Source: Nanobdellota archaeon
GTDB taxonomy: Archaea; Nanobdellota; Nanobdellia; Pacearchaeales; GW2011-AR1
Assembly (NCBI GenBank): GCA_049324275.1
Contig: JBMOLG010000010.1
Location: 147,977-211,976 of the forward strand
DNA: 64,000 nucleotides
Direction of reading: 5' to 3'
This document shows positions 1 through 64,000 of this stretch, piece by piece. The notes beneath the pieces were generated by a model, which saw nothing but the letters and a program-made list of their open reading frames with translations, had not been told where the DNA came from and made no database searches. Every line of letters begins with the position of its first letter. The first letter of the stretch is position 1. A program made the position numbers and the translations under genes.

Positions 1-477
1 TCCAATATTGTAAAAGCAACAAGCTATGAACATGACGAGTTTGGCAACACAACTGAAATTCCTGAAGTTGCCAAGAAAAATGCAGACGTGAGATTAGAAA
101 AAGGTGAGAAAATAAAAAAGGAGATAGAAAATTTAGAAATATTTAAAATTCATGGCAATAAAAATTCAAAAAATTTAATTGTCGGATGGGGCTCGACCAA
201 AGCCAACATTCTTGACGCAATGGATGAAATAAAAAATTTGGACGCAAAATTTCTTCAGATTCTTTATCTTGAGCCATTTTCTGATAAAATCAAACAGGAA
301 TTAAAACAGGCAAAAAAAATTATCTTGATAGAGAATAATTCAACTGCCCAGCTAGGGGATTTGATTGCAGAGAAGACTGGAATACTAATTGAAAAAGAAA
401 ACCAGATTCTAAGATATGACGGCAAGCCCTTTGCATCTGATGAATTAAAATTAAAGATAGAACAAAAATTAAAATGA
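1..477 (+). CDS. 2-oxoacid:ferredoxin oxidoreductase alpha subunit, C-terminal part (5' end lies outside the window)
   Basis: Frame 1 is open from base 1, with no stop before the GTG at 88. The tail 'GWGSTKANILDAMDEI...LQILYLEPFS...IILIENNSTAQLGDLI...RYDGKPF' is typical of Kor/Por-type alpha subunit C-termini. Its stop overlaps the next start (ATGA at 474-477). Confidence 0.75.
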   Translation, partial: SNIVKATSYEHDEFGNTTEIPEVAKKNADVRLEKGEKIKKEIENLEIFKIHGNKNSKNLIVGWGSTKANILDAMDEIKNLDAKFLQILYLEPFSDKIKQELKQAKKIILIENNSTAQLGDLIAEKTGILIEKENQILRYDGKPFASDELKLKIEQKLK

Positions 478-1325
478 AAGACCTAAATCAAATAAAGCAA
501 AATTTATCGACGAATAACGAAAATACATGGTGCCCTGGATGCTACAATTTTTTTATTCTTGAATCCATTAAAAGAGCAATTGCGAAATTGATTTTTGAAG
601 GAGAAAAGCAGGAAAATTTTGCCATGGTTACTGGGATTGGATGCCATGCGAAAATCTTTGATTATATCAATATAGCGGGGATTTATGGGTTGCATGGGCG
701 GAGCATCCCTACTGCTTTGGGAATAAAACTTGGAAACCCTCATCTGAAAGTTATCGCTTTTGCAGGTGATGGTGATACTTATTCAGAAGGGATGGAGCAT
801 TTTATTCATGCTGGAAGATTTAATTCTGATATGACTTTAATTGTTCATAATAATCAAACATTCGCACTTACAACAGGACAGGCAACACCAACTTCCCAAT
901 TGACCTATGCAAATAAATCAGAACCTCTTGGGGAATTTAATGAGCCTTTAAATCCTATAAAATTAGCCCTTGCTTCTAATATGTCGTTTGTTGCGAGATG
1001 CGATGCTTCAAATATCGAGCATACTGCAGAAGTTTTAGAGCAGGCAATCAAACATAAGGGGTTTTCTTTTGTTGAAATAATTCAGCCATGCCTGCAATTT
1101 AATACTAATGTAAAAAATCTAAAAGCTTCAATGTATAAAGTTGAAAACAAAAATGACATGAAAAAGGCATTAGAATTGTCTAACGAGTGGAATTATAATT
1201 CTGACAAGGGGAAAATTCCCATTGGAATAATTTACCAGGAACAGAGAAAAATTTTGGAAGAAAAATGGCCTCAGCTTTTAGATTTAATTCAAAATAAAAA
1301 AGTCTGGAAAGACTTGAAAAAATAA
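474..1325 (+). CDS. 2-oxoacid:ferredoxin oxidoreductase beta subunit (TPP-binding)
   Basis: N-terminal 'WCPGCYNF', then 'GIGCHAKI', 'GRSIPTALGIKL' and the TPP motif 'AFAGDGDTYSEGMEHFIHAGRFNSDMTLIVHNNQTFALTTGQATPTS'. Translationally coupled to the alpha subunit. Confidence 0.85.
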   Translation: MKDLNQIKQNLSTNNENTWCPGCYNFFILESIKRAIAKLIFEGEKQENFAMVTGIGCHAKIFDYINIAGIYGLHGRSIPTALGIKLGNPHLKVIAFAGDGDTYSEGMEHFIHAGRFNSDMTLIVHNNQTFALTTGQATPTSQLTYANKSEPLGEFNEPLNPIKLALASNMSFVARCDASNIEHTAEVLEQAIKHKGFSFVEIIQPCLQFNTNVKNLKASMYKVENKNDMKKALELSNEWNYNSDKGKIPIGIIYQEQRKILEEKWPQLLDLIQNKKVWKDLKK

Positions 1326-2438
1326 TTATTCACGCTTTAATATTTTCTTTCCCAAATTAACCATGAGACTTTTAATAAAATTTTCTTTCAGATAGATTGC
1401 ATTATTTGGGCAGACTTCAATACAACAGAAGCATTTTATGCATTTCTCATTCATGCAATTTAAAGAGTTATTATTAAAAGAGATGGCATTAATCGGGCAT
1501 TTTTTTTCACATAGCCTGCATAACTTGCATTTGTCCCTATTGATTTTTATTTTTGGATTTGGAAATAATCTCAACATAAAAAATGCCAATTTTGGAAATG
1601 AATTCGGTTTTTGAAAATTTAATTTAACATCTTTCCCGCTACCTAAAACTTTTATCTGTTCTCTTTTTATTTTTGACAGCTTATTTGTGTATATCTTAAA
1701 AGGCTTGAATCCCATTATTTCCGATGCTATTATATCTGTTGCCTCTGCATTTGTCCCTGCAATAATCAATTGAGACTTTGTTTTTTTCCCTGCTTTTCCA
1801 GGACCTTCTCCTTCTATTCCTTCTATTCCGTCAATTATATTTAATTCAGGTTTGACCTCTTCATATATTCTAAATAACAAATCTGAAAATTCTTTTGCAT
1901 TTGGGAATAGTTTATGGTAAAAAGATTTTGTTTTGCCAGGGACAAGGCCATAAAGATTCTTTATGCATAAGCTCACGCCTGTAAGCCCATGAGTTTTCAT
2001 TTTCGCGACATTGATGACAATATCAAAGTCAAATACGGTCTTTGTTAGAATTATTTTTTTATCCTTGAAGCTGATTATTTTTTTATCATAATCTTCGAAA
2101 TTTATTATTGTAGCATATTTAGACAATTTTTTTATTCCACAGATTTCTAATGCATCTTTTGTATCATGCGAAGAACTATCCCCGATAAATATTTGTGCGT
2201 TAAACTTTTGCAGAATCTTGCATAACTCTTCTAAAATAATTGGATTAGTCGTAATCGCGTTTTCAGGCTTTTCAGGGATAAGAAGGTTTGGCTTGATGAG
2301 AACTTTCATATTTTTTTTAAGTTTAAAATCAATATTTCTTAGGCTGTTATCTAATGCTTTCTTGACTCTTTCCCTATCATAACTTTGACATTTTTCAATG
2401 CTGACTTTATAACTTGAACAATTTTTTTGCATTTCCAA
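1326..2438 (-). CDS. DUF362-like protein with C-terminal 2x[4Fe-4S] ferredoxin domain
   Basis: 'MKVLIKPNLL' and a glycine-rich 'IDGIEGIEGEGPG' body fit the DUF362 type. Two CxxCxxCxxxCP motifs are present ('CKLCRLCEKKCP', 'CIKCFCCIEVCP'). The start may be an internal Met, because the annotated start overlaps the tatD stop by 32 nt. Confidence 0.7.
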   Translation of the reverse strand: MEMQKNCSSYKVSIEKCQSYDRERVKKALDNSLRNIDFKLKKNMKVLIKPNLLIPEKPENAITTNPIILEELCKILQKFNAQIFIGDSSSHDTKDALEICGIKKLSKYATIINFEDYDKKIISFKDKKIILTKTVFDFDIVINVAKMKTHGLTGVSLCIKNLYGLVPGKTKSFYHKLFPNAKEFSDLLFRIYEEVKPELNIIDGIEGIEGEGPGKAGKKTKSQLIIAGTNAEATDIIASEIMGFKPFKIYTNKLSKIKREQIKVLGSGKDVKLNFQKPNSFPKLAFFMLRLFPNPKIKINRDKCKLCRLCEKKCPINAISFNNNSLNCMNEKCIKCFCCIEVCPNNAIYLKENFIKSLMVNLGKKILKRE

Positions 2439-3204
2439 ATATTTGCACTGACGCTTCCTCTTTTGTTATTCTTTTTATTTTTGCAATTTCTTCAATTGTG
2501 ACTGCTATGTTTGCTGGTTCATTCCTTTCGCCGGGTGAATGAGATAGAAACGGAGAATCTGTCTCTGTTAATATTTGTTTTATATCGACGATTTCAGTTA
2601 AAATTTTGAAATGATTCAATCTTTTTATTATTGGCGGAATTGAAAAAAACCAGCCATTTTCAAAACTTCTTCTTATTAATTTTTTGTTTCCCATAAAGCA
2701 ATGCATCACAACATTTTTTATTTTGGAAGTTTCCAGGATTTCAATTGCATCTTGTTCTGCTTTTCTTGAATGCACAACTATTGGCTTATTCATTCTTTCT
2801 GCTAATTCTATCATGCTAAGAAAAATTTTTTTCTGTTCATTCTCTTTTCCCTGTATCCAGAAATAATCCAAACCGCATTCGCCAATTGCGACGCATTCAT
2901 TTTTATTTTTTTCAATCCATTCAATTTCTTTATTAATACTGAATGGCTTTGCTGTCGGAAAATTCAGTTTTTTATTGAGTTCGGGATTATTGGCTAATAA
3001 AGCGTCAATTGCAAGTATTCCAAAGCTTGGCTTAATAATATCAAATTTTTTTGAGAGCTCGAGGCTTTTTCTGTTATTTTCAGGCATTGTGCCTGCATTT
3101 ATTATTTTTTTTACTCCGGCTTTTTTTGCCCTTTCGATTACTTTATCCAAATCTTTTTCAAAATCTTTATGTTCTAAATGGGCATGCACATCAATAATAT
3201 TCAT
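2407..3204 (-). CDS. tatD: TatD-family metal-dependent hydrolase/DNase
   Basis: 'IDVHAHLEH', 'IGECGLDYFW', 'VVHSRKA', 'VMHCF' and 'LTETDSPFL' are the canonical TatD metal-ligand motifs, in the expected order. Confidence 0.85.
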   Translation of the reverse strand: MNIIDVHAHLEHKDFEKDLDKVIERAKKAGVKKIINAGTMPENNRKSLELSKKFDIIKPSFGILAIDALLANNPELNKKLNFPTAKPFSINKEIEWIEKNKNECVAIGECGLDYFWIQGKENEQKKIFLSMIELAERMNKPIVVHSRKAEQDAIEILETSKIKNVVMHCFMGNKKLIRRSFENGWFFSIPPIIKRLNHFKILTEIVDIKQILTETDSPFLSHSPGERNEPANIAVTIEEIAKIKRITKEEASVQIFGNAKKLFKL

Positions 3205-3254
3205 GAATATTTTAGAAGGTTAAGTTATATAAATGTAATTCATAAAAAAATATC

Positions 3255-3838
3255 ATGGTAAGCTTAAATGAGAAAAATTGTATAATTGTTCATGGTTGTA
3301 GCATCTATAGAAAAGAAAAATTAGCTAGGGGGAAATCTCTACCAAATATGAATCATTGGATTCCCTGGATAAAAAATGAACTTGAAACAAATGGCATTGT
3401 ACCCTATGCTCTGCTTATGCCTAAAGATTGGAAACCAAATTATAACGAATGGAAAAAGGAATTTGAAAAAATAAACATAACTAATGATTCGATCCTGGTT
3501 GGTCATAGCGCTGGTTGTACTTTTCTGCTCCATTGGTTAAGTGAGGCGAAAAGAGAAGTGAATAAATTGATTTTAGTTTCACCTCGCTAATTCTTGAAGA
3601 TAAATTTAGGGCATTAAAAGAATTATATGACTTCGAATTAAATCAGGAAATTAAAAATTTTGTTGACAAAATATTTATTTTTATTTCAAATGATGAAAAT
3701 CACATTATTAAATCATCACAGATATTAAGCAAAAAATTTTATATAACCCCTATTGAATTAATAGGAAAAGGGCATTTTACATTTAAAGATATGAAAACAG
3801 AAAAATTTCCTGAACTTTTAAGTGTTATTTTGAATTAA
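3255..3838 (+). pseudogene. YdeN/RBBP9-like alpha/beta serine hydrolase, interrupted by a frameshift
   Basis: The N-terminal ORF (3255-3590) carries the nucleophile elbow 'LVGHSAGC' and ends at a TAA. The family's C-terminal half ('IFIFISNDENHII...LIGKGHFT') continues without a start codon in another frame, which is open 3566-3838. Confidence 0.55.
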
Positions 3839-3844
3839 TCCTTT

Positions 3845-5326
3845 TTATTTTTGTAAAGACTGAATATAACTCTCAGGAATAGGAAGGGGAAAAACCTGCT
3901 GTTCTCTCCATAGTTGAGCCCTTACAAATTGAGATACAGGAACTTCTGCTTTTCTTTTAAAACAAATCGGCTCTGGTTTTGCACACATTCCGATGCTGTA
4001 ACTATGATCTTCAAGTAATTCGAGATTTGACAAGGCATTTAATATGCCTCCTGTAACTTGAACTGGAGGTATTCTTTGCAATTCTGAGTTATTTAGAATA
4101 TAACATTCGTGTGAAGTTAATCGAAAGGTCTTAAGGTCAGAGTCTGTATCTCCGCTTTGTGGAATCATAATTAATTTTTCTTCTAAATCTAAATTTTTTG
4201 TTATGCCGTCCAAAACTGTGCAGCTCATCCTTGATTGAGGAAACATTCCATCGATAAACTGTGACGCATTTCCCGGACGGGAGCCATTTCCGATTCCCAT
4301 ATAATCATTTAATTTTTCTAAATCAGCATATTCACTACCTAAAAATTCATTGACTTGGCCATTTTCTATATGCGTTTTGCTTTCTCTTTTCCTTCCATAA
4401 GCATCAAAATAGGTAAATCCTATTGGTCTAAATTCAGCAATAGTTGTATTTGCATCGTCTTTCAATAGAAGATTTACATTCTTTAATCTTTGCATGATCC
4501 TAAATGGATTTGATTCTCCAAAATTTAAACATCTGATCGGCTCTTCGAAATGATGTCCGAATATTTCATGTATCGGAACTCCATTTAAAATTACTATATC
4601 ATAAATCCCCTGCCGTAGATTTTTGCATTCTATCTTACTGGAAACATTATATATTTCATTCAAGGCTTTAAAAAATGTATTAGCATTTCTAATTCTTTTA
4701 TCAGGCGTAGGGTCAGGGAGATATTTTATAATATTATACAAATTTTTCATTTCTTCTTTAGAATTGCATGCAACCCCTATATGCCTATTAACGTCTAATG
4801 GATTGTATCCTTGTGCATAGGAAATATGAAAAAAAGGAATACTTTGAATTTTTATTCCTCCTTTTGAATTTACAACTATCTTTTGTTCAATAGTAAGCCA
4901 TCTTGTTATCTTTACATCCTTGTGCTCTTTTGTAAAATCCTGAAATTCTTCATCATAAAAATTTATATGTGAAGGGTTCTTTTCATAAAAAATGAGCTTA
5001 TCTTCTGGCAATGGAATCTCTTTCTGCAAGAATTTGAATCTACATCCTGTAAGAGCCCCTGAAGTTGATATTTGCTTTAAATTGTGTTTGAATACATCAT
5101 CTGAATTCGTCGTAAAATATATTCCGGAATCCATGTCTTCTTTATTTAAATTACAAGACCTATTTGTCCAGCATGTTTTTTTCCCGTCTATAAAATGGGC
5201 GCCGGTTGTTAAAAGCCGAAAGCATCTGTAAATTACCTTTGTTTTTGAATCTTTTATTTCATCATGCATAGCCTGAGCTATGTCTTCCAAGTCGGATTTT
5301 GTTTTTATCAATTCTTTAAAAGCCAT
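3845..5326 (-). CDS. TldD/PmbA-family putative metallopeptidase (divergent)
   Basis: HExxxH-type motif 'IHEIFGHHFEEP' (compare TldD HEAVGHGLE) and a C-terminal 'GMCAKPEP...AEVPVSQ' resembling the TldD/PmbA 'GxC...vPvs' end motif. Confidence 0.6.
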   Translation of the reverse strand: MAFKELIKTKSDLEDIAQAMHDEIKDSKTKVIYRCFRLLTTGAHFIDGKKTCWTNRSCNLNKEDMDSGIYFTTNSDDVFKHNLKQISTSGALTGCRFKFLQKEIPLPEDKLIFYEKNPSHINFYDEEFQDFTKEHKDVKITRWLTIEQKIVVNSKGGIKIQSIPFFHISYAQGYNPLDVNRHIGVACNSKEEMKNLYNIIKYLPDPTPDKRIRNANTFFKALNEIYNVSSKIECKNLRQGIYDIVILNGVPIHEIFGHHFEEPIRCLNFGESNPFRIMQRLKNVNLLLKDDANTTIAEFRPIGFTYFDAYGRKRESKTHIENGQVNEFLGSEYADLEKLNDYMGIGNGSRPGNASQFIDGMFPQSRMSCTVLDGITKNLDLEEKLIMIPQSGDTDSDLKTFRLTSHECYILNNSELQRIPPVQVTGGILNALSNLELLEDHSYSIGMCAKPEPICFKRKAEVPVSQFVRAQLWREQQVFPLPIPESYIQSLQK

Positions 5327-5346
5327 TTTTTTAAAGATAGATCTTG

Positions 5347-5374
5347 CTTTATAAGTTTTACTACTTTAAAGTTT
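5347..5374 (-). promoter_or_regulatory. TATA-like box plus adjacent TTACTACT...AAAGTT element upstream of 3845-5326
   Basis: On the plus strand, 'ctttataag' (5347-5355) ends 20 nt from the CAT start codon (5324-5326). It is followed directly by 'ttttactactttaaagttt'. This is a variant of the element seen at four other orphan genes, but about 10 nt closer to the TATA box. Confidence 0.4.
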
Positions 5375-5435
5375 ACCAACTAATTGAAACAATTTTCATC
5401 AAATAATTTAAATATCCCCTAAAATTGAAATTAAA

Positions 5436-8153
5436 ATGGGAAACTTAGATTTTCAAAAGATTGAAAAAAAATGGCAGGATAAATGGGATAAATCAAAAAT
5501 ATTCGAAGCTGATATAGTTAAAAATAAAGAAAAATTTTTTTTTACAACCCCTTATCCTTACATTTCAGGAAGCCTGCATATTGGTCACGGCAGGGCTGCA
5601 ATTGAAAGTGATATTTATTGCAGATTTTTAAGAATGCGTGGATATAATGTTCTGTATCCTCTTGCTTTTCATATTTCTGGAACCCCTATTTTGGGAATTT
5701 CTGCTGCAATCAAAAATAAGGATGAAAACAGGATAAAACTTTATGAGGGATACGTTTCTGCATATGAAATTGACAAAAAGAAAATTAAAGAGATTGTAAA
5801 ATCATTTACAGAGCCACAAAATATTGTTGATTTTTTCATTCCCAAGATGATGGAAGAATATAAGCAATTGGGCTTGAGTATAGATTGGCGAAGGCGTTTT
5901 ACTTCCGGAGATATAGAACATCAGCAAATGGTTACATGGCAATTTGAAAAATACAAGGAAAAGAATTTTTTGATAAAGGAAAAATATCCTGTGCTTTATT
6001 GCCCTCAGGATGAGAGCGCAATGGGAGAAGATGACATTCAGGATGGGGATGCAAACCCTGTTGAAAAACAAGAATTCACTCTTTTAAAATTTAAATTCAA
6101 AAATAAATTTTTGGTTGCAGCAACATTGAGACCTGAAACTATTTATGGGCAGACTAACTTATGGATGAATCCCTCTATCAAATATGTAGAAGCAAGTGTA
6201 GGCAATGAGATCTGGATTCTAAGCCCCGAAGGGCTTGCAAAACTAAAATATCAAAGGAGTGATATAAAAGAAATAGGCAAATCGAAAGAAAAATTTTTAG
6301 GCGAGAAAGCTATTGCTCCAGGAATAGAAAGGGAAGTGCTTATTTTGCCTTCAAGATTTGTTGATACAGACATTGGGACTGGAATTGTCACATCTGTTCC
6401 AAGCGATGCGCCTTATGATTATGTTGCTTTGCGGGAATTGCAGGACAACAAAAATCTTGAAAAAGAATATGGATTTAACCTTGATCAGATTGAAGAAATT
6501 GAATCTTTGGAAATAATCCCAATCATTAACACAAAAAAATTTGGAGATAAAGCGGGCGTTGAAGTTGTCGAGAAAGCAGGCATTTTTAGGCAAGATGATC
6601 CTCTATTGGAAAAATTGACTCAGGAGGTTTATAAGGAGGGATATCATAATGGAACTTTGCTTGATATATGTGGAACTTATGCTGGCATGAGGGTAATTGA
6701 AGCTAAGGAGAAGATGAAGCAGGATTTAATCAGGAAGCATGAAGCTGATATAATGTATGAAACTTCCAGAAAGGCATTTTCCAGGAGTGGGGGGAAAGTT
6801 CTTGTCGCTGTTTTGGATAATCAATGGTTTTTGAATTTTAATGCAAATGAATGGAAACAGAAAGCTTATGAATGCCTTAAACACATTGAGGTGGAGCCGG
6901 AATTAATGAGAAAACAATTTGAAGATACTTTTGCCTGGCTTGATAAAAGGCCTTGCGCGAGAAAAAGGGGACTTGGGACTAAATTTCCATTTGATAAAAG
7001 TTGGGTCATTGAATCTTTATCTGACTCTACTATCTATATGACGCTTTATACTATTAAGCATCTTATTAAAAAATATAAATTGACAAAAGAAAATTTGAAT
7101 TATGATTTTTTTGAATATCTTTATCTTGGAAAAGGTGATCTAAAATCTGTCAGCAAAAAAACAGGCGTGAAGGAAAACATCCTGAAAGAACTAAAAGAAA
7201 ATTTTGAATATTGGATGCCTGTAGATCATAGGCATACTTTCTCGCTCCACCTTTCAAATCATCTCTCATTTATGATTTTTGCATTCGCTGGATTAATGCC
7301 TGAAAAATATTGGCCAAAAAAAATCAGCTTTCATGGGCTTGTTGTGAGTGATGGAATAAAAATGAGCAAAAGCAAGGGAAACGTAATTACCCTTTTGGAT
7401 GTCAAGAAAAATTATGGGGCTGATACATTTAGATTTTATCTGACACAATCTACTACAATTAATGGGACATTTGACTGGAGACAGTCAGAGGCTGAAAATG
7501 CAAAGAACAATATTGAAAAATTATTTGAAGCTATCAGCGAGGCGATTGAAAAAAGAAAAAAGGGTAATGTCAAGGAAATTTTTGTGCATAAATTCAATAA
7601 AATCATAAAACTGGCAACTGAAAAAATCGAAGCAATGCAATTAAGGGAATATAATAATTTTGTTGTTTATGACATGCTTAATCTTGCTAAGACTGCAAAA
7701 TTATCTTTACCTGAAAAAGAACTTCGCGCTTTTTATAATATGATTGCAGGGGACTGGATAAAATTAATTGCTCCAGTCTGCCCTCATATTGCCGAAGAGC
7801 TTTGGGAAAAATTTAGCAAGAAAGGTTTTGCAAGCATTGAAAAATGGCCTGTAGCAGATGAAGGTAAAATTGATGACAAGCTCGAGAAAAAGGAAAAATC
7901 AATAGAAAGACTTATCGAAGACATTAATCATATTTCAAAATTAATAAAAGAAAAGCAATCCAAGGAAGCAAAAAAAGCTTATGTATATATCCTTCCCAAT
8001 GAAAAAAGTGTTTATGAAGACTCCTTGAATTTAATTGAAAATAAAACAAATATGAAAATTAAAATCTTCGCTGTCAACGATAGAGATAAGTACGACCCCG
8101 AATCAAAAGCTTCGAAGGCAAAGCCTGAGAAGCCTGCGATTTATATTGAATGA
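5436..8153 (+). CDS. leuS: Leucyl-tRNA synthetase, archaeal/eukaryotic type
   Basis: HIGH motif 'SGSLHIGHGR', KMSKS motif 'IKMSKSKGN', the CP1 editing region and a long C-terminal domain. Length 905 aa. Confidence 0.95.
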   Translation: MGNLDFQKIEKKWQDKWDKSKIFEADIVKNKEKFFFTTPYPYISGSLHIGHGRAAIESDIYCRFLRMRGYNVLYPLAFHISGTPILGISAAIKNKDENRIKLYEGYVSAYEIDKKKIKEIVKSFTEPQNIVDFFIPKMMEEYKQLGLSIDWRRRFTSGDIEHQQMVTWQFEKYKEKNFLIKEKYPVLYCPQDESAMGEDDIQDGDANPVEKQEFTLLKFKFKNKFLVAATLRPETIYGQTNLWMNPSIKYVEASVGNEIWILSPEGLAKLKYQRSDIKEIGKSKEKFLGEKAIAPGIEREVLILPSRFVDTDIGTGIVTSVPSDAPYDYVALRELQDNKNLEKEYGFNLDQIEEIESLEIIPIINTKKFGDKAGVEVVEKAGIFRQDDPLLEKLTQEVYKEGYHNGTLLDICGTYAGMRVIEAKEKMKQDLIRKHEADIMYETSRKAFSRSGGKVLVAVLDNQWFLNFNANEWKQKAYECLKHIEVEPELMRKQFEDTFAWLDKRPCARKRGLGTKFPFDKSWVIESLSDSTIYMTLYTIKHLIKKYKLTKENLNYDFFEYLYLGKGDLKSVSKKTGVKENILKELKENFEYWMPVDHRHTFSLHLSNHLSFMIFAFAGLMPEKYWPKKISFHGLVVSDGIKMSKSKGNVITLLDVKKNYGADTFRFYLTQSTTINGTFDWRQSEAENAKNNIEKLFEAISEAIEKRKKGNVKEIFVHKFNKIIKLATEKIEAMQLREYNNFVVYDMLNLAKTAKLSLPEKELRAFYNMIAGDWIKLIAPVCPHIAEELWEKFSKKGFASIEKWPVADEGKIDDKLEKKEKSIERLIEDINHISKLIKEKQSKEAKKAYVYILPNEKSVYEDSLNLIENKTNMKIKIFAVNDRDKYDPESKASKAKPEKPAIYIE

Positions 8154-8537
8154 TCAATCTTCTTTATATTTTTCATAAAGGCTTATACAGGCATTAAGCG
8201 CCTCTTTGCCCAATCTTGTGTCTAAAAATTTTCCGCTTGGCAAAAAAACATTCTTTTCATTTAATGTTATTAAATCTTTGATTGAATATTGATTTGAGTT
8301 TAATCCTATATATTCTGAAAGTGCTTTTTGATCAGTTTTAACCAATTGCTCATTATTGCAAATCTTTTTTGAAATAAAAAAGTTTTCAAAACTTTCCCCT
8401 GCAGTTCTTTTAGTTTCGATAATATGACCCTGCTTTATTGGAATTAAAATAATCTTTTCATTTGCATTAAACAGCAAATCATCTACTCGTATATGATTCA
8501 TAGAAAAATATCCCTCTAAACTAATTTTTGTGCTCAA
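8154..8537 (-). CDS. Hypothetical protein (frame stays open upstream to 8657; possibly the 3' part of a frameshifted gene)
   Basis: The ORF track starts at a TTG. The same frame reads 'NGDRNSEIEYIQKAAEILKKHKHPGFAASLIDFY' upstream of that TTG without any ATG. Confidence 0.4.
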   Translation of the reverse strand: MSTKISLEGYFSMNHIRVDDLLFNANEKIILIPIKQGHIIETKRTAGESFENFFISKKICNNEQLVKTDQKALSEYIGLNSNQYSIKDLITLNEKNVFLPSGKFLDTRLGKEALNACISLYEKYKED

Positions 8538-8628
8538 ATAAAAGTCTATTAAAGATGCTGCAAAACCAGGATGCTTATGTTTTTTTAATATTTCCGCTGC
8601 TTTTTGTATATATTCTATTTCAGAATTT

Positions 8629-8811
8629 CTATCGCCATTTGTGAATTGATATGTAATTTAAATGCGGACTATTTTCTCTATTTTCATGCAAACTTTTTCC
8701 ACATAGATTTCCTATTAAATCTAAGTATAGCAGATTTAATACAAAATCCTGCTTTTCTTTTTCTTTACCTTTTAAATTGTCTTCCAATTCAGTTAATTTT
8801 GTTAAATCCAT
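8629..8811 (-). CDS. Hypothetical 60-aa ORF (possibly the 5' part of a frameshifted gene continuing in 8154-8657)
   Basis: The ATG at 8811 lies exactly 20 nt downstream of a TATA-like box and has the conserved upstream element. The ORF overlaps the open frame of the next ORF by 29 nt in a +1 relationship. Confidence 0.35.
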   Translation of the reverse strand: MDLTKLTELEDNLKGKEKEKQDFVLNLLYLDLIGNLCGKSLHENRENSPHLNYISIHKWR

Positions 8812-8831
8812 TTGAATTTAATCTTTAGATT

Positions 8832-8868
8832 ATTTATAAACTTTATTATTTGTTATTACTTATTAATT
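8832..8868 (-). promoter_or_regulatory. TATA-like box plus conserved upstream element (TGTTATTACT...)
   Basis: Plus strand 'atttataaa' (8832-8840) lies 20 nt from the CAT at 8809-8811. 'tgttattacttattaatt' follows 10 nt further upstream (8851-8868). Confidence 0.45.
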
Positions 8869-8871
8869 ATA

Positions 8872-9987
8872 CTATTTTCTATTTGAATAATCTAAAATGT
8901 CCAATAACGCAATTAATGGGGTTCTTCCAAGCTGTAATTGGGCTTGCAAGAACAGCCCCTTGAATAAGTCATCTAAATCATTTGGCATGAAGATTGCTGA
9001 AATTTCTTTTTTATTATTCTCATAAGTTTGAGAAAATATTAATTCCTTATTTGGCCCCACAAATACGTAATATTGCTTTATTGTCCTGGTTAAAATTATC
9101 TCAGAACTTGATTCTCTTGTTAAATATTCTGAATCCAATTTGGGAATTGGCCTATCCCAACAGCGAAAGAGCTTTTCAGTACTTTTTTCAAGCCCCGTAA
9201 AATGTTCGGCGCATCCTTCTCCGAAAAAATTTGATGAATTGCCAGAGTTTGCAAGAAAGCTAATAATTTTATCTTTATACAAAAATTCAGATTTTATTTT
9301 TTCCTGAGAAGAATACTTTAGCAGGATGATTAAAAAATCTGCCTCTGTAGAATCTGCTGCAAAGATTCCATAAGAATCACTTAATTTTGGTCTATAAGAG
9401 ATTAAATTTGCGAAAGGATCTAATGTTTTATATTGTGTTATATCCTCCTGATTTATTATCAAATCATAGTTATCGGTTCCGCCTATATAATTCCTGAACG
9501 TTTTATTTAATGCATTAGATATCCAACTATATCCCTTAGGGGGTTTGCTATTCTTAGAAATCATATATGCACCTATTGAACCATTTAACTCAATAATATT
9601 TGTAAATTGAAATTTTTCAGGCTTGCTTATTTCTTGTGGAGACAAAATAAAACTTGTATAATAGCCCATGAATAAAAGCAAATCCTCAAGCTCTATTTTT
9701 TCTTTAACTTTTTTCTCTTTTTCAATTGTCCAATAAAACTTTTCATATGCTTCAAACATTTGATTTAATTTTCTTTTTAATTCATCTGTCCATGACGAGA
9801 AATACCCTTTAAATTTCATCTGTTGCTGATAATATTTAAGATCTTCTTCAAATAAGAATCCGATAGCATTTAATGGATTGTTGTCTTCTTTTAGCAAATA
9901 GTCTATTTTTTCTACTAATCCCGAATTATTTAATTTTGACATTACATCAGGATAGAGAAGATAATCTTTCATTCTTCTATATTGCAT
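8872..9987 (-). CDS. Hypothetical protein
   Basis: Long uninterrupted ORF of 371 aa with ordinary composition. I recognise no motif. Confidence 0.5.
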   Translation of the reverse strand: MQYRRMKDYLLYPDVMSKLNNSGLVEKIDYLLKEDNNPLNAIGFLFEEDLKYYQQQMKFKGYFSSWTDELKRKLNQMFEAYEKFYWTIEKEKKVKEKIELEDLLLFMGYYTSFILSPQEISKPEKFQFTNIIELNGSIGAYMISKNSKPPKGYSWISNALNKTFRNYIGGTDNYDLIINQEDITQYKTLDPFANLISYRPKLSDSYGIFAADSTEADFLIILLKYSSQEKIKSEFLYKDKIISFLANSGNSSNFFGEGCAEHFTGLEKSTEKLFRCWDRPIPKLDSEYLTRESSSEIILTRTIKQYYVFVGPNKELIFSQTYENNKKEISAIFMPNDLDDLFKGLFLQAQLQLGRTPLIALLDILDYSNRK

Positions 9988-10082
9988 TCACATTTTTAAG
10001 GAATATTCTTTTTGAATGATTATCTTTAGCAATCTATATCTGCATTTGAAGAAATTGTTTATTCTAAACAGTTAATTCTTAA

Positions 10083-11267
10083 TTAATTTGTATCAGACAT
10101 GAAACTTCTATGAGAATCTAATGTCATATAATCTTCTCGAAATTTTATCAATTCTTTTATACTGCGATTTGTCGGCTCTTTCCAATGAAGCGTTTCATAG
10201 AATGTTTTTATAAAGATTATTTTATCATCAACTCCTGACAAAAGATTATTTTTATAATTGAAAATCGCATCTTTTAAAGAAACTGAAAAAATATCTTTTT
10301 GAAGATTTCTAAAATCTTCCATGGATTTCTTATCGAGAGGATTTCTCAATATATTTTTATATTCTAAAGAGACTGGTTCATATAAATCCCTGCAATCTTC
10401 TGTATCTATTAAATACAAATTTTTTCCATCAAATATCTTGTCATCAAAATCAGTGAATCCAACCTTTCTGTAGCCTGCCAAACATAGATTTGCAAGCATT
10501 TCGGCATCCTGATGAATTATATCTTCTTTTTTTTGCAAGCATTTAGTTATAGATTTGCCTTCAACTTTTTCGACAAATAGATATTCTTCTGCGAGTGATT
10601 CGTAATATCCAATTATTTTTGGCAAATGTATATTGAAATCTATTAAATCTAAGGAAATATCCATTTCTTTTTTTGATGTAAACCTTTTCATTCTGGAAAG
10701 GTCTGTTAGTCTATAACGAGGCTTTTCATAAAAATATGAAAATTCGGTATATGCTCCTTTTGCAAAAACAGAAAACACTCTATCTTTATCAGCTAGACTA
10801 AATAAGTAGATTGGCCTTTTTGATTTTTTTAGCTTTCGCGCCTTTTGCTTGAAATTTTGAGGTAAAAATTCTTCAAAAGAAATATTATTCAACTCTTTAT
10901 TTATTCTCAATGTTGCAGTTGACTTTAGATGAACTTTGCTCCAATTATAAAATTCTTCCATCCCTTCGGGATAATCCAATTTTTTTATCCATAATCCCTT
11001 ATACTCCTTGGTATTTCCGCGATAAAGAAAAACTTTTTCTCCTAATTTTCTGAATTCAGGGTCTTTTAAATCCGGAAATATTCCCCCATTATGCATGATC
11101 AATGTTTCGTTTTCTAAAATCTGTTGGATAATATTCAGCTCTTCTATCCATTCAGAATAATTTTTTCCGATTTTTTTTAAAACATTCTTATCAAGATTTT
11201 CCTCTACAAAATGAAGCAAATCTTTATTGCTTGGCACTTTATGAATGTTGAATTCTAATTTTGTCAT
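10083..11267 (-). CDS. Hypothetical protein, possibly with a kinase-like fold
   Basis: 394-aa ORF. The segment 'GFTDFDDKIFDGKNLYLIDTEDC' weakly resembles the catalytic/DFG-like region of RIO/Kdo-type kinases. This is weak evidence. Confidence 0.45.
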   Translation of the reverse strand: MTKLEFNIHKVPSNKDLLHFVEENLDKNVLKKIGKNYSEWIEELNIIQQILENETLIMHNGGIFPDLKDPEFRKLGEKVFLYRGNTKEYKGLWIKKLDYPEGMEEFYNWSKVHLKSTATLRINKELNNISFEEFLPQNFKQKARKLKKSKRPIYLFSLADKDRVFSVFAKGAYTEFSYFYEKPRYRLTDLSRMKRFTSKKEMDISLDLIDFNIHLPKIIGYYESLAEEYLFVEKVEGKSITKCLQKKEDIIHQDAEMLANLCLAGYRKVGFTDFDDKIFDGKNLYLIDTEDCRDLYEPVSLEYKNILRNPLDKKSMEDFRNLQKDIFSVSLKDAIFNYKNNLLSGVDDKIIFIKTFYETLHWKEPTNRSIKELIKFREDYMTLDSHRSFMSDTN

Positions 11268-11331
11268 TTTAATTAATCAGAACTCTTTTTCCATAAGGCA
11301 GATATATAATTCTCTAATATTTTATAAGTTC

Positions 11332-13101
11332 TTATAGAAGTTCTGCTTTTATTCTTCTAACCCCTGCAGAAGAAGATTCTTCTTTTGTTATTTTAAATTT
11401 TCCAAGCTCTTTAGTATTTGAAACATGAGGGCCTGTACAAATCTCCTTTGAGAAATCTCCGATTGTATATACAGAAACAATCTCGCCATATTTTTTGTCA
11501 AAAGCCCCAGTTGCCCCTTGTTTCTTTGCTTCATGAGGTGACAATTCTTCTCTTATTATTGGGATTTGTTCTTTAATTTTTTGATTCACGAGGTTTTCAA
11601 TTTTCTTTAACTCCTCATCTGCAAGTTTCCTATTAAAATTAAAATCTAATCTTAACCGTTCGGAAGTAATGTTTGAGCCCATCTGATGTATTTCATTATT
11701 GTCCAAAATTTTTTTTATTGCAGACAATAATAAATGCGCTGCGGTATGCAACTTAGTTGTTGCTTCAGAGTTATCTGCCAATCCTGATTTAAACATTCCT
11801 GCTGACGCTGTTCTTGATAATTCTTTATGCTTTTCATATTCCTGTTCAAAATTTTTTTTATCTACATTTATTTTTTTCTCTTTTGCCAGCTCCTGTGTAA
11901 TCTCAATTGGAAAGCCATACGACTGAAAAAGCAGAAAGGCATCTTTGCCTGATATTGTCTTTTGTTCTTTAGATATTTTTTCGAACATGCTTATTCCATT
12001 TTCCAATGTTTGGTTAAATTTATTTTCTTCTTTTTCTAATTCCTCCAAAATTTTACATTTGTTTTTTTGAAGATGTTCATAATCATCATAAATTTCAAAA
12101 ATAGACTCTGCAACTCGCTTTGTAAAATTTTTCAAATTCAAATTTCTGCCAAGCCTTATAGTTCTTCTTAATAATCTTCGGGCTATGTAACCCTGTTCTG
12201 TATTGCTTGGTAAGATTCCATCTGAAATCATAAATATAGAAGCTTTTATATGATCTGCAATTATCCGCATTGTTTTTTCATTTCCATCATAAGATTTTCC
12301 AGATAGTTCTTCGATCTTTTTTATTATTGGTTGCCACACTTCTGTTAGATAATTATCTTCGAATCCATTTAAAACCGCAAGAGTTCTTTCCAAACCCATT
12401 CCTGTATCTATATTTTTTTGTTTTGCTTCAACATAATTTCCGTTTTTATCTTTGCTAAATTGCATTAAAACATCATTCCAAATCTCCACCCATTTTTTGT
12501 CTTCGGGATTAAATTTTTTTGGAACTGGAATTTCTTCGGATTTCCAATAAAACATTTCTGTTGAGGGTCCACATGGGCCAGTCTGTCCTGCCGGGCCCCA
12601 CCAATTATTAGACTGCTCAAGAACTCCTCCTTCAATAAATGCAATACGTTCTTTTTTAATTCCTAACGATTCCCAAATTTTTGCTGATTCATTATCTTTA
12701 TCCAAATTTAATTTTTTATCCCCTCCAAAACAGGTCACTGCCAATCTTTCAGTTGAAATCTGTAAAACTCTTGTTAAAAATTCAAATGAAAATTTTATTG
12801 CATCTTCTTTAAAATAATCTCCCAATGACCAATTTCCGAGCATTTCAAAAAAAGTATGATGGGTTGTGTCTCCTACTTCATAGATGTCTATTGTTCTAAT
12901 GCATTTTTGGACATTGGTCAATCTTTTTCCAAGCGGATGCTTTTGGCCTAGAAGAAATGGGACCAGAGGCTGCATGCCTGCTATTACAAAAAGAACAGTG
13001 GGATCATTTTCCGGCAACAAGGATTTATTAGGAATTTCTTTGTGGCCTTTTGATTTAAAAAATTCAATATACTTTTTGATGAGTTCTTTTCGCGTTATCA
13101 T
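11332..13101 (-). CDS. alaS: Alanyl-tRNA synthetase, bacterial-type, short form lacking the C-Ala domain
   Basis: N-terminus 'KYIEFFKSKGHKEIPNKSLLPENDPTVLFVIAGMQP...QKCIRTIDIYEVGDTTHHTFFEMLGNWSLGDYFK'. Editing-domain motifs 'HTAAHLL' and 'CTGPHV' are present. The protein ends at 'GVRRIKAELL' after 589 aa. Confidence 0.9.
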   Translation of the reverse strand: MITRKELIKKYIEFFKSKGHKEIPNKSLLPENDPTVLFVIAGMQPLVPFLLGQKHPLGKRLTNVQKCIRTIDIYEVGDTTHHTFFEMLGNWSLGDYFKEDAIKFSFEFLTRVLQISTERLAVTCFGGDKKLNLDKDNESAKIWESLGIKKERIAFIEGGVLEQSNNWWGPAGQTGPCGPSTEMFYWKSEEIPVPKKFNPEDKKWVEIWNDVLMQFSKDKNGNYVEAKQKNIDTGMGLERTLAVLNGFEDNYLTEVWQPIIKKIEELSGKSYDGNEKTMRIIADHIKASIFMISDGILPSNTEQGYIARRLLRRTIRLGRNLNLKNFTKRVAESIFEIYDDYEHLQKNKCKILEELEKEENKFNQTLENGISMFEKISKEQKTISGKDAFLLFQSYGFPIEITQELAKEKKINVDKKNFEQEYEKHKELSRTASAGMFKSGLADNSEATTKLHTAAHLLLSAIKKILDNNEIHQMGSNITSERLRLDFNFNRKLADEELKKIENLVNQKIKEQIPIIREELSPHEAKKQGATGAFDKKYGEIVSVYTIGDFSKEICTGPHVSNTKELGKFKITKEESSSAGVRRIKAELL

Positions 13102-13145
13102 GTTAAAACAAAAGAAAATGGGTTTTTAATATTTTTTAGACGGCC

Positions 13146-13913
13146 TCACTTTAATTCCAATTTAATTGTCCCATATTGTCCAAATTCTTCTTGTATCTTA
13201 TTTATGATTCTTTTATCTATCTGCTCACGACTTATAGCCCTTGATAGTATTGTGGTTGTATCGCTCATGTTCAAATACTTTATCCCTATTGATTCTATAA
13301 GTTCCTCCACACTTGTAGGATTTACATATTCGCGTTTTGTCAAACTTTGATAAATTTGAGAAAACATAAAATAACTTTCTTCTTCATAAATTGGTGTTTT
13401 TTCAAGCCTATTTGTGAGGGCGATTATTGCTAAAATATCAAAATTAGCTCCTTCATTTTTTGCTTTAATTAAACTGTTGATGCCTTTTAATAAAGAATGT
13501 CCTGTTGTTGTTACATCTTCTAAAACTATTGTTTTGCCACGAGGTTCGCCAATAAAATTTTTATCTTTTGCAGCGCCATATTTTTTAGACTCTTTTCTCA
13601 TCATTGGAATTACATGGCTTCCTTTGCAAAAATTTGCGGATCTTAATCCCAATTCGAAATTGCATAATATTCCTATTTTTGAAGCCCCTTCGGCAATTCC
13701 AATGTAACAATCCGGTTCAAAGTTATTGTCTTTTGTAAATTCAAAAATATGATTAATTAATTGAAGTGTCAAAAAAACATCATTGCAGATGTCTCTCCAA
13801 TTAACATAAAAATAGGATTTTCTTCCTGAAGCTAATACAAATGGCTCTTGAGAAAATCCGGCAACATGATGATTAAGTATAAAATCTTCAAAGTTCTCCT
13901 TTTTGAAGCTCAT
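13146..13913 (-). CDS. pyrE: Orotate phosphoribosyltransferase-like type I PRTase
   Basis: 'FVLASGRKSYFYVNWRD' matches the OPRT N-terminal motif and 'TIVLEDVTTTGHSL' is a PRPP-binding loop. The protein has a C-terminal extension relative to typical OPRTs. Confidence 0.6.
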   Translation of the reverse strand: MSFKKENFEDFILNHHVAGFSQEPFVLASGRKSYFYVNWRDICNDVFLTLQLINHIFEFTKDNNFEPDCYIGIAEGASKIGILCNFELGLRSANFCKGSHVIPMMRKESKKYGAAKDKNFIGEPRGKTIVLEDVTTTGHSLLKGINSLIKAKNEGANFDILAIIALTNRLEKTPIYEEESYFMFSQIYQSLTKREYVNPTSVEELIESIGIKYLNMSDTTTILSRAISREQIDKRIINKIQEEFGQYGTIKLELK

Positions 13914-13944
13914 CTTTTAGTTGAATTTTATATATTTAATTTTA

Positions 13945-14757
13945 TTAATAATGCAGAGGAAATTTAAATGTTTGTATATAATCTGAAATATTACATCCCA
14001 TTTTCTTTAAACTTACCTTTAATTCTTTTTTTATATTATAAAAGTCTCTTGAGATAAAATTTAATGCTTTGTCTTGATTTTCTTTATCTGTAGATTCAAT
14101 TAGTTCTTTTAAATAATTCAGCCCTTTCTTTCCATTTAACATTTTTTTAGTCCATTGTTTTCTATCTGCAAGGTATTCTAATAATATATTAAATTGTTCA
14201 GAACTTATTTTTTTTGTTTCAGCTAAATAACTTATAGATTCTTGATTCATTTGCAAAAAAGAATTACTAAAAATGTTTAAATTTTTTCCGATTTTTTCCC
14301 CTGTTTCCATATTGTCTATATAAAAAAATACTGCACCTAATTTTCCATTTTTTGATTTTATTAATGGAGCCCAATAATTCTCCATCATGAAACCATCTGA
14401 ATTCACATAAGATATATGAATGATTCTTTTTTGATTAAGGTCTGCACCCAATGTTTCTAAATTTTTATGAAGAATTGTATGAGGTTTTATCATTATTTTT
14501 GCTAGATTCATCGAGAATAACAAACTGCTTTCTTCACCTGTAATCACATCATATTCTGCATTTCTTATTTTAGATGATATAAATTTGGAAAAACTATAAA
14601 TAGATAATTCTATTGAAGTGCCATCTTTATGTATTGCATATGGATTTATTTTTAAAGGGGTTATTTGGCCCGAAGGGCAGATAAAAAAAGTATTGGATAT
14701 TTCAAATGCATCATTTTTGGCAAGCATTTCGAGATTCCTTTCTAAAATAGGATCCAT
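13945..14757 (-). CDS. Hypothetical protein, possibly a degenerate PRTase-like paralogue
   Basis: 'YDVITGEESSLLFSMNLA' and 'KRIIHISYVNSDGFMMENY' sit where a PRTase would have its flexible loop and PRPP loop. The acidic-TTG signature is lost. This is weak evidence. Confidence 0.4.
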   Translation of the reverse strand: MDPILERNLEMLAKNDAFEISNTFFICPSGQITPLKINPYAIHKDGTSIELSIYSFSKFISSKIRNAEYDVITGEESSLLFSMNLAKIMIKPHTILHKNLETLGADLNQKRIIHISYVNSDGFMMENYWAPLIKSKNGKLGAVFFYIDNMETGEKIGKNLNIFSNSFLQMNQESISYLAETKKISSEQFNILLEYLADRKQWTKKMLNGKKGLNYLKELIESTDKENQDKALNFISRDFYNIKKELKVSLKKMGCNISDYIQTFKFPLHY

Positions 14758-14865
14758 ATCAATTTAGCGCAATTTTTTATTTAAATTTATATATTAAACC
14801 TTCATCTTTAAAAAGTAATAAAAAATTAATTTTAAATTTAAATAATATCTTTTTTTAAACTTCTT

Positions 14866-16002
14866 ATGATTGATTCTCATGTTCATTGCAGGGATTGGAA
14901 TGAATCCTTAAAGGAAACTATTGGGAGAGCTTTAGATGTTGCAAAAGACTCTGGACTTAGCGCAATTTTTGATATGCCCAATACTAATCCTGTTTTAAGT
15001 TCTAGAGAATTAGCAGTAAAAAGATTGGAATCTGCAAGAAAGATTAATTCTCCACTTTTTTATGGTATATTTATAGCATTAACTCATAATGTTGAACAAG
15101 TTGAAGATGCTGTAAAAACATATAATGAATTCTTCCCTCAAGATTTTAAATCTAAACAAGGGGTCATTGGTCTGAAAGAATTCACAACGAATAATATTGA
15201 ATGCTTAAACATATCTAAAATTGAACAGCAGAAGGACATTTTTAGGTGGCTGGTTAAATTTGGGTTTGATGGGGTTTTGGCGAAACATTGTGAAAAGGCA
15301 TCGTTAATAAATCACAAAAAATATAACCCTGATTTTACTTTAACTCATTCTTATGCGAGACCTAAATTATGCGAAACTGAATCAATAAGAGATCAGATTC
15401 GTTTGGCTTTGGAAACAGGTTATGCTTTGAAGGGCGGGAAAGGGAAGTTACATATTTTGCATGTATCAACACCTACATCTGTTAACATTATAAAGGAAGC
15501 TAAAAAATATTTAAACATTAGTTGTGAAACGACCCCTCATTATCTTCTTCTAAACGAAGAAATTTTTGGCAATTCAGACCAGGATGGGGAAGAAAATGTC
15601 AAGAATGTTTATTTTAAAGTAAACCCCCCTTTAAGAGATAAAGATACTCAAGAAGAACTATTCGAAAAATTTAAAGAGGGTTTAATTGATACCCTTGCTA
15701 CAGATCATGCTCCGCATACAACAAGAGATAAATTTTATCATCACATGTCTGGAATTGCAAGCCTTGCATCATGGCAGGATTTTTTAATGATTTTCAAAAA
15801 ATTGAGAATTTCAAATCATCTTTTAGAAAATGTTACTCATGATAATGTTAATAAAATTTTTGGAACAAATATACCTAAATTAAATCTTGAAATAGCCTCA
15901 AGAGGGCATATTGCCCGGCATGGTTATTCATATGGAATTGACCCATTTGCACGGGTTAAGGTAAATCTCGGATTAAACAATAAGATTAATTATAAAAGTT
16001 AA
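14866..16002 (+). CDS. pyrC: Dihydroorotase-like amidohydrolase
   Basis: 'IDSHVHCRDW' matches dihydroorotase signature 1 and 'LATDHAPHT' matches signature 2. Confidence 0.8.
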   Translation: MIDSHVHCRDWNESLKETIGRALDVAKDSGLSAIFDMPNTNPVLSSRELAVKRLESARKINSPLFYGIFIALTHNVEQVEDAVKTYNEFFPQDFKSKQGVIGLKEFTTNNIECLNISKIEQQKDIFRWLVKFGFDGVLAKHCEKASLINHKKYNPDFTLTHSYARPKLCETESIRDQIRLALETGYALKGGKGKLHILHVSTPTSVNIIKEAKKYLNISCETTPHYLLLNEEIFGNSDQDGEENVKNVYFKVNPPLRDKDTQEELFEKFKEGLIDTLATDHAPHTTRDKFYHHMSGIASLASWQDFLMIFKKLRISNHLLENVTHDNVNKIFGTNIPKLNLEIASRGHIARHGYSYGIDPFARVKVNLGLNNKINYKS

Positions 16003-16031
16003 CATTCTAAAATTATATACTATCTAATTAT

Positions 16032-16412
16032 TTAATTTGCATTTAGCCTTTGCAATTTTTCCTGAATCTCTCTCAATTCTCTGTCAATCTCGAAATTTTC
16101 ATTATTCTCCTGATATTCGAGTTCTGAATATTCATCATTATCCTTTTTTTTAGATTTATTCTTTTGTCCAGAATCTTTGGGTATTTTGGGATTTGGCATA
16201 TTATTATCAAGGCTCTTTAAATCCTGCGAAACAGAAGCTAATAGTTCTGATAACTTTATCTTTAAACTATTTTTTTGGGCCCTTATTTTTTTGATTGAAT
16301 TTAGATGTTTGACGGAATCGAGCATATCAATTTGTGAATTTAAAAGTGCACATTTCCCGTTTTTATAGATTTCGTAATCTAATGAAAAATAGATTTCATC
16401 TTGTTTTTTCAT
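16032..16412 (-). CDS. Hypothetical coiled-coil protein
   Basis: 126-aa ORF with a K/E/N-rich helical C-terminus. Its start overlaps the stop of the upstream gene (ATGA at 16409-16412). Confidence 0.45.
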   Translation of the reverse strand: MKKQDEIYFSLDYEIYKNGKCALLNSQIDMLDSVKHLNSIKKIRAQKNSLKIKLSELLASVSQDLKSLDNNMPNPKIPKDSGQKNKSKKKDNDEYSELEYQENNENFEIDRELREIQEKLQRLNAN

Positions 16413-16978
16413 TTTATGTTTGCGAAGATATTGGAATCTACTTCAGAAAGCCTTGATTTGATTTTTTCTATATCTTCTGTCCATTCTAAAATTTCAGCAT
16501 CTTCCTTTATCTTTAATTCTTTCACTTTTTTAAGAACATTTTCTATTTCTTTCACTTTTTTATTAATTTCCTCAAAATTTTTTTTGGCCAAACTAAATTT
16601 ATCCATCCTTACAAAAATAGGTTCATTTGCAGTTAAAGAAGGCTTTAATGGTTTAACTTCAATTTGCCTTATTTCTAATGGTTTTGAAGGAGAATAATTG
16701 TTATTTATTCTTTGATCGGGAATCGCAGGGATTTTTTCCTCGAAGTTTTGGAAATTAAAATCCCTCGGTAATTCCTCTACATTCACCTCATTTTCCCCAG
16801 AATCATAGACTGCTGATTTAACTAATTCCTGATTTAAATTTTCTCCAGTACTATTTCGTGGAAGAGAAGGAAGATTGTTAGCATTCATTTTTGGAGGTTC
16901 AGGAAGATCTGGCAATTCCGGCAATTTTGTTATGCGCGGCAATTCTGGAATTTTCTCTTTTTTATCAAACCAACCCAT
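16409..16978 (-). CDS. Hypothetical protein: N-terminal 'MGWFDKK', Pro-rich linker, C-terminal coiled coil
   Basis: I chose the ATG at 16978 over the GTG at 16993 because a TATA-like box (16999-17008) ends exactly 20 nt upstream of it. The linker carries the repeat 'PELPRITKLPELPDLPEPP'. Confidence 0.5.
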   Translation of the reverse strand: MGWFDKKEKIPELPRITKLPELPDLPEPPKMNANNLPSLPRNSTGENLNQELVKSAVYDSGENEVNVEELPRDFNFQNFEEKIPAIPDQRINNNYSPSKPLEIRQIEVKPLKPSLTANEPIFVRMDKFSLAKKNFEEINKKVKEIENVLKKVKELKIKEDAEILEWTEDIEKIKSRLSEVDSNIFANIK

Positions 16979-17080
16979 ATACCTTAATTTCACATATTCT
17001 TTTTATAATTTTATTTTAATTACATAATGACATCAAATTAAAAACGAAAGGTATTTAAGATATTATTTTTTTTACATTCT

Positions 17081-17740
17081 ATGCAGATAAAACTTCTTGA
17101 ATCTTTAATTGAAGAAATAGCTGGGGCAAATTCAGAGCAAATTGTCAAAATTTTATTTAACAAAAAAGATGTTAACGAATTCTTAATTGCAAAAAAATTG
17201 AATCTGAATATAAACCAGATAAGGAACATTCTCTACAAATTATCTGCTCTTGGACTTGTTTCATTCACCAGAAAAAAGGACAAAAGAAAGGGCTGGTATA
17301 TTTATTATTGGACTTTAAACACAAAAAAATGCCTGATTAAACTTGAACAGAATTTAATGAAAAGAATTGAAGAATTGAATATTCAACTGCGAAATAGAGA
17401 AATGAAAAGATACTATCTATGTAAAAGCTGCAACATAGAAGTCAACGAAGATACTGCATTAGAACATGATTTTACATGCAATGAATGCCTAGAGGTTTAC
17501 GAATTATCAAGCAGTGAAGATAAAATAAGAGAGATAACTTCTAAGATAGTAAGAGTAAGCAGGGAGCTTAAAGTTATTCAAGATGAATTGAAAATTTTGA
17601 ATGATAAAGAAGCCAAGAAAACGAAAAAAGCTGAACAAAAATTAGATGCAGAAAAGAAAGAAAAAGCTGAACAGAAAAAGAAACAAAAGGCGGCCACCAA
17701 GAAGACTTCTAAAAATTTAAAGAAAACTTCTAAAAAATGA
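17081..17740 (+). CDS. tfe: Transcription factor E alpha (TFE/TFIIE-alpha homologue) with a Lys-rich tail
   Basis: Winged-helix N-terminus ('...LIAKKLNLNINQIRNILYKLSALGLVSFTRKKDKRKGWYIYYWTLN') and zinc ribbon 'CKSCN...CNEC'. A TATA-like box lies at 17052-17060, 20 nt before the ATG. Confidence 0.85.
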   Translation: MQIKLLESLIEEIAGANSEQIVKILFNKKDVNEFLIAKKLNLNINQIRNILYKLSALGLVSFTRKKDKRKGWYIYYWTLNTKKCLIKLEQNLMKRIEELNIQLRNREMKRYYLCKSCNIEVNEDTALEHDFTCNECLEVYELSSSEDKIREITSKIVRVSRELKVIQDELKILNDKEAKKTKKAEQKLDAEKKEKAEQKKKQKAATKKTSKNLKKTSKK

Positions 17741-18558
17741 AACTTTTCTCAACATACACTAATAAAATAATCCTTGTAAATGCTGCTTTATTTCTTGTAC
17801 TTAGAATTTTAATGACATTTTTCAATGCTGATAAAATAATTTATATTTTCGCTCTACAGCCTGCTTTGGTTCTCGCAGGTAAAAATCTATGGACAATTAT
17901 AACAAGCATGTTCTTCCACATTGAAGCGTGGCATGTGCTTGCTAATATGATCTCAGTGTTTTTTTTAGGCACTTTTATTGAAAGATTGATAGGAAAAAAG
18001 AGATTCTTATGGCTTTATTTGTTATCTGGAATTTTTGCTGGAATTTTTTATGCACTTCTTGCTTTCTTTTTTGGAAATAGCGTGATTGGAGCAAGAATTT
18101 TTGGTGACCCTTTGACTTATGCTTTGGGGGCCTCTGGTGCTATTTTCGGACTTTTGGGTTTGCTTGCAGTTTTAATTCCAGAAGGCAGAGTTTCCCTGAT
18201 AGCGGGCCCCCTTATTGCTTTAATCATCGGGATAATATTAGAGCTTAAATTTAGTTCAAGCGTATTTGTTACAATTTTTAATTTAGCCCTTATTTTATAT
18301 TCATTTTTTATTATTTATGCAATCTTTTCATTTGATTCATCCTTAAGAAAATATATAATTCCGATAGAAATGCCATTTTGGCTTCTTCCAATAGTGGCTA
18401 TAGCCCCTTTGATTATTATTGGAATTATTTTCCCATTGCCCATTGGCAATACGGCGCATCTTGGGGGATTGATAGTCGGGCTTTTCTATGGATTTTATTT
18501 AAAGAGTAAATACCCACGAAAAACTAAAATGATCTCACGATTTTTCTCAAAACAATAA
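17737..18558 (+). CDS. Rhomboid-family intramembrane serine protease
   Basis: Multi-TM protein with the catalytic 'GASGAIFGLLG' and 'AHLGGLIVG' motifs and 'WHVLANM'. Its start overlaps the tfe stop (ATGA). Confidence 0.85.
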   Translation: MKLFSTYTNKIILVNAALFLVLRILMTFFNADKIIYIFALQPALVLAGKNLWTIITSMFFHIEAWHVLANMISVFFLGTFIERLIGKKRFLWLYLLSGIFAGIFYALLAFFFGNSVIGARIFGDPLTYALGASGAIFGLLGLLAVLIPEGRVSLIAGPLIALIIGIILELKFSSSVFVTIFNLALILYSFFIIYAIFSFDSSLRKYIIPIEMPFWLLPIVAIAPLIIIGIIFPLPIGNTAHLGGLIVGLFYGFYLKSKYPRKTKMISRFFSKQ

Positions 18559-18588
18559 ATTTTTATTGTTAATACCCCTTTTTTTAAA

Positions 18589-19332
18589 ATGAAAAAAAAA
18601 TCTTCAAATAAAAAACATGAAACAATTTTTGGAAAAATTCTTTTGACATTAGGCTTAATTTTATTAATTTTAAGCTATACTTTAGCATCTTTTTACAATG
18701 GGCTTCTTTTATTAAAGATTTTTAGCTGGAGCATATTGTATATTGGGGTATTATCCATGTTCACAAATCAGGGGCATCCTTACAGGAAATCCTGGAAATT
18801 CATTAAAGATTCTAAAAATTACATATGGGCTTCGATTGTGCTGTTCATCATTTTTATTGCAATAGGCTTTATTTTCCCTGTTTTTTTTAGAGAAGAAATT
18901 TTTAATTTTATAAAAAGCTTGGATATGCAAATTTCAAATTTAGGACTGTTAGAAGTCATTTGGTTTATCTTTACCAACAATCTTAAAACAAGTTTCTTTT
19001 CAATAGTTTTGGGGCTAATGCTTGGAGTTTTTCCGATAGTAACTGCAATAATCAATGGTTATCTAATAGGATTCGTTTCAAGACAGGTAACAGCAGAGGC
19101 AGGATTATTGGTGTTATGGAGGCTATTTCCTCATGGAATTTTTGAACTTCCTGCTGTTATAATTTCGATTGGGATGGGGATAAGGTTAGGATTTATATTA
19201 ATATGGCCAAAGAAAAACAAAAAATTTAAGGATGAAATTCTTGATGCTATCAGAACTTTTGTCTTTGTTATATTGCCCGCCTTGGTGATTGCAGGAATTA
19301 TTGAAGGAATTCTCGTTTTCTTTTTGAAATAA
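18589..19332 (+). CDS. SpoIIM-like (stage II sporulation protein M family) membrane protein
   Basis: Polytopic membrane protein with 'LFPHGIFELPAVIISIGMG', which is typical of the SpoIIM/DUF95 family. Confidence 0.6.
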   Translation: MKKKSSNKKHETIFGKILLTLGLILLILSYTLASFYNGLLLLKIFSWSILYIGVLSMFTNQGHPYRKSWKFIKDSKNYIWASIVLFIIFIAIGFIFPVFFREEIFNFIKSLDMQISNLGLLEVIWFIFTNNLKTSFFSIVLGLMLGVFPIVTAIINGYLIGFVSRQVTAEAGLLVLWRLFPHGIFELPAVIISIGMGIRLGFILIWPKKNKKFKDEILDAIRTFVFVILPALVIAGIIEGILVFFLK

Positions 19333-19383
19333 AAATTCCTAAAAAATAAAATTTAAATATAAGTAATTTGTATAATTAAAAAG

Positions 19384-22341
19384 ATGGTGAAAAAGTTTGT
19401 ATTTATTTTATTAATACTTCTGCTAATTTGTGCAAGCACTGTTAATGCAGAATTTGAATTAAATGGGAGCATATATGACATAAATGGAAATCCTCTTAAT
19501 TATACGACTATAAAAGTTATTCTTAAAAATTCTTCATGGTCGCAAATAAGTGAAAATTTTAGTTATTCAAATTCTTCTGGCCTGTTTGCTATTAATCTTT
19601 CTGGCAATTCATCTGACAATTATTTTTATCAATTATCTGTTTATCATTTAAACTCAAGCACTAATGCCATTGATTGGGTTGGCCAATCTCTGCCATTATT
19701 TCCCTATTCTGAATTTTCACAGCTTTCAAATATAACGTTTTATTTGAGGGAAGCAGGAACGATAAATATCAGTGCAAGAAATTCAACTAATTCGCGAATT
19801 CAAAACAATCAATTTGCTTATAAAGTAAAGGACCAAAAGTTGGGATATGAAATTTCAAGTTGCAATCTTTCTGGAAATTATAATGCATTATGTTATGTTC
19901 CTCGAGACAGAAATTATTCTATAATGATATATCCTTCTGATGGTTCGCCCGAACATTTTATTCCCGTAAGCTTTAATTGGAACAATTTTTCTTCGGCTTC
20001 AAGTTACAACATTGATTCAATTTCTGAATATAATTTTACTACAAAAACAATGAGCAAAGAATTTAATTTAAGCATTAGTTTTGCATGGATTCAGGGATTC
20101 ATTAATGGAAGTCACTTGGGAATTAGAGGATGGGATGAGATGGCAATTGTTCCTTTTTTGCTTGAGCCTGGAAATTTAATTTCAATTCGCAATGGTGTGC
20201 TTCAATATAATCTAAGTTCTTGGAGAGGAACAGTTCCACGTACGGATATTTATCTTCCTGATTCAAATGGCTTTTTTAATATTACTCTTCCTTATTACCC
20301 TGCAGAAACAATTAATTTTTTGCTATTTGCGACTGCAAGAAATGGTTCTTTTTTTTATGGGGCTTATCGAAACATAACTGTTTCTGGAGGGACTAATAAT
20401 TTTGATTTTAGGATGTATGGGCTTTTGGGAGAGAATTCAACTATTAATATGACTAAAGCAGATAGCGGAAACTTTCAGATTAATACATCTAAAAAATCTT
20501 TTAATTTAGTAAATTCAACTTCTAATTTAAGCCTTCAAAATTTAAACGCACATGTTGAATTAAAAGTTGACTATTCAAATTATAATGCTACTGAATTTAC
20601 ATTTATAGATGAAATATATGCTCAAACTTCTTCTATATCTGCAAATTTTTCGATTCCATTATTAAACATTACAGGAGTTAAAGAGATGAATGTTTATTCA
20701 CAAAACTTTGCACCTCGAAGAGTATCATCAAGGAGCATTTCCCAAATAAGTCAAAATAACAATATCTCATTAAATGTTTTTAATCCAATAGATATACAGA
20801 GAACTCTTTCAAAAAATCAAATCAGAATTTACATTTACAAATCGAATTCGAGCTGTGATGTGCCTTCCCCTCATTCAAGCTGTGAATTGGTTATTTCTTC
20901 AAATCTTTCTGATTTTCGGCCTTTATCTACAATAATTGGGGGGGGAAGAATAAGCTTTAGGATGGGTATGCCCTCTGGCGCTTTGATTCATTATGCAAAT
21001 GTAGATATGTTGGCTTCAGGTCCCCCTGATGCATTATTTGACAATAATCATACAGAAACGAGTTTAATAGGCACATTTAAAACCATCATGAAATTTGGTT
21101 CAAATGGCCCAAAAATTTATGATCATATTTTAGTATCTATACCATATTCAGAAGGAAATTCTACACAATTGGGATTTAATGAAACTGTAAGTTTCAATAT
21201 GTCTATCCCTCTACTTTATGATGAAGATTGGAATGTAGTTTGGAATATCTCTAATAATGGAAGTTCTGGAAGCGCATTAGCAGGAAATTTTTCTTATTAT
21301 TCAAATTCATCGAATGAATGGCAGACTTTAATGGGGAACAATACCTGTACATCCAATGTGAGCAATCAAAGTTCAACAAATCCCTGTTACATTGATACAG
21401 AATCAAACAGAATCTGGGTTCGTTTGCCTCATTTTTCAGGCACAGAGCCTTTGATAAGCGGAATGCAGTTTACAGATACAGTTTCTCCTTCAATTACAGA
21501 CATTGAAAACAGCTCTATTAATTCCAGTTCAGTTACGATTACTTGGACTACTAATGAGCCTGCGAATTCAACCATTCATTATGGAGAAACAACGGCAACT
21601 AACAGCAAATCTCAAAACAGCTCTTTAGAAGTTTCTCATTCAATTATAATAAGCGGATTGGATTCTGTTACAGATTATTATTTCAATATAACCAGCTGTG
21701 ATTATAGGAATAATTGTAATACCTCAAGACAATACAGCTTTATTACAGGATCTTCTATTTCAAATTCAACTGATTCAAGCTCTTCAGGTGCAGGTGCCTC
21801 TTTTACAAACGTAACTCAAAACTTAACTTCAGATGATCCTGATTTCTGGACACGTGGGACGCGTTCTGTAAGTGATGAAGAGTTCAGTAATGGATATACC
21901 CAAAGATTACAAGCCAAGGAAAGATTCAGAGTTTTGATAGATAACGAATATCATTATGTCGGAATAATAAACATTTCGGGCAACACTGCTACGATAAATG
22001 TAAGCAGTACCCCTCAACAGGCTAATTTTAATATTGGCGATGAAAAAAAATTTGAAATTAATGAAGATAATTATTATGATCTTTATGTTAAGTTAAATGG
22101 AATTGAGGAAAATCAGGCGAACCTGACTATCGGTAAAATTAATGAAATGATTGAAGAAGCCACTCCGGCAGTATTAACCAGCTCTGAAAATTCAACTATT
22201 ATAGAATCACAAGAAGAAAAAATCTCAGATAAAAAAGCACTAATAAAATTGATTGTAACAATAATCTTAATAATCGCTTTGGTTGGAATAATCTCTGCAA
22301 TAGTTTATTTTGTCTGGAAAAAAAGAAAAGAGGGATTTTAA
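19384..22341 (+). CDS. Large secreted, C-terminally anchored surface glycoprotein-like protein with an FN3-like domain
   Basis: Signal peptide 'MVKKFVFILLILLLICASTVNA', very many N-x-S/T sequons, and an FN3-like segment at 21481-21726 ('VTITWTTNEPANSTIHYGET...DYYFNITSCD'). The C-terminus has a TM helix plus the basic stop-transfer 'WKKRKEGF'. Confidence 0.7.
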   Translation: MVKKFVFILLILLLICASTVNAEFELNGSIYDINGNPLNYTTIKVILKNSSWSQISENFSYSNSSGLFAINLSGNSSDNYFYQLSVYHLNSSTNAIDWVGQSLPLFPYSEFSQLSNITFYLREAGTINISARNSTNSRIQNNQFAYKVKDQKLGYEISSCNLSGNYNALCYVPRDRNYSIMIYPSDGSPEHFIPVSFNWNNFSSASSYNIDSISEYNFTTKTMSKEFNLSISFAWIQGFINGSHLGIRGWDEMAIVPFLLEPGNLISIRNGVLQYNLSSWRGTVPRTDIYLPDSNGFFNITLPYYPAETINFLLFATARNGSFFYGAYRNITVSGGTNNFDFRMYGLLGENSTINMTKADSGNFQINTSKKSFNLVNSTSNLSLQNLNAHVELKVDYSNYNATEFTFIDEIYAQTSSISANFSIPLLNITGVKEMNVYSQNFAPRRVSSRSISQISQNNNISLNVFNPIDIQRTLSKNQIRIYIYKSNSSCDVPSPHSSCELVISSNLSDFRPLSTIIGGGRISFRMGMPSGALIHYANVDMLASGPPDALFDNNHTETSLIGTFKTIMKFGSNGPKIYDHILVSIPYSEGNSTQLGFNETVSFNMSIPLLYDEDWNVVWNISNNGSSGSALAGNFSYYSNSSNEWQTLMGNNTCTSNVSNQSSTNPCYIDTESNRIWVRLPHFSGTEPLISGMQFTDTVSPSITDIENSSINSSSVTITWTTNEPANSTIHYGETTATNSKSQNSSLEVSHSIIISGLDSVTDYYFNITSCDYRNNCNTSRQYSFITGSSISNSTDSSSSGAGASFTNVTQNLTSDDPDFWTRGTRSVSDEEFSNGYTQRLQAKERFRVLIDNEYHYVGIINISGNTATINVSSTPQQANFNIGDEKKFEINEDNYYDLYVKLNGIEENQANLTIGKINEMIEEATPAVLTSSENSTIIESQEEKISDKKALIKLIVTIILIIALVGIISAIVYFVWKKRKEGF

Positions 22342-23540
22342 AAAAATTGCTTTAATGTTTTCTGCTTCCCGTAATCTTTGATAATCCTAGAATTTTTTAA
22401 GTATTCATTGATATTTATTTTCATTCTTGATTGCATTAGGCCAAATGCCTCCTGCAGTGAATTCGGCTTTTCCGGATTTTGTTCAAATGCTTTTCTGGTA
22501 ATTTCCCTAAGTATGCCAACGCCTAAAGGGGCGTAATATTCTGGACGAACTTCTCTTAATATTAAAATTGATGCCTGCTTCTTTATTTTTTCCAGGTATT
22601 CACATACGCCCAAGCGGTTTGCATAATAGGCGCCTGCAACATTTGAGGCATATTTTTTCCTGCTGAAAAATCCTTCATAATCTTGCATAAAAAATAATTT
22701 TTGCGATTGATTCCACATATTCTCAGGCATTTCTGCTTCAATGACTTCAAATGAGAACATTGATGGAAGCACTAAAAATTCATAATGATTGCCGTTATAT
22801 TCTGAACTGAAAATTTGCATTTCATCTATTTCAGAATAAGATTTAATCTTTTCCAAAAGTTTTTTGCTTAAAATATCGTCGATAGCGGTTATTGCCCATC
22901 TTGTAGGAACCAGTTTTCTTTGTGACTTGACCCCTAACAATCCTGCAGACAATAATTTTTGAAGATAGCTTGTTTGTATGCTCGACTTGTAAAGTTCTTC
23001 TAATGCTGCTGTTGCCTTGACATCGTAATCTGAAACAAGATAATCAACTTTTTTTTCAACCTTTGGATTTTCTTCTAAAATGACTTTTTCTATTGGGGCA
23101 GGGTTTGCCATTATGCTAAAAATTTTGCTTGGTGTAAAATTTAAGATTGGTTTCTTTTTTAAAAAAAATTCTGCAGAGACTGATTTTGATGCCATTGCAA
23201 ATTCCTGCATTGAAGAATTTAATTTCTGTTGTGCCTTAATATTTCCCATAGATCTTCCATAAATCATCTGCCCCCTATATTCTAAAATTTTTTCAATAGA
23301 AAGGTTGTTTTTAACCCATAATTCAGGAATTGAAAAAATCTCAGTTTCACCGTACTGCGCAGGTGATAAAATCCCTGAAAACACATTAGGATAATTTGCA
23401 TGGCCGACAAATATTTCGGGAGGAGAAGAACCTGAAAAATGTGTTTTTATTCTTGGCGCAGAATCTATAAATTTTGAAAGAATTTTACATGGCTTTTTGC
23501 ATAAACCTTTTCCCTTGCATTTTATGCATAGTTGTTCCAT
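22338..23540 (-). CDS. Nre-like (archaeal DNA-repair associated) protein with a C-terminal PIP box
   Basis: N-terminal Cys cluster 'CIKCKGKGLCKKPC', about 400 aa in length, and a canonical PCNA-interaction motif as the last 8 residues, 'QKTLKQFF' (22341-22364). Confidence 0.55.
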   Translation of the reverse strand: MEQLCIKCKGKGLCKKPCKILSKFIDSAPRIKTHFSGSSPPEIFVGHANYPNVFSGILSPAQYGETEIFSIPELWVKNNLSIEKILEYRGQMIYGRSMGNIKAQQKLNSSMQEFAMASKSVSAEFFLKKKPILNFTPSKIFSIMANPAPIEKVILEENPKVEKKVDYLVSDYDVKATAALEELYKSSIQTSYLQKLLSAGLLGVKSQRKLVPTRWAITAIDDILSKKLLEKIKSYSEIDEMQIFSSEYNGNHYEFLVLPSMFSFEVIEAEMPENMWNQSQKLFFMQDYEGFFSRKKYASNVAGAYYANRLGVCEYLEKIKKQASILILREVRPEYYAPLGVGILREITRKAFEQNPEKPNSLQEAFGLMQSRMKININEYLKNSRIIKDYGKQKTLKQFF

Positions 23541-23601
23541 GCAAGATTAAAAACATAAAGACTTTATATTATTATAAATGTTGAAAAATAGAAATCATTA
23601 A

Positions 23602-23787
23602 TTAATCTTTCAAATCACTTATTCCTAACATAAGGAAAAGCAATCCGATCATTATTACAAGCCAAATCAATCCGCCCTTTAAGAATTCTAAAGCAGCAAC
23701 CCCAAATCCTGCATAATTCATAGCCCAAACATAGATTGGAGCGATTATAAAAATCAATCCTAATAAAATTTCAAGCCACTTGTTCAT
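23602..23787 (-). CDS. Small two-TM membrane protein
   Basis: 61 aa, almost entirely two hydrophobic helices. Confidence 0.4.
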   Translation of the reverse strand: MNKWLEILLGLIFIIAPIYVWAMNYAGFGVAALEFLKGGLIWLVIMIGLLFLMLGISDLKD

Positions 23788-23839
23788 GTTAAATTTTTAA
23801 TGATTATTTAGTTTTTAAACCTTTCGTTTTTCTATTTTT

Positions 23840-24619
23840 CTAGTATCTTTTGATTCTTTTTAATTCTTTATATAATCTTTTTAATTCTCCATCATATTCA
23901 TCCTGGCTCATAACTCCCGGATGATTTCTCCATCTATCTTCTAATGTTGCAATTTGCTCTCTTATCTCTGATGCAAGCCTATTCCTCTGATCATTATTTA
24001 ACTGTTCATATTTTTGTTTTAAGAAAGCCCTTTGAATTGTTCCGTCAATAAGCATAAATAAGATTGAAAGCCCTGCTGTAATGGCGTAAATCCATCCGGC
24101 ATTTCCAACCAAATCTTTTCTTGTATACCAAATTCCAAGATAAACTACTGCAAAAAATATCCATGAAATTTTTCTTGAAATTGAAGTTTTGAAAGATTCA
24201 GCAAAATAGAAATAAATTAATAATGGGATTGCAGATGCAAGCGCAATGCCAAGAGTTGTGTATGGCAAAAGAATTGTTTGAATAAATGTACTTTCTGTCA
24301 AAAACCTTGTTGCAAGCAATGAGACGCAAATTGTAATCGTCCAATATATTGCAGGTTTGTCTTTTGTTATCTCTATTTTTTCTTTTGTTATAATATATAC
24401 AATTGTAAACACAAGCAAAAAGAAAAGAGCTTTCTCAAATAAAAATTCTCCATTGCCCCCAAAAAATACTAAAAAGAATGGTGTTAAAAATGACTGAACT
24501 AATTCCAGAAATCCTTCTGCCCCACTTTGTAAATTATATGCCAATGAATATGCAGAAGCAATTTTAATAAAAAATGTCGAGGCTAATAAAGATGCCAATA
24601 AAAATTTTCCTCTTTTCAT
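23840..24619 (-). CDS. Polytopic membrane protein, paralogue family member 1
   Basis: Signal-like N-terminus and about 5 TM helices. Shares the motifs 'LLPYTTLGIALASAIPLLIYFYF' and 'FMLIDGTIQRAF' with the next two genes. The cytoplasmic tail is charged and helical. Confidence 0.65.
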   Translation of the reverse strand: MKRGKFLLASLLASTFFIKIASAYSLAYNLQSGAEGFLELVQSFLTPFFLVFFGGNGEFLFEKALFFLLVFTIVYIITKEKIEITKDKPAIYWTITICVSLLATRFLTESTFIQTILLPYTTLGIALASAIPLLIYFYFAESFKTSISRKISWIFFAVVYLGIWYTRKDLVGNAGWIYAITAGLSILFMLIDGTIQRAFLKQKYEQLNNDQRNRLASEIREQIATLEDRWRNHPGVMSQDEYDGELKRLYKELKRIKRY

Positions 24620-24713
24620 ATTTTCTATTATTTAGAGAAGTTTATAAATATTTTTAAAATCTGTCATTTGAAAAAGAAGAAATATTTATAAACTAAATTA
24701 TGCAGTAATTTGC

Positions 24714-25550
24714 ATGAATAAAAGAGAAGCGAAGAATTATTTTCTATTCTTATTAATGTGCGGATTATTTTTAACATTAAATTTAACTTTTATTTCTGCT
24801 GGAATCAGTGAAGATTTATCAAATGCAGGAGCAAGCATTTGGGAAAACTTGCTCAGGTCGCCATTAGAATTTATCATTGGGGAAACTTCTTATGCAAATG
24901 TTTTCTTTGCTAAACTGCTTTTGATGATTTTAATCTTTATTATTTTATATGCTATTCTCGGACAGGTTCCGTTCTTTAACCAAAATTCTGTAGTTATGTT
25001 CATTATCAGCTTGATTGTGTCTGTTCTTTCAATGAGGATGCTTGAATGGGGCTGGGTTGAGGCAATCTTAATCCCATATTCAACTCTTGGAATAGTTTTA
25101 ACGAGCTTTTTTCCATTAATAATTTTATTTTATTTTGTTGAAAGAATAGTTCCAGAGGGAGCTTTAAGAAAAATTGCCTGGATATTTTCAGGCGTTGTAT
25201 TTTTTGCATTGTTCCTATCAAGATATAAACAATTAGAGCAAGCATCTATTGGCGGATTTAATCCTGCTTATATTTATTTGTTCACAGCTATCTTGTGCTT
25301 AATATTTTTGCTGATGGATAGAACAATTCAAAGGGCTTTTTACAAGTCTAAGATGAAAAACATTAAAGATTACTGGAAAGACAAAGAAATCGCTGAAATT
25401 ATCGATCAAAAATTAAAGTTAGAAGAAATGGCTGCGAGAGCCGGAGCAAACCCTGAAACAGACGAGCCATACAAGAGGCAATGGGAGGCCCTTAAGAAAA
25501 GATCAAAACGATATAAAGAAATAGAAACAACCTTATTTGGAAATTCATAA
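24714..25550 (+). CDS. Polytopic membrane protein, paralogue family member 2
   Basis: Same architecture as member 1, with 'LIPYSTLGIVLTSFFPLIILFYF' and 'LLMDRTIQRAF'. Confidence 0.65.
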   Translation: MNKREAKNYFLFLLMCGLFLTLNLTFISAGISEDLSNAGASIWENLLRSPLEFIIGETSYANVFFAKLLLMILIFIILYAILGQVPFFNQNSVVMFIISLIVSVLSMRMLEWGWVEAILIPYSTLGIVLTSFFPLIILFYFVERIVPEGALRKIAWIFSGVVFFALFLSRYKQLEQASIGGFNPAYIYLFTAILCLIFLLMDRTIQRAFYKSKMKNIKDYWKDKEIAEIIDQKLKLEEMAARAGANPETDEPYKRQWEALKKRSKRYKEIETTLFGNS

Positions 25551-25573
25551 ATAAGAGAAACATTTTTAAAAAC

Positions 25574-26326
25574 ATGAAACATAAAAAAGAAATGCAAACA
25601 CAGATAAAAAAGAGAATTTTAGCTTTAAGCTTACTAACAATATTATTGATTGCATTTGTCGCTGTGAAAGTTTCTGCCGAACCTACAAGCGTAGCTGAAG
25701 ATATCGGTAATTTTTTCAGCAAACTTTTTTCTGGTGAGAAAGTTGATGATAACACCAGATTGGGAATTTCAAGAATATTATTAATTATTTTAGTAGTTTT
25801 ACTTGTTTATTCAGTAACAGATTTTCTCCCATTTATCCCTCAAAATAAAGAAGGGATAAAATGGCTTATTGCTATAATTGTAGGACTTTTATCATTCATG
25901 TTTGTTACAATGGATAGCATTAGATATATACTTGTAAATTATGAAGCTTTGGGAGTAATGCTTACCTCTGTCTTTCCTTTAATCATTTTAATGGTTTTTA
26001 CAATAAAATTGCATGAAAATGAGCCTGGCATTGCCATTATTGTCAATAAATTATTAATTGTCGGATTTATTATATATGCAATTTGGCAATGGATTTCAAT
26101 AAGGACAAATGACAATTCAATGGCTTGGATTTATATAATTACAATTTTAATTTCTCTTATCTGGTTATTTATGGAAGGAACTATTCAAAGATGGTGGAGA
26201 AGAGCAAGGACGAGAGATGAAAGTGAAAGGACAAGAGACACAGTTAATGCAGCTACAAATGCCGTTATCACTATGGCTGGAATGAATAGAAATCTTGGTG
26301 GTGGACTTCCTCCCCCTAATTATTAA
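25574..26326 (+). CDS. Polytopic membrane protein, paralogue family member 3
   Basis: Same architecture as members 1 and 2, with 'LVNYEALGVMLTSVFPLIILMVF' and 'LFMEGTIQRWW'. The tail is R/D/E-rich. Confidence 0.65.
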   Translation: MKHKKEMQTQIKKRILALSLLTILLIAFVAVKVSAEPTSVAEDIGNFFSKLFSGEKVDDNTRLGISRILLIILVVLLVYSVTDFLPFIPQNKEGIKWLIAIIVGLLSFMFVTMDSIRYILVNYEALGVMLTSVFPLIILMVFTIKLHENEPGIAIIVNKLLIVGFIIYAIWQWISIRTNDNSMAWIYIITILISLIWLFMEGTIQRWWRRARTRDESERTRDTVNAATNAVITMAGMNRNLGGGLPPPNY

Positions 26327-26490
26327 TTATTCTTGAATACGCTTTATTGAAGATTTCTTCTATTTTACTTAAAATAATAATTATTAAATCGCTTCTTAGA
26401 TGCAAACTTGCCCTTACATTTGAATTCTCTCACATTGTTAAACGAGATGTTCATAACATGAATTAAACAAACCAAACATATAGAATAAGA

Positions 26491-27090
26491 TTAAAGATTT
26501 CTTTTATCTTTGCTTAAATCTTCCCCAGCATCTTTAAATGCCTGGGCAACCTTTTGCCCTTGTGCTAAATTTTCCCCAATTTGTTCAGCTTTCCCAAGCA
26601 TTCTTCTTCTATTTAATATGCCCACCATAGATTTTCCAAGCCATGTTAAAGCTCCTGCAATCAAAAATGCAACAATCACTTTAATGATTTGATATTTTTT
26701 TGAAAGCTCAAAAAATCCTGCAATGCTCAAGAAGAAATTAATAAGGATGTTTAAAGTGCCTGTGAATGATATTAAAAATGTTACAATCAAAGAAGCTGAA
26801 AATTCAATGGCTTTGCTTTTGAATATTGGAATTAATTTCATAACATCAAGAATTACAATAAATACCATGAGCCATGCCCCGATTAAAACAATTAAATATT
26901 GCAATGTTACCTTTTCATTTATACTTAGCAAGCTTGCAAATGGCTGCATGATGACAATCTCTTCATTTAATATGTTATTTACCTCTTGTTTCGCATTACC
27001 TGATTCTTCTGATTTATCCATAACTTGCGCAGAAACAAACGCAGAAGTTAAGATTAAAAGCAGAATAATTATGGTCCAACTCTTTTTCAT
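26491..27090 (-). CDS. Secreted/membrane protein (signal peptide + 4 TM + charged tail)
   Basis: 'MKKSWTIIILLLILTSAFVSAQ' signal peptide, hydrophobic core, and tail 'NRRRMLGKAEQIGENLAQGQKVAQAFKDAGEDL'. Confidence 0.55.
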   Translation of the reverse strand: MKKSWTIIILLLILTSAFVSAQVMDKSEESGNAKQEVNNILNEEIVIMQPFASLLSINEKVTLQYLIVLIGAWLMVFIVILDVMKLIPIFKSKAIEFSASLIVTFLISFTGTLNILINFFLSIAGFFELSKKYQIIKVIVAFLIAGALTWLGKSMVGILNRRRMLGKAEQIGENLAQGQKVAQAFKDAGEDLSKDKRNL

Positions 27091-27123
27091 ATAATATTAT
27101 TAATTTTCTGATTTAAAAATTTT

Positions 27124-28113
27124 TCAATTCTTGTATCTGTGAACTGCAAGCCAAACTGCTAGATTTTCCAATTCTGCAGGCATTGTATTATATTCCATTG
27201 TCCATGTAGGATATATACTAAAAGGGGTTGGATTTGTTATTATTATATAATCTCTCAAAGTTTTAATTTCTAATCCATTGATAAGTGATAAATTACCCAA
27301 ACTCGAATAATCTTTTTCTGGATTAATGATTCTATTTCCCATACCTAATTCTTCTATGTTATCCTTGCTTAATATAAGCCCATTTCTTTTATCTAACAAA
27401 ATATTATCTATCGTAATGTATGATTTTCCATTGTCCAGATGCATTTGCCCGTTATAGATTAAATTTTCTTTAAAAGATTCGTTCTCTATTTTGTATTTGT
27501 AGCTAAAAGGAGAAGCTAAATGAATATCTTGAGCTTCAAACCAATTAAGGCCGAATTTTTCAGATGGCATGTATAAAAAGTTATCAAACCCTTCACGCTT
27601 TGTAATGTATTTTATCCTTTCTATTAAAGTTTCATTGGTGCAACGAAAAATCATTTCATTTAAAAAAGTCCTTAATTCATTGAATACTCTGATATTTTCT
27701 TTAAGTTTTGGACAATTTAGCAATTCGTATCCTTTTTTATCAAGTTCCTTTAAATATCCAATGATATCCTTTTGGATTTGTTTAGTTTCTTTGATTTCAT
27801 TATTAATTTTTAGAAAAGGTATTTTATTTAGTAATCTTGATTGGTGCGACTTATAACTTCCATACCTGCTTAAAATTAGGGGAGTATCATCAAATGCAGT
27901 CCTAAATGGCTCTTCAGTACTTTCTTCAAGCCATTTTGCAGGCAATTTTTTGTTAAAGCTATTGCTTAAGATATCTAGCTTAATCAGTAAGTCTGTTCCT
28001 TGATAAGGATATACGATTGGGGAATAACTGATTATTCCATTATTTTTGCAATCTGTCACAAACTCTGCCAGATATTCTGCCCTTTGTGCATTATAATCTT
28101 TTTTCCATGCCAT
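27124..28113 (-). CDS. Hypothetical cytoplasmic protein (orphan)
   Basis: I chose the ATG at 28113 ('MAWKKDYNAQ') over the track's TTG at 28128 because the TATA-like box at 28134-28142 ends exactly 20 nt upstream of it. Confidence 0.55.
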   Translation of the reverse strand: MAWKKDYNAQRAEYLAEFVTDCKNNGIISYSPIVYPYQGTDLLIKLDILSNSFNKKLPAKWLEESTEEPFRTAFDDTPLILSRYGSYKSHQSRLLNKIPFLKINNEIKETKQIQKDIIGYLKELDKKGYELLNCPKLKENIRVFNELRTFLNEMIFRCTNETLIERIKYITKREGFDNFLYMPSEKFGLNWFEAQDIHLASPFSYKYKIENESFKENLIYNGQMHLDNGKSYITIDNILLDKRNGLILSKDNIEELGMGNRIINPEKDYSSLGNLSLINGLEIKTLRDYIIITNPTPFSIYPTWTMEYNTMPAELENLAVWLAVHRYKN

Positions 28114-28133
28114 AAGGTTGGGAGACAATTTTT

Positions 28134-28170
28134 ATTTATAAATCTTTCTAAATGTTACTACTAAAAAGTT
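28134..28170 (-). promoter_or_regulatory. TATA-like box plus conserved upstream element
   Basis: Plus strand 'atttataaatctttctaaatgttactactaaaaagtt'. By my own count, 33 of 37 positions are identical to the block at 48699-48735, upstream of an unrelated gene. Confidence 0.55.
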
Positions 28171-28223
28171 TTAATTATATTTTTTCCAGATAATTTTAAA
28201 AATAGGAGTAGCATAATCAGCTT

Positions 28224-28874
28224 ATGAAAAGAGGCATAATCTTATTTGTTGCAATTATCTTAATTACGAACTTATTTCTTTCAATTCACTCGGTTCGGGC
28301 TGATGATTTTAACAGCCCAGTATCAGATGAAGAAATGAATAAGATTTCTGATGCAGCAGAAAAAATTCCATTAGATGAATCTGGAGAAATTGATTCAAGC
28401 AAAGTTGAAGGGTTTAAATCTAATGCAGAATTGAGAATTGAAAAAATCAATCAGTGGCTCGATAACAATGTTTATTGGCTTAGTGCGATATTCGGAATGA
28501 GGCCAGAAATTTCATGGCTTTTTGCAATGAATTTATTTTTGATATTGTTCTTTTTGAATTATCTTGTTTTTTATGGCGACACGATTTTCGTTTTTCTATC
28601 TGAAAAGTCTGCCAGGATTTTTGGTCTTGTTGTTTTCGTTATCTTGCTTGCCTTAAAAATTTTTTTTCGAATTGCAAATTTAATTTATGAAATATGGACA
28701 GATGTTTGGTACAGCGCTTTAATTAAGATATTCTTAATTCTGATTCTAGGGGCTTTTGGAATAAATTGGCTCAAATCACGAAGAGATGGAATTGAGAAAA
28801 AAGCTAAAGAAACAGAAAAATTGAATCAAGAAGTTCTCAATAAAGTTGTTGAAGGAACTTTAAGCACTAATTAG
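28224..28874 (+). CDS. Secreted/membrane protein (signal peptide, acidic ectodomain, 4 TM, charged tail)
   Basis: 'MKRGIILFVAIILITNLFLSIHSVRA' signal peptide followed by hydrophobic helices. The architecture resembles the neighbouring membrane proteins. Confidence 0.55.
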   Translation: MKRGIILFVAIILITNLFLSIHSVRADDFNSPVSDEEMNKISDAAEKIPLDESGEIDSSKVEGFKSNAELRIEKINQWLDNNVYWLSAIFGMRPEISWLFAMNLFLILFFLNYLVFYGDTIFVFLSEKSARIFGLVVFVILLALKIFFRIANLIYEIWTDVWYSALIKIFLILILGAFGINWLKSRRDGIEKKAKETEKLNQEVLNKVVEGTLSTN

Positions 28875-29079
28875 CTTGATTTCTGATTTTCGAAATTAAG
28901 AAGAGAATTAATGCAAATGATAAAAGAAGAGAGATTATATTAATAGATACAATTCTCACCCCAATTACTGCACCTGTAACTAAATTATCATTTATGCGCC
29001 CTCTTAAACTTGAGATAGTAAAGATTAAAGAAACAATGAAGAGCGCCCCTGAGATTGCCAGCAAGATGCCTTTTATCAT
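28867..29079 (-). CDS. Small two-TM membrane protein
   Basis: 70-aa hydrophobic ORF between two convergent genes. There is no further support. Confidence 0.35.
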   Translation of the reverse strand: MIKGILLAISGALFIVSLIFTISSLRGRINDNLVTGAVIGVRIVSINIISLLLSFALILFLISKIRNQAN

Positions 29080-29149
29080 CAGTAAATTATGACAATTCTA
29101 ATTTAAAAGTTTTTATGCGATATAGTCAATACTATAATTTTTAATATTT

Positions 29150-30169
29150 TCAAAATAATGTAGTCTGCTGGCCTTTTTCCTTTGCCTCTTTTAGTTTGTT
29201 TAAAGCTGAATCAATTCTTTCTTCTGAAAAATCCCTGGACATTAAAATTTTCTTTATTCTTTCGCTGTCGGGTTTTTTAAATGTCAGATTATAAGAATTT
29301 AAGCATTTCGGATGCTTGAATTCTTGATAAATCTTCTGCCAATCGAAATCTAGTTCATATTTATCGCTTTTTTCGATATATTCAAATATCTTAACCGGAT
29401 ATTTTTGCTGTTTTACAATTTCGAGTGCCCTTTTTTGCCCAATTCCCTTTATTCCCCCGGGGTTGTAATCTGTTCCTACTAAAATTCCAAGGCATATTAA
29501 TTGATCTATATTAATCTGCAGGGCATTTATAACATTTTCAAGTTCTACTAACTCTATGCTTACAGGAGCAAACCCTGAAACAGTCTTTCTTTTTTTTGCT
29601 AAGGTCAAATTTCTTATAAGCCTTGGAGTTCCATAAAGAAGCGAATCGTAATCTTGTGAAGCAGAACCCCATGCCATATCTAATTTTGCCAAGCATGCTG
29701 CTTCTCCCTCTCCCTCTCCAATAGCTTGCACGACAGGAATCCCCATCGCATCTAATAATTCCCCGCTTTCTTTAATTAAGGCATCTGTGATTTTAACAAA
29801 TTGCTGTGAATACTTTTTCATATCTTTGTTGTTGCCTTCTTCTTTAGACTTTTCATATTTTTCTTTTGCAATTTCTTTTGATCTGATTCTTTGTCCAATT
29901 TCCTTTGCTTTTAATTCGGGGGGCTTCCCATCAAAAACATAAATTAATTTTATTCCTTCTAGAATGAGATTAAGATTTCTGTAAAATAATCCAGATAAAT
30001 GGCTCGTAATTTTTTCATTCTTATCCATTAATGGCGTTCCATCTACCTGGCGAATTGTAGTTAAAAATTGGTATAACGCATTCATGCCGTCGACTGCAAT
30101 AGTTTTGTTTCTCAAATCTTTTAACAAAATTTCTTTTCTTGGAATTATTTCTGAGATTTGAATTCCCAT
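29150..30169 (-). CDS. fen: Flap endonuclease 1
   Basis: 'MGIQISEIIP...KTIAVDGMNALYQFL' XPG-N region, XPG-I region 'GEGEAACLAK...SQDYDSLLYG', and H3TH region 'LGILVGTDYNPGGIKGIG'. Confidence 0.92.
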   Translation of the reverse strand: MGIQISEIIPRKEILLKDLRNKTIAVDGMNALYQFLTTIRQVDGTPLMDKNEKITSHLSGLFYRNLNLILEGIKLIYVFDGKPPELKAKEIGQRIRSKEIAKEKYEKSKEEGNNKDMKKYSQQFVKITDALIKESGELLDAMGIPVVQAIGEGEGEAACLAKLDMAWGSASQDYDSLLYGTPRLIRNLTLAKKRKTVSGFAPVSIELVELENVINALQINIDQLICLGILVGTDYNPGGIKGIGQKRALEIVKQQKYPVKIFEYIEKSDKYELDFDWQKIYQEFKHPKCLNSYNLTFKKPDSERIKKILMSRDFSEERIDSALNKLKEAKEKGQQTTLF

Positions 30170-30201
30170 ATATTTTTTATGGATATAAGATTAATAAATT
30201 T

Positions 30202-30723
30202 TTATTCTTGAAAATATTTTTCAGAAATGTTTACATTGTATAAATTGGCCAATCTTTTATATTCATCAATCCAAAGATTTTGCATTCTGCATTGGCTTGA
30301 ACATGGCATAAATGGTATTATTAAATTTTTTTGAAATTTAGTTGTATATTCACAATATGCATTTACACAGCATTCAGGGTATCCTAAAATTAAACCTAAT
30401 CTTCTTTCACCATCTTTTATTTTTGTTGGATTAGTAAATCTTTCTAAGAGATTGTTAATTTTATTAATCTGGCTTTTTTCAGCTATGAAATATTTATCTT
30501 CCCATGCTTTTATCATTTGATAATCTTTAGTATAGTGCTGAAGAAAATTAATTTGATTCTTAAATCTTGGAATCTTAGTCTGGGCATAACAATTGAATGA
30601 TTTGTAATGCGTAATTAATCCTATTAATGCAACTTTTCTGAATCCCCCTGTAACTGAATGGATGTCCAAATATGTTGTTATTCTTCCAATAATTTTTTTC
30701 AATTGTTCTTCTGTATGCATCAT
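30202..30723 (-). CDS. Hypothetical protein with 'GYPECC...PCSxxC' cysteine motifs
   Basis: 173-aa ORF. 'LGLILGYPECCVNAY' and 'IPFMPCSSQCRMQ' are reminiscent of a small archaeal DUF (possibly DUF483). This comes from memory only. Confidence 0.45.
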   Translation of the reverse strand: MMHTEEQLKKIIGRITTYLDIHSVTGGFRKVALIGLITHYKSFNCYAQTKIPRFKNQINFLQHYTKDYQMIKAWEDKYFIAEKSQINKINNLLERFTNPTKIKDGERRLGLILGYPECCVNAYCEYTTKFQKNLIIPFMPCSSQCRMQNLWIDEYKRLANLYNVNISEKYFQE

Positions 30724-30767
30724 AGAAATATTAATTTAATCGATTAAATTAAATAATAAAAGAAAGA

Positions 30768-30808
30768 CTTATAAATATGTATTATTTTTAATTATTATAA
30801 GGAGGTGA
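30768..30808 (+). promoter_or_regulatory. TATA-like box (30768-30777) and strong Shine-Dalgarno GGAGGTGA (30801-30808) for the small ORF at 30813
   Basis: 'cttataaata' lies 35 nt before the ATG. 'ggaggtga' ends 4 nt before the ATG. This is one of the very few canonical SD sites in the window. Confidence 0.5.
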
Positions 30809-30812
30809 AAAT

Positions 30813-30974
30813 ATGCCACAAGCTAAAAAGTCAAAAAAGGGGAATTCTGCCAAATCAAAAACAATTGCAGTTAAAGCTCAAGAAGAAAAATGTTCTTGTA
30901 AGAAATGCAATTGGTGGGTTTGGGCACTCATAATTCTAGTTTTATTAATATTAGGAATAATTCTATTAAAATAA
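30813..30974 (+). CDS. Small (53 aa) tail-anchored membrane protein, below the ORF-track cutoff
   Basis: 'MPQAKKSKKGNSAKSKTIAVKAQEEKCSCKKCNWWVWALIILVLLILGIILLK' has a basic N-terminus, CxC-x2-C, and a C-terminal TM helix. It is preceded by a perfect SD. Confidence 0.5.
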   Translation: MPQAKKSKKGNSAKSKTIAVKAQEEKCSCKKCNWWVWALIILVLLILGIILLK

Positions 30975-31010
30975 GTTAAAACTTATAAATTAATTTAGTT
31001 TTTGTAATTT

Positions 31011-33479
31011 ATGGAATTAGATTTTATCCCAATAGATTATTCCAATTTCGATTTTAATGAAAATAATTATGTTAGGCTAATTGGAAGAACAAGAGAAGGA
31101 AAAAGAATTTGTGTTATTGATAATTATGATGCAAATTTTTGGGTTATACTTAAGGAAAATGTTAATGAAAAACGCATTGATTCAATTAAAAAAGAGATTG
31201 AAAAGATTGAAATTAAATCTGCTTCTAGGACCACCAAGGTTTTGAAAACTGAAATTTTCAATAAAAAATTTTTAGGCAAAGAAGTAAAAGCCATAAAAGT
31301 TTTCATTACTAACTATAAAGATGCACATGCAGTTGCGGACAGGATTGATTTTGATGAAGTTGACAAACGAAGAGAATTTGATATTTCTTTAATTTCAAAA
31401 TACATCATGGAAAAGAATATTAATCCATTGACATGGCATAGTGTTAGTGGGGAACTTTTGAAGCCAAGAGATTTTGAAGGCATTAATTTTAATTTAAATA
31501 TTGACTTGTGTATAAAAGCCGAAAAAATATGGCTGTCTGAAAATCAGGAAGTATTTGAGCCGAAAATTCTTGCTTTTGATATTGAAGCTGATGAATTTGA
31601 AATTGGGAAGGGGGATGTTCTGATGATTTCATTGTATGGGAAAAATTTCAAAAAAGTATTAACTTGGAAAAAATGTTCAATTAGGCAGGATTTTGTAGAA
31701 TGTTCAAAGAATGAAAAAGATATGCTAGAAAGATTCGTTCATTATGTAAGGGAATATGATGCGGACATTTTAACAGGATACTTTTCTGACGGATTTGATC
31801 TGCCTTATCTTAGGGCTAATGCAATAAAAAATAAAATCCGCCTTTCTTTGGGCGTAGATAAATCTCAGCCTATTTTTGCACGGGGGAGAATTCCTTCTGG
31901 AAAACTTTCAGGAATTGTTCATGTTGACTTATTTAGATTTATAGAAGCTGTCTATTCTCAATATCTGCAATCTGAAACCTTGTCATTGGATGAGGTTGCA
32001 TCCGAATTGCTAGGAGAAAGAAAGTGCGAGTTTGATTTTGCCAAGCTAATGAAAATGAAAGAGGATGATTGGAGGCAATTTTTTGAATACAACCTTAATG
32101 ATTCCTGCCTTACTTATAAATTGGCTGAAAAACTTTGGCCGGATCTGTTTGAATTTACAAAAATTATGAAAGAGCCATTATTTGATGTTTCAAGGGATAG
32201 CATGTCTTCGCATGTTGAAAATTACATTCTTCACAATCTAAGCCGATTTAATGAAATTGCAGAGAAAAGGCCATTGCATGATGAAATTATTTTAAGGAGG
32301 GGAAGGGAAAAATATGAGGGTGCTTTTGTTTTTCAGCCAAAACCGGGATTGTATGAAAATATAGTTATATTTGATTTTACAAGCATGCATGCGAGCATAA
32401 TTGTTTCTTTTAATATTTCAAAATCTACATTTCTTGAAAAAAAACAAAAAGACTCTTATGAATCTCCTGAATTGGATTTTAATGGAAAAAAAATTAAATT
32501 TTATTTTTCAAAGAAAAGCGGATTTTTCCCGGAACTTCTTTCAGAGATTGTAGATAAAAGAAAGCAATTTAAGAAAGAGCTTAAAAAAAATCCCAATCCT
32601 ATCTTGAAGGCAAGAAGCAATGCATATAAACTTTTAGCCAACGCTTCATACGGTTATCTTGGATTTTTTGGGGCAAGATATTATTGTGTCGAGGCTGCGG
32701 CCACAACATTGGCACTTGTAAGAAAATTTACAAATGAGACAATTAAGAAAATTGAAAGCAATGGATATGAAGTTATATATTCTGATACGGATAGTGTCGC
32801 ATTTTTAGCCGGAAATAAATCTCAAAATAATGTTTTGGACTTATTGGGTGTGATTAATTCTGAACTTCCCGGCATAATGGAATTGGAATTGGAAGATTTT
32901 TATAAAAGGGGCCTATTTGTTTCGAAAAGAACTGTGAAGTTAGGGGCAAAGAAAAAATATGCATTGATTGATTTCAAGAATAAATTAAAGATACGTGGAT
33001 TTGAAACAGTAAGAAGAGATTGGTGTGAGCTAACACGTGATTTGCAAAACAAAGTCCTTGAAAAAGTTTTGACTAATGGAGATGAAAAAGAAGCATTAAA
33101 ATTAATCAAGGAGGTGGTTAGTAAGGTAAAAAGGCGAGAAATTGATAAAAAATTATTGATAATCAAGTCGCAGTTAAGGAAGGACATAATGGATTACAAG
33201 GCAATTTCACCACACGTTATTGCGGCTAGAAAAATGATTGAACAAGACATTCCGATTTCTCAAGGCTCATTGATTGAATTCTATATTGCTGAGAATAATC
33301 AAAAAAAATCTCTCGTAAGAGAAAAAGTAAAACTGCCAAATGAAGAAGGAAATTATGATATTAATTATTATCTTGAAAGACAAGTCCTCCCTGCCGTTGA
33401 AAATATTTTAGAAGTATTTGGAGTTGATATTAAAAATATTATTAATGGAAAAAAGCAAATGAAACTTGGAGAATTTTAG
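31011..33479 (+). CDS. polB: Family B DNA polymerase
   Basis: Exo I 'FDIEA', pol motif A 'DFTSMHASII', motif B 'KLLANASYGY', motif C 'YSDTDS'. The C-terminal 'QMKLGEF' is PIP-like. There is no intein. A TATA-like box at 30982-30990 lies 20 nt before the ATG. Confidence 0.93.
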   Translation: MELDFIPIDYSNFDFNENNYVRLIGRTREGKRICVIDNYDANFWVILKENVNEKRIDSIKKEIEKIEIKSASRTTKVLKTEIFNKKFLGKEVKAIKVFITNYKDAHAVADRIDFDEVDKRREFDISLISKYIMEKNINPLTWHSVSGELLKPRDFEGINFNLNIDLCIKAEKIWLSENQEVFEPKILAFDIEADEFEIGKGDVLMISLYGKNFKKVLTWKKCSIRQDFVECSKNEKDMLERFVHYVREYDADILTGYFSDGFDLPYLRANAIKNKIRLSLGVDKSQPIFARGRIPSGKLSGIVHVDLFRFIEAVYSQYLQSETLSLDEVASELLGERKCEFDFAKLMKMKEDDWRQFFEYNLNDSCLTYKLAEKLWPDLFEFTKIMKEPLFDVSRDSMSSHVENYILHNLSRFNEIAEKRPLHDEIILRRGREKYEGAFVFQPKPGLYENIVIFDFTSMHASIIVSFNISKSTFLEKKQKDSYESPELDFNGKKIKFYFSKKSGFFPELLSEIVDKRKQFKKELKKNPNPILKARSNAYKLLANASYGYLGFFGARYYCVEAAATTLALVRKFTNETIKKIESNGYEVIYSDTDSVAFLAGNKSQNNVLDLLGVINSELPGIMELELEDFYKRGLFVSKRTVKLGAKKKYALIDFKNKLKIRGFETVRRDWCELTRDLQNKVLEKVLTNGDEKEALKLIKEVVSKVKRREIDKKLLIIKSQLRKDIMDYKAISPHVIAARKMIEQDIPISQGSLIEFYIAENNQKKSLVREKVKLPNEEGNYDINYYLERQVLPAVENILEVFGVDIKNIINGKKQMKLGEF

Positions 33480-33504
33480 TAGAATTTTTTTAAGAATGCA
33501 ATCT

Positions 33505-33723
33505 TTAAATTATAGGTACAATATTTTTTCCTTCAATAGTTATTTTATACGGGCAGGGCCTTGAATCGTAGCAAAGATGATATTTCTCTCCTGAAAGCGA
33601 TTCATCCAATTCGCCGATATGACTCGGCTTATCATTCACTAACCCGCATGTTGGATAGGGCATCTCTTCCAAACTTTTCTTCTCCATATAAGGAAAGATT
33701 GATGCAATTTTTTTAATTTGCAT
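33505..33723 (-). CDS. Hypothetical small protein
   Basis: 72-aa ORF with several Cys/His residues ('CGL...HLCYDSRPCP'). I recognise no family. Confidence 0.35.
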   Translation of the reverse strand: MQIKKIASIFPYMEKKSLEEMPYPTCGLVNDKPSHIGELDESLSGEKYHLCYDSRPCPYKITIEGKNIVPII

Positions 33724-33804
33724 TAGTATTTTTTTAAACGACTTATAATAATTTGTAAAAAAAACTACAATTTAATTTTATAAATAAACTATGCATTAAG
33801 ATTT

Positions 33805-34575
33805 ATGGCATTAAAGTTAAGTTTAAATCATGAAACAATAAGAGCTAAGGATTTATTGATTCCAATATACAAGGAATTTTCAGGCCCAATGATTGAAGAG
33901 ATGCCAAGGCTTATTGCAGAGATTAGGAATCCGATGAATATTTCAAATGTCATGCAAAGAAGACTTGAATTTATTGCAGAACCTTTTTGTAAGGAACATA
34001 AAATGTTTAAATCACAATTGGCATTATATGTTGAAGAAAATTGGAAAAAATTTTATAGTTCAGAAGAAGAAGCATTGAATGATTGGAATGTTGTTAAATT
34101 CTCTTGGCTAGACAATTATTTTGATTCAGCAGATTCAGTGATATATGATACAGAATTCATGAAAGTTGACCTTGATTCTGAAATTTTAAGAAAAATAAAT
34201 CCTGGAAGCAAAATAAACAGAGGAGCATTAATTTCAATCAAAGATTATTATGAAGCATTATCCGGAATAAAATTTAAGATTGAATCTGAGAGAACAAATT
34301 GGAAATTAAGAGAAGAAATTAAAGCTTCCTTGTTCTGGAAAACTGTTGCAAGGAATCAAGATATACTTGAGAATTATACTGATTTTGTATTTGATGAAAC
34401 AAAGAAAAAATATAATTATAACACTGCAATGTCAACTTATTTTGAGTCGGACATAACTCAAATTGAAATGAAAGGAATATGCCTTAAATCAATCTATGTC
34501 AGCTCTGAAATTGATGGGAGGCTTGACTTAGATGATGGAAAAAGTAGACTAGTTGGAATAATGCCAGCTGAATAA
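33805..34575 (+). CDS. Hypothetical protein
   Basis: 256-aa ORF. A TATA-like box 'ttttataaat' ends 19 nt upstream of the ATG. Confidence 0.5.
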   Translation: MALKLSLNHETIRAKDLLIPIYKEFSGPMIEEMPRLIAEIRNPMNISNVMQRRLEFIAEPFCKEHKMFKSQLALYVEENWKKFYSSEEEALNDWNVVKFSWLDNYFDSADSVIYDTEFMKVDLDSEILRKINPGSKINRGALISIKDYYEALSGIKFKIESERTNWKLREEIKASLFWKTVARNQDILENYTDFVFDETKKKYNYNTAMSTYFESDITQIEMKGICLKSIYVSSEIDGRLDLDDGKSRLVGIMPAE

Positions 34576-34606
34576 CTTTTTTAAATGTATTTCTCTTTTT
34601 TTAATA

Positions 34607-35575
34607 ATGAATTATAAAGAAAAAATAAAATATTTCCCTAAGCCTCTTTTTGTTGAAAGAATGAAAAAGCTTATTCCAGATTATGAAACATTTTTTGAAA
34701 TATCTTATACAGAAACGCCTGATTCAATAAGATGCAATACACTGAAAATAAAGCCTGAAGAGTTAAAAAATAAATTAGAAAGAAAGGGCTGGAAAATAAA
34801 ACAGCCATTTAAGGAATTTCCTGAAATTATGATTGTTGAAAGCAGGCTGAAACCTGGAGAGCTTGGAAATGCCAAAGAACATTTATTAGGTTATTTTTAT
34901 GTTCAGGAAATCAGCTCTATGCTTCCAATGCTTGCATTAATGCCAAAGCCAGGGGATATGATTCTAGATTTATGCGCTTCGCCTGGTTCTAAAACAACAC
35001 AGGCGGCCTCAATGATGGAAAATAAAGGTACAATCATTGCAAATGATAATGACTTAAATCGAATTGCAATACTCTCTGCCAATCTTGAAAAATGCGGGGT
35101 AATGAATGCAATTGTAACAAGGCGTGATGGAGTCCAGCTATGCGAAACTTTGGCTCAAAAATCAAATTTTAGATTTGATAAAATATTAGTTGATGCACCA
35201 TGTTCTGGAGAGGGAACATTAAGAAAAAGCCCGAAGACATTTTTGATGTGGAACATAAACATGATAAAAAAGTTTTCGAGAGTTCAAAAAAAATTAGCAG
35301 GATCTGCACTTAAGCTTCTTAAGCCAGGGGGGGAAATGGTTTACTCCACTTGCACGCTTACTCCTGAAGAGGATGAGTCTGTCGCAGATTTTTTAGCAAA
35401 AAATTTTGATGTTACAATCCAAAAAATTAATCTTCCATTAAAAACACGGGAAGGCATCAAATCATGGGAAGGGAAGGAATTTGATGAAAATATAAAATTT
35501 GGCTGCAGAATTTATCCGCAGGATAATAATACAGACGGATTTTTTTTAGTTAAAGTAAAAAAAAATACAGCATAA
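34607..35575 (+). CDS. NOL1/NOP2/Sun-family RNA cytosine-C5 methyltransferase
   Basis: SAM motif 'ILDLCASPGSKTT' and catalytic motifs 'LVDAPCSGEGTLRKSP' and 'VYSTCTLTPEEDE'. Confidence 0.88.
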   Translation: MNYKEKIKYFPKPLFVERMKKLIPDYETFFEISYTETPDSIRCNTLKIKPEELKNKLERKGWKIKQPFKEFPEIMIVESRLKPGELGNAKEHLLGYFYVQEISSMLPMLALMPKPGDMILDLCASPGSKTTQAASMMENKGTIIANDNDLNRIAILSANLEKCGVMNAIVTRRDGVQLCETLAQKSNFRFDKILVDAPCSGEGTLRKSPKTFLMWNINMIKKFSRVQKKLAGSALKLLKPGGEMVYSTCTLTPEEDESVADFLAKNFDVTIQKINLPLKTREGIKSWEGKEFDENIKFGCRIYPQDNNTDGFFLVKVKKNTA

Positions 35576-35635
35576 ACTTTTATATTTTTAAATTGTTTAA
35601 TTTAATCAAAATAGAATTTTAGACAATTTATTTGC

Positions 35636-36130
35636 ATGTTCATAAAATTAAATTTGCATGATAATACCCGAATTAATATAAGAAGGGAAGATGGGGACAT
35701 ACTGCTTTATTCATTAAACAGATTAGCTTTAGAAATGCAGAAATTAAGCAGAGTTAATTCTGATTTGGAAATGATTACATTAAAAGCAGGAATTGTTTCA
35801 GCAAGGGTTTTCTGTGAAGAGCAAATTTCTGATGAAGTTAAAAATTATGAATCTGATATAGAACCTTTGAAAAGCTTTGGGTATTTTGGGATTTCTGTAA
35901 TTTACAGCAATCTTTTTTCTAATGAAACTTTTAAATTAACACAAAAATACTTTAAAGATTTATTTTTGTTGCAATCCGCCATAATTTTGGAAAAATCGAG
36001 AACTGAAAAGAATAAAAATTATCTGAAAAATCTTGAAGTTCCTTTTGAAAAATTTTCCAAAACTTATGAGGATATTTTTAATAAGCAGCAAACTTGTTTT
36101 GAGGAAATTAGAATATTCAAGTTAAATTGA
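35636..36130 (+). CDS. Hypothetical protein
   Basis: 164-aa ORF. I recognise no motifs. Confidence 0.4.
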   Translation: MFIKLNLHDNTRINIRREDGDILLYSLNRLALEMQKLSRVNSDLEMITLKAGIVSARVFCEEQISDEVKNYESDIEPLKSFGYFGISVIYSNLFSNETFKLTQKYFKDLFLLQSAIILEKSRTEKNKNYLKNLEVPFEKFSKTYEDIFNKQQTCFEEIRIFKLN

Positions 36131-36225
36131 ATAATTGCAGAATTTAAGCTAAAAATAGTTATGTTAATCTATTTATTATTGTCCATTTAAGATAAAGATA
36201 TAAAGCAATTATTTTTATTTAATTT

Positions 36226-36705
36226 ATGATTCAAATATTAGACAAAACAAAAAAGAAAAAAGTTATTGAGATAATTTCAAAATTTGGCATTCAAAAAATT
36301 CCATATCTTTTGTTAAGGACTGGCAAAGAAAGAATAAGGATTTATTCTGGTTCGCTTTCAAATGAAGAGATTATAAAGATACAGAACCTATTGCCAATTG
36401 AAGGGATTGGCTTGTATTTTGGAAAAGAAATTGACAATCAGATAAGATTAAATATTGATGCTATTCATGTTCTTAAAGATCAAATTTCAGATTTTATTGT
36501 TGAACTAAACACATTTCAAGAAACAGATTGGTTGCATGGGCGCGATATAATATTGGATGCAGAACAGCAGGAAAAATATAAGTCTTTTAAAGGGTTTGTA
36601 ATAGTCAAGACCGGAGAGGACTTTGTTGGGACTGGAAAAATCTCTACTGATAGAAAAATTGTTTTTTCATTTCTCTCAAAGGCAAGAAGGATAAAATCAA
36701 ATTAA
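36226..36705 (+). CDS. Putative PUA/NIP7-like RNA-binding protein
   Basis: The C-terminal 'GFVIVKTGEDFVGTGKISTDRKIVFSFLSKARRI' resembles the PUA-like tail of RsmF/NIP7 proteins. The gene sits near the m5C methyltransferase gene. Confidence 0.4.
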   Translation: MIQILDKTKKKKVIEIISKFGIQKIPYLLLRTGKERIRIYSGSLSNEEIIKIQNLLPIEGIGLYFGKEIDNQIRLNIDAIHVLKDQISDFIVELNTFQETDWLHGRDIILDAEQQEKYKSFKGFVIVKTGEDFVGTGKISTDRKIVFSFLSKARRIKSN

Positions 36706-36757
36706 TATAATTTTAAACAATAATGCTTAAAAATCCTCAATCAATTATTCTAATAAA

Positions 36758-37450
36758 ATGATTAAGGGGAACAATCATTCTGCCATTGATGAAAATTCTC
36801 CATTTTTCTATTCTATTTTGCTTGAATATAAAAAAATGAAAGAATCTGGGCATTGGGTTTCTAGTTTTTTTCCAGACTACAATCCAAGAGAACACAAAAC
36901 AAGAACAAATGCATGGATTTGTACTTTAATAAGCCATTTGGATATTGTTAAAAAAAATAAAATCAAATTAATCGATTCACCTCAAGATATAAATTTAATC
37001 AAATATAAATTGGATACAAATTACCATGTTGATATTGGAATCATAGTTGGCGAAAATTATTCTGGGGATTTAATCCGCGGGATTCCGGACAAAAGAAAAG
37101 CTAATTTACTAATACCATTTTCTGCCTTAGATCTAGAAAAAGATTTTGATAATGCTTTCCAGTATACCGAAAGCCAAAGTTCAATTTATGGAGCATATTT
37201 TTTTTATAATGGAGACTCTTGCGACAACCATTTATTAGAGAGCGGACTTGAAAAGCAAATTAGCCTGAAAGGGGATAAAGTTTATTTATTGTACTATGAA
37301 AAGTCTTATTCAAAAAATGGATTTTGCATTGAGCAAGACTTTTCAAAATCAAGGGAAAATGGAAAAATTATTTTTAAGCAAGATTCTTGCTATTATAGCC
37401 AAGTCCCAGTCAGGCCGCATAAATTTGAGCAGATGAATCTATTCCCGTAA
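36758..37450 (+). CDS. Hypothetical protein
   Basis: 230-aa ORF with no recognisable motifs. Confidence 0.45.
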   Translation: MIKGNNHSAIDENSPFFYSILLEYKKMKESGHWVSSFFPDYNPREHKTRTNAWICTLISHLDIVKKNKIKLIDSPQDINLIKYKLDTNYHVDIGIIVGENYSGDLIRGIPDKRKANLLIPFSALDLEKDFDNAFQYTESQSSIYGAYFFYNGDSCDNHLLESGLEKQISLKGDKVYLLYYEKSYSKNGFCIEQDFSKSRENGKIIFKQDSCYYSQVPVRPHKFEQMNLFP

Positions 37451-37625
37451 TCTTTTCTAATTTAACATTATCTTCTTTTAAATGTCTTGTTTGATTATCC
37501 ACATATAACATTTGTTTTCTAAAAAATTCTACTGGATTTGATTTATACAAAAACTCATTTTGAGCATAAAACTGATTATATGCATTAATTCTATATCTTT
37601 CATAAGTTCTAATATCTATTTTCAT
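37410..37625 (-). CDS. Hypothetical small protein
   Basis: 71-aa ORF whose 3' end overlaps the convergent gene by 41 nt. Confidence 0.3.
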   Translation of the reverse strand: MKIDIRTYERYRINAYNQFYAQNEFLYKSNPVEFFRKQMLYVDNQTRHLKEDNVKLEKITGIDSSAQIYAA

Positions 37626-37695
37626 CAGAAGATATCTAAATTTGAGTTTAAAAATATTTTTAAAAAACTTTTAAACTCCAAAACATTAAAATTTG

Positions 37696-38580
37696 ATGGA
37701 AAAACAAGTAATTGAAGATTATATTAATGCAGGAAGAATCGCTTCAGAAGTTGTAAAATTTGCCAAGAACTTTATTAGGCCAAATATGTTTCTAATTGAA
37801 ATTGCTGAAAAAATCGAAGGCAAAATTCAGGAACTTGGCGGAAGTATTGCTTTTCCTGTGAATCTTTCTCTTAATGAAGTTGCTGCACATTATACTCCTG
37901 GTTTGAGTGATAGAACAAGAGCAGGAGGAATACTTAAGGTGGATTTGGGCGTAGATATTAATGGTTATATTGCTGATTGTGCATTTTCTCTTGACCTTTC
38001 TGAAAAAAGTGAATTCGAGGACATAATTAAAACAAATGAAAAAGCACTGGAATCCGCTTTATTGGTGATAAAATCGAATGTTAAGATAGGAGAAATTGGA
38101 AGTGCTATTCAAAATTTTGTCGGCTCAAAATTTTCAATTGTTAAAAACTTATCCGGCCATTCTTTAGAAAAAGATTCTATTCATTCCGGAATAACTATCC
38201 CTAATTATTCAAATGATAACATGAACAAATTGAAGAATGTAGCAATTGCTATTGAACCTTTTTTGACTTTTGGAGATGGTTATGTTTATGAATCTTCAAA
38301 ATCTGAAATTTTTATGCTTCAAGATGATAAGCCATTAAGAGATAAAGATTCTCGTGCCTTGCTTAAATTCATAAAAGAAAATTATAAAACAAAGCCTTTT
38401 TGTAAACGATGGCTTGAAAGGGCAAACCTTTCTAAAATAAATTTTTCTTTAGCTCAACTTTGCCATCAGGGCATTTTGCATAATTTTCCTGTTTTAATTG
38501 AGAAAAGCAAAAAACCGGTAAGCCAATTTGAGCATACCGTTTTGATACTTGAAGAAAAGGCAATTATTACGACGAGGTAA
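37696..38580 (+). CDS. map: Methionine aminopeptidase, type 2 (archaeal)
   Basis: 'VAAHYTP', 'KVDLGVDINGYIADCAFS', 'LSGHSL', 'IAIEPF' and 'QFEHTVLI' are the metal ligands, in order. I prefer the ATG at 37696 to the track's TTG at 37693. Confidence 0.88.
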   Translation: MEKQVIEDYINAGRIASEVVKFAKNFIRPNMFLIEIAEKIEGKIQELGGSIAFPVNLSLNEVAAHYTPGLSDRTRAGGILKVDLGVDINGYIADCAFSLDLSEKSEFEDIIKTNEKALESALLVIKSNVKIGEIGSAIQNFVGSKFSIVKNLSGHSLEKDSIHSGITIPNYSNDNMNKLKNVAIAIEPFLTFGDGYVYESSKSEIFMLQDDKPLRDKDSRALLKFIKENYKTKPFCKRWLERANLSKINFSLAQLCHQGILHNFPVLIEKSKKPVSQFEHTVLILEEKAIITTR

Positions 38581-38590
38581 TATAAAAATC

Positions 38591-38809
38591 ATGTTGAGCT
38601 TTAAACAAAAATTGATTATTTGCATTCACATCTTTAGTATTATTTTGTTTACTTTATCGCCATTTGTTTTTAGCTGGAAACTAATTCTGTTGGGCATCTT
38701 TATTTTTTATGTTCAGCTAATCATTTTTGGAAACTGCATCCTTACCAGAATTCAATTTAATTCTAAAAAAAATTTAGAAAGCTTTTATTATTTTGTTTTA
38801 AAAAATTAG
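38591..38809 (+). CDS. Small two-TM membrane protein
   Basis: I prefer the ATG at 38591 ('MLSFKQKLIICIHIF...'). The upstream part of the track ORF overlaps map. Confidence 0.4.
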   Translation: MLSFKQKLIICIHIFSIILFTLSPFVFSWKLILLGIFIFYVQLIIFGNCILTRIQFNSKKNLESFYYFVLKN

Positions 38810-38980
38810 ATTTAGTTTTAAAAAGGAGAATGTTGATATTTTTGTCATATATATCAAGCCTTGGCTTATATTTTCATTTTCATTATTATGGCAGATTTAT
38901 CTCGGGCATTTTCCCATTATATTCTAACAATTTCATCAGGAATCTAAAAAACCTTAAAAACATCTAAACTTTATAATCTT

Positions 38981-41845
38981 ATGACTCATATTAAAAAGCT
39001 GGTGATTCATGGCTTTAAAAGTTTTGCAAATAAAACTGAAATTCCTTTTGAAAATGCTATGAATGTTGTAGTCGGTCCAAATGGTTCAGGCAAATCAAAT
39101 ATTACTGATGCATTATGCTTTGCTTTAGGAAGGTTATCTATTAAGTCAATAAGGGCTGCAAAAGCTGCAAATCTTTTATTTTCCGGAAATAAATATCATA
39201 AGCCTGCTGGCGAAGCATTTGTTGAACTTGTCTTTGACAATTTTGACAAAACTTTTGCGATGGATGCAAATGAAGTTTCCATAAAAAGGATTGTAAGAAA
39301 AAATGGGCTTTCAATTTATAAAATAAATAATACTGTTAAAACAAGGCAGGAAATTGTCGAATTATTAGCTCAGGCAGGGATTGATCCAAATGGCTTTAAC
39401 ATTGTTTTGCAGGGGGAGATCGCATCATTGATAAAAATAAATCCCGAAGAAAGGCGAAAAATAATAGAAGAAGTTGCAGGCATTTCCATTTATGAATCAA
39501 GAAAAGAGAAGTCACTAAAAGAGATAGAAAAAACTGATGAAAAGCTTAAAGAAGTTTCTGCAGTTTTGAGAGAAAGAATAGCTTATCTGAAAAATCTTGA
39601 AAGGGAGCGCGAGGAGGCATTGAATTTCCAAAAGCTTGAAGAGACAATTAAAAGATGCAAATTAACCATTATCTCAAAAGAGCTTAAAGATAAAGAGAAA
39701 GAAATAGAAAACCTGAACAAGGAAATAGAAAACCTGAACAAGGAAATAGAAAAGATTAAAGAGCAGATTAAGAAAAAATCTCAAATTGTCGAAGAACTTG
39801 AACTAAAAGCAAACCAGATAAGTAAACAGATTCAATCGTCAACCAGCAATGAGCAGGAAACACTTCACAAAGAAATTTCTGAATTTAAAGCACAAATTGC
39901 GGGGCTAAAAGTGAGAAAAGAAAATTTTGAAAATAGGATTCAAAGCAACAAATCCAAAAATGTTACATTTAAAGACAAAATAAAAACGCTTGAAAAGGAA
40001 ATTTCTGAAATTAAAACTTCTTCACCTGAAATAAAAAAACAACAGGAGAAAGTCAAAAATTATCAGGAAAAACTTGATTCATTAGAAAAGGACAGAAGAA
40101 GATTCTATTTCATAAAATCTGAACTTAACACACTGCAAAATAAAAAGTCTGAAAAAGAAAGATTTCTCATTGAACTGAAAAAAGAAGCTGATATGATTGA
40201 AAAAAATATTTCCTCTCTTTTTACTGAGATAAAATATGTTAAATCATCCGAAAAAGGTGCAACTTTAAAACAGGAAATTTCAAGAAATATATCTGAAATA
40301 TCCGAAAAGCTTGCACTTTTCTCTAAGAAAGAATTAGAAATGGAAAAAGAAAATGCAATTTTAAGCATGGAAATTTTGAAGGAAGAGGAAATAAAAAAAG
40401 AAATTTTAAAGCTTGATATTTGCCCTCTTTGCAAAAGCAAGGTAACAAAGGAACATATTAATAAAGTCGTAGCAGAATCTGACCATAAAATTGAGGCTGC
40501 TAAAAAAAAGCAGGAACAGAATGAAAAAGAAAAGATTAAGACAAAAAATGAATCTGAAGAGTTAAAGCAAAAATTAGAATCTCTTAAAATTAAATTAAAT
40601 GAGATTGAGATTGATATTTTCAAAATAAGGAATGCTGATGAAAAAAAAGAACAGATTAAGAGAATTCTTGAAAATGAAAAAAGTTCAAAGTCAGAAGCTG
40701 AAGAAATATCTTTAAAGATTGAAGTTTTAAGAAAGGAATTTGAGAAATTAAAAAATGTTGAAGAAGAATATGATGATATGAGGCTGAAGCTCCAGGAAAT
40801 TTCATTTTTTGATATGGATGTTGATACAGAGATTACTATTAAGCAGAGAGAATTAAGCCGATTAAGCGTAGAGATAAAATCCATTTCCCGGGATGAGGAA
40901 GAAACTGAGGGGGAATTAAAATCCATAAATGAAAGGCTTAAGGAGAATGAAAAAATTCTTGAAACAAAAGAAATTGAAGAGCAGAAACTTTATGAGAGGT
41001 TTCAAAAACTTTTCAATGAAAAGAATGCCATTCAAGACAACCAAAAAGCAGTCGAAACTGAGATAATTGGGATGCAGAATATATTAAGAAATCATGAAGA
41101 TAAAAATAACCTCTTTAATATTCAGAAGGCAAAATTTAATGCTGAAAAAGAATCTATTGAGTTCGGGCTTAAAGAATTTGAATCTTTGGAACCTTTGCAG
41201 ATTTCATTTGAGCAGGCTAAGGAAAAATTGTCCAAGTCTCAAATGAAAATTTCTGAAATAGGCTCTGTTAATCTTCGTTCATTGGACATTTACAATCAAG
41301 TTAAAGAGCAATGTGATCAGGTCCAAGAAAAAATGAGCACCATTGAAAAAGAAAAAGAAAAGATAAGCAAAATTATTGAGGAAATAGACAAGAAAAAGAA
41401 AAAGTCTTTTTTAACTACCCTGGATGCTGTTAATGGGTTCTTTACAAGGAATTTTTCCCAATTAAGCAATAAGGGCGAAGTTTTTTTAGATTTGGAAAAC
41501 AAGAAGGAGCCTTTCGCAGGCGGGTTGAATATAATCATAAAAGTTGCTAAAGGAAAATATTTTGATGTCACTTCCTTGTCTGGCGGAGAAAAAACTTTAA
41601 TTGCCTTATCATTAATATTTGCAATCCAGGAATATAAACCCTACTGTTTCTATATATTCGATGAAATTGATGCTGCATTAGACAAGCATAATTCTGAGAA
41701 ACTCGCTGCATTAGTCAAGCAATACATGACCTGCGGGCAATACATAATAATTACCCATAATGATGCGTTGATTTCAGAGGCGTCTGCATTATATGGGGTT
41801 TCTATGCAGGAGAATATTTCGAAGATAATTAGTTTGAAGATTTAA
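38981..41845 (+). CDS. SMC-like ATPase with a central CPxC (zinc-hook-like) motif instead of a recognisable hinge
   Basis: SMC-type head: 'GFKSFANKTEIPF...VVGPNGSGKSNITDALCFALG', 'LQGEIASLIKINPEERRKIIEEVAGIS', signature/Walker B 'LSGGEKTLIALSLIFAIQEYKPYCFYIFDEIDAALD', and 'YGVSMQE'. Between the two head halves there is only K/E-rich coiled coil, with 'DICPLCKSKVTKEHI' at residues 481-484 of 954. Confidence 0.85.
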   Translation: MTHIKKLVIHGFKSFANKTEIPFENAMNVVVGPNGSGKSNITDALCFALGRLSIKSIRAAKAANLLFSGNKYHKPAGEAFVELVFDNFDKTFAMDANEVSIKRIVRKNGLSIYKINNTVKTRQEIVELLAQAGIDPNGFNIVLQGEIASLIKINPEERRKIIEEVAGISIYESRKEKSLKEIEKTDEKLKEVSAVLRERIAYLKNLEREREEALNFQKLEETIKRCKLTIISKELKDKEKEIENLNKEIENLNKEIEKIKEQIKKKSQIVEELELKANQISKQIQSSTSNEQETLHKEISEFKAQIAGLKVRKENFENRIQSNKSKNVTFKDKIKTLEKEISEIKTSSPEIKKQQEKVKNYQEKLDSLEKDRRRFYFIKSELNTLQNKKSEKERFLIELKKEADMIEKNISSLFTEIKYVKSSEKGATLKQEISRNISEISEKLALFSKKELEMEKENAILSMEILKEEEIKKEILKLDICPLCKSKVTKEHINKVVAESDHKIEAAKKKQEQNEKEKIKTKNESEELKQKLESLKIKLNEIEIDIFKIRNADEKKEQIKRILENEKSSKSEAEEISLKIEVLRKEFEKLKNVEEEYDDMRLKLQEISFFDMDVDTEITIKQRELSRLSVEIKSISRDEEETEGELKSINERLKENEKILETKEIEEQKLYERFQKLFNEKNAIQDNQKAVETEIIGMQNILRNHEDKNNLFNIQKAKFNAEKESIEFGLKEFESLEPLQISFEQAKEKLSKSQMKISEIGSVNLRSLDIYNQVKEQCDQVQEKMSTIEKEKEKISKIIEEIDKKKKKSFLTTLDAVNGFFTRNFSQLSNKGEVFLDLENKKEPFAGGLNIIIKVAKGKYFDVTSLSGGEKTLIALSLIFAIQEYKPYCFYIFDEIDAALDKHNSEKLAALVKQYMTCGQYIIITHNDALISEASALYGVSMQENISKIISLKI
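39701..39753 (+). repeat. 21-bp tandem repeat (2.5 copies) inside the SMC-like coiled coil
   Basis: 'gaaatagaaaacctgaacaag' occurs twice, followed by 'gaaatagaaaa'. It encodes 'EIENLNK EIENLNK EIEK'. Confidence 0.9.
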
Positions 41846-41900
41846 CAAATTAATATAAAATAAAAAAGAAAAAGAAAAAGAAAGCTAAAACTTAAAAAAT

Positions 41901-43094
41901 TTAATAGTAGCTTGTTTCAGCTTCTTCAACTGGCCTTTCTTTTCGTGTTAAAAGCACAATCAAAATGACTAATAGCACAACAAATATTACTACTAAGATT
42001 ATAGTCAAAGCCATTACTGGAGATGATACTTTCTCTGAAGTAACATTTGCTATCAAGTCTACTGGTTGGTTGTTAACACCCACTGAAAAAGCGTAAGCAC
42101 CTATTTCTGCGTTGTCAGATACTGTTACAGTTACTGGAACGTTTGTGCTGGAATCAGGTCCAACAGTAACTACTGATGGAGCTGAAACTCTTATTCCTGG
42201 AACTGCTGTTGTTTTTATGTTGTAAATTCCAACAGTTTTTCCGGAATTAACGATTATTAAATCGTATGTTCCTGTCTGTCCTGCTTCAATATCTTTGACA
42301 TTAGCGCCACTTATTACAGTTGTAGTTGCAGTGTCTTCGATTTTTATAAAGCCTGTAGCTGTTTTTACAACATCTTTGTTGTAAACCTTTACAGACAAAT
42401 CATAGACACCCGATTTTGCATTTGCTGGAATACTCAAATAAACAGTCTTTTGCAATGAGTCTGGAATATCGCAGTCACCTTCACAATCATCTATAGGCAA
42501 TAAGTCTCCAAAATATCCTCTTGAAGAAACCCCAAGATCATTGATAGAAACTACAATATAGCCATCATGCAATTTTTGCATTCCAACATTCTCAATGACA
42601 ACTGAAACTGGAATTGTACTTCCTGCAGAAGCCTGAGCGCCGTAATCAACAGATAGAATGTTAAGGTCATAAGACTCTCTTTGTAAAGTAAGGTCGTATT
42701 CTGCCCTATCTGATCTATCTTTTGATGTTATACTTACATGCAAGGTATATTCTTCGGATGTTGTATCCATATCAGAAGGCAACTCTAAAGATAATAGCTT
42801 TGAATAAGTTCTGCCCTGAACAATATCAAACCTGTCGGTTGATGCAGAAACATCATCCCTATATCCTTCTAATTCTACCTTCACTCTTACGTCTTCTTCA
42901 TCCACACCTGCTTTAAAAACAACCCTTATTGGAACAACTTCTCCTGTAATTCCGGAGATGGAGGTTGTATTATCAAGTATAACTTCATTAAGAGTTGTTG
43001 TAACTCCTCCTGAAATTAACTCGCCTGCAGAAACTGAACTAACCAATGCAATCACTAAAATCGCTATTAAAGGCATTAATATTTTTTTGTTCAT
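41901..43094 (-). CDS. Secreted, C-terminally anchored cell-surface (S-layer-like) protein
   Basis: Signal peptide 'MNKKILMPLIAILVIALVSSVSA', V/T/S/D/G-rich beta-type sequence, and a C-terminal TM 'ALTIILVVIFVVLLVILIVLLTRKE'. The gene is visibly less AT-rich than its neighbours. The TATA-like box 'gtttataaac' (43137-43146) lies about 42 nt from the ATG, so this mRNA is leadered. Confidence 0.7.
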   Translation of the reverse strand: MNKKILMPLIAILVIALVSSVSAGELISGGVTTTLNEVILDNTTSISGITGEVVPIRVVFKAGVDEEDVRVKVELEGYRDDVSASTDRFDIVQGRTYSKLLSLELPSDMDTTSEEYTLHVSITSKDRSDRAEYDLTLQRESYDLNILSVDYGAQASAGSTIPVSVVIENVGMQKLHDGYIVVSINDLGVSSRGYFGDLLPIDDCEGDCDIPDSLQKTVYLSIPANAKSGVYDLSVKVYNKDVVKTATGFIKIEDTATTTVISGANVKDIEAGQTGTYDLIIVNSGKTVGIYNIKTTAVPGIRVSAPSVVTVGPDSSTNVPVTVTVSDNAEIGAYAFSVGVNNQPVDLIANVTSEKVSSPVMALTIILVVIFVVLLVILIVLLTRKERPVEEAETSYY

Positions 43095-43189
43095 GTTCGA
43101 TCAATTCAATTTAGTTAATTGAAGAAACAAAAAGGAGTTTATAAACCTTATGATTGTAGTAATTATGCAATGACAAAAAAATTTAAAAA

Positions 43190-43205
43190 GTATACGGGCG
43201 TATAC
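43190..43205 (+). promoter_or_regulatory. Perfect inverted repeat GTATACG-GG-CGTATAC between the TATA-like box and the ATG of the RHH gene (candidate operator)
   Basis: 'gtatacgggcgtatac' lies directly downstream of 'atttaaaaa' (43181-43189) and 15 nt upstream of the ATG at 43221. Confidence 0.4.
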
Positions 43206-43220
43206 TATTTATAATCTAAA

Positions 43221-43433
43221 ATGAGTAATAAAAAAATAACCACAATAAAGCTTGAATCCGAGACAAAAAAGAGACTTGAAAAGCTCAAAGAAAATAAAAG
43301 AGAGACATATGAAGACATAATAAAAAAGATGCTTTGGATTTTGAATACCTTAAAACTTGATCCTCCAAAGGCAAGGGAAACTCTGGAAAAGATTGATGAA
43401 ACAAGGAAGAGGATTGGAGAGAAGGATTTGTAA
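43221..43433 (+). CDS. Ribbon-helix-helix (CopG/Arc-like) DNA-binding protein
   Basis: The N-terminal 'KKITTIKLESETKKRLEKLKENKRETYEDIIKKMLWIL' fits a beta-strand/helix/helix RHH pattern. Length 70 aa. Confidence 0.5.
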   Translation: MSNKKITTIKLESETKKRLEKLKENKRETYEDIIKKMLWILNTLKLDPPKARETLEKIDETRKRIGEKDL

Positions 43434-43486
43434 TTGTTATTACAGTGATATTAAATGTTTATAATTAATTTTGATAATAGATATAA

Positions 43487-44344
43487 TTATCTTTTAAGAT
43501 AATTTTGATCAAACCAAGTTTCCCATGAAATTTTTTTATCACCAACTAAATATCCTCTTTCCATATTTGATACTGCAAATCGATAATTTTCTTCTTCTCC
43601 CTGTGTATTAAAATTAATATTCTGGTTTTCGCAGTCTTGTGCTTTTCTTTCTGCATCTTGTACATATCTAAACAATATTTTTTCTTCTTTTGTTAAACTT
43701 AAGTTCCAATGAATGACTGCTGTATTAATCTGGTTTATAATTCCTTCCAAAGCGTGCCTATTCCACTGGCTCCCAGAAATTTCGCTGTGATAATTTCGCG
43801 CTTGCGGAAAATTGTATAAAAGGTAAGCTATTTTTTTTGCATTAGCTCCATTTAATGTTCTTCTTGCATATTCTTGAATTTCTTCTTTTTGCCCAGGGAA
43901 AACCAAATCCATTTGTTCTTTAGTGGACAAATTTATTCCCATATTCATTTCAATTGCGTCTAATAATCTTATATAATCTGTTTCGGTTATATTGCCCCAA
44001 CTGTAATTTGAGAAAATATTAACTTTATCTAATGCTTCTTTTCCATAATTATATAATATTTTTTGTTGTTCTGTCAAATTCTCTAATCCATATTTTTCAG
44101 CCAGCCTTAATGAGAATTTCAATGCTTGCACATTGCTCTTGCCATATATAACATTCTCTGCAAACTTTCCGCCTAAACTATGAAGCACAGGATAATTAAA
44201 TAATAATGTTGCCAAATGCCTGCTTTTTTCTAATAATTCCCCCGGATTTTGCGATTGATTTTCTTTTTGATTATCAAAAAATCCACAAAACCAATTTTTG
44301 AATTTTATTTTCCAATTTTGATTTGAATATGTATAAGTTTCCAT
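43487..44344 (-). CDS. Hypothetical protein with two copies of a ~100-aa 'LLYNxP ... LTxEEKxLY' module
   Basis: Internal repeat: 'LATLLFNYP...LTEQQKILYNYGKEALDKV' and 'IAYLLYNFP...LTKEEKILFRYVQDAERKA'. It has its own promoter with the conserved upstream element. Confidence 0.55.
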   Translation of the reverse strand: METYTYSNQNWKIKFKNWFCGFFDNQKENQSQNPGELLEKSRHLATLLFNYPVLHSLGGKFAENVIYGKSNVQALKFSLRLAEKYGLENLTEQQKILYNYGKEALDKVNIFSNYSWGNITETDYIRLLDAIEMNMGINLSTKEQMDLVFPGQKEEIQEYARRTLNGANAKKIAYLLYNFPQARNYHSEISGSQWNRHALEGIINQINTAVIHWNLSLTKEEKILFRYVQDAERKAQDCENQNINFNTQGEEENYRFAVSNMERGYLVGDKKISWETWFDQNYLKR

Positions 44345-44363
44345 ATAATTATATAATTTGCAA

Positions 44364-44400
44364 CTTTATAAACTTTTAGTATTGTTACTACTATAAAGTT
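44364..44400 (-). promoter_or_regulatory. TATA-like box plus conserved upstream element
   Basis: Plus strand 'ctttataaa' (44364-44372) lies 19 nt from the CAT at 44342-44344. 'tgttactactataaagtt' lies at 44383-44400. Confidence 0.55.
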
Positions 44401-44404
44401 TTAA

Positions 44405-44785
44405 TCATTTTGGATAACATAACCCAAAAAAATCGCTTTGATTTATCTTTGCTTCAATCTTAAGATATTCATTTATTTCCTCTTCTCTTATATATCTTGA
44501 TTCTTTCTCTGAATCTCTGGCTTTTTCCAAGGCTTCTTTTGAAAATTGATATAAATTTTTTTCTTCTATTGTTAATTTTGATGCTATGTTTGATAATTCA
44601 ACATCTGATAAAACTCTTTCCAAGGTCTTTATGTTTGATGATGTATTTGAATCAAAAGGAAATATTCTATGGCAAAACTCGCTTGTAAGTGCATAGGCTT
44701 TAGGTATATTATAAAGAAGTATCGCTAATTCTTTAGCTTTCATCAAACGCAATTTAATCAAACTTTCTCTCGTGTTTTTTGTCAT
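44405..44785 (-). CDS. Hypothetical protein with a single copy of the 'LLYNxP ... LTxEEKxLY' module
   Basis: 'LAILLYNIP...LTIEEKNLYQFSKEALEKA' makes it a paralogue of the modules in 43487-44344. Its start abuts the stop of the upstream nfo-like gene. Confidence 0.5.
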   Translation of the reverse strand: MTKNTRESLIKLRLMKAKELAILLYNIPKAYALTSEFCHRIFPFDSNTSSNIKTLERVLSDVELSNIASKLTIEEKNLYQFSKEALEKARDSEKESRYIREEEINEYLKIEAKINQSDFFGLCYPK

Positions 44786-44786
44786 T

Positions 44787-45560
44787 TTATTTTTTCATTT
44801 CTTCAAATATCTTCATTCCATCGATACTATCTTCAAGAGGGGCAGGGGATTCATTGATAATAGTTATATCTTTATCTTTTGGCATTCCTTTCAGCAATTC
44901 CTGCCATTCTTCTTTGTAGGTTTTCCTATGATTTTTTTCTCCATGCTTGCCATATACAATGCCTGAAAAATGGCAATGCCAGCTCTTTTGCGGAAAAAAT
45001 TTTTTTACCAATTCAAGATTGTAGTCTTTATATCTTGCTAGAATATGGGCAAAATCTATGCAAAAACCGCATTTTGTTTCATTCACTAATCTTGAAATTT
45101 CTTCTATTGAGCCAAATACATTTAGTTTGCCGGTTGTTTCAGGGCACAACTCTATGTTCCAATTATTTTGCTTTAACTTTTTTATTATGTTTTTTATAGA
45201 ACTTTTTATTCTTTCGAATGTTTGTTCAGGAGTATTTTTTCCATAAAAACCTGGATGAAAAACAATTCTTTTTGCTTCAAGATAATTGGCGATTTCTGCG
45301 CATTTTAAAATTCTTTCTTCACTCATTTTTATCTTGTTAATATCTGAAGAGTTTAGGTTGATATAATAAGGCGCATGAATGCTTAATGAAATTCCTAGAT
45401 CCTTTGCAGTTTTTCCGATTTTTATTGCGTCATCTTTTTTTAAATAAATGCTATATGTAAATGCAATTTCGCATGCCCAGATTCCTAAATTGTGAAATTC
45501 ATGAAGATTTTTTATTGCAACCTTCGCCCCCCCTAATCCTGCGGGCCCGAACTTTATCAT
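44787..45560 (-). CDS. nfo: Endonuclease IV-family (AP endonuclease 2 / xylose-isomerase-like TIM barrel) protein
   Basis: The metal-ligand series appears in the expected order: 'HAPYYINL', 'FHPG', 'PETTG', 'CIDFAH', 'HCHFSG', 'NESP'. Confidence 0.7.
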   Translation of the reverse strand: MIKFGPAGLGGAKVAIKNLHEFHNLGIWACEIAFTYSIYLKKDDAIKIGKTAKDLGISLSIHAPYYINLNSSDINKIKMSEERILKCAEIANYLEAKRIVFHPGFYGKNTPEQTFERIKSSIKNIIKKLKQNNWNIELCPETTGKLNVFGSIEEISRLVNETKCGFCIDFAHILARYKDYNLELVKKFFPQKSWHCHFSGIVYGKHGEKNHRKTYKEEWQELLKGMPKDKDITIINESPAPLEDSIDGMKIFEEMKK

Positions 45561-46030
45561 TAGACAATATCGTTTAAAACGACCCCTAATTTAATTGGAT
45601 TTGGAGGGTATCTTGGAACTTTAAAATCCCCGAGATAATCTGTTATAACTTCCTTGCACCATGAGGTAGCATACGCATAAACGCAGGCATTTGCCCATAA
45701 TCCGCCAAATGCAAGAATTATTTGAGGAGGCTTTTTATTGATTTTTTCAGAAATAAAATCTATTTGTTTTTGATGCGTTAGATCAATACGAAAATCTTCC
45801 TTGAATTTTGGCACAAAATATTCTGGATTTAATTTATTCAATGATGTTGATAGCCAATCTGGGTCTGGCGCAAATATCTTTTTGTTTAATGATAAAAAAA
45901 GTTTAATGTATTTTTCCAGATTTTCCCTATAATTGAAATGGAACGGAATGGGATTATGAATAGTGTCTAAATCAGGATGTACAAGAACAAGCGCATCAAA
46001 ATTTTTCAATTCCATGAACAATACAATCAA
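45560..46030 (-). CDS. Hypothetical protein (weakly isochorismatase/cysteine-hydrolase-like)
   Basis: 'ALVLVHPD' and 'ILAFGGLWANACVYAYA' loosely resemble that fold. The likely start is the internal 'MELKNF'. The stop overlaps the next gene's start. Confidence 0.4.
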   Translation of the reverse strand: MIVLFMELKNFDALVLVHPDLDTIHNPIPFHFNYRENLEKYIKLFLSLNKKIFAPDPDWLSTSLNKLNPEYFVPKFKEDFRIDLTHQKQIDFISEKINKKPPQIILAFGGLWANACVYAYATSWCKEVITDYLGDFKVPRYPPNPIKLGVVLNDIV

Positions 46031-46067
46031 TAAAATAATTTAAATATTTAGGTTTATTTAATTAGAG

Positions 46068-46919
46068 ATGAATAAGAGTAAACATTTAATCATCTATTTT
46101 ATTCTTCTCATTATAATTGTGCAATCATTTTTTATCATAAAACTATCTTTGGATGTTTCATTGCTAAATAAAAATTTGAATTCAACTGAAATTTCTTTGA
46201 ACAACAAGATTGATACAGTCAATGCTGAAACTCAAAATAAAATTAATGAATTAAGCTATGAATTAAGTGAGTTGAGTACAAGCATGATTGATATTGAAAA
46301 AAATGTTGACAAAGAAATAAGCAGTTTAAAGGCAGGGGTTAGTTCTGATTTTTCGGGCATTATTGAAAATTCTATAGATTCTGTAGTAACCATAAAAACG
46401 AATGCAGGCCAGGGAACGGGCTTTTTGATTACCGGGGATGGATTTGTAGTAACTAATGCTCATGTGTTGTCTGGGGCTCGATATGCAAATGCATGGACTT
46501 CTAATCAAGAAGTAAAAAAAATGTCTTTAGTTGGATATGCTTCTGATCTTGATATAGCATTGTTAAAAATTGAAGGCGATTATCCGCATCTTGAATTAGG
46601 GGATTCTAATGAGGTTAAAGTAGGCGAAAAGGTGATAGCAATCGGCAATCCACTGGGGTTATCTTTTTCTGTTTCTGAGGGCATTATATCTGCAGTGGAT
46701 AGAGTTGGTGATAATAAATTGCCAGCTTACATTCAGACTGACGCTGCATTGAACCCTGGAAATTCGGGCGGGCCATTAATAAATAAGGAAGGGAAAGTTG
46801 TAGGAATAAATAACTTTAAAGTAAGTGGGGAGAGCCTGGGGTTTGCCCTAGAAAGCAATTATGTCCGGGATGCAGTGAACAAAATTGCAGCTGAAAATTT
46901 GAATCAAACTATAATTTAA
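46068..46919 (+). CDS. HtrA/DegP-like trypsin-fold serine protease, membrane-anchored, no PDZ domain
   Basis: N-terminal TM helix and the catalytic triad contexts 'VVTNAHV', 'DIALLKI' and 'GNSGGPLIN'. The protein ends shortly after the protease domain. Confidence 0.85.
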   Translation: MNKSKHLIIYFILLIIIVQSFFIIKLSLDVSLLNKNLNSTEISLNNKIDTVNAETQNKINELSYELSELSTSMIDIEKNVDKEISSLKAGVSSDFSGIIENSIDSVVTIKTNAGQGTGFLITGDGFVVTNAHVLSGARYANAWTSNQEVKKMSLVGYASDLDIALLKIEGDYPHLELGDSNEVKVGEKVIAIGNPLGLSFSVSEGIISAVDRVGDNKLPAYIQTDAALNPGNSGGPLINKEGKVVGINNFKVSGESLGFALESNYVRDAVNKIAAENLNQTII

Positions 46920-46933
46920 ATTTTTATGAGCAT

Positions 46934-46942
46934 CTTTAAAAA
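46934..46942 (+). promoter_or_regulatory. TATA-like box upstream of the tRNA
   Basis: 'ctttaaaaa' ends 22 nt before the first base of the tRNA acceptor stem. Confidence 0.4.
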
Positions 46943-46964
46943 CATTAACTTTTTCTAAATATAT

Positions 46965-47035
46965 GCAGGCGTAGCCAAGCAGCAAGGCAAGAGGCCGCAA
47001 CCCTCTCATCCTGGGTGCAATTCCCGGCGCCTGCT
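46965..47035 (+). tRNA. tRNA-Cys (anticodon GCA), 71 nt, no encoded CCA
   Basis: Hand-folded cloverleaf. Perfect 7-bp acceptor stem (GCAGGCG/CGCCTGC). D stem GCC(A)/(A)GGC. Anticodon stem AGAGG/CCTCT with loop CCGCAAC. T stem CTGGG/CCCGG. The discriminator is U, which is the Cys identity element. The region is a GC-rich island in AT-rich DNA. Confidence 0.75.
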
Positions 47036-47105
47036 TAGTGTTAATTTGGAAATTACTGATGCCTCTTTGAATTAAATTTAAAAATATCTACTGTATAATA
47101 TTTTA

Positions 47106-47558
47106 ATGGAAAATCAAGAAAGAAATACGTTGATATTTTTCATTTTTACAGTCTTAATTTTTCTTGCAAATCTTTTATTGTTCATTAATTCTGAAATCAT
47201 ATCATTTTTTACTTCTGTCTTGCTTTTAATTGGATTTGTTTTTACAATGACAAATGCAATAAAAATATTTGACGAGAGAGAAATCATATTCTCATTATTT
47301 GGTGCACTTATTTTAATATTTATTATAGGCTATATCTTTTTGTTTTCGCTCGGGATGCTTGGGGCAAAGCAAATTTTCCAACTCATCTTATTAATATCGT
47401 TGTTAATTATCACTTCAACTATTGTCAGCATCAGAGCAGTTGTTAAAAAAATCTATTTCTTCGGAATAATATCCTTAATTGTTTCAATAATTGTGGGTAT
47501 TATTACATTTGTCATAATCAATTCTTTTATCATGACTTTGTCTTTCCGGCCCATATAA
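47106..47558 (+). CDS. Polytopic membrane protein
   Basis: 150 aa, four or five hydrophobic helices. A TATA-like box lies about 20 nt upstream. Confidence 0.5.
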   Translation: MENQERNTLIFFIFTVLIFLANLLLFINSEIISFFTSVLLLIGFVFTMTNAIKIFDEREIIFSLFGALILIFIIGYIFLFSLGMLGAKQIFQLILLISLLIITSTIVSIRAVVKKIYFFGIISLIVSIIVGIITFVIINSFIMTLSFRPI

Positions 47559-47684
47559 TTTTCATTATCTATAGTGAGGCATAAATAATTAAACATACTT
47601 GCAGTCTTTCCCTTTATATCAAAGGTTATCTGAACCTTTGTTATAACTAACACAGATTTAAAAGATTAGAATCTTTTTAATAAA

Positions 47685-47966
47685 ATGGAAAAAGATAGAA
47701 TTATCGCATTGTTCTTTTTTGGGCTATCAATATTAATTTTTGCTTTTTATAAATTTGTTATAAAAAATGTTCAATTGACTTATTTAAAAGATTCTTTTTC
47801 AATTTTCTTATTTATTTCAGGATTTGGCTTATCTCTTCTATCGTCTTATTACAGCATTAAATTAATTAAAATGAACTTTTCATGGATTATTGTTTTTGTA
47901 TTTGATATATTATTTTCGCTAATTTATGCCTGGCTTTTGTTTATTATGCTTTTGCCAAATATCTAA
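47685..47966 (+). CDS. Small three-TM membrane protein
   Basis: 93-aa hydrophobic ORF. Confidence 0.45.
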   Translation: MEKDRIIALFFFGLSILIFAFYKFVIKNVQLTYLKDSFSIFLFISGFGLSLLSSYYSIKLIKMNFSWIIVFVFDILFSLIYAWLLFIMLLPNI

Positions 47967-48009
47967 TTTGGAATTTGTTATAAAACATAAGAATATTACA
48001 TTATAGAAA

Positions 48010-48678
48010 TTAAATCTTTCTTTTAAGTATCCTATTAATCAGATTTGGATAAACTATTCTTGTGCTAAAATATGCTATGTTATCATTAGAAAGAATTGCA
48101 GAATCTTGCGACAAATCATGCAAAAATATTGGCACAATGCATGCTGCATTTTTATGGTCTGAATATTTTTTGTCACTCGGCAAATATATTGGCAGGTTAT
48201 GAATTCCTTGTTCAGATAAGAATGTTCCATAGTCTTGAGCATGTTCTCCAAAAATATATATAGTGCGAGGATCTTCTGAAAAATTACAGCTTGGAATTTT
48301 TAATGGATCTTGGCCAGATGTGCCTAAAAAAATTGAATCTTTTAATGTTTGTTCAATTTCTTTTTCTGTTATTAAATGCTGTTCATTATTCCTATTTGCT
48401 TCAACAGCAGGATTAGCATTTCTTACTAAAAAATCAGAATTTGATAAATAGACCTCTTTATTCGGATTCACAATAAAATAATTGCTTACAAAATGAGGAT
48501 CATTTATCCAAACAAATTCTGAACCTTTAGCCATTCTCCAAACAGCACAATCTTCTAATGATGCTATTCTTCCGCCTAATTTTTTAGATTCTTGTTTAGC
48601 CAAATCAAAAGGACTGTATAATCCTGAAACTTTTCCTTCATAAAAACTTTTATTTGAAATTCTTTTTTGTTTTTCCAT
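48010..48678 (-). CDS. Hypothetical cytoplasmic protein (orphan)
   Basis: 222-aa ORF whose ATG lies 20 nt downstream of a TATA-like box with the conserved upstream element. 'AKQESKKLGGRIASLEDCAVWR' weakly recalls the 'GGRLPTxxE' motif of lectin-fold (FGE/DUF1566) domains. Confidence 0.5.
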   Translation of the reverse strand: MEKQKRISNKSFYEGKVSGLYSPFDLAKQESKKLGGRIASLEDCAVWRMAKGSEFVWINDPHFVSNYFIVNPNKEVYLSNSDFLVRNANPAVEANRNNEQHLITEKEIEQTLKDSIFLGTSGQDPLKIPSCNFSEDPRTIYIFGEHAQDYGTFLSEQGIHNLPIYLPSDKKYSDHKNAACIVPIFLHDLSQDSAILSNDNIAYFSTRIVYPNLINRILKRKI

Positions 48679-48698
48679 ATTTAAATAAGATAATTTGA

Positions 48699-48735
48699 AT
48701 TTATAAATCTTTCTATTTGTTATTACTATAAAGTT
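48699..48735 (-). promoter_or_regulatory. TATA-like box plus conserved upstream element
   Basis: Plus strand 'atttataaatctttctatttgttattactataaagtt'. The TATA box ends 20 nt from the CAT at 48676-48678. Confidence 0.55.
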
Positions 48736-48799
48736 ATCAATTTTTTATGAATTCTTTCTAGAAACGAAGAAATAAAAACCCATTTTCCCTAAAATAAAA

Positions 48800-49699
48800 A
48801 TGGATAAAGTAAAAATAATCTTTTTGGGAACAGGCTCGAGCATCCCGACTAAAAAGCGAAGTCATCCTGCAGTCTTGTTTCAATTTAAGGATGAAAATAT
48901 TTTGATTGATTGCGGTGAAGGAACGCAGAGGCAATTCAGAATTGGAAATCTAAATCCATGCAAACTTACACGAATCTTAATTACTCATTGGCACGGAGAC
49001 CATGTATTGGGCCTGCCGGGGTTGCTTCAAACTCTTGCATTAAATGGATATAATAAGACCCTCGAAATTTACGGTCCTGAAACTTCTAAAAAAATGATTG
49101 ACTTATATCAAAAATTATTTGTCCATGAGGAAAAAATTTCTATCAGTTGCCATGATATTTCCGGAAAATTTTTCGAAACCGAAGATTTTTACATTGAAGC
49201 TGAAAAAATGGCTCACAATGTTCCTTCGTTGGCATATTCATTAATTTTAAAAGGCAGAACAAGGCTTGACAAAGATAAATTGAATAAGCTGAATCTTCAA
49301 AAATCCCCTTTGATTGGAGAACTTAAAAAAGGAAAGACAATAAAACTTAATGGAAAAAAAATTTGCGGGAAGAATTTAATTTTCAAAGAGCCTGAAAGGA
49401 AAGTAACTTTGATTTTGGATACAGTATACAATGCAAACTGCAAGAAGATTGCGAAAAATTCGGATTTATTAATTTGTGAATCGAGCTATTCTGCAGATGA
49501 AAAGGAATTGGCAAAAGAGCGTTTTCATCTGACTTCTGAACAAGCTGGAAAGATTGCAAAGGAATCCAAGTCAAAGAAATTAATCTTAACTCACCTTTCG
49601 CAAAGATATGACGCTAATTCTCAAATAATTTTAGAACAGGCAAAGAAAATTTTTTCAAATACAATTTTAGCCAATGATTTTGATGAGATTGAAATTTAA
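48800..49699 (+). CDS. rnz: Ribonuclease Z (tRNA 3' endonuclease)
   Basis: 'IIFLGTGSSIPT', 'ILIDCGEGTQRQ', and the metallo-beta-lactamase motif 'ITHWHGDHVLGLPGLL'. Length 299 aa. Confidence 0.88.
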   Translation: MDKVKIIFLGTGSSIPTKKRSHPAVLFQFKDENILIDCGEGTQRQFRIGNLNPCKLTRILITHWHGDHVLGLPGLLQTLALNGYNKTLEIYGPETSKKMIDLYQKLFVHEEKISISCHDISGKFFETEDFYIEAEKMAHNVPSLAYSLILKGRTRLDKDKLNKLNLQKSPLIGELKKGKTIKLNGKKICGKNLIFKEPERKVTLILDTVYNANCKKIAKNSDLLICESSYSADEKELAKERFHLTSEQAGKIAKESKSKKLILTHLSQRYDANSQIILEQAKKIFSNTILANDFDEIEI

Positions 49700-49714
49700 T
49701 ATAACCGAGGAACA

Positions 49715-50023
49715 TTAGTCTATTTGTTTGATTTGATTTTCTAATCTTTCTAAACTTGAATAAGATAAGTAAGGTTTTTTATTTCTTTGATTCATAAACG
49801 AATCTGTCCAAAGATGATCTTCTGAACCATGTTTTTCATATATTGTTATTGTTTCATTTACTTTAATGTCTGTTTCTCCGTAAAATTGTATTTTTTCTTC
49901 TCCATTAAAAGTCCTTAATGTGAATGTATAAATTTTTCTAGGATCATTTTTTCCAGGAATTAGAGAACGTGATTCTATCTTGCAAATCTTTCCATCATAA
50001 GGCAAAAATAAATCTTTTTTCAT
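49715..50023 (-). CDS. Hypothetical protein
   Basis: I prefer the ATG at 50023 ('MKKDLFLPYDG') to the track's TTG at 50035. A TATA-like box 'tatataaaaa' (50048-50057) lies 24 nt upstream. Confidence 0.45.
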   Translation of the reverse strand: MKKDLFLPYDGKICKIESRSLIPGKNDPRKIYTFTLRTFNGEEKIQFYGETDIKVNETITIYEKHGSEDHLWTDSFMNQRNKKPYLSYSSLERLENQIKQID

Positions 50024-50174
50024 GCAATCCCTCAAGAGACTGAGGAGTATATAAAAACTCTGTTAATAAAAAATATATTTTTCTTTATTAATTTCTCTTT
50101 TGTCATTGGATCCCAGCTTCAGCTAAATAAAAATCTTAAAGAATTTTGCCCCTGCGAAATAAATTGGCAAACGC

Positions 50175-50420
50175 TTATTCTTTTCCAGCAGATGAAGGAG
50201 AAATGAAAATTATTGTATCTCCTCTTAAGAAAGTCAAGCCGTAGTTCTTTGTTTGTTCTCCGTTTTCAATTTCCTTGGCATTGTCCAAAACCACATTTAT
50301 GTGGATGTCAAAGGCCAATAAAGTCCCTACAAATTGCTTGTTGTTCTTCAGCTGTATTAAAATTTCTTTCCCTTTTGCTGCATTAAGCAAATCCAATGGT
50401 CTTTCGATTCCATTAACCAT
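50175..50420 (-). CDS. Sm-like (LSm/SmAP) RNA-binding protein
   Basis: Sm1 'ILIQLKNNKQFVGTLLAFDIHINVVLDNAKE' and Sm2 'LRGDTIIFISP'. Confidence 0.85.
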   Translation of the reverse strand: MVNGIERPLDLLNAAKGKEILIQLKNNKQFVGTLLAFDIHINVVLDNAKEIENGEQTKNYGLTFLRGDTIIFISPSSAGKE

Positions 50421-50581
50421 AATCTAAATTATATTAAATGCTTTTTAAACTTTTTTGCACTATTCCGGCTATATTAAATGCTTTTTATCTCAATTTAAAA
50501 TCTTGCAGCTTTAGTTCAGGCCAACATTTTACCTGTTACAGATTTCACAAGGTTTTTATATTCAAATTTCATAAAAGACAT

Positions 50582-51544
50582 ATGATTAAAGAGGTAATTT
50601 TAGGGGTATTTAATAATCCGATCTATCTTTTATCTTCTATTCTAATAATAGGGGTTTTGTTATCATTAATTTTAACCTTAATTAAGTTTAGAAATAAAGA
50701 ATCTGAACCTGAAAATGAAAATTTAATCTTTTTGGAAGATGTTAAGAGAATCTCTGATTCAAAAGAAGAATTAAAAATTAAATTAAATGCATTAAGCAAT
50801 CTAGCTAAAAATTTTTTCAATAAAGAGTTTCAATCAGAAAGCAATGCGGGATTTTCAGAATTAATTAATTTTTTTAAAAAATCCAAAAATCATGAATGCG
50901 CCTCTTTTTGTGAATCTATGCTTATTACTTATTATATTGAAGAAGACCTGACGAATGAGCGTTTTGCTTCATTGGTTTCTGAACTTTCAAAAATAATCGA
51001 GAAGAAAATTCCCAAAAAGAAAAATAAGAAAAAAAATTTCTCATTTCAAAACCTTAAATTCAACTTCCATAAAGAGCCTGTTCAGGTAAATGAATTTTAT
51101 AAAAGCAGTTCTTCCAAAACAGGCCTTATTGATCAAATTTCAAGGATCGTTGAATTTAAAGATGAACTTGAGGAAATAAAAAAATCTATGCTCTCAAATA
51201 AAAAAATAAAAAATATCCTCGAAAGGGATTTTATAAATGAAGATTTTTACAGAACTTTAAGGGAAGATCATGAAATTCAGAATGAATCTAGGAAGCTTGC
51301 TTATCTTTTGGAAAAATTATACAAGGATTTGAACATTCTATATCAAACTATCTATAAACAGGCAAATGAGCACCAAAAAACACAATTTGAATATATAATC
51401 AAACAATGGTATAAAGAACAAAAAAATTTGTCTGCTTGCATAAAAAATCCCTTGAAAAAACAAATAAAAGAGTCTGAATTATTTTCCAAATATCTTTTGA
51501 AAATTATCTCAATTTCGAGAGTTTTGATTGAAGGGCAAAAATGA
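50582..51544 (+). CDS. Hypothetical N-terminally anchored protein
   Basis: I prefer the ATG at 50582 ('MIKEVILGVF...') because the TATA-like box 'tttttatat' ends exactly 20 nt upstream. One TM helix is followed by a K/E-rich helical region. The stop overlaps the next start (ATGA). Confidence 0.5.
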   Translation: MIKEVILGVFNNPIYLLSSILIIGVLLSLILTLIKFRNKESEPENENLIFLEDVKRISDSKEELKIKLNALSNLAKNFFNKEFQSESNAGFSELINFFKKSKNHECASFCESMLITYYIEEDLTNERFASLVSELSKIIEKKIPKKKNKKKNFSFQNLKFNFHKEPVQVNEFYKSSSSKTGLIDQISRIVEFKDELEEIKKSMLSNKKIKNILERDFINEDFYRTLREDHEIQNESRKLAYLLEKLYKDLNILYQTIYKQANEHQKTQFEYIIKQWYKEQKNLSACIKNPLKKQIKESELFSKYLLKIISISRVLIEGQK

Positions 51545-52647
51545 ATCCAAAGAAGCTTATATTCTTCATAATCTTATTTTTAGTTTTTATTTTAGCCTAT
51601 TTTTTCTTTATAGGAACTACTCCAGAAGAGCCCTCATGCATAGATTTAAATTATGTCATAAAATTGGATTATGATGCATGTTATTTTAATGATAGCATAA
51701 TTCTTTCAATAAAAAGATATAGCGACAATTATCCTATAAATCAGATTGAAGCTTATGTGAAAGAAGGCAGTTCTATTAATGAATTTGTTTTTAATACAAT
51801 TCCTGGGCCAAATAAAACAGAATATTATAAAATCCCTGCTCAGAAAAATCCTCATGAATTTAATGTTAAGCTTGGTTTAGGACCGGTTGAATTAAAAGAA
51901 ATATGCCGTGAGGTTAATCTTAAAACAATACTCGTAAACGAATGCAATAACACTTTGATAAGGCCAATTTTAAACCTAAGCAATAATCATGTTCAAACAA
52001 ATCAAGGACGCATTAATCCGACTACAGAGGATTCATTCGAATTCAATATCTCGACTAATTTAGAAACGAACTGCAGTTCTGATTGGAATTGCTCTGATTG
52101 GGATGAATGTATTGACAGTGTTCAAAGAAGAAAATGTGTGGATAATAAAAATTGTTTTCTCGTTGCCAATGTTCCTGATACTGTCAGGTCTTGCATTAAA
52201 GAAGAGCAATGCAATGAAAATTGGGAGTGTAAATGGTCTGCTTGCATTAATGGATATTCCATTCCTAAATGTGTGGACAAAAATAATTGCAAGACTGAAT
52301 TCAGAAAACCAACAAAATTGAGATGCGTTGAAATTTCAGAATGCGCCCCAGATATGGAATGTTCGGAATGGGGCAATTGTAATGTTGATTATAATTTTGA
52401 AAATTTAGTTTTTGGCATTGAAAAGACTATGGGTCTTAGGTCAAGGATTTGCAAGGATAAAAATAAATGCATTGCTGATGTTTATGAATCTCAGGACTGT
52501 TTTGTCAGCCTAGATATTTATACAAAAGTTCTTTCTGTAAATGGCAAAAACTATCTTGAAGTATACAATAAATTAGATAATAAACTAATTGCAAGAATTG
52601 CCCTGCCTGAAGAGGGAGAATATTCTTTTGATATCAATTTATTCTGA
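51541..52647 (+). CDS. Secreted/anchored protein with three Cys/Trp-rich repeats
   Basis: N-terminal hydrophobic anchor. Residues encoded by 52072-52500 hold three repeats of roughly C-x3-[WM]-x-C-x2-W-x2-C ... [RK]-x-C-x-D-x-N-x-C. Confidence 0.6.
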   Translation: MNPKKLIFFIILFLVFILAYFFFIGTTPEEPSCIDLNYVIKLDYDACYFNDSIILSIKRYSDNYPINQIEAYVKEGSSINEFVFNTIPGPNKTEYYKIPAQKNPHEFNVKLGLGPVELKEICREVNLKTILVNECNNTLIRPILNLSNNHVQTNQGRINPTTEDSFEFNISTNLETNCSSDWNCSDWDECIDSVQRRKCVDNKNCFLVANVPDTVRSCIKEEQCNENWECKWSACINGYSIPKCVDKNNCKTEFRKPTKLRCVEISECAPDMECSEWGNCNVDYNFENLVFGIEKTMGLRSRICKDKNKCIADVYESQDCFVSLDIYTKVLSVNGKNYLEVYNKLDNKLIARIALPEEGEYSFDINLF

Positions 52648-52794
52648 TTTTTAATTTTGTAATTACTATTAAGATATAACATGATAGAAAGATTTTTATA
52701 TTCTCCTTTCGCCTTTGGGATTATAGAGAATTTTGCATTTTTTTAAAATTCTTTAAGAAGAGCTTGGAAATAAAATTTCAAAATTTATACTGAA

Positions 52795-54207
52795 ATGAAA
52801 TTGCAATATGAAGAATTAAAATTAGGAGAAAAGGCAAAAGAAGCTTTTTTGGCAGGCAGAAGTTCCGATTATATCAAAAAAGAATGCCCGGCATATCTTA
52901 ATACTAATCCTGTTTTTGCAGGTTTGAATGTAACTGATTTGGTCATTGCCGGCATTTTATCCGGAATGAACATCTTGCTGGTCGGAAACACTGGTTGCGG
53001 AAAGTCTCAGCTTGCACGGGACATACATAATTATTATTTTAATGGGAATAAATTTGAAGGCGGTGAAAGTTTGACTATTGAAGGGCATCCTGAATTAGAC
53101 ATTTACAGGGATGTACTTACATATGTTGATTTAAAAGAAGGAAAACGAGTTTTAAATAATGCACATCAATCTTTGTTTTGGAATATTGAAGAATTTAACC
53201 GATGCCCCCCTATTTCACAAAATCAATGGTTTGCGGTTGGAAACGGCAGATTAATCCATCAAGGGCAATCTGTTAATATTGGAAGAAATGGTTATGTAAC
53301 ATCGATAGCTACTGCAAATTATGGAAACGGAGAATTTAGAGGAACTTTTGAGGTTGATAAAGCGCTTGAAAATAGATTTGGATTAATCCTTGATTTGGAT
53401 CATTCGCAATTTCAGCCAACAAAAGAAGACAGAATCATCATGGATATGCTAAGATCTGCTTATTCTGGAATTCATGAGGCTCCAAAGCATAATTTATCTG
53501 ATAAAATAATGCATGCAAATGAAAAAATTTCAGAAATGACATTGGATATTGGATTAGAAGCGTTAGCAGTATTAAATTATTTGAAATTTGGATTAGAAAA
53601 CTGCCCCGGAAAAGATGAAAATGAAATGCCTCATTCAAAAGGTAAATCTTGGCCTATAACTTGCCAGGACTGCCCGAGAAATAGTAATAATGATTTCCTT
53701 TGTTCTTTAATAAATGCTCCTGTCCAGAGAACATTGCAATCTACGGTAAGATATGCGTCTGCATTATTTTATCTTGCAAAATTGAAAAATGAAGATTTAG
53801 AAGTGAATGCTGTTGACTTAATGTTCAAATCTTTTGAATTGGTTTCTACATATCAGAATGTTCTTAATCCTGCTATTCTGAAATCAGAATATCTTGATCA
53901 GCCACAGGAGATGATGAAAAAAGTTTGTGAAAGATTAAAAACAGATTTTAAAACAAATGAAAATTTTATCATGACTTCATTGGATGAAGCTTCAAAAGGG
54001 AATAAATGTATTGATTATTTTGAATTCACAGATGAGAAAGGAGAGAAAATGTTTTCTTTGGGCTATAGTAAATTAGATGGAAAAATTAGAAATCGGGTAA
54101 CGCCATTGAATCCTTTTACAAATGCAGGTCCTATTGGACTTGAATGGGTCCTAAATTTTATTGATACTGAAATAAAAATCGGAAATTTAAGGAAAAATGC
54201 TAAATAG
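52795..54207 (+). CDS. Divergent MoxR/AAA_5-like AAA+ ATPase with a C-terminal extension and a 4-Cys cluster
   Basis: Walker A 'LLVGNTGCGKSQLARDI', Walker B region 'LFWNIEEFNRCPPISQNQ', and 'SIATANYGNGEFRGTFEVDKALENRF'. The extension contains 'ENCPG...ITCQDCPRNSNNDFLCS'. Confidence 0.75.
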   Translation: MKLQYEELKLGEKAKEAFLAGRSSDYIKKECPAYLNTNPVFAGLNVTDLVIAGILSGMNILLVGNTGCGKSQLARDIHNYYFNGNKFEGGESLTIEGHPELDIYRDVLTYVDLKEGKRVLNNAHQSLFWNIEEFNRCPPISQNQWFAVGNGRLIHQGQSVNIGRNGYVTSIATANYGNGEFRGTFEVDKALENRFGLILDLDHSQFQPTKEDRIIMDMLRSAYSGIHEAPKHNLSDKIMHANEKISEMTLDIGLEALAVLNYLKFGLENCPGKDENEMPHSKGKSWPITCQDCPRNSNNDFLCSLINAPVQRTLQSTVRYASALFYLAKLKNEDLEVNAVDLMFKSFELVSTYQNVLNPAILKSEYLDQPQEMMKKVCERLKTDFKTNENFIMTSLDEASKGNKCIDYFEFTDEKGEKMFSLGYSKLDGKIRNRVTPLNPFTNAGPIGLEWVLNFIDTEIKIGNLRKNAK

Positions 54208-54673
54208 GCGGAAAGACTTGGGGAATAAACCTGGCTGGTCAAGGATTGGAAATCATTCTGATGAATTGAGGATTACTCCAAAAGAACCTAATGAGACTCC
54301 AATAATCAAGGGGCCGGTAATTGTTGAAAAATATGAATCAAAAAAACCAACTCTTGCGCTTGCATATTTAGTTAATACTGCAGTTCTTGTTCCAACCAGA
54401 AAAGAATATGAAGAATTAATGAGGGTCTATGAATGCGCGGGTTATTCATGGATTAATGGCAAATTGCCTACTCAAAGAGATGTTTGGCCAGAATATAAAG
54501 AAAAAACTTTGATACACCATGGTATTCTCCATGAATTAACTTATGAATGCCTGAAGAATCCTCCTCAATATGGCTGTATACTTTCATTAAATAAATTTTA
54601 TCAATCTTTGAATGTCAGCTCCCAAAAACTTTCTGATATTCATAATTGGTTTGAAAAAAATCAAACAAAATAA
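54197..54673 (+). CDS. A-type small protein 1 (shared N-terminal peptide; paralogue of 55394-55825)
   Basis: '...RKDLGNKPGWSRIGNHSDEL' then 'EYEELMRVYECAGYSWINGKLPTQ' and the C-terminus 'IHNWFEKNQTK'. The start overlaps the ATPase stop by 11 nt. Confidence 0.55.
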   Translation: MLNRRKDLGNKPGWSRIGNHSDELRITPKEPNETPIIKGPVIVEKYESKKPTLALAYLVNTAVLVPTRKEYEELMRVYECAGYSWINGKLPTQRDVWPEYKEKTLIHHGILHELTYECLKNPPQYGCILSLNKFYQSLNVSSQKLSDIHNWFEKNQTK

Positions 54674-54724
54674 AATGAATATACAAAGTTTAGGAGATTC
54701 AAAAGAACAAAACTGGAACAGAAT
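54647..54724 (+). repeat. 78-nt junction repeat, copy 1 (A-gene 3' end / B-gene 5' end)
   Basis: Aligns without gaps to 55799-55876. By my own count, 73 of 78 positions are identical and the first 57 nt differ at one base. Confidence 0.9.
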
Positions 54725-55397
54725 TGAAGATTTTTCCGACGAGTTAAATAAAAGACTGAAATTAAATAGAACACAAGAAACTAGAACAGAAGAATCAATC
54801 CCAAAAAATCCACAAGAACTTGAAGGATTCATCTATATTCCTTCAATTAATTTATATGTCGCAAAAGAAAGAAGCTTAAATGGAAAGAATTGGAATGAGG
54901 CACATGAAGAACTTCAAAAACAAGGAAACCGAATGCTGATAATTCCTGAATTCTGGAAATTTATAGATTATCTTAAGAATGAATATCCTGACAGAGCTGA
55001 AGCACAAAAGATTTTAGAAGATATTTTCAAAGTTGGAAATTGGAGAGCCGAATGGCTCGATGCACACTTTGAAAAAAAAGGCAAAGACTTGTATGTAAAT
55101 TATTATCATGAATTTAAAAATGGAAAACTAATTCCAAAATGTTCTGAAAAACTTGAAAGTTGTTTAATGGAAGATTGTTATGCAGATTTAAATTCAATAA
55201 ATAATCAAGGATTATTAACTCAGAAATCTTCTCAAAATTATATTCTGGGACAAAACAGCTATTTTTATCATCCTAGAAACAACAAAGTCGCGAGGTTCGA
55301 TGCGGACTCTGACTGGGCTGATCTCGGTTGCTATGGGGATCGTTCTGTCTCCGATGCTGTTCTTGGGGTACGCGCTGTAAGAGAGGGATTAAGATGA
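54675..55397 (+). CDS. B-type protein 1 (shared N-terminal peptide; lectin-fold/DUF1566-like body)
   Basis: I prefer the start at 54675 ('MNIQSLGDSKEQNWNRIEDFSDEL'). The body has 'GKNWNEAHEELQKQGNRMLIIPEFW' and the C-terminus 'LGVRAVREGLR'. Confidence 0.55.
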   Translation: MNIQSLGDSKEQNWNRIEDFSDELNKRLKLNRTQETRTEESIPKNPQELEGFIYIPSINLYVAKERSLNGKNWNEAHEELQKQGNRMLIIPEFWKFIDYLKNEYPDRAEAQKILEDIFKVGNWRAEWLDAHFEKKGKDLYVNYYHEFKNGKLIPKCSEKLESCLMEDCYADLNSINNQGLLTQKSSQNYILGQNSYFYHPRNNKVARFDADSDWADLGCYGDRSVSDAVLGVRAVREGLR

Positions 55398-55825
55398 CTT
55401 CTATGTTGGGGGATTCAAACAGAAATTGGAATAAGATTAAAGATTTAACAGACAGGGTAACTAAGGAATTGATCAGAAAACCCAAAAAAAATGAATATGA
55501 AAACCCAAAACCCGAAATAAATTTACAATCTACAAAGACTGTCATTGATATTCAGAATGAAGAAGAATTTAATACATTGATGAGGATTTATGAATTTGCA
55601 GGATGGACTTGGGCCAGCGGAACTTTGCCTACTGAATTTTCTTGGACAGGACAATATATTTGCGGCAACAACAAAAAATTAACCTATATTGCAAAAAGAG
55701 ATTTTGATCTTGTAAAAATTAATCTTAGGATTATTTCAATTGAAGAATTTTATCAGCTCCAAGGCATCAAGCCTGAATTAATTACACAAATAAATGACTG
55801 GTTTGCAAAAAATCAAACAAAATAA
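55394..55825 (+). CDS. A-type small protein 2 (shared N-terminal peptide)
   Basis: ATGA overlap with the preceding stop. 'MTSMLGDSNRNWNKIKDLTDRV', 'EEFNTLMRIYEFAGWTWASGTLPTE' and the C-terminus 'INDWFAKNQTK'. Confidence 0.55.
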   Translation: MTSMLGDSNRNWNKIKDLTDRVTKELIRKPKKNEYENPKPEINLQSTKTVIDIQNEEEFNTLMRIYEFAGWTWASGTLPTEFSWTGQYICGNNKKLTYIAKRDFDLVKINLRIISIEEFYQLQGIKPELITQINDWFAKNQTK

Positions 55826-55876
55826 AATGAATATACAAAGTTTAGGAGATTCAAACAGAAAAAACTGGAACAGAAT
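55799..55876 (+). repeat. 78-nt junction repeat, copy 2
   Basis: See copy 1 (54647-54724). Confidence 0.9.

Positions 55877-64000: not shown

What the first reader, a model, noticed from the sequence alone, without database searches (positions are those of the whole stretch)
38981..41845. SMC-type head domains joined by a coiled coil with a Rad50-style CPxC hook at the exact midpoint, and no hinge
Both the N- and C-terminal sequences are of the SMC type, not the Rad50 type. They include 'GFKSFA...GPNGSGKSNITDA', 'QGEI...PEERRKIIEEVAGIS', 'LSGGEKTLIALSLIFAI...FDEIDAALD' and 'YGVSMQE'. The protein is only 954 aa long. Residues 170-800 are continuous K/E-rich heptad-like sequence, and I see no glycine-rich hinge segment. 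Instead 'DICPLCKSKVTKEHI' (C481-x-x-C484, nt 40421-40432) sits at the centre. That is where the apex of an antiparallel coiled coil would be, and it closely resembles the Rad50 zinc hook context 'CPVCGRELTDEH'. This points to hook-mediated rather than hinge-mediated dimerisation in an SMC-headed protein. It is reminiscent of hingeless archaeal SMC-related proteins, but the SMC-like head is notable. No kleisin (ScpA/B) or Mre11 gene is adjacent.
Basis: partly seen in the sequence, partly recalled or inferred. Interest (0 to 1): 0.6.

Follow-up and report, generated by a model that had tools for sequence, protein, structure and literature searches.

The report
Archaeal SMC with zinc hook apex
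This gene encodes the chromosome-organising SMC ATPase of a tiny DPANN archaeon (Pacearchaeota group) in which the hallmark hinge domain is replaced by a short Cys-Pro-x-Cys zinc hook that most resembles the hook of the same lineage's Rad50 repair protein, so it is a natural version of a domain swap so far described only as a laboratory chimera.

Summary
ORF 38981-41845 (+) encodes a 954-aa protein with SMC-type heads (TIGR02169 527 bits; Rad50 models 97 bits or less). It has no hinge and carries CPLC at residues 481-484.

AlphaFold2 predicts two long helical arms joined by a 14-residue loop that holds the CPLC.

The motif is invariant in all 120 closest database homologues and in every 950-1035-aa SMC of the order. 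None of 121 genomes in the order has an SMC_hinge domain, whereas 359 of 401 sampled in the phylum do.

Head trees place these proteins inside the hinge-bearing SMCs of the same class and far from Rad50. The genome also encodes ScpA, ScpB and a separate mre11-rad50 operon, so this protein is its only SMC, the Smc of Smc-ScpAB.

A profile of the 125-aa apex, searched against 1.84 billion proteins, finds only hook-SMCs and the short Rad50s of this lineage. This points to an apex acquired from rad50.

A second, independent hook-SMC clade exists in Iainarchaeia. Some relatives have lost the hook as well.

Zinc-mediated dimerisation is inferred, not shown. I found no published description. This scan has logged the same architecture in at least 36 other genomes.

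The parts
38981..41845 (+). smc gene: 954-aa hinge-less, hook-bearing SMC (stop codon 41843-41845)
   Evidence: ORF and translation. SMC_N 171 bits. TIGR02169 527 bits. Pyrococcus Smc heads 1e-99 in the PDB.
38981..39484 (+). N-terminal half of the ATPase head (residues 1-168), with Walker A GPNGSGKS at nt 39074-39097 and Q-loop Q144
   Evidence: Motif residues are invariant in 97 homologues. The AF2 model shows a beta/alpha head. 45-47% identical to P. furiosus Smc head structures.
39485..40405 (+). N-terminal coiled-coil arm (residues 169-475), with short helix breaks at 345-348 and 417-422
   Evidence: AF2 secondary structure. Aligns to positions 1-474 of the 1165-position SMC_prok_A model together with the head.
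40406..40447 (+). Apex loop (residues 476-489) with the CPLC putative zinc-hook motif at nt 40421-40432
   Evidence: AF2 full-length and fragment models; the fragment has pLDDT 93.7. C481, P482 and C484 are invariant. Sequence read directly.
40379..40510 (+). Stretch matched by Pfam Rad50_zn_hook PF04423 (model positions 4-51 of 52; 19.9 bits, below the 24.3-bit cut-off)
   Evidence: Genome scan hit G000:C10:188355-188486, converted to window coordinates. A profile of the order's own Rad50 hooks scores 25.9 bits here. BLASTP against the genome's own Rad50 aligns hook on hook, E 8e-5.
40448..41464 (+). C-terminal coiled-coil arm (residues 490-828), with breaks at 590-592, 609-615, 733-742 and 761-766
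   Evidence: AF2 secondary structure.
41465..41842 (+). C-terminal half of the ATPase head (residues 829-954), with signature LSGGEK at nt 41576-41593, Walker B FYIFDEID at nt 41648-41671 and H-loop H926
   Evidence: Motif residues are invariant. PDB matches to Smc C-terminal head halves.

Best explanation
This is the organism's single SMC protein, the Smc subunit of an Smc-ScpA-ScpB condensin-type complex. Its roughly 150-190-residue hinge has been replaced by a short zinc hook.

Inferred mechanism. Each chain folds back on itself, so that the N- and C-terminal halves form one ABC ATPase head at the end of an antiparallel coiled-coil arm of about 300 residues. The CPLC sits in the loop at the arm tip. 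Two chains each contribute two cysteines to one tetrahedral Zn2+ site, as in Rad50, which gives a constitutive homodimer joined at the apex. ScpA bridges the two heads and ScpB binds ScpA, closing a ring that uses ATP to entrap and translocate on or extrude chromosomal DNA.

Inferred origin. The apex module of roughly 110 residues was most likely acquired by recombination with the lineage's own rad50 gene in an ancestor of the order (Pacearchaeales-like, DPANN). It has been kept in most of that order since.

Shown here: SMC identity of the heads, absence of a hinge, conservation and apex position of CPxC, presence of ScpA, ScpB and a separate Mre11-Rad50, and specific similarity of the apex to the lineage's Rad50 hooks.

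Inferred only: zinc binding, dimerisation through the hook, and the activity of the complex.
For: Heads are SMC.
- TIGR02169 scores 527 bits and TIGR02168 505 bits. Rad50 models score 97 or less, ASRP 108 and arcadin-4 44.
- Best PDB sequence hits are Pyrococcus Smc heads at 1e-99; Rad50 reaches 2e-16.
- Foldseek on the full model: condensin Smc4 1e-32 and P. yayanosii Smc 1.5e-27; the first Rad50 is at rank 16.
- In head trees, Rad50 is separated from all SMCs by branches of about 3-4 substitutions per site on each side (100 SH-aLRT). The order's SMCs form a 100-supported clade nested within hinge-bearing SMCs of the same class.

No hinge.
- No SMC_hinge in the protein, in the genome or in any of 121 genomes of the order. 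By contrast, 359 of 401 genomes sampled in the phylum have it, in ORFs of about 1165 aa.
- In a full-length alignment, 150-158 hinge residues of canonical relatives face about 25 residues here.

Hook.
- CP[LVITM]C is present in 120 of 120 homologues at the same position.
- CPxC is present in all 950-1035-aa SMCs of the order.
- The AF2 apex hairpin has pLDDT 93.7 with CPLC in the loop.
- Its best PDB fold matches are the P. furiosus Rad50 Zn hook 1l8d, then 5gox and 6zff.
- Pfam Rad50_zn_hook hits the centre of these SMC ORFs across the order. About two dozen hits are above the curated cut-off, the best at 39.6 bits.
- An HMM built from 8 local Rad50 hooks hits all 32 hook-SMCs at the hook and none of 18 hinge or bare SMCs.

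Origin from Rad50.
- The apex profile was searched against 1.84e9 proteins. The best 149 hits are 28 hook-SMCs, 81 Rad50s of this lineage (E down to 4.5e-10, aligned over about 110 positions) and 40 fragments without heads. No unrelated coiled-coil proteins appear.
- BLASTP of the own apex against the genome's own Rad50 aligns hook on hook: 13/37 identities, E 8e-5.

Partners.
- ScpA is at G000:C6:168152-168787 and in 29 of 31 relatives.
- ScpB is at C6:176173-176610 and in 31 of 31 relatives.
- A separate mre11-rad50 operon lies on contig C18.
- There is no second SMC in the genome.

Precedent. [quoted passage not shown]
Against: - No experiment or multimer model shows zinc binding or dimerisation.
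- For this particular protein the Pfam Rad50_zn_hook score is 19.9 bits, below the 24.3-bit cut-off.
- With CPxC masked, the similarity of its flanks to local Rad50 hooks is not significant (1.9 bits).
- The Foldseek E-values for the apex are not significant (0.011 or higher), because helical hairpins are generic.
- Some families of the same order have SMCs with neither hinge nor CxxC, yet keep ScpA and ScpB. A covalently or metal-joined apex is therefore not indispensable in this lineage.
- Shared K/E/I/N-rich composition in these low-GC genomes could inflate the apex-to-Rad50 profile scores.
- The protein falls below the NCBIfam SMC equivalog cut-off (527 against 729 bits).
Confidence: 0.75

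Rival explanations
1. The protein is a zinc-hook SMC as described, but the CPxC apex arose by convergence. The hinge was deleted and a CxxC turn then evolved in place. It was not acquired from rad50.
For: For this protein, the flanks alone do not score significantly against local Rad50 hooks once CPxC is masked (1.9 bits). A second hook-SMC clade in Iainarchaeia has different flanks (CPVC[DE]S.L...KK), which shows the solution can arise more than once. Shared amino-acid composition could favour hits to proteins of the same lineage.
Against: The apex profile finds this lineage's Rad50s, and nothing else, among 1.84e9 proteins. E-values reach 4.5e-10 over about 110 aligned positions. With CPxC masked, the best hit of the Rad50-hook HMM still falls on the hook in 24 of 32 SMCs, and it is significant in several (13-18 bits). 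The shared T-x-[ED]-H motif lies 4-7 residues after the second Cys.
Confidence: 0.12
2. The CPxC is not an intermolecular zinc hook. It is a structural turn, an intramolecular metal or redox site, or a partner-binding site. The two arms are held together by other means: rod-like arm-arm contacts, the heads and the kleisin.
For: Relatives with 'bare' SMCs lack both hinge and CxxC but keep ScpAB, so apex joining by zinc is not essential. There is no direct evidence of zinc binding. A nearby His492 is at least 90% conserved in close homologues.
Against: Only two Cys are invariant at the apex, and His492 is replaced by Tyr in several orthologues. An intramolecular four-ligand site is therefore unlikely. 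The motif, its spacing, the Pro after the first Cys and its position at the tip of an antiparallel coiled coil are exactly those of Rad50 hooks. CPxC is invariant across sequences whose flanks have diverged to about 40% identity.
Confidence: 0.1
3. The protein is a Rad50-like or ASRP/ClsN-like paralogue that works in DNA repair or compartment formation, not the canonical condensin-type SMC.
For: A central zinc hook is otherwise the hallmark of Rad50/SbcC and of ASRPs (PMC9389158). No kleisin gene is adjacent.
Against: The Rad50, ASRP and arcadin-4 models score 44-108 bits, far below their cut-offs, against 527 bits for SMC. Head trees put it inside SMC. The genome has its own mre11-rad50 operon, has ScpA and ScpB, and has no other SMC.
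Confidence: 0.03

Closest known systems
Prokaryotic/archaeal Smc of Smc-ScpAB (TIGR02169/TIGR02168; e.g. Pyrococcus Smc, PDB 5xei, 5xns, 4i99)
   Same: Head sequence and fold, all ATPase motifs, arm length of roughly 300 residues per strand, ScpA and ScpB present in the genome, a single copy per genome, and a phylogenetic position inside archaeal SMCs.
   Different: The hinge domain (PF06470), a defining SMC feature, is absent and is replaced by a loop of about 14 residues carrying CPxC. The protein is about 200 aa shorter and falls below the NCBIfam equivalog cut-off.
[quoted passage not shown] 2017, PMC5344682). The reverse swap, Rad50 with a MukB or Smc hinge, is in Tatebe et al. 2020, PMC6969161.
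   Same: The same architecture: SMC heads and arms with a Rad50-type zinc hook apex. The chimera supports Smc function in vivo, which shows the design is workable.
   Different: This protein is natural, fixed across a whole archaeal order, and the donor appears to be the lineage's own Rad50. Nothing here has been tested experimentally.
Rad50/SbcC (with Mre11/SbcD)
   Same: A CPxC zinc hook at the tip of an antiparallel coiled coil. The apex region of about 110 aa is specifically similar to this lineage's short (about 680-aa) Rad50s.
   Different: The heads are very distant: phmmer with this protein does not find the genome's own Rad50 at E<0.01. There is no adjacent Mre11. The genome carries a separate mre11-rad50 operon.
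ASRP family (ClsN/coalescin, Sph1, Sph2; NF045487), the archaea-specific SMC-related proteins with a zinc hook (Takemata 2019; Yoshinaga 2022, PMC9389158)
   Same: Archaeal, SMC-superfamily heads, no hinge, zinc-hook motif at the centre.
   Different: The ASRP model scores only 108 bits (cut-off 300) against 527 bits for SMC. ASRPs form a separate family. This protein is the orthologue of canonical SMC and keeps ScpAB as partners.
'Hinge-less' SMC cluster of marine Actinobacteria (Sussfeld et al. 2025, PMC12153180)
   Same: SMC-type proteins that have lost the hinge.
   Different: Those are bacterial and are explicitly reported to lack the CXXC motif. They resemble the 'bare' forms seen here in some sister families more than the hook form.

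Membership tests
Prokaryotic SMC (Smc of Smc-ScpAB) | Split ABC ATPase head of SMC type (Walker A at the N-terminus; signature motif and Walker B at the C-terminus) | tested here: met
   PF02463 171 bits. TIGR02169 527 bits. Pyrococcus Smc heads 1e-99. Motif residues invariant.
Prokaryotic SMC (Smc of Smc-ScpAB) | Head groups with SMCs rather than other superfamily members in a phylogeny | tested here: met
   It lies in a 100-supported clade nested within hinge-bearing SMCs of the same class. Rad50 is separated by branches of about 3-4 substitutions per site.
Prokaryotic SMC (Smc of Smc-ScpAB) | Long intramolecular antiparallel coiled-coil arm | tested here: met
   AF2 predicts helices at 169-475 and 490-828. 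The apex hairpin model has pLDDT 93.7. This is prediction only.
Prokaryotic SMC (Smc of Smc-ScpAB) | Central globular hinge dimerisation domain (PF06470) | tested here: not met
   No hit in the protein at E<=1, in the genome or in 121 genomes of the order. No globular centre in the AF2 model.
Prokaryotic SMC (Smc of Smc-ScpAB) | Score above the NCBIfam equivalog cut-off (TIGR02169: 729.4 bits) | tested here: not met
   526.8 bits. The shortfall corresponds to the missing hinge segment.
Prokaryotic SMC (Smc of Smc-ScpAB) | Kleisin ScpA and ScpB encoded in the genome | tested here: met
   ScpA at G000:C6:168152-168787, 35.4 bits, over the cut-off. ScpB at C6:176173-176610, 111.5 bits. Physical interaction was not testable.
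Rad50/SbcC | CxxC zinc hook at the coiled-coil apex (PF04423) | tested here: inconclusive
   The own protein scores 19.9 bits, below the 24.3-bit cut-off (E 7e-4 per genome). About two dozen orthologues are above the cut-off, the best at 39.6 bits. The local Rad50-hook HMM gives 25.9 bits.
Rad50/SbcC | Rad50-type head (NCBIfam Rad50 models; SbcC_Walker_B) | tested here: not met
   Best Rad50 model 97 bits against a cut-off of 700. Head tree.
Rad50/SbcC | Partner nuclease Mre11/SbcD, usually encoded adjacent | tested here: not met
   The neighbours are a methionine aminopeptidase and an Ig-like surface protein. The genome's mre11-rad50 pair is on contig C18.
ASRP (ClsN/Sph1/Sph2, NF045487) | Score above the family cut-off (300 bits) | tested here: not met
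   108.3 bits.
Arcadin-4 (NF053563) | Score above the family cut-off (860 bits) | tested here: not met
   44.5 bits.
Hinge-less actinobacterial SMC cluster (Sussfeld 2025) | Bacterial (actinobacterial) SMC clade lacking both hinge and CXXC | not tested
   No sequences of that cluster were available. By the paper's description it lacks CXXC, which this protein has.

The most novel reading that the evidence does not exclude
The apex modules of SMC and Rad50 are naturally interchangeable, and the swap has happened repeatedly. In at least two DPANN lineages (the Pacearchaeales-like order and Iainarchaeia), the Smc of Smc-ScpAB independently exchanged its hinge for a zinc hook. In the lineage studied here, recombination with its own rad50 is the likely route. 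In several sub-lineages the hook was then lost as well, leaving 'bare' mini-SMCs that still work with ScpAB. If this is right, neither the hinge nor any covalent or metal apex joint is essential for SMC-kleisin function in vivo.
Probability: 0.45. Interest if true: 0.78.

Novelty: new variant of a known kind. Interest (0 to 1): 0.62.

Why it matters
The hinge is treated as a defining and functionally important part of SMC proteins. It is credited with dimerisation and DNA binding, and in some models it is a DNA entry gate.

A whole archaeal order, and independently a second DPANN lineage, runs its only Smc-ScpAB with a minimal zinc hook instead. This is a natural experiment showing which SMC functions cannot depend on the hinge. 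It matches the engineered B. subtilis Smc(Zh) chimera and extends that result to evolution.

The 'bare' relatives push the question further: is any apex joint needed at all?

These small proteins could be convenient minimal models for structural and single-molecule work on loop extrusion.

There is also a practical annotation issue. These proteins fall below the SMC equivalog cut-off. Members of the parallel Iainarchaeia hook-SMC family are sometimes labelled only 'AAA family ATPase'.

Tried and rejected
1. Rad50 identity was rejected on HMM scores, PDB hits and head trees.

2. ASRP/ClsN and arcadin-4 membership was rejected on NCBIfam scores.

3. I first concluded that the genome has no Rad50, because phmmer with this protein found nothing else. 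That was wrong. tblastn with relatives' Rad50 found a 680-aa Rad50 with an upstream Mre11-like gene on contig C18.

4. I tested for a conserved membrane-protein gene upstream of smc, a lead from an earlier finding in another phylum. In this order the upstream gene is usually RNase HII-like, and the small ORF at 38549-38809 in this window is not conserved.

5. The Foldseek search with the apex model gave Rad50 hooks as top hits, but no E-value was significant. I use it only as weak support.

6. I looked for a conserved apex motif in the 'bare' SMCs and found none.

7. Three literature searches found no paper describing a natural SMC with a zinc hook in DPANN archaea. The library lacks most subscription journals.

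8. A dimer structure prediction could not be run, because the tool takes single chains only.
Full report
**Observation.**
The ORF at 38981-41845 (+) is intact and encodes 954 aa. It carries every SMC ATPase motif:
- Walker A, GPNGSGKS, residues 32-39
- Q-loop, Q144
- signature motif, LSGGE, residues 866-870
- Walker B/D-loop, FDEIDAALD
- H-loop, H926

All of these residues are invariant in an alignment of 97 homologues. The codons at 40421-40432 read tgc cct ctt tgc, which is C481-P-L-C484. Pfam finds SMC_N and generic AAA models only, with no SMC_hinge even at E<=1.

**Which family the heads belong to.**
- NCBIfam scores are 527 bits for SMC_prok_A and 505 for SMC_prok_B. The best Rad50 model reaches 97, ASRP (ClsN/Sph) 108 and arcadin-4 44.
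- The N-terminal 477 residues align collinearly with positions 1-474 of the 1165-position SMC model. The arm as well as the head is therefore SMC-like.
- The best solved-structure relatives are Pyrococcus Smc heads (1e-99); Rad50 reaches 2e-16.
- I built head-only maximum-likelihood trees from the N-terminal 175-185 and C-terminal 165-170 residues. They separate Rad50 from all SMCs by branches of about 3-4 substitutions per site on each side, with 100% support.
- In these trees the SMCs of this organism's order form a fully supported clade nested within the hinge-bearing SMCs of other orders of the same class.

**No hinge, in a whole lineage.**
- The window's genome is 0.9 Mb in 19 contigs, 86% complete, with GC 30.6%. 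It has no SMC_hinge match anywhere.
- None of 121 genomes sampled from the same order has one.
- In contrast, 359 of 401 genomes sampled from the phylum do, in ORFs of about 1165 aa. No same-family genome appears among the 359. The hinge-less genomes that are listed are all of the window's own family; 22 more were not listed.
- The order's SMC ORFs are 950-1035 aa long.
- In a full-length alignment, the 150-158 hinge residues of canonical relatives face about 25 residues here.
- GTDB species representatives that carry close homologues are labelled Pacearchaeota, Nanoarchaeota or Woesearchaeota MAGs. Database homologues are annotated simply as 'chromosome segregation protein SMC'.

**The hook.**
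- All 120 best database homologues (59-68% identity, nearly all exactly 954 aa) have CP[LVITM]C at the same position.
- All 32 hook-type SMCs sampled across seven families of the order, down to about 40% identity, have CPxC at the centre.
- The full-length AlphaFold2 model has pLDDT 77.9. It shows helices at 169-475 and 490-828, joined by a loop at 476-489 that contains CPLC, and no globular centre.
- A model of residues 421-545 is a confident helical hairpin (pLDDT 93.7, pTM 0.74) with the motif in the apical loop.
- Among 350,542 PDB chains, the best fold matches of that model are the P. furiosus Rad50 Zn hook (1l8d chains B and A). Human Rad50 hook (5gox) is at rank 4, and the P. furiosus Rad50 rod (6zff) has TM 0.76. 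None of the E-values is significant (0.011 or higher), as expected for a simple hairpin.
- Pfam's Rad50_zn_hook model, scanned over the genomes of the order, hits the centre of these SMC ORFs nearly everywhere. About two dozen hits pass the curated cut-off, the best at 39.6 bits over the full model. The window's own hit is at 40379-40510 with 19.9 bits, just below the cut-off.

**Where the hook came from.**
The same scan revealed a second set of ORFs of 680-720 aa with Rad50-type N-termini and a central CPxC. These are short, genuine Rad50s of the lineage.
- Their hook context is '...L.. CPVC KQEV..EHK.KI'. The SMC hooks read 'KLDI CPLC KSKIT.EH...', which is similar.
- An HMM built from eight of these Rad50 hooks hits the hook of all 32 hook-SMCs (8.8-42 bits; the own protein 25.9 bits). 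It hits none of 18 hinge-bearing or hook-less SMCs.
- With CPxC masked, the best hit still falls on the hook in 24 of 32 sequences. It is significant only in some lineages and not for this protein.
- BLASTP of the own apex against the genome's own Rad50 aligns hook on hook, with 13/37 identities and E 8e-5.
- The strongest evidence comes from a profile of the 125-residue SMC apex searched against 1.84 billion representative proteins. It gave 247 hits at E<=1e-3. Of the best 149, 28 are hook-SMCs and 81 are Rad50s whose heads are 43-68% identical to this order's short Rad50s. These Rad50s reach E 4.5e-10 and align over about 110 positions centred on their CPxC. The other 40 are fragments without heads. 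No unrelated coiled-coil protein appears.

I therefore favour acquisition of the apex module from the lineage's own rad50. The caveat is that shared low-GC amino-acid composition may help proteins of the same lineage to score.

**Partners and paralogues.**
- ScpA is encoded at G000:C6:168152-168787 and in 29 of 31 relatives.
- ScpB is encoded at C6:176173-176610 and in 31 of 31 relatives.
- No second SMC exists in the assembly.
- My first reading that Rad50 is absent was wrong. Contig C18 carries a 394-aa metallophosphoesterase (Mre11-like) gene that overlaps the start of a 680-aa Rad50 with a CPTC hook.
- phmmer with the SMC did not detect that Rad50 at E<0.01, which underlines how different the heads are.
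- The immediate neighbours of smc in the window are housekeeping genes: an RsmB-like methyltransferase, a methionine aminopeptidase and an Ig-like surface protein. In relatives the upstream gene is usually RNase HII-like.

**Mechanism (inferred).**
The protein is the Smc of Smc-ScpAB. Two chains are joined at the arm tips by one Zn2+ held by four cysteines, instead of by a hinge. ScpA and ScpB close the ring at the heads, and ATP binding and hydrolysis drive DNA entrapment and translocation. Only two cysteines are invariant at the apex. The nearby His492 is replaced by Tyr in several orthologues. An intramolecular four-ligand site is therefore unlikely. Feasibility is supported by the engineered B. 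subtilis Smc carrying the P. furiosus Rad50 hook, which is functional (PMC5344682), and by the reverse swap in yeast Rad50 (PMC6969161).

**Wider picture.**
1. A 5.5-kb contig binned into one Pacearchaeota MAG encodes a divergent hook-SMC, 28% identical to this one. Its family consists of 980-1005-aa proteins from Diapherotrites/Iainarchaeia MAGs, with the motif 'A.CPVC[DE]S.L...KK'. In the head tree that clade (97% support) groups with other hinge-bearing SMCs, not with the Pacearchaeales clade. AU tests reject a single clade of all hook-SMCs (p 2.4e-9) and of all hinge-less SMCs (p 2.6e-17). The groups were named after I had seen the tree. This indicates at least two independent hinge-to-hook replacements.
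2. Families f5, f6 and f7 and several genera of f4 of the order have 'bare' SMCs of 780-900 aa with neither hinge nor CxxC. They are still SMC-type (about 505 bits) and still have ScpA and ScpB in the genome. One of them is sister to a hook-SMC of its own family (100% support), so at least that one is a secondary loss. How these forms are joined at the apex is unexplained.

**Novelty.**
Four related things are known:
- zinc hooks in Rad50/SbcC
- zinc hooks in the SMC-related ASRP family (PMC9389158)
- engineered Smc-hook chimeras
- a hinge-less actinobacterial SMC cluster without CXXC (PMC12153180)

Three full-text searches found no description of a natural canonical SMC with a zinc hook. The library is incomplete. 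Earlier notes of this same scan record the same architecture in at least 36 other genomes. Those are unchecked AI notes, not independent evidence, but they mean this window is one more member rather than a first sighting within the project. I rate it a new variant of a known kind.

Noticed in passing
L061-L066 (G023:C26, G024:C31, G448:C1, G022:C9, G029:C34, G440:C1); also P0194, P0205, P0206, P0209-P0212, P0218: 'Bare' SMCs of 780-940 aa in sister families of the same order and among Iainarchaeia-type relatives. They have SMC-type heads but no hinge, no CxxC and no recognisable apex motif. Their genomes keep ScpA and ScpB. How their arms are joined is unknown.
   Followed up: partly
L067 (G487:C1), L068 (G443:C24), L070 (G501:C11), L096 (G240:C41): Some SMC genes, both hook-type (about 1490-1516 aa) and hinge-type (about 1700 aa), carry an intein of about 530 aa (Intein_splicing plus LAGLIDADG). 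It is inserted in the Walker A P-loop, directly after GPNGSGK.
   Followed up: partly
L069 (G430:C20:300-3900); P0121-P0212: A second family of hook-bearing, hinge-less SMCs (980-1005 aa, motif CPVC[DE]S.L...KK) from Diapherotrites/Iainarchaeia MAGs. Head trees and AU tests indicate an origin independent of the Pacearchaeales hook-SMCs. The 5.5-kb contig carrying L069 in a 'Pacearchaeota' MAG is probably mis-binned.
   Followed up: partly
L140 (G000:C18:1-9500), ORFs 1248-2432 and 2422-4464: The window's genome has an overlapping mre11-like (394 aa, Metallophos) and rad50 (680 aa, CPTC hook at residue 347) gene pair. This Rad50 is unusually short, and 680-720 aa is the typical length across the order.
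   Followed up: partly
P0229, P0232, P0234: SMCs of about 830 aa that keep the hinge domain (PF06470) but have much shorter arms. In the head tree they branch next to the Nanoarchaeia SMC clade.
   Followed up: no
window 40105-40926 (-) and 41317-41571 (-): Long antisense ORFs inside smc (273 and 84 aa) translate to low-complexity S/F/L-rich sequence. They are the mirror image of the K/E-rich coiled-coil codons and very probably not genes.
   Followed up: no
window 38549-38809 (+): An 86-aa ORF (TTG start) with two hydrophobic stretches lies between the methionine aminopeptidase gene and smc. It has no Pfam match and is not conserved upstream of smc in relatives, where an RNase HII-like gene usually sits.
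   Followed up: yes
window 31011-33479 (+): An 822-aa ORF whose sequence, read by eye, carries family-B DNA polymerase motifs (YGDTDS-like 'YSDTDS'). It lies upstream in the same orientation. I did not run it against any library.
   Followed up: no
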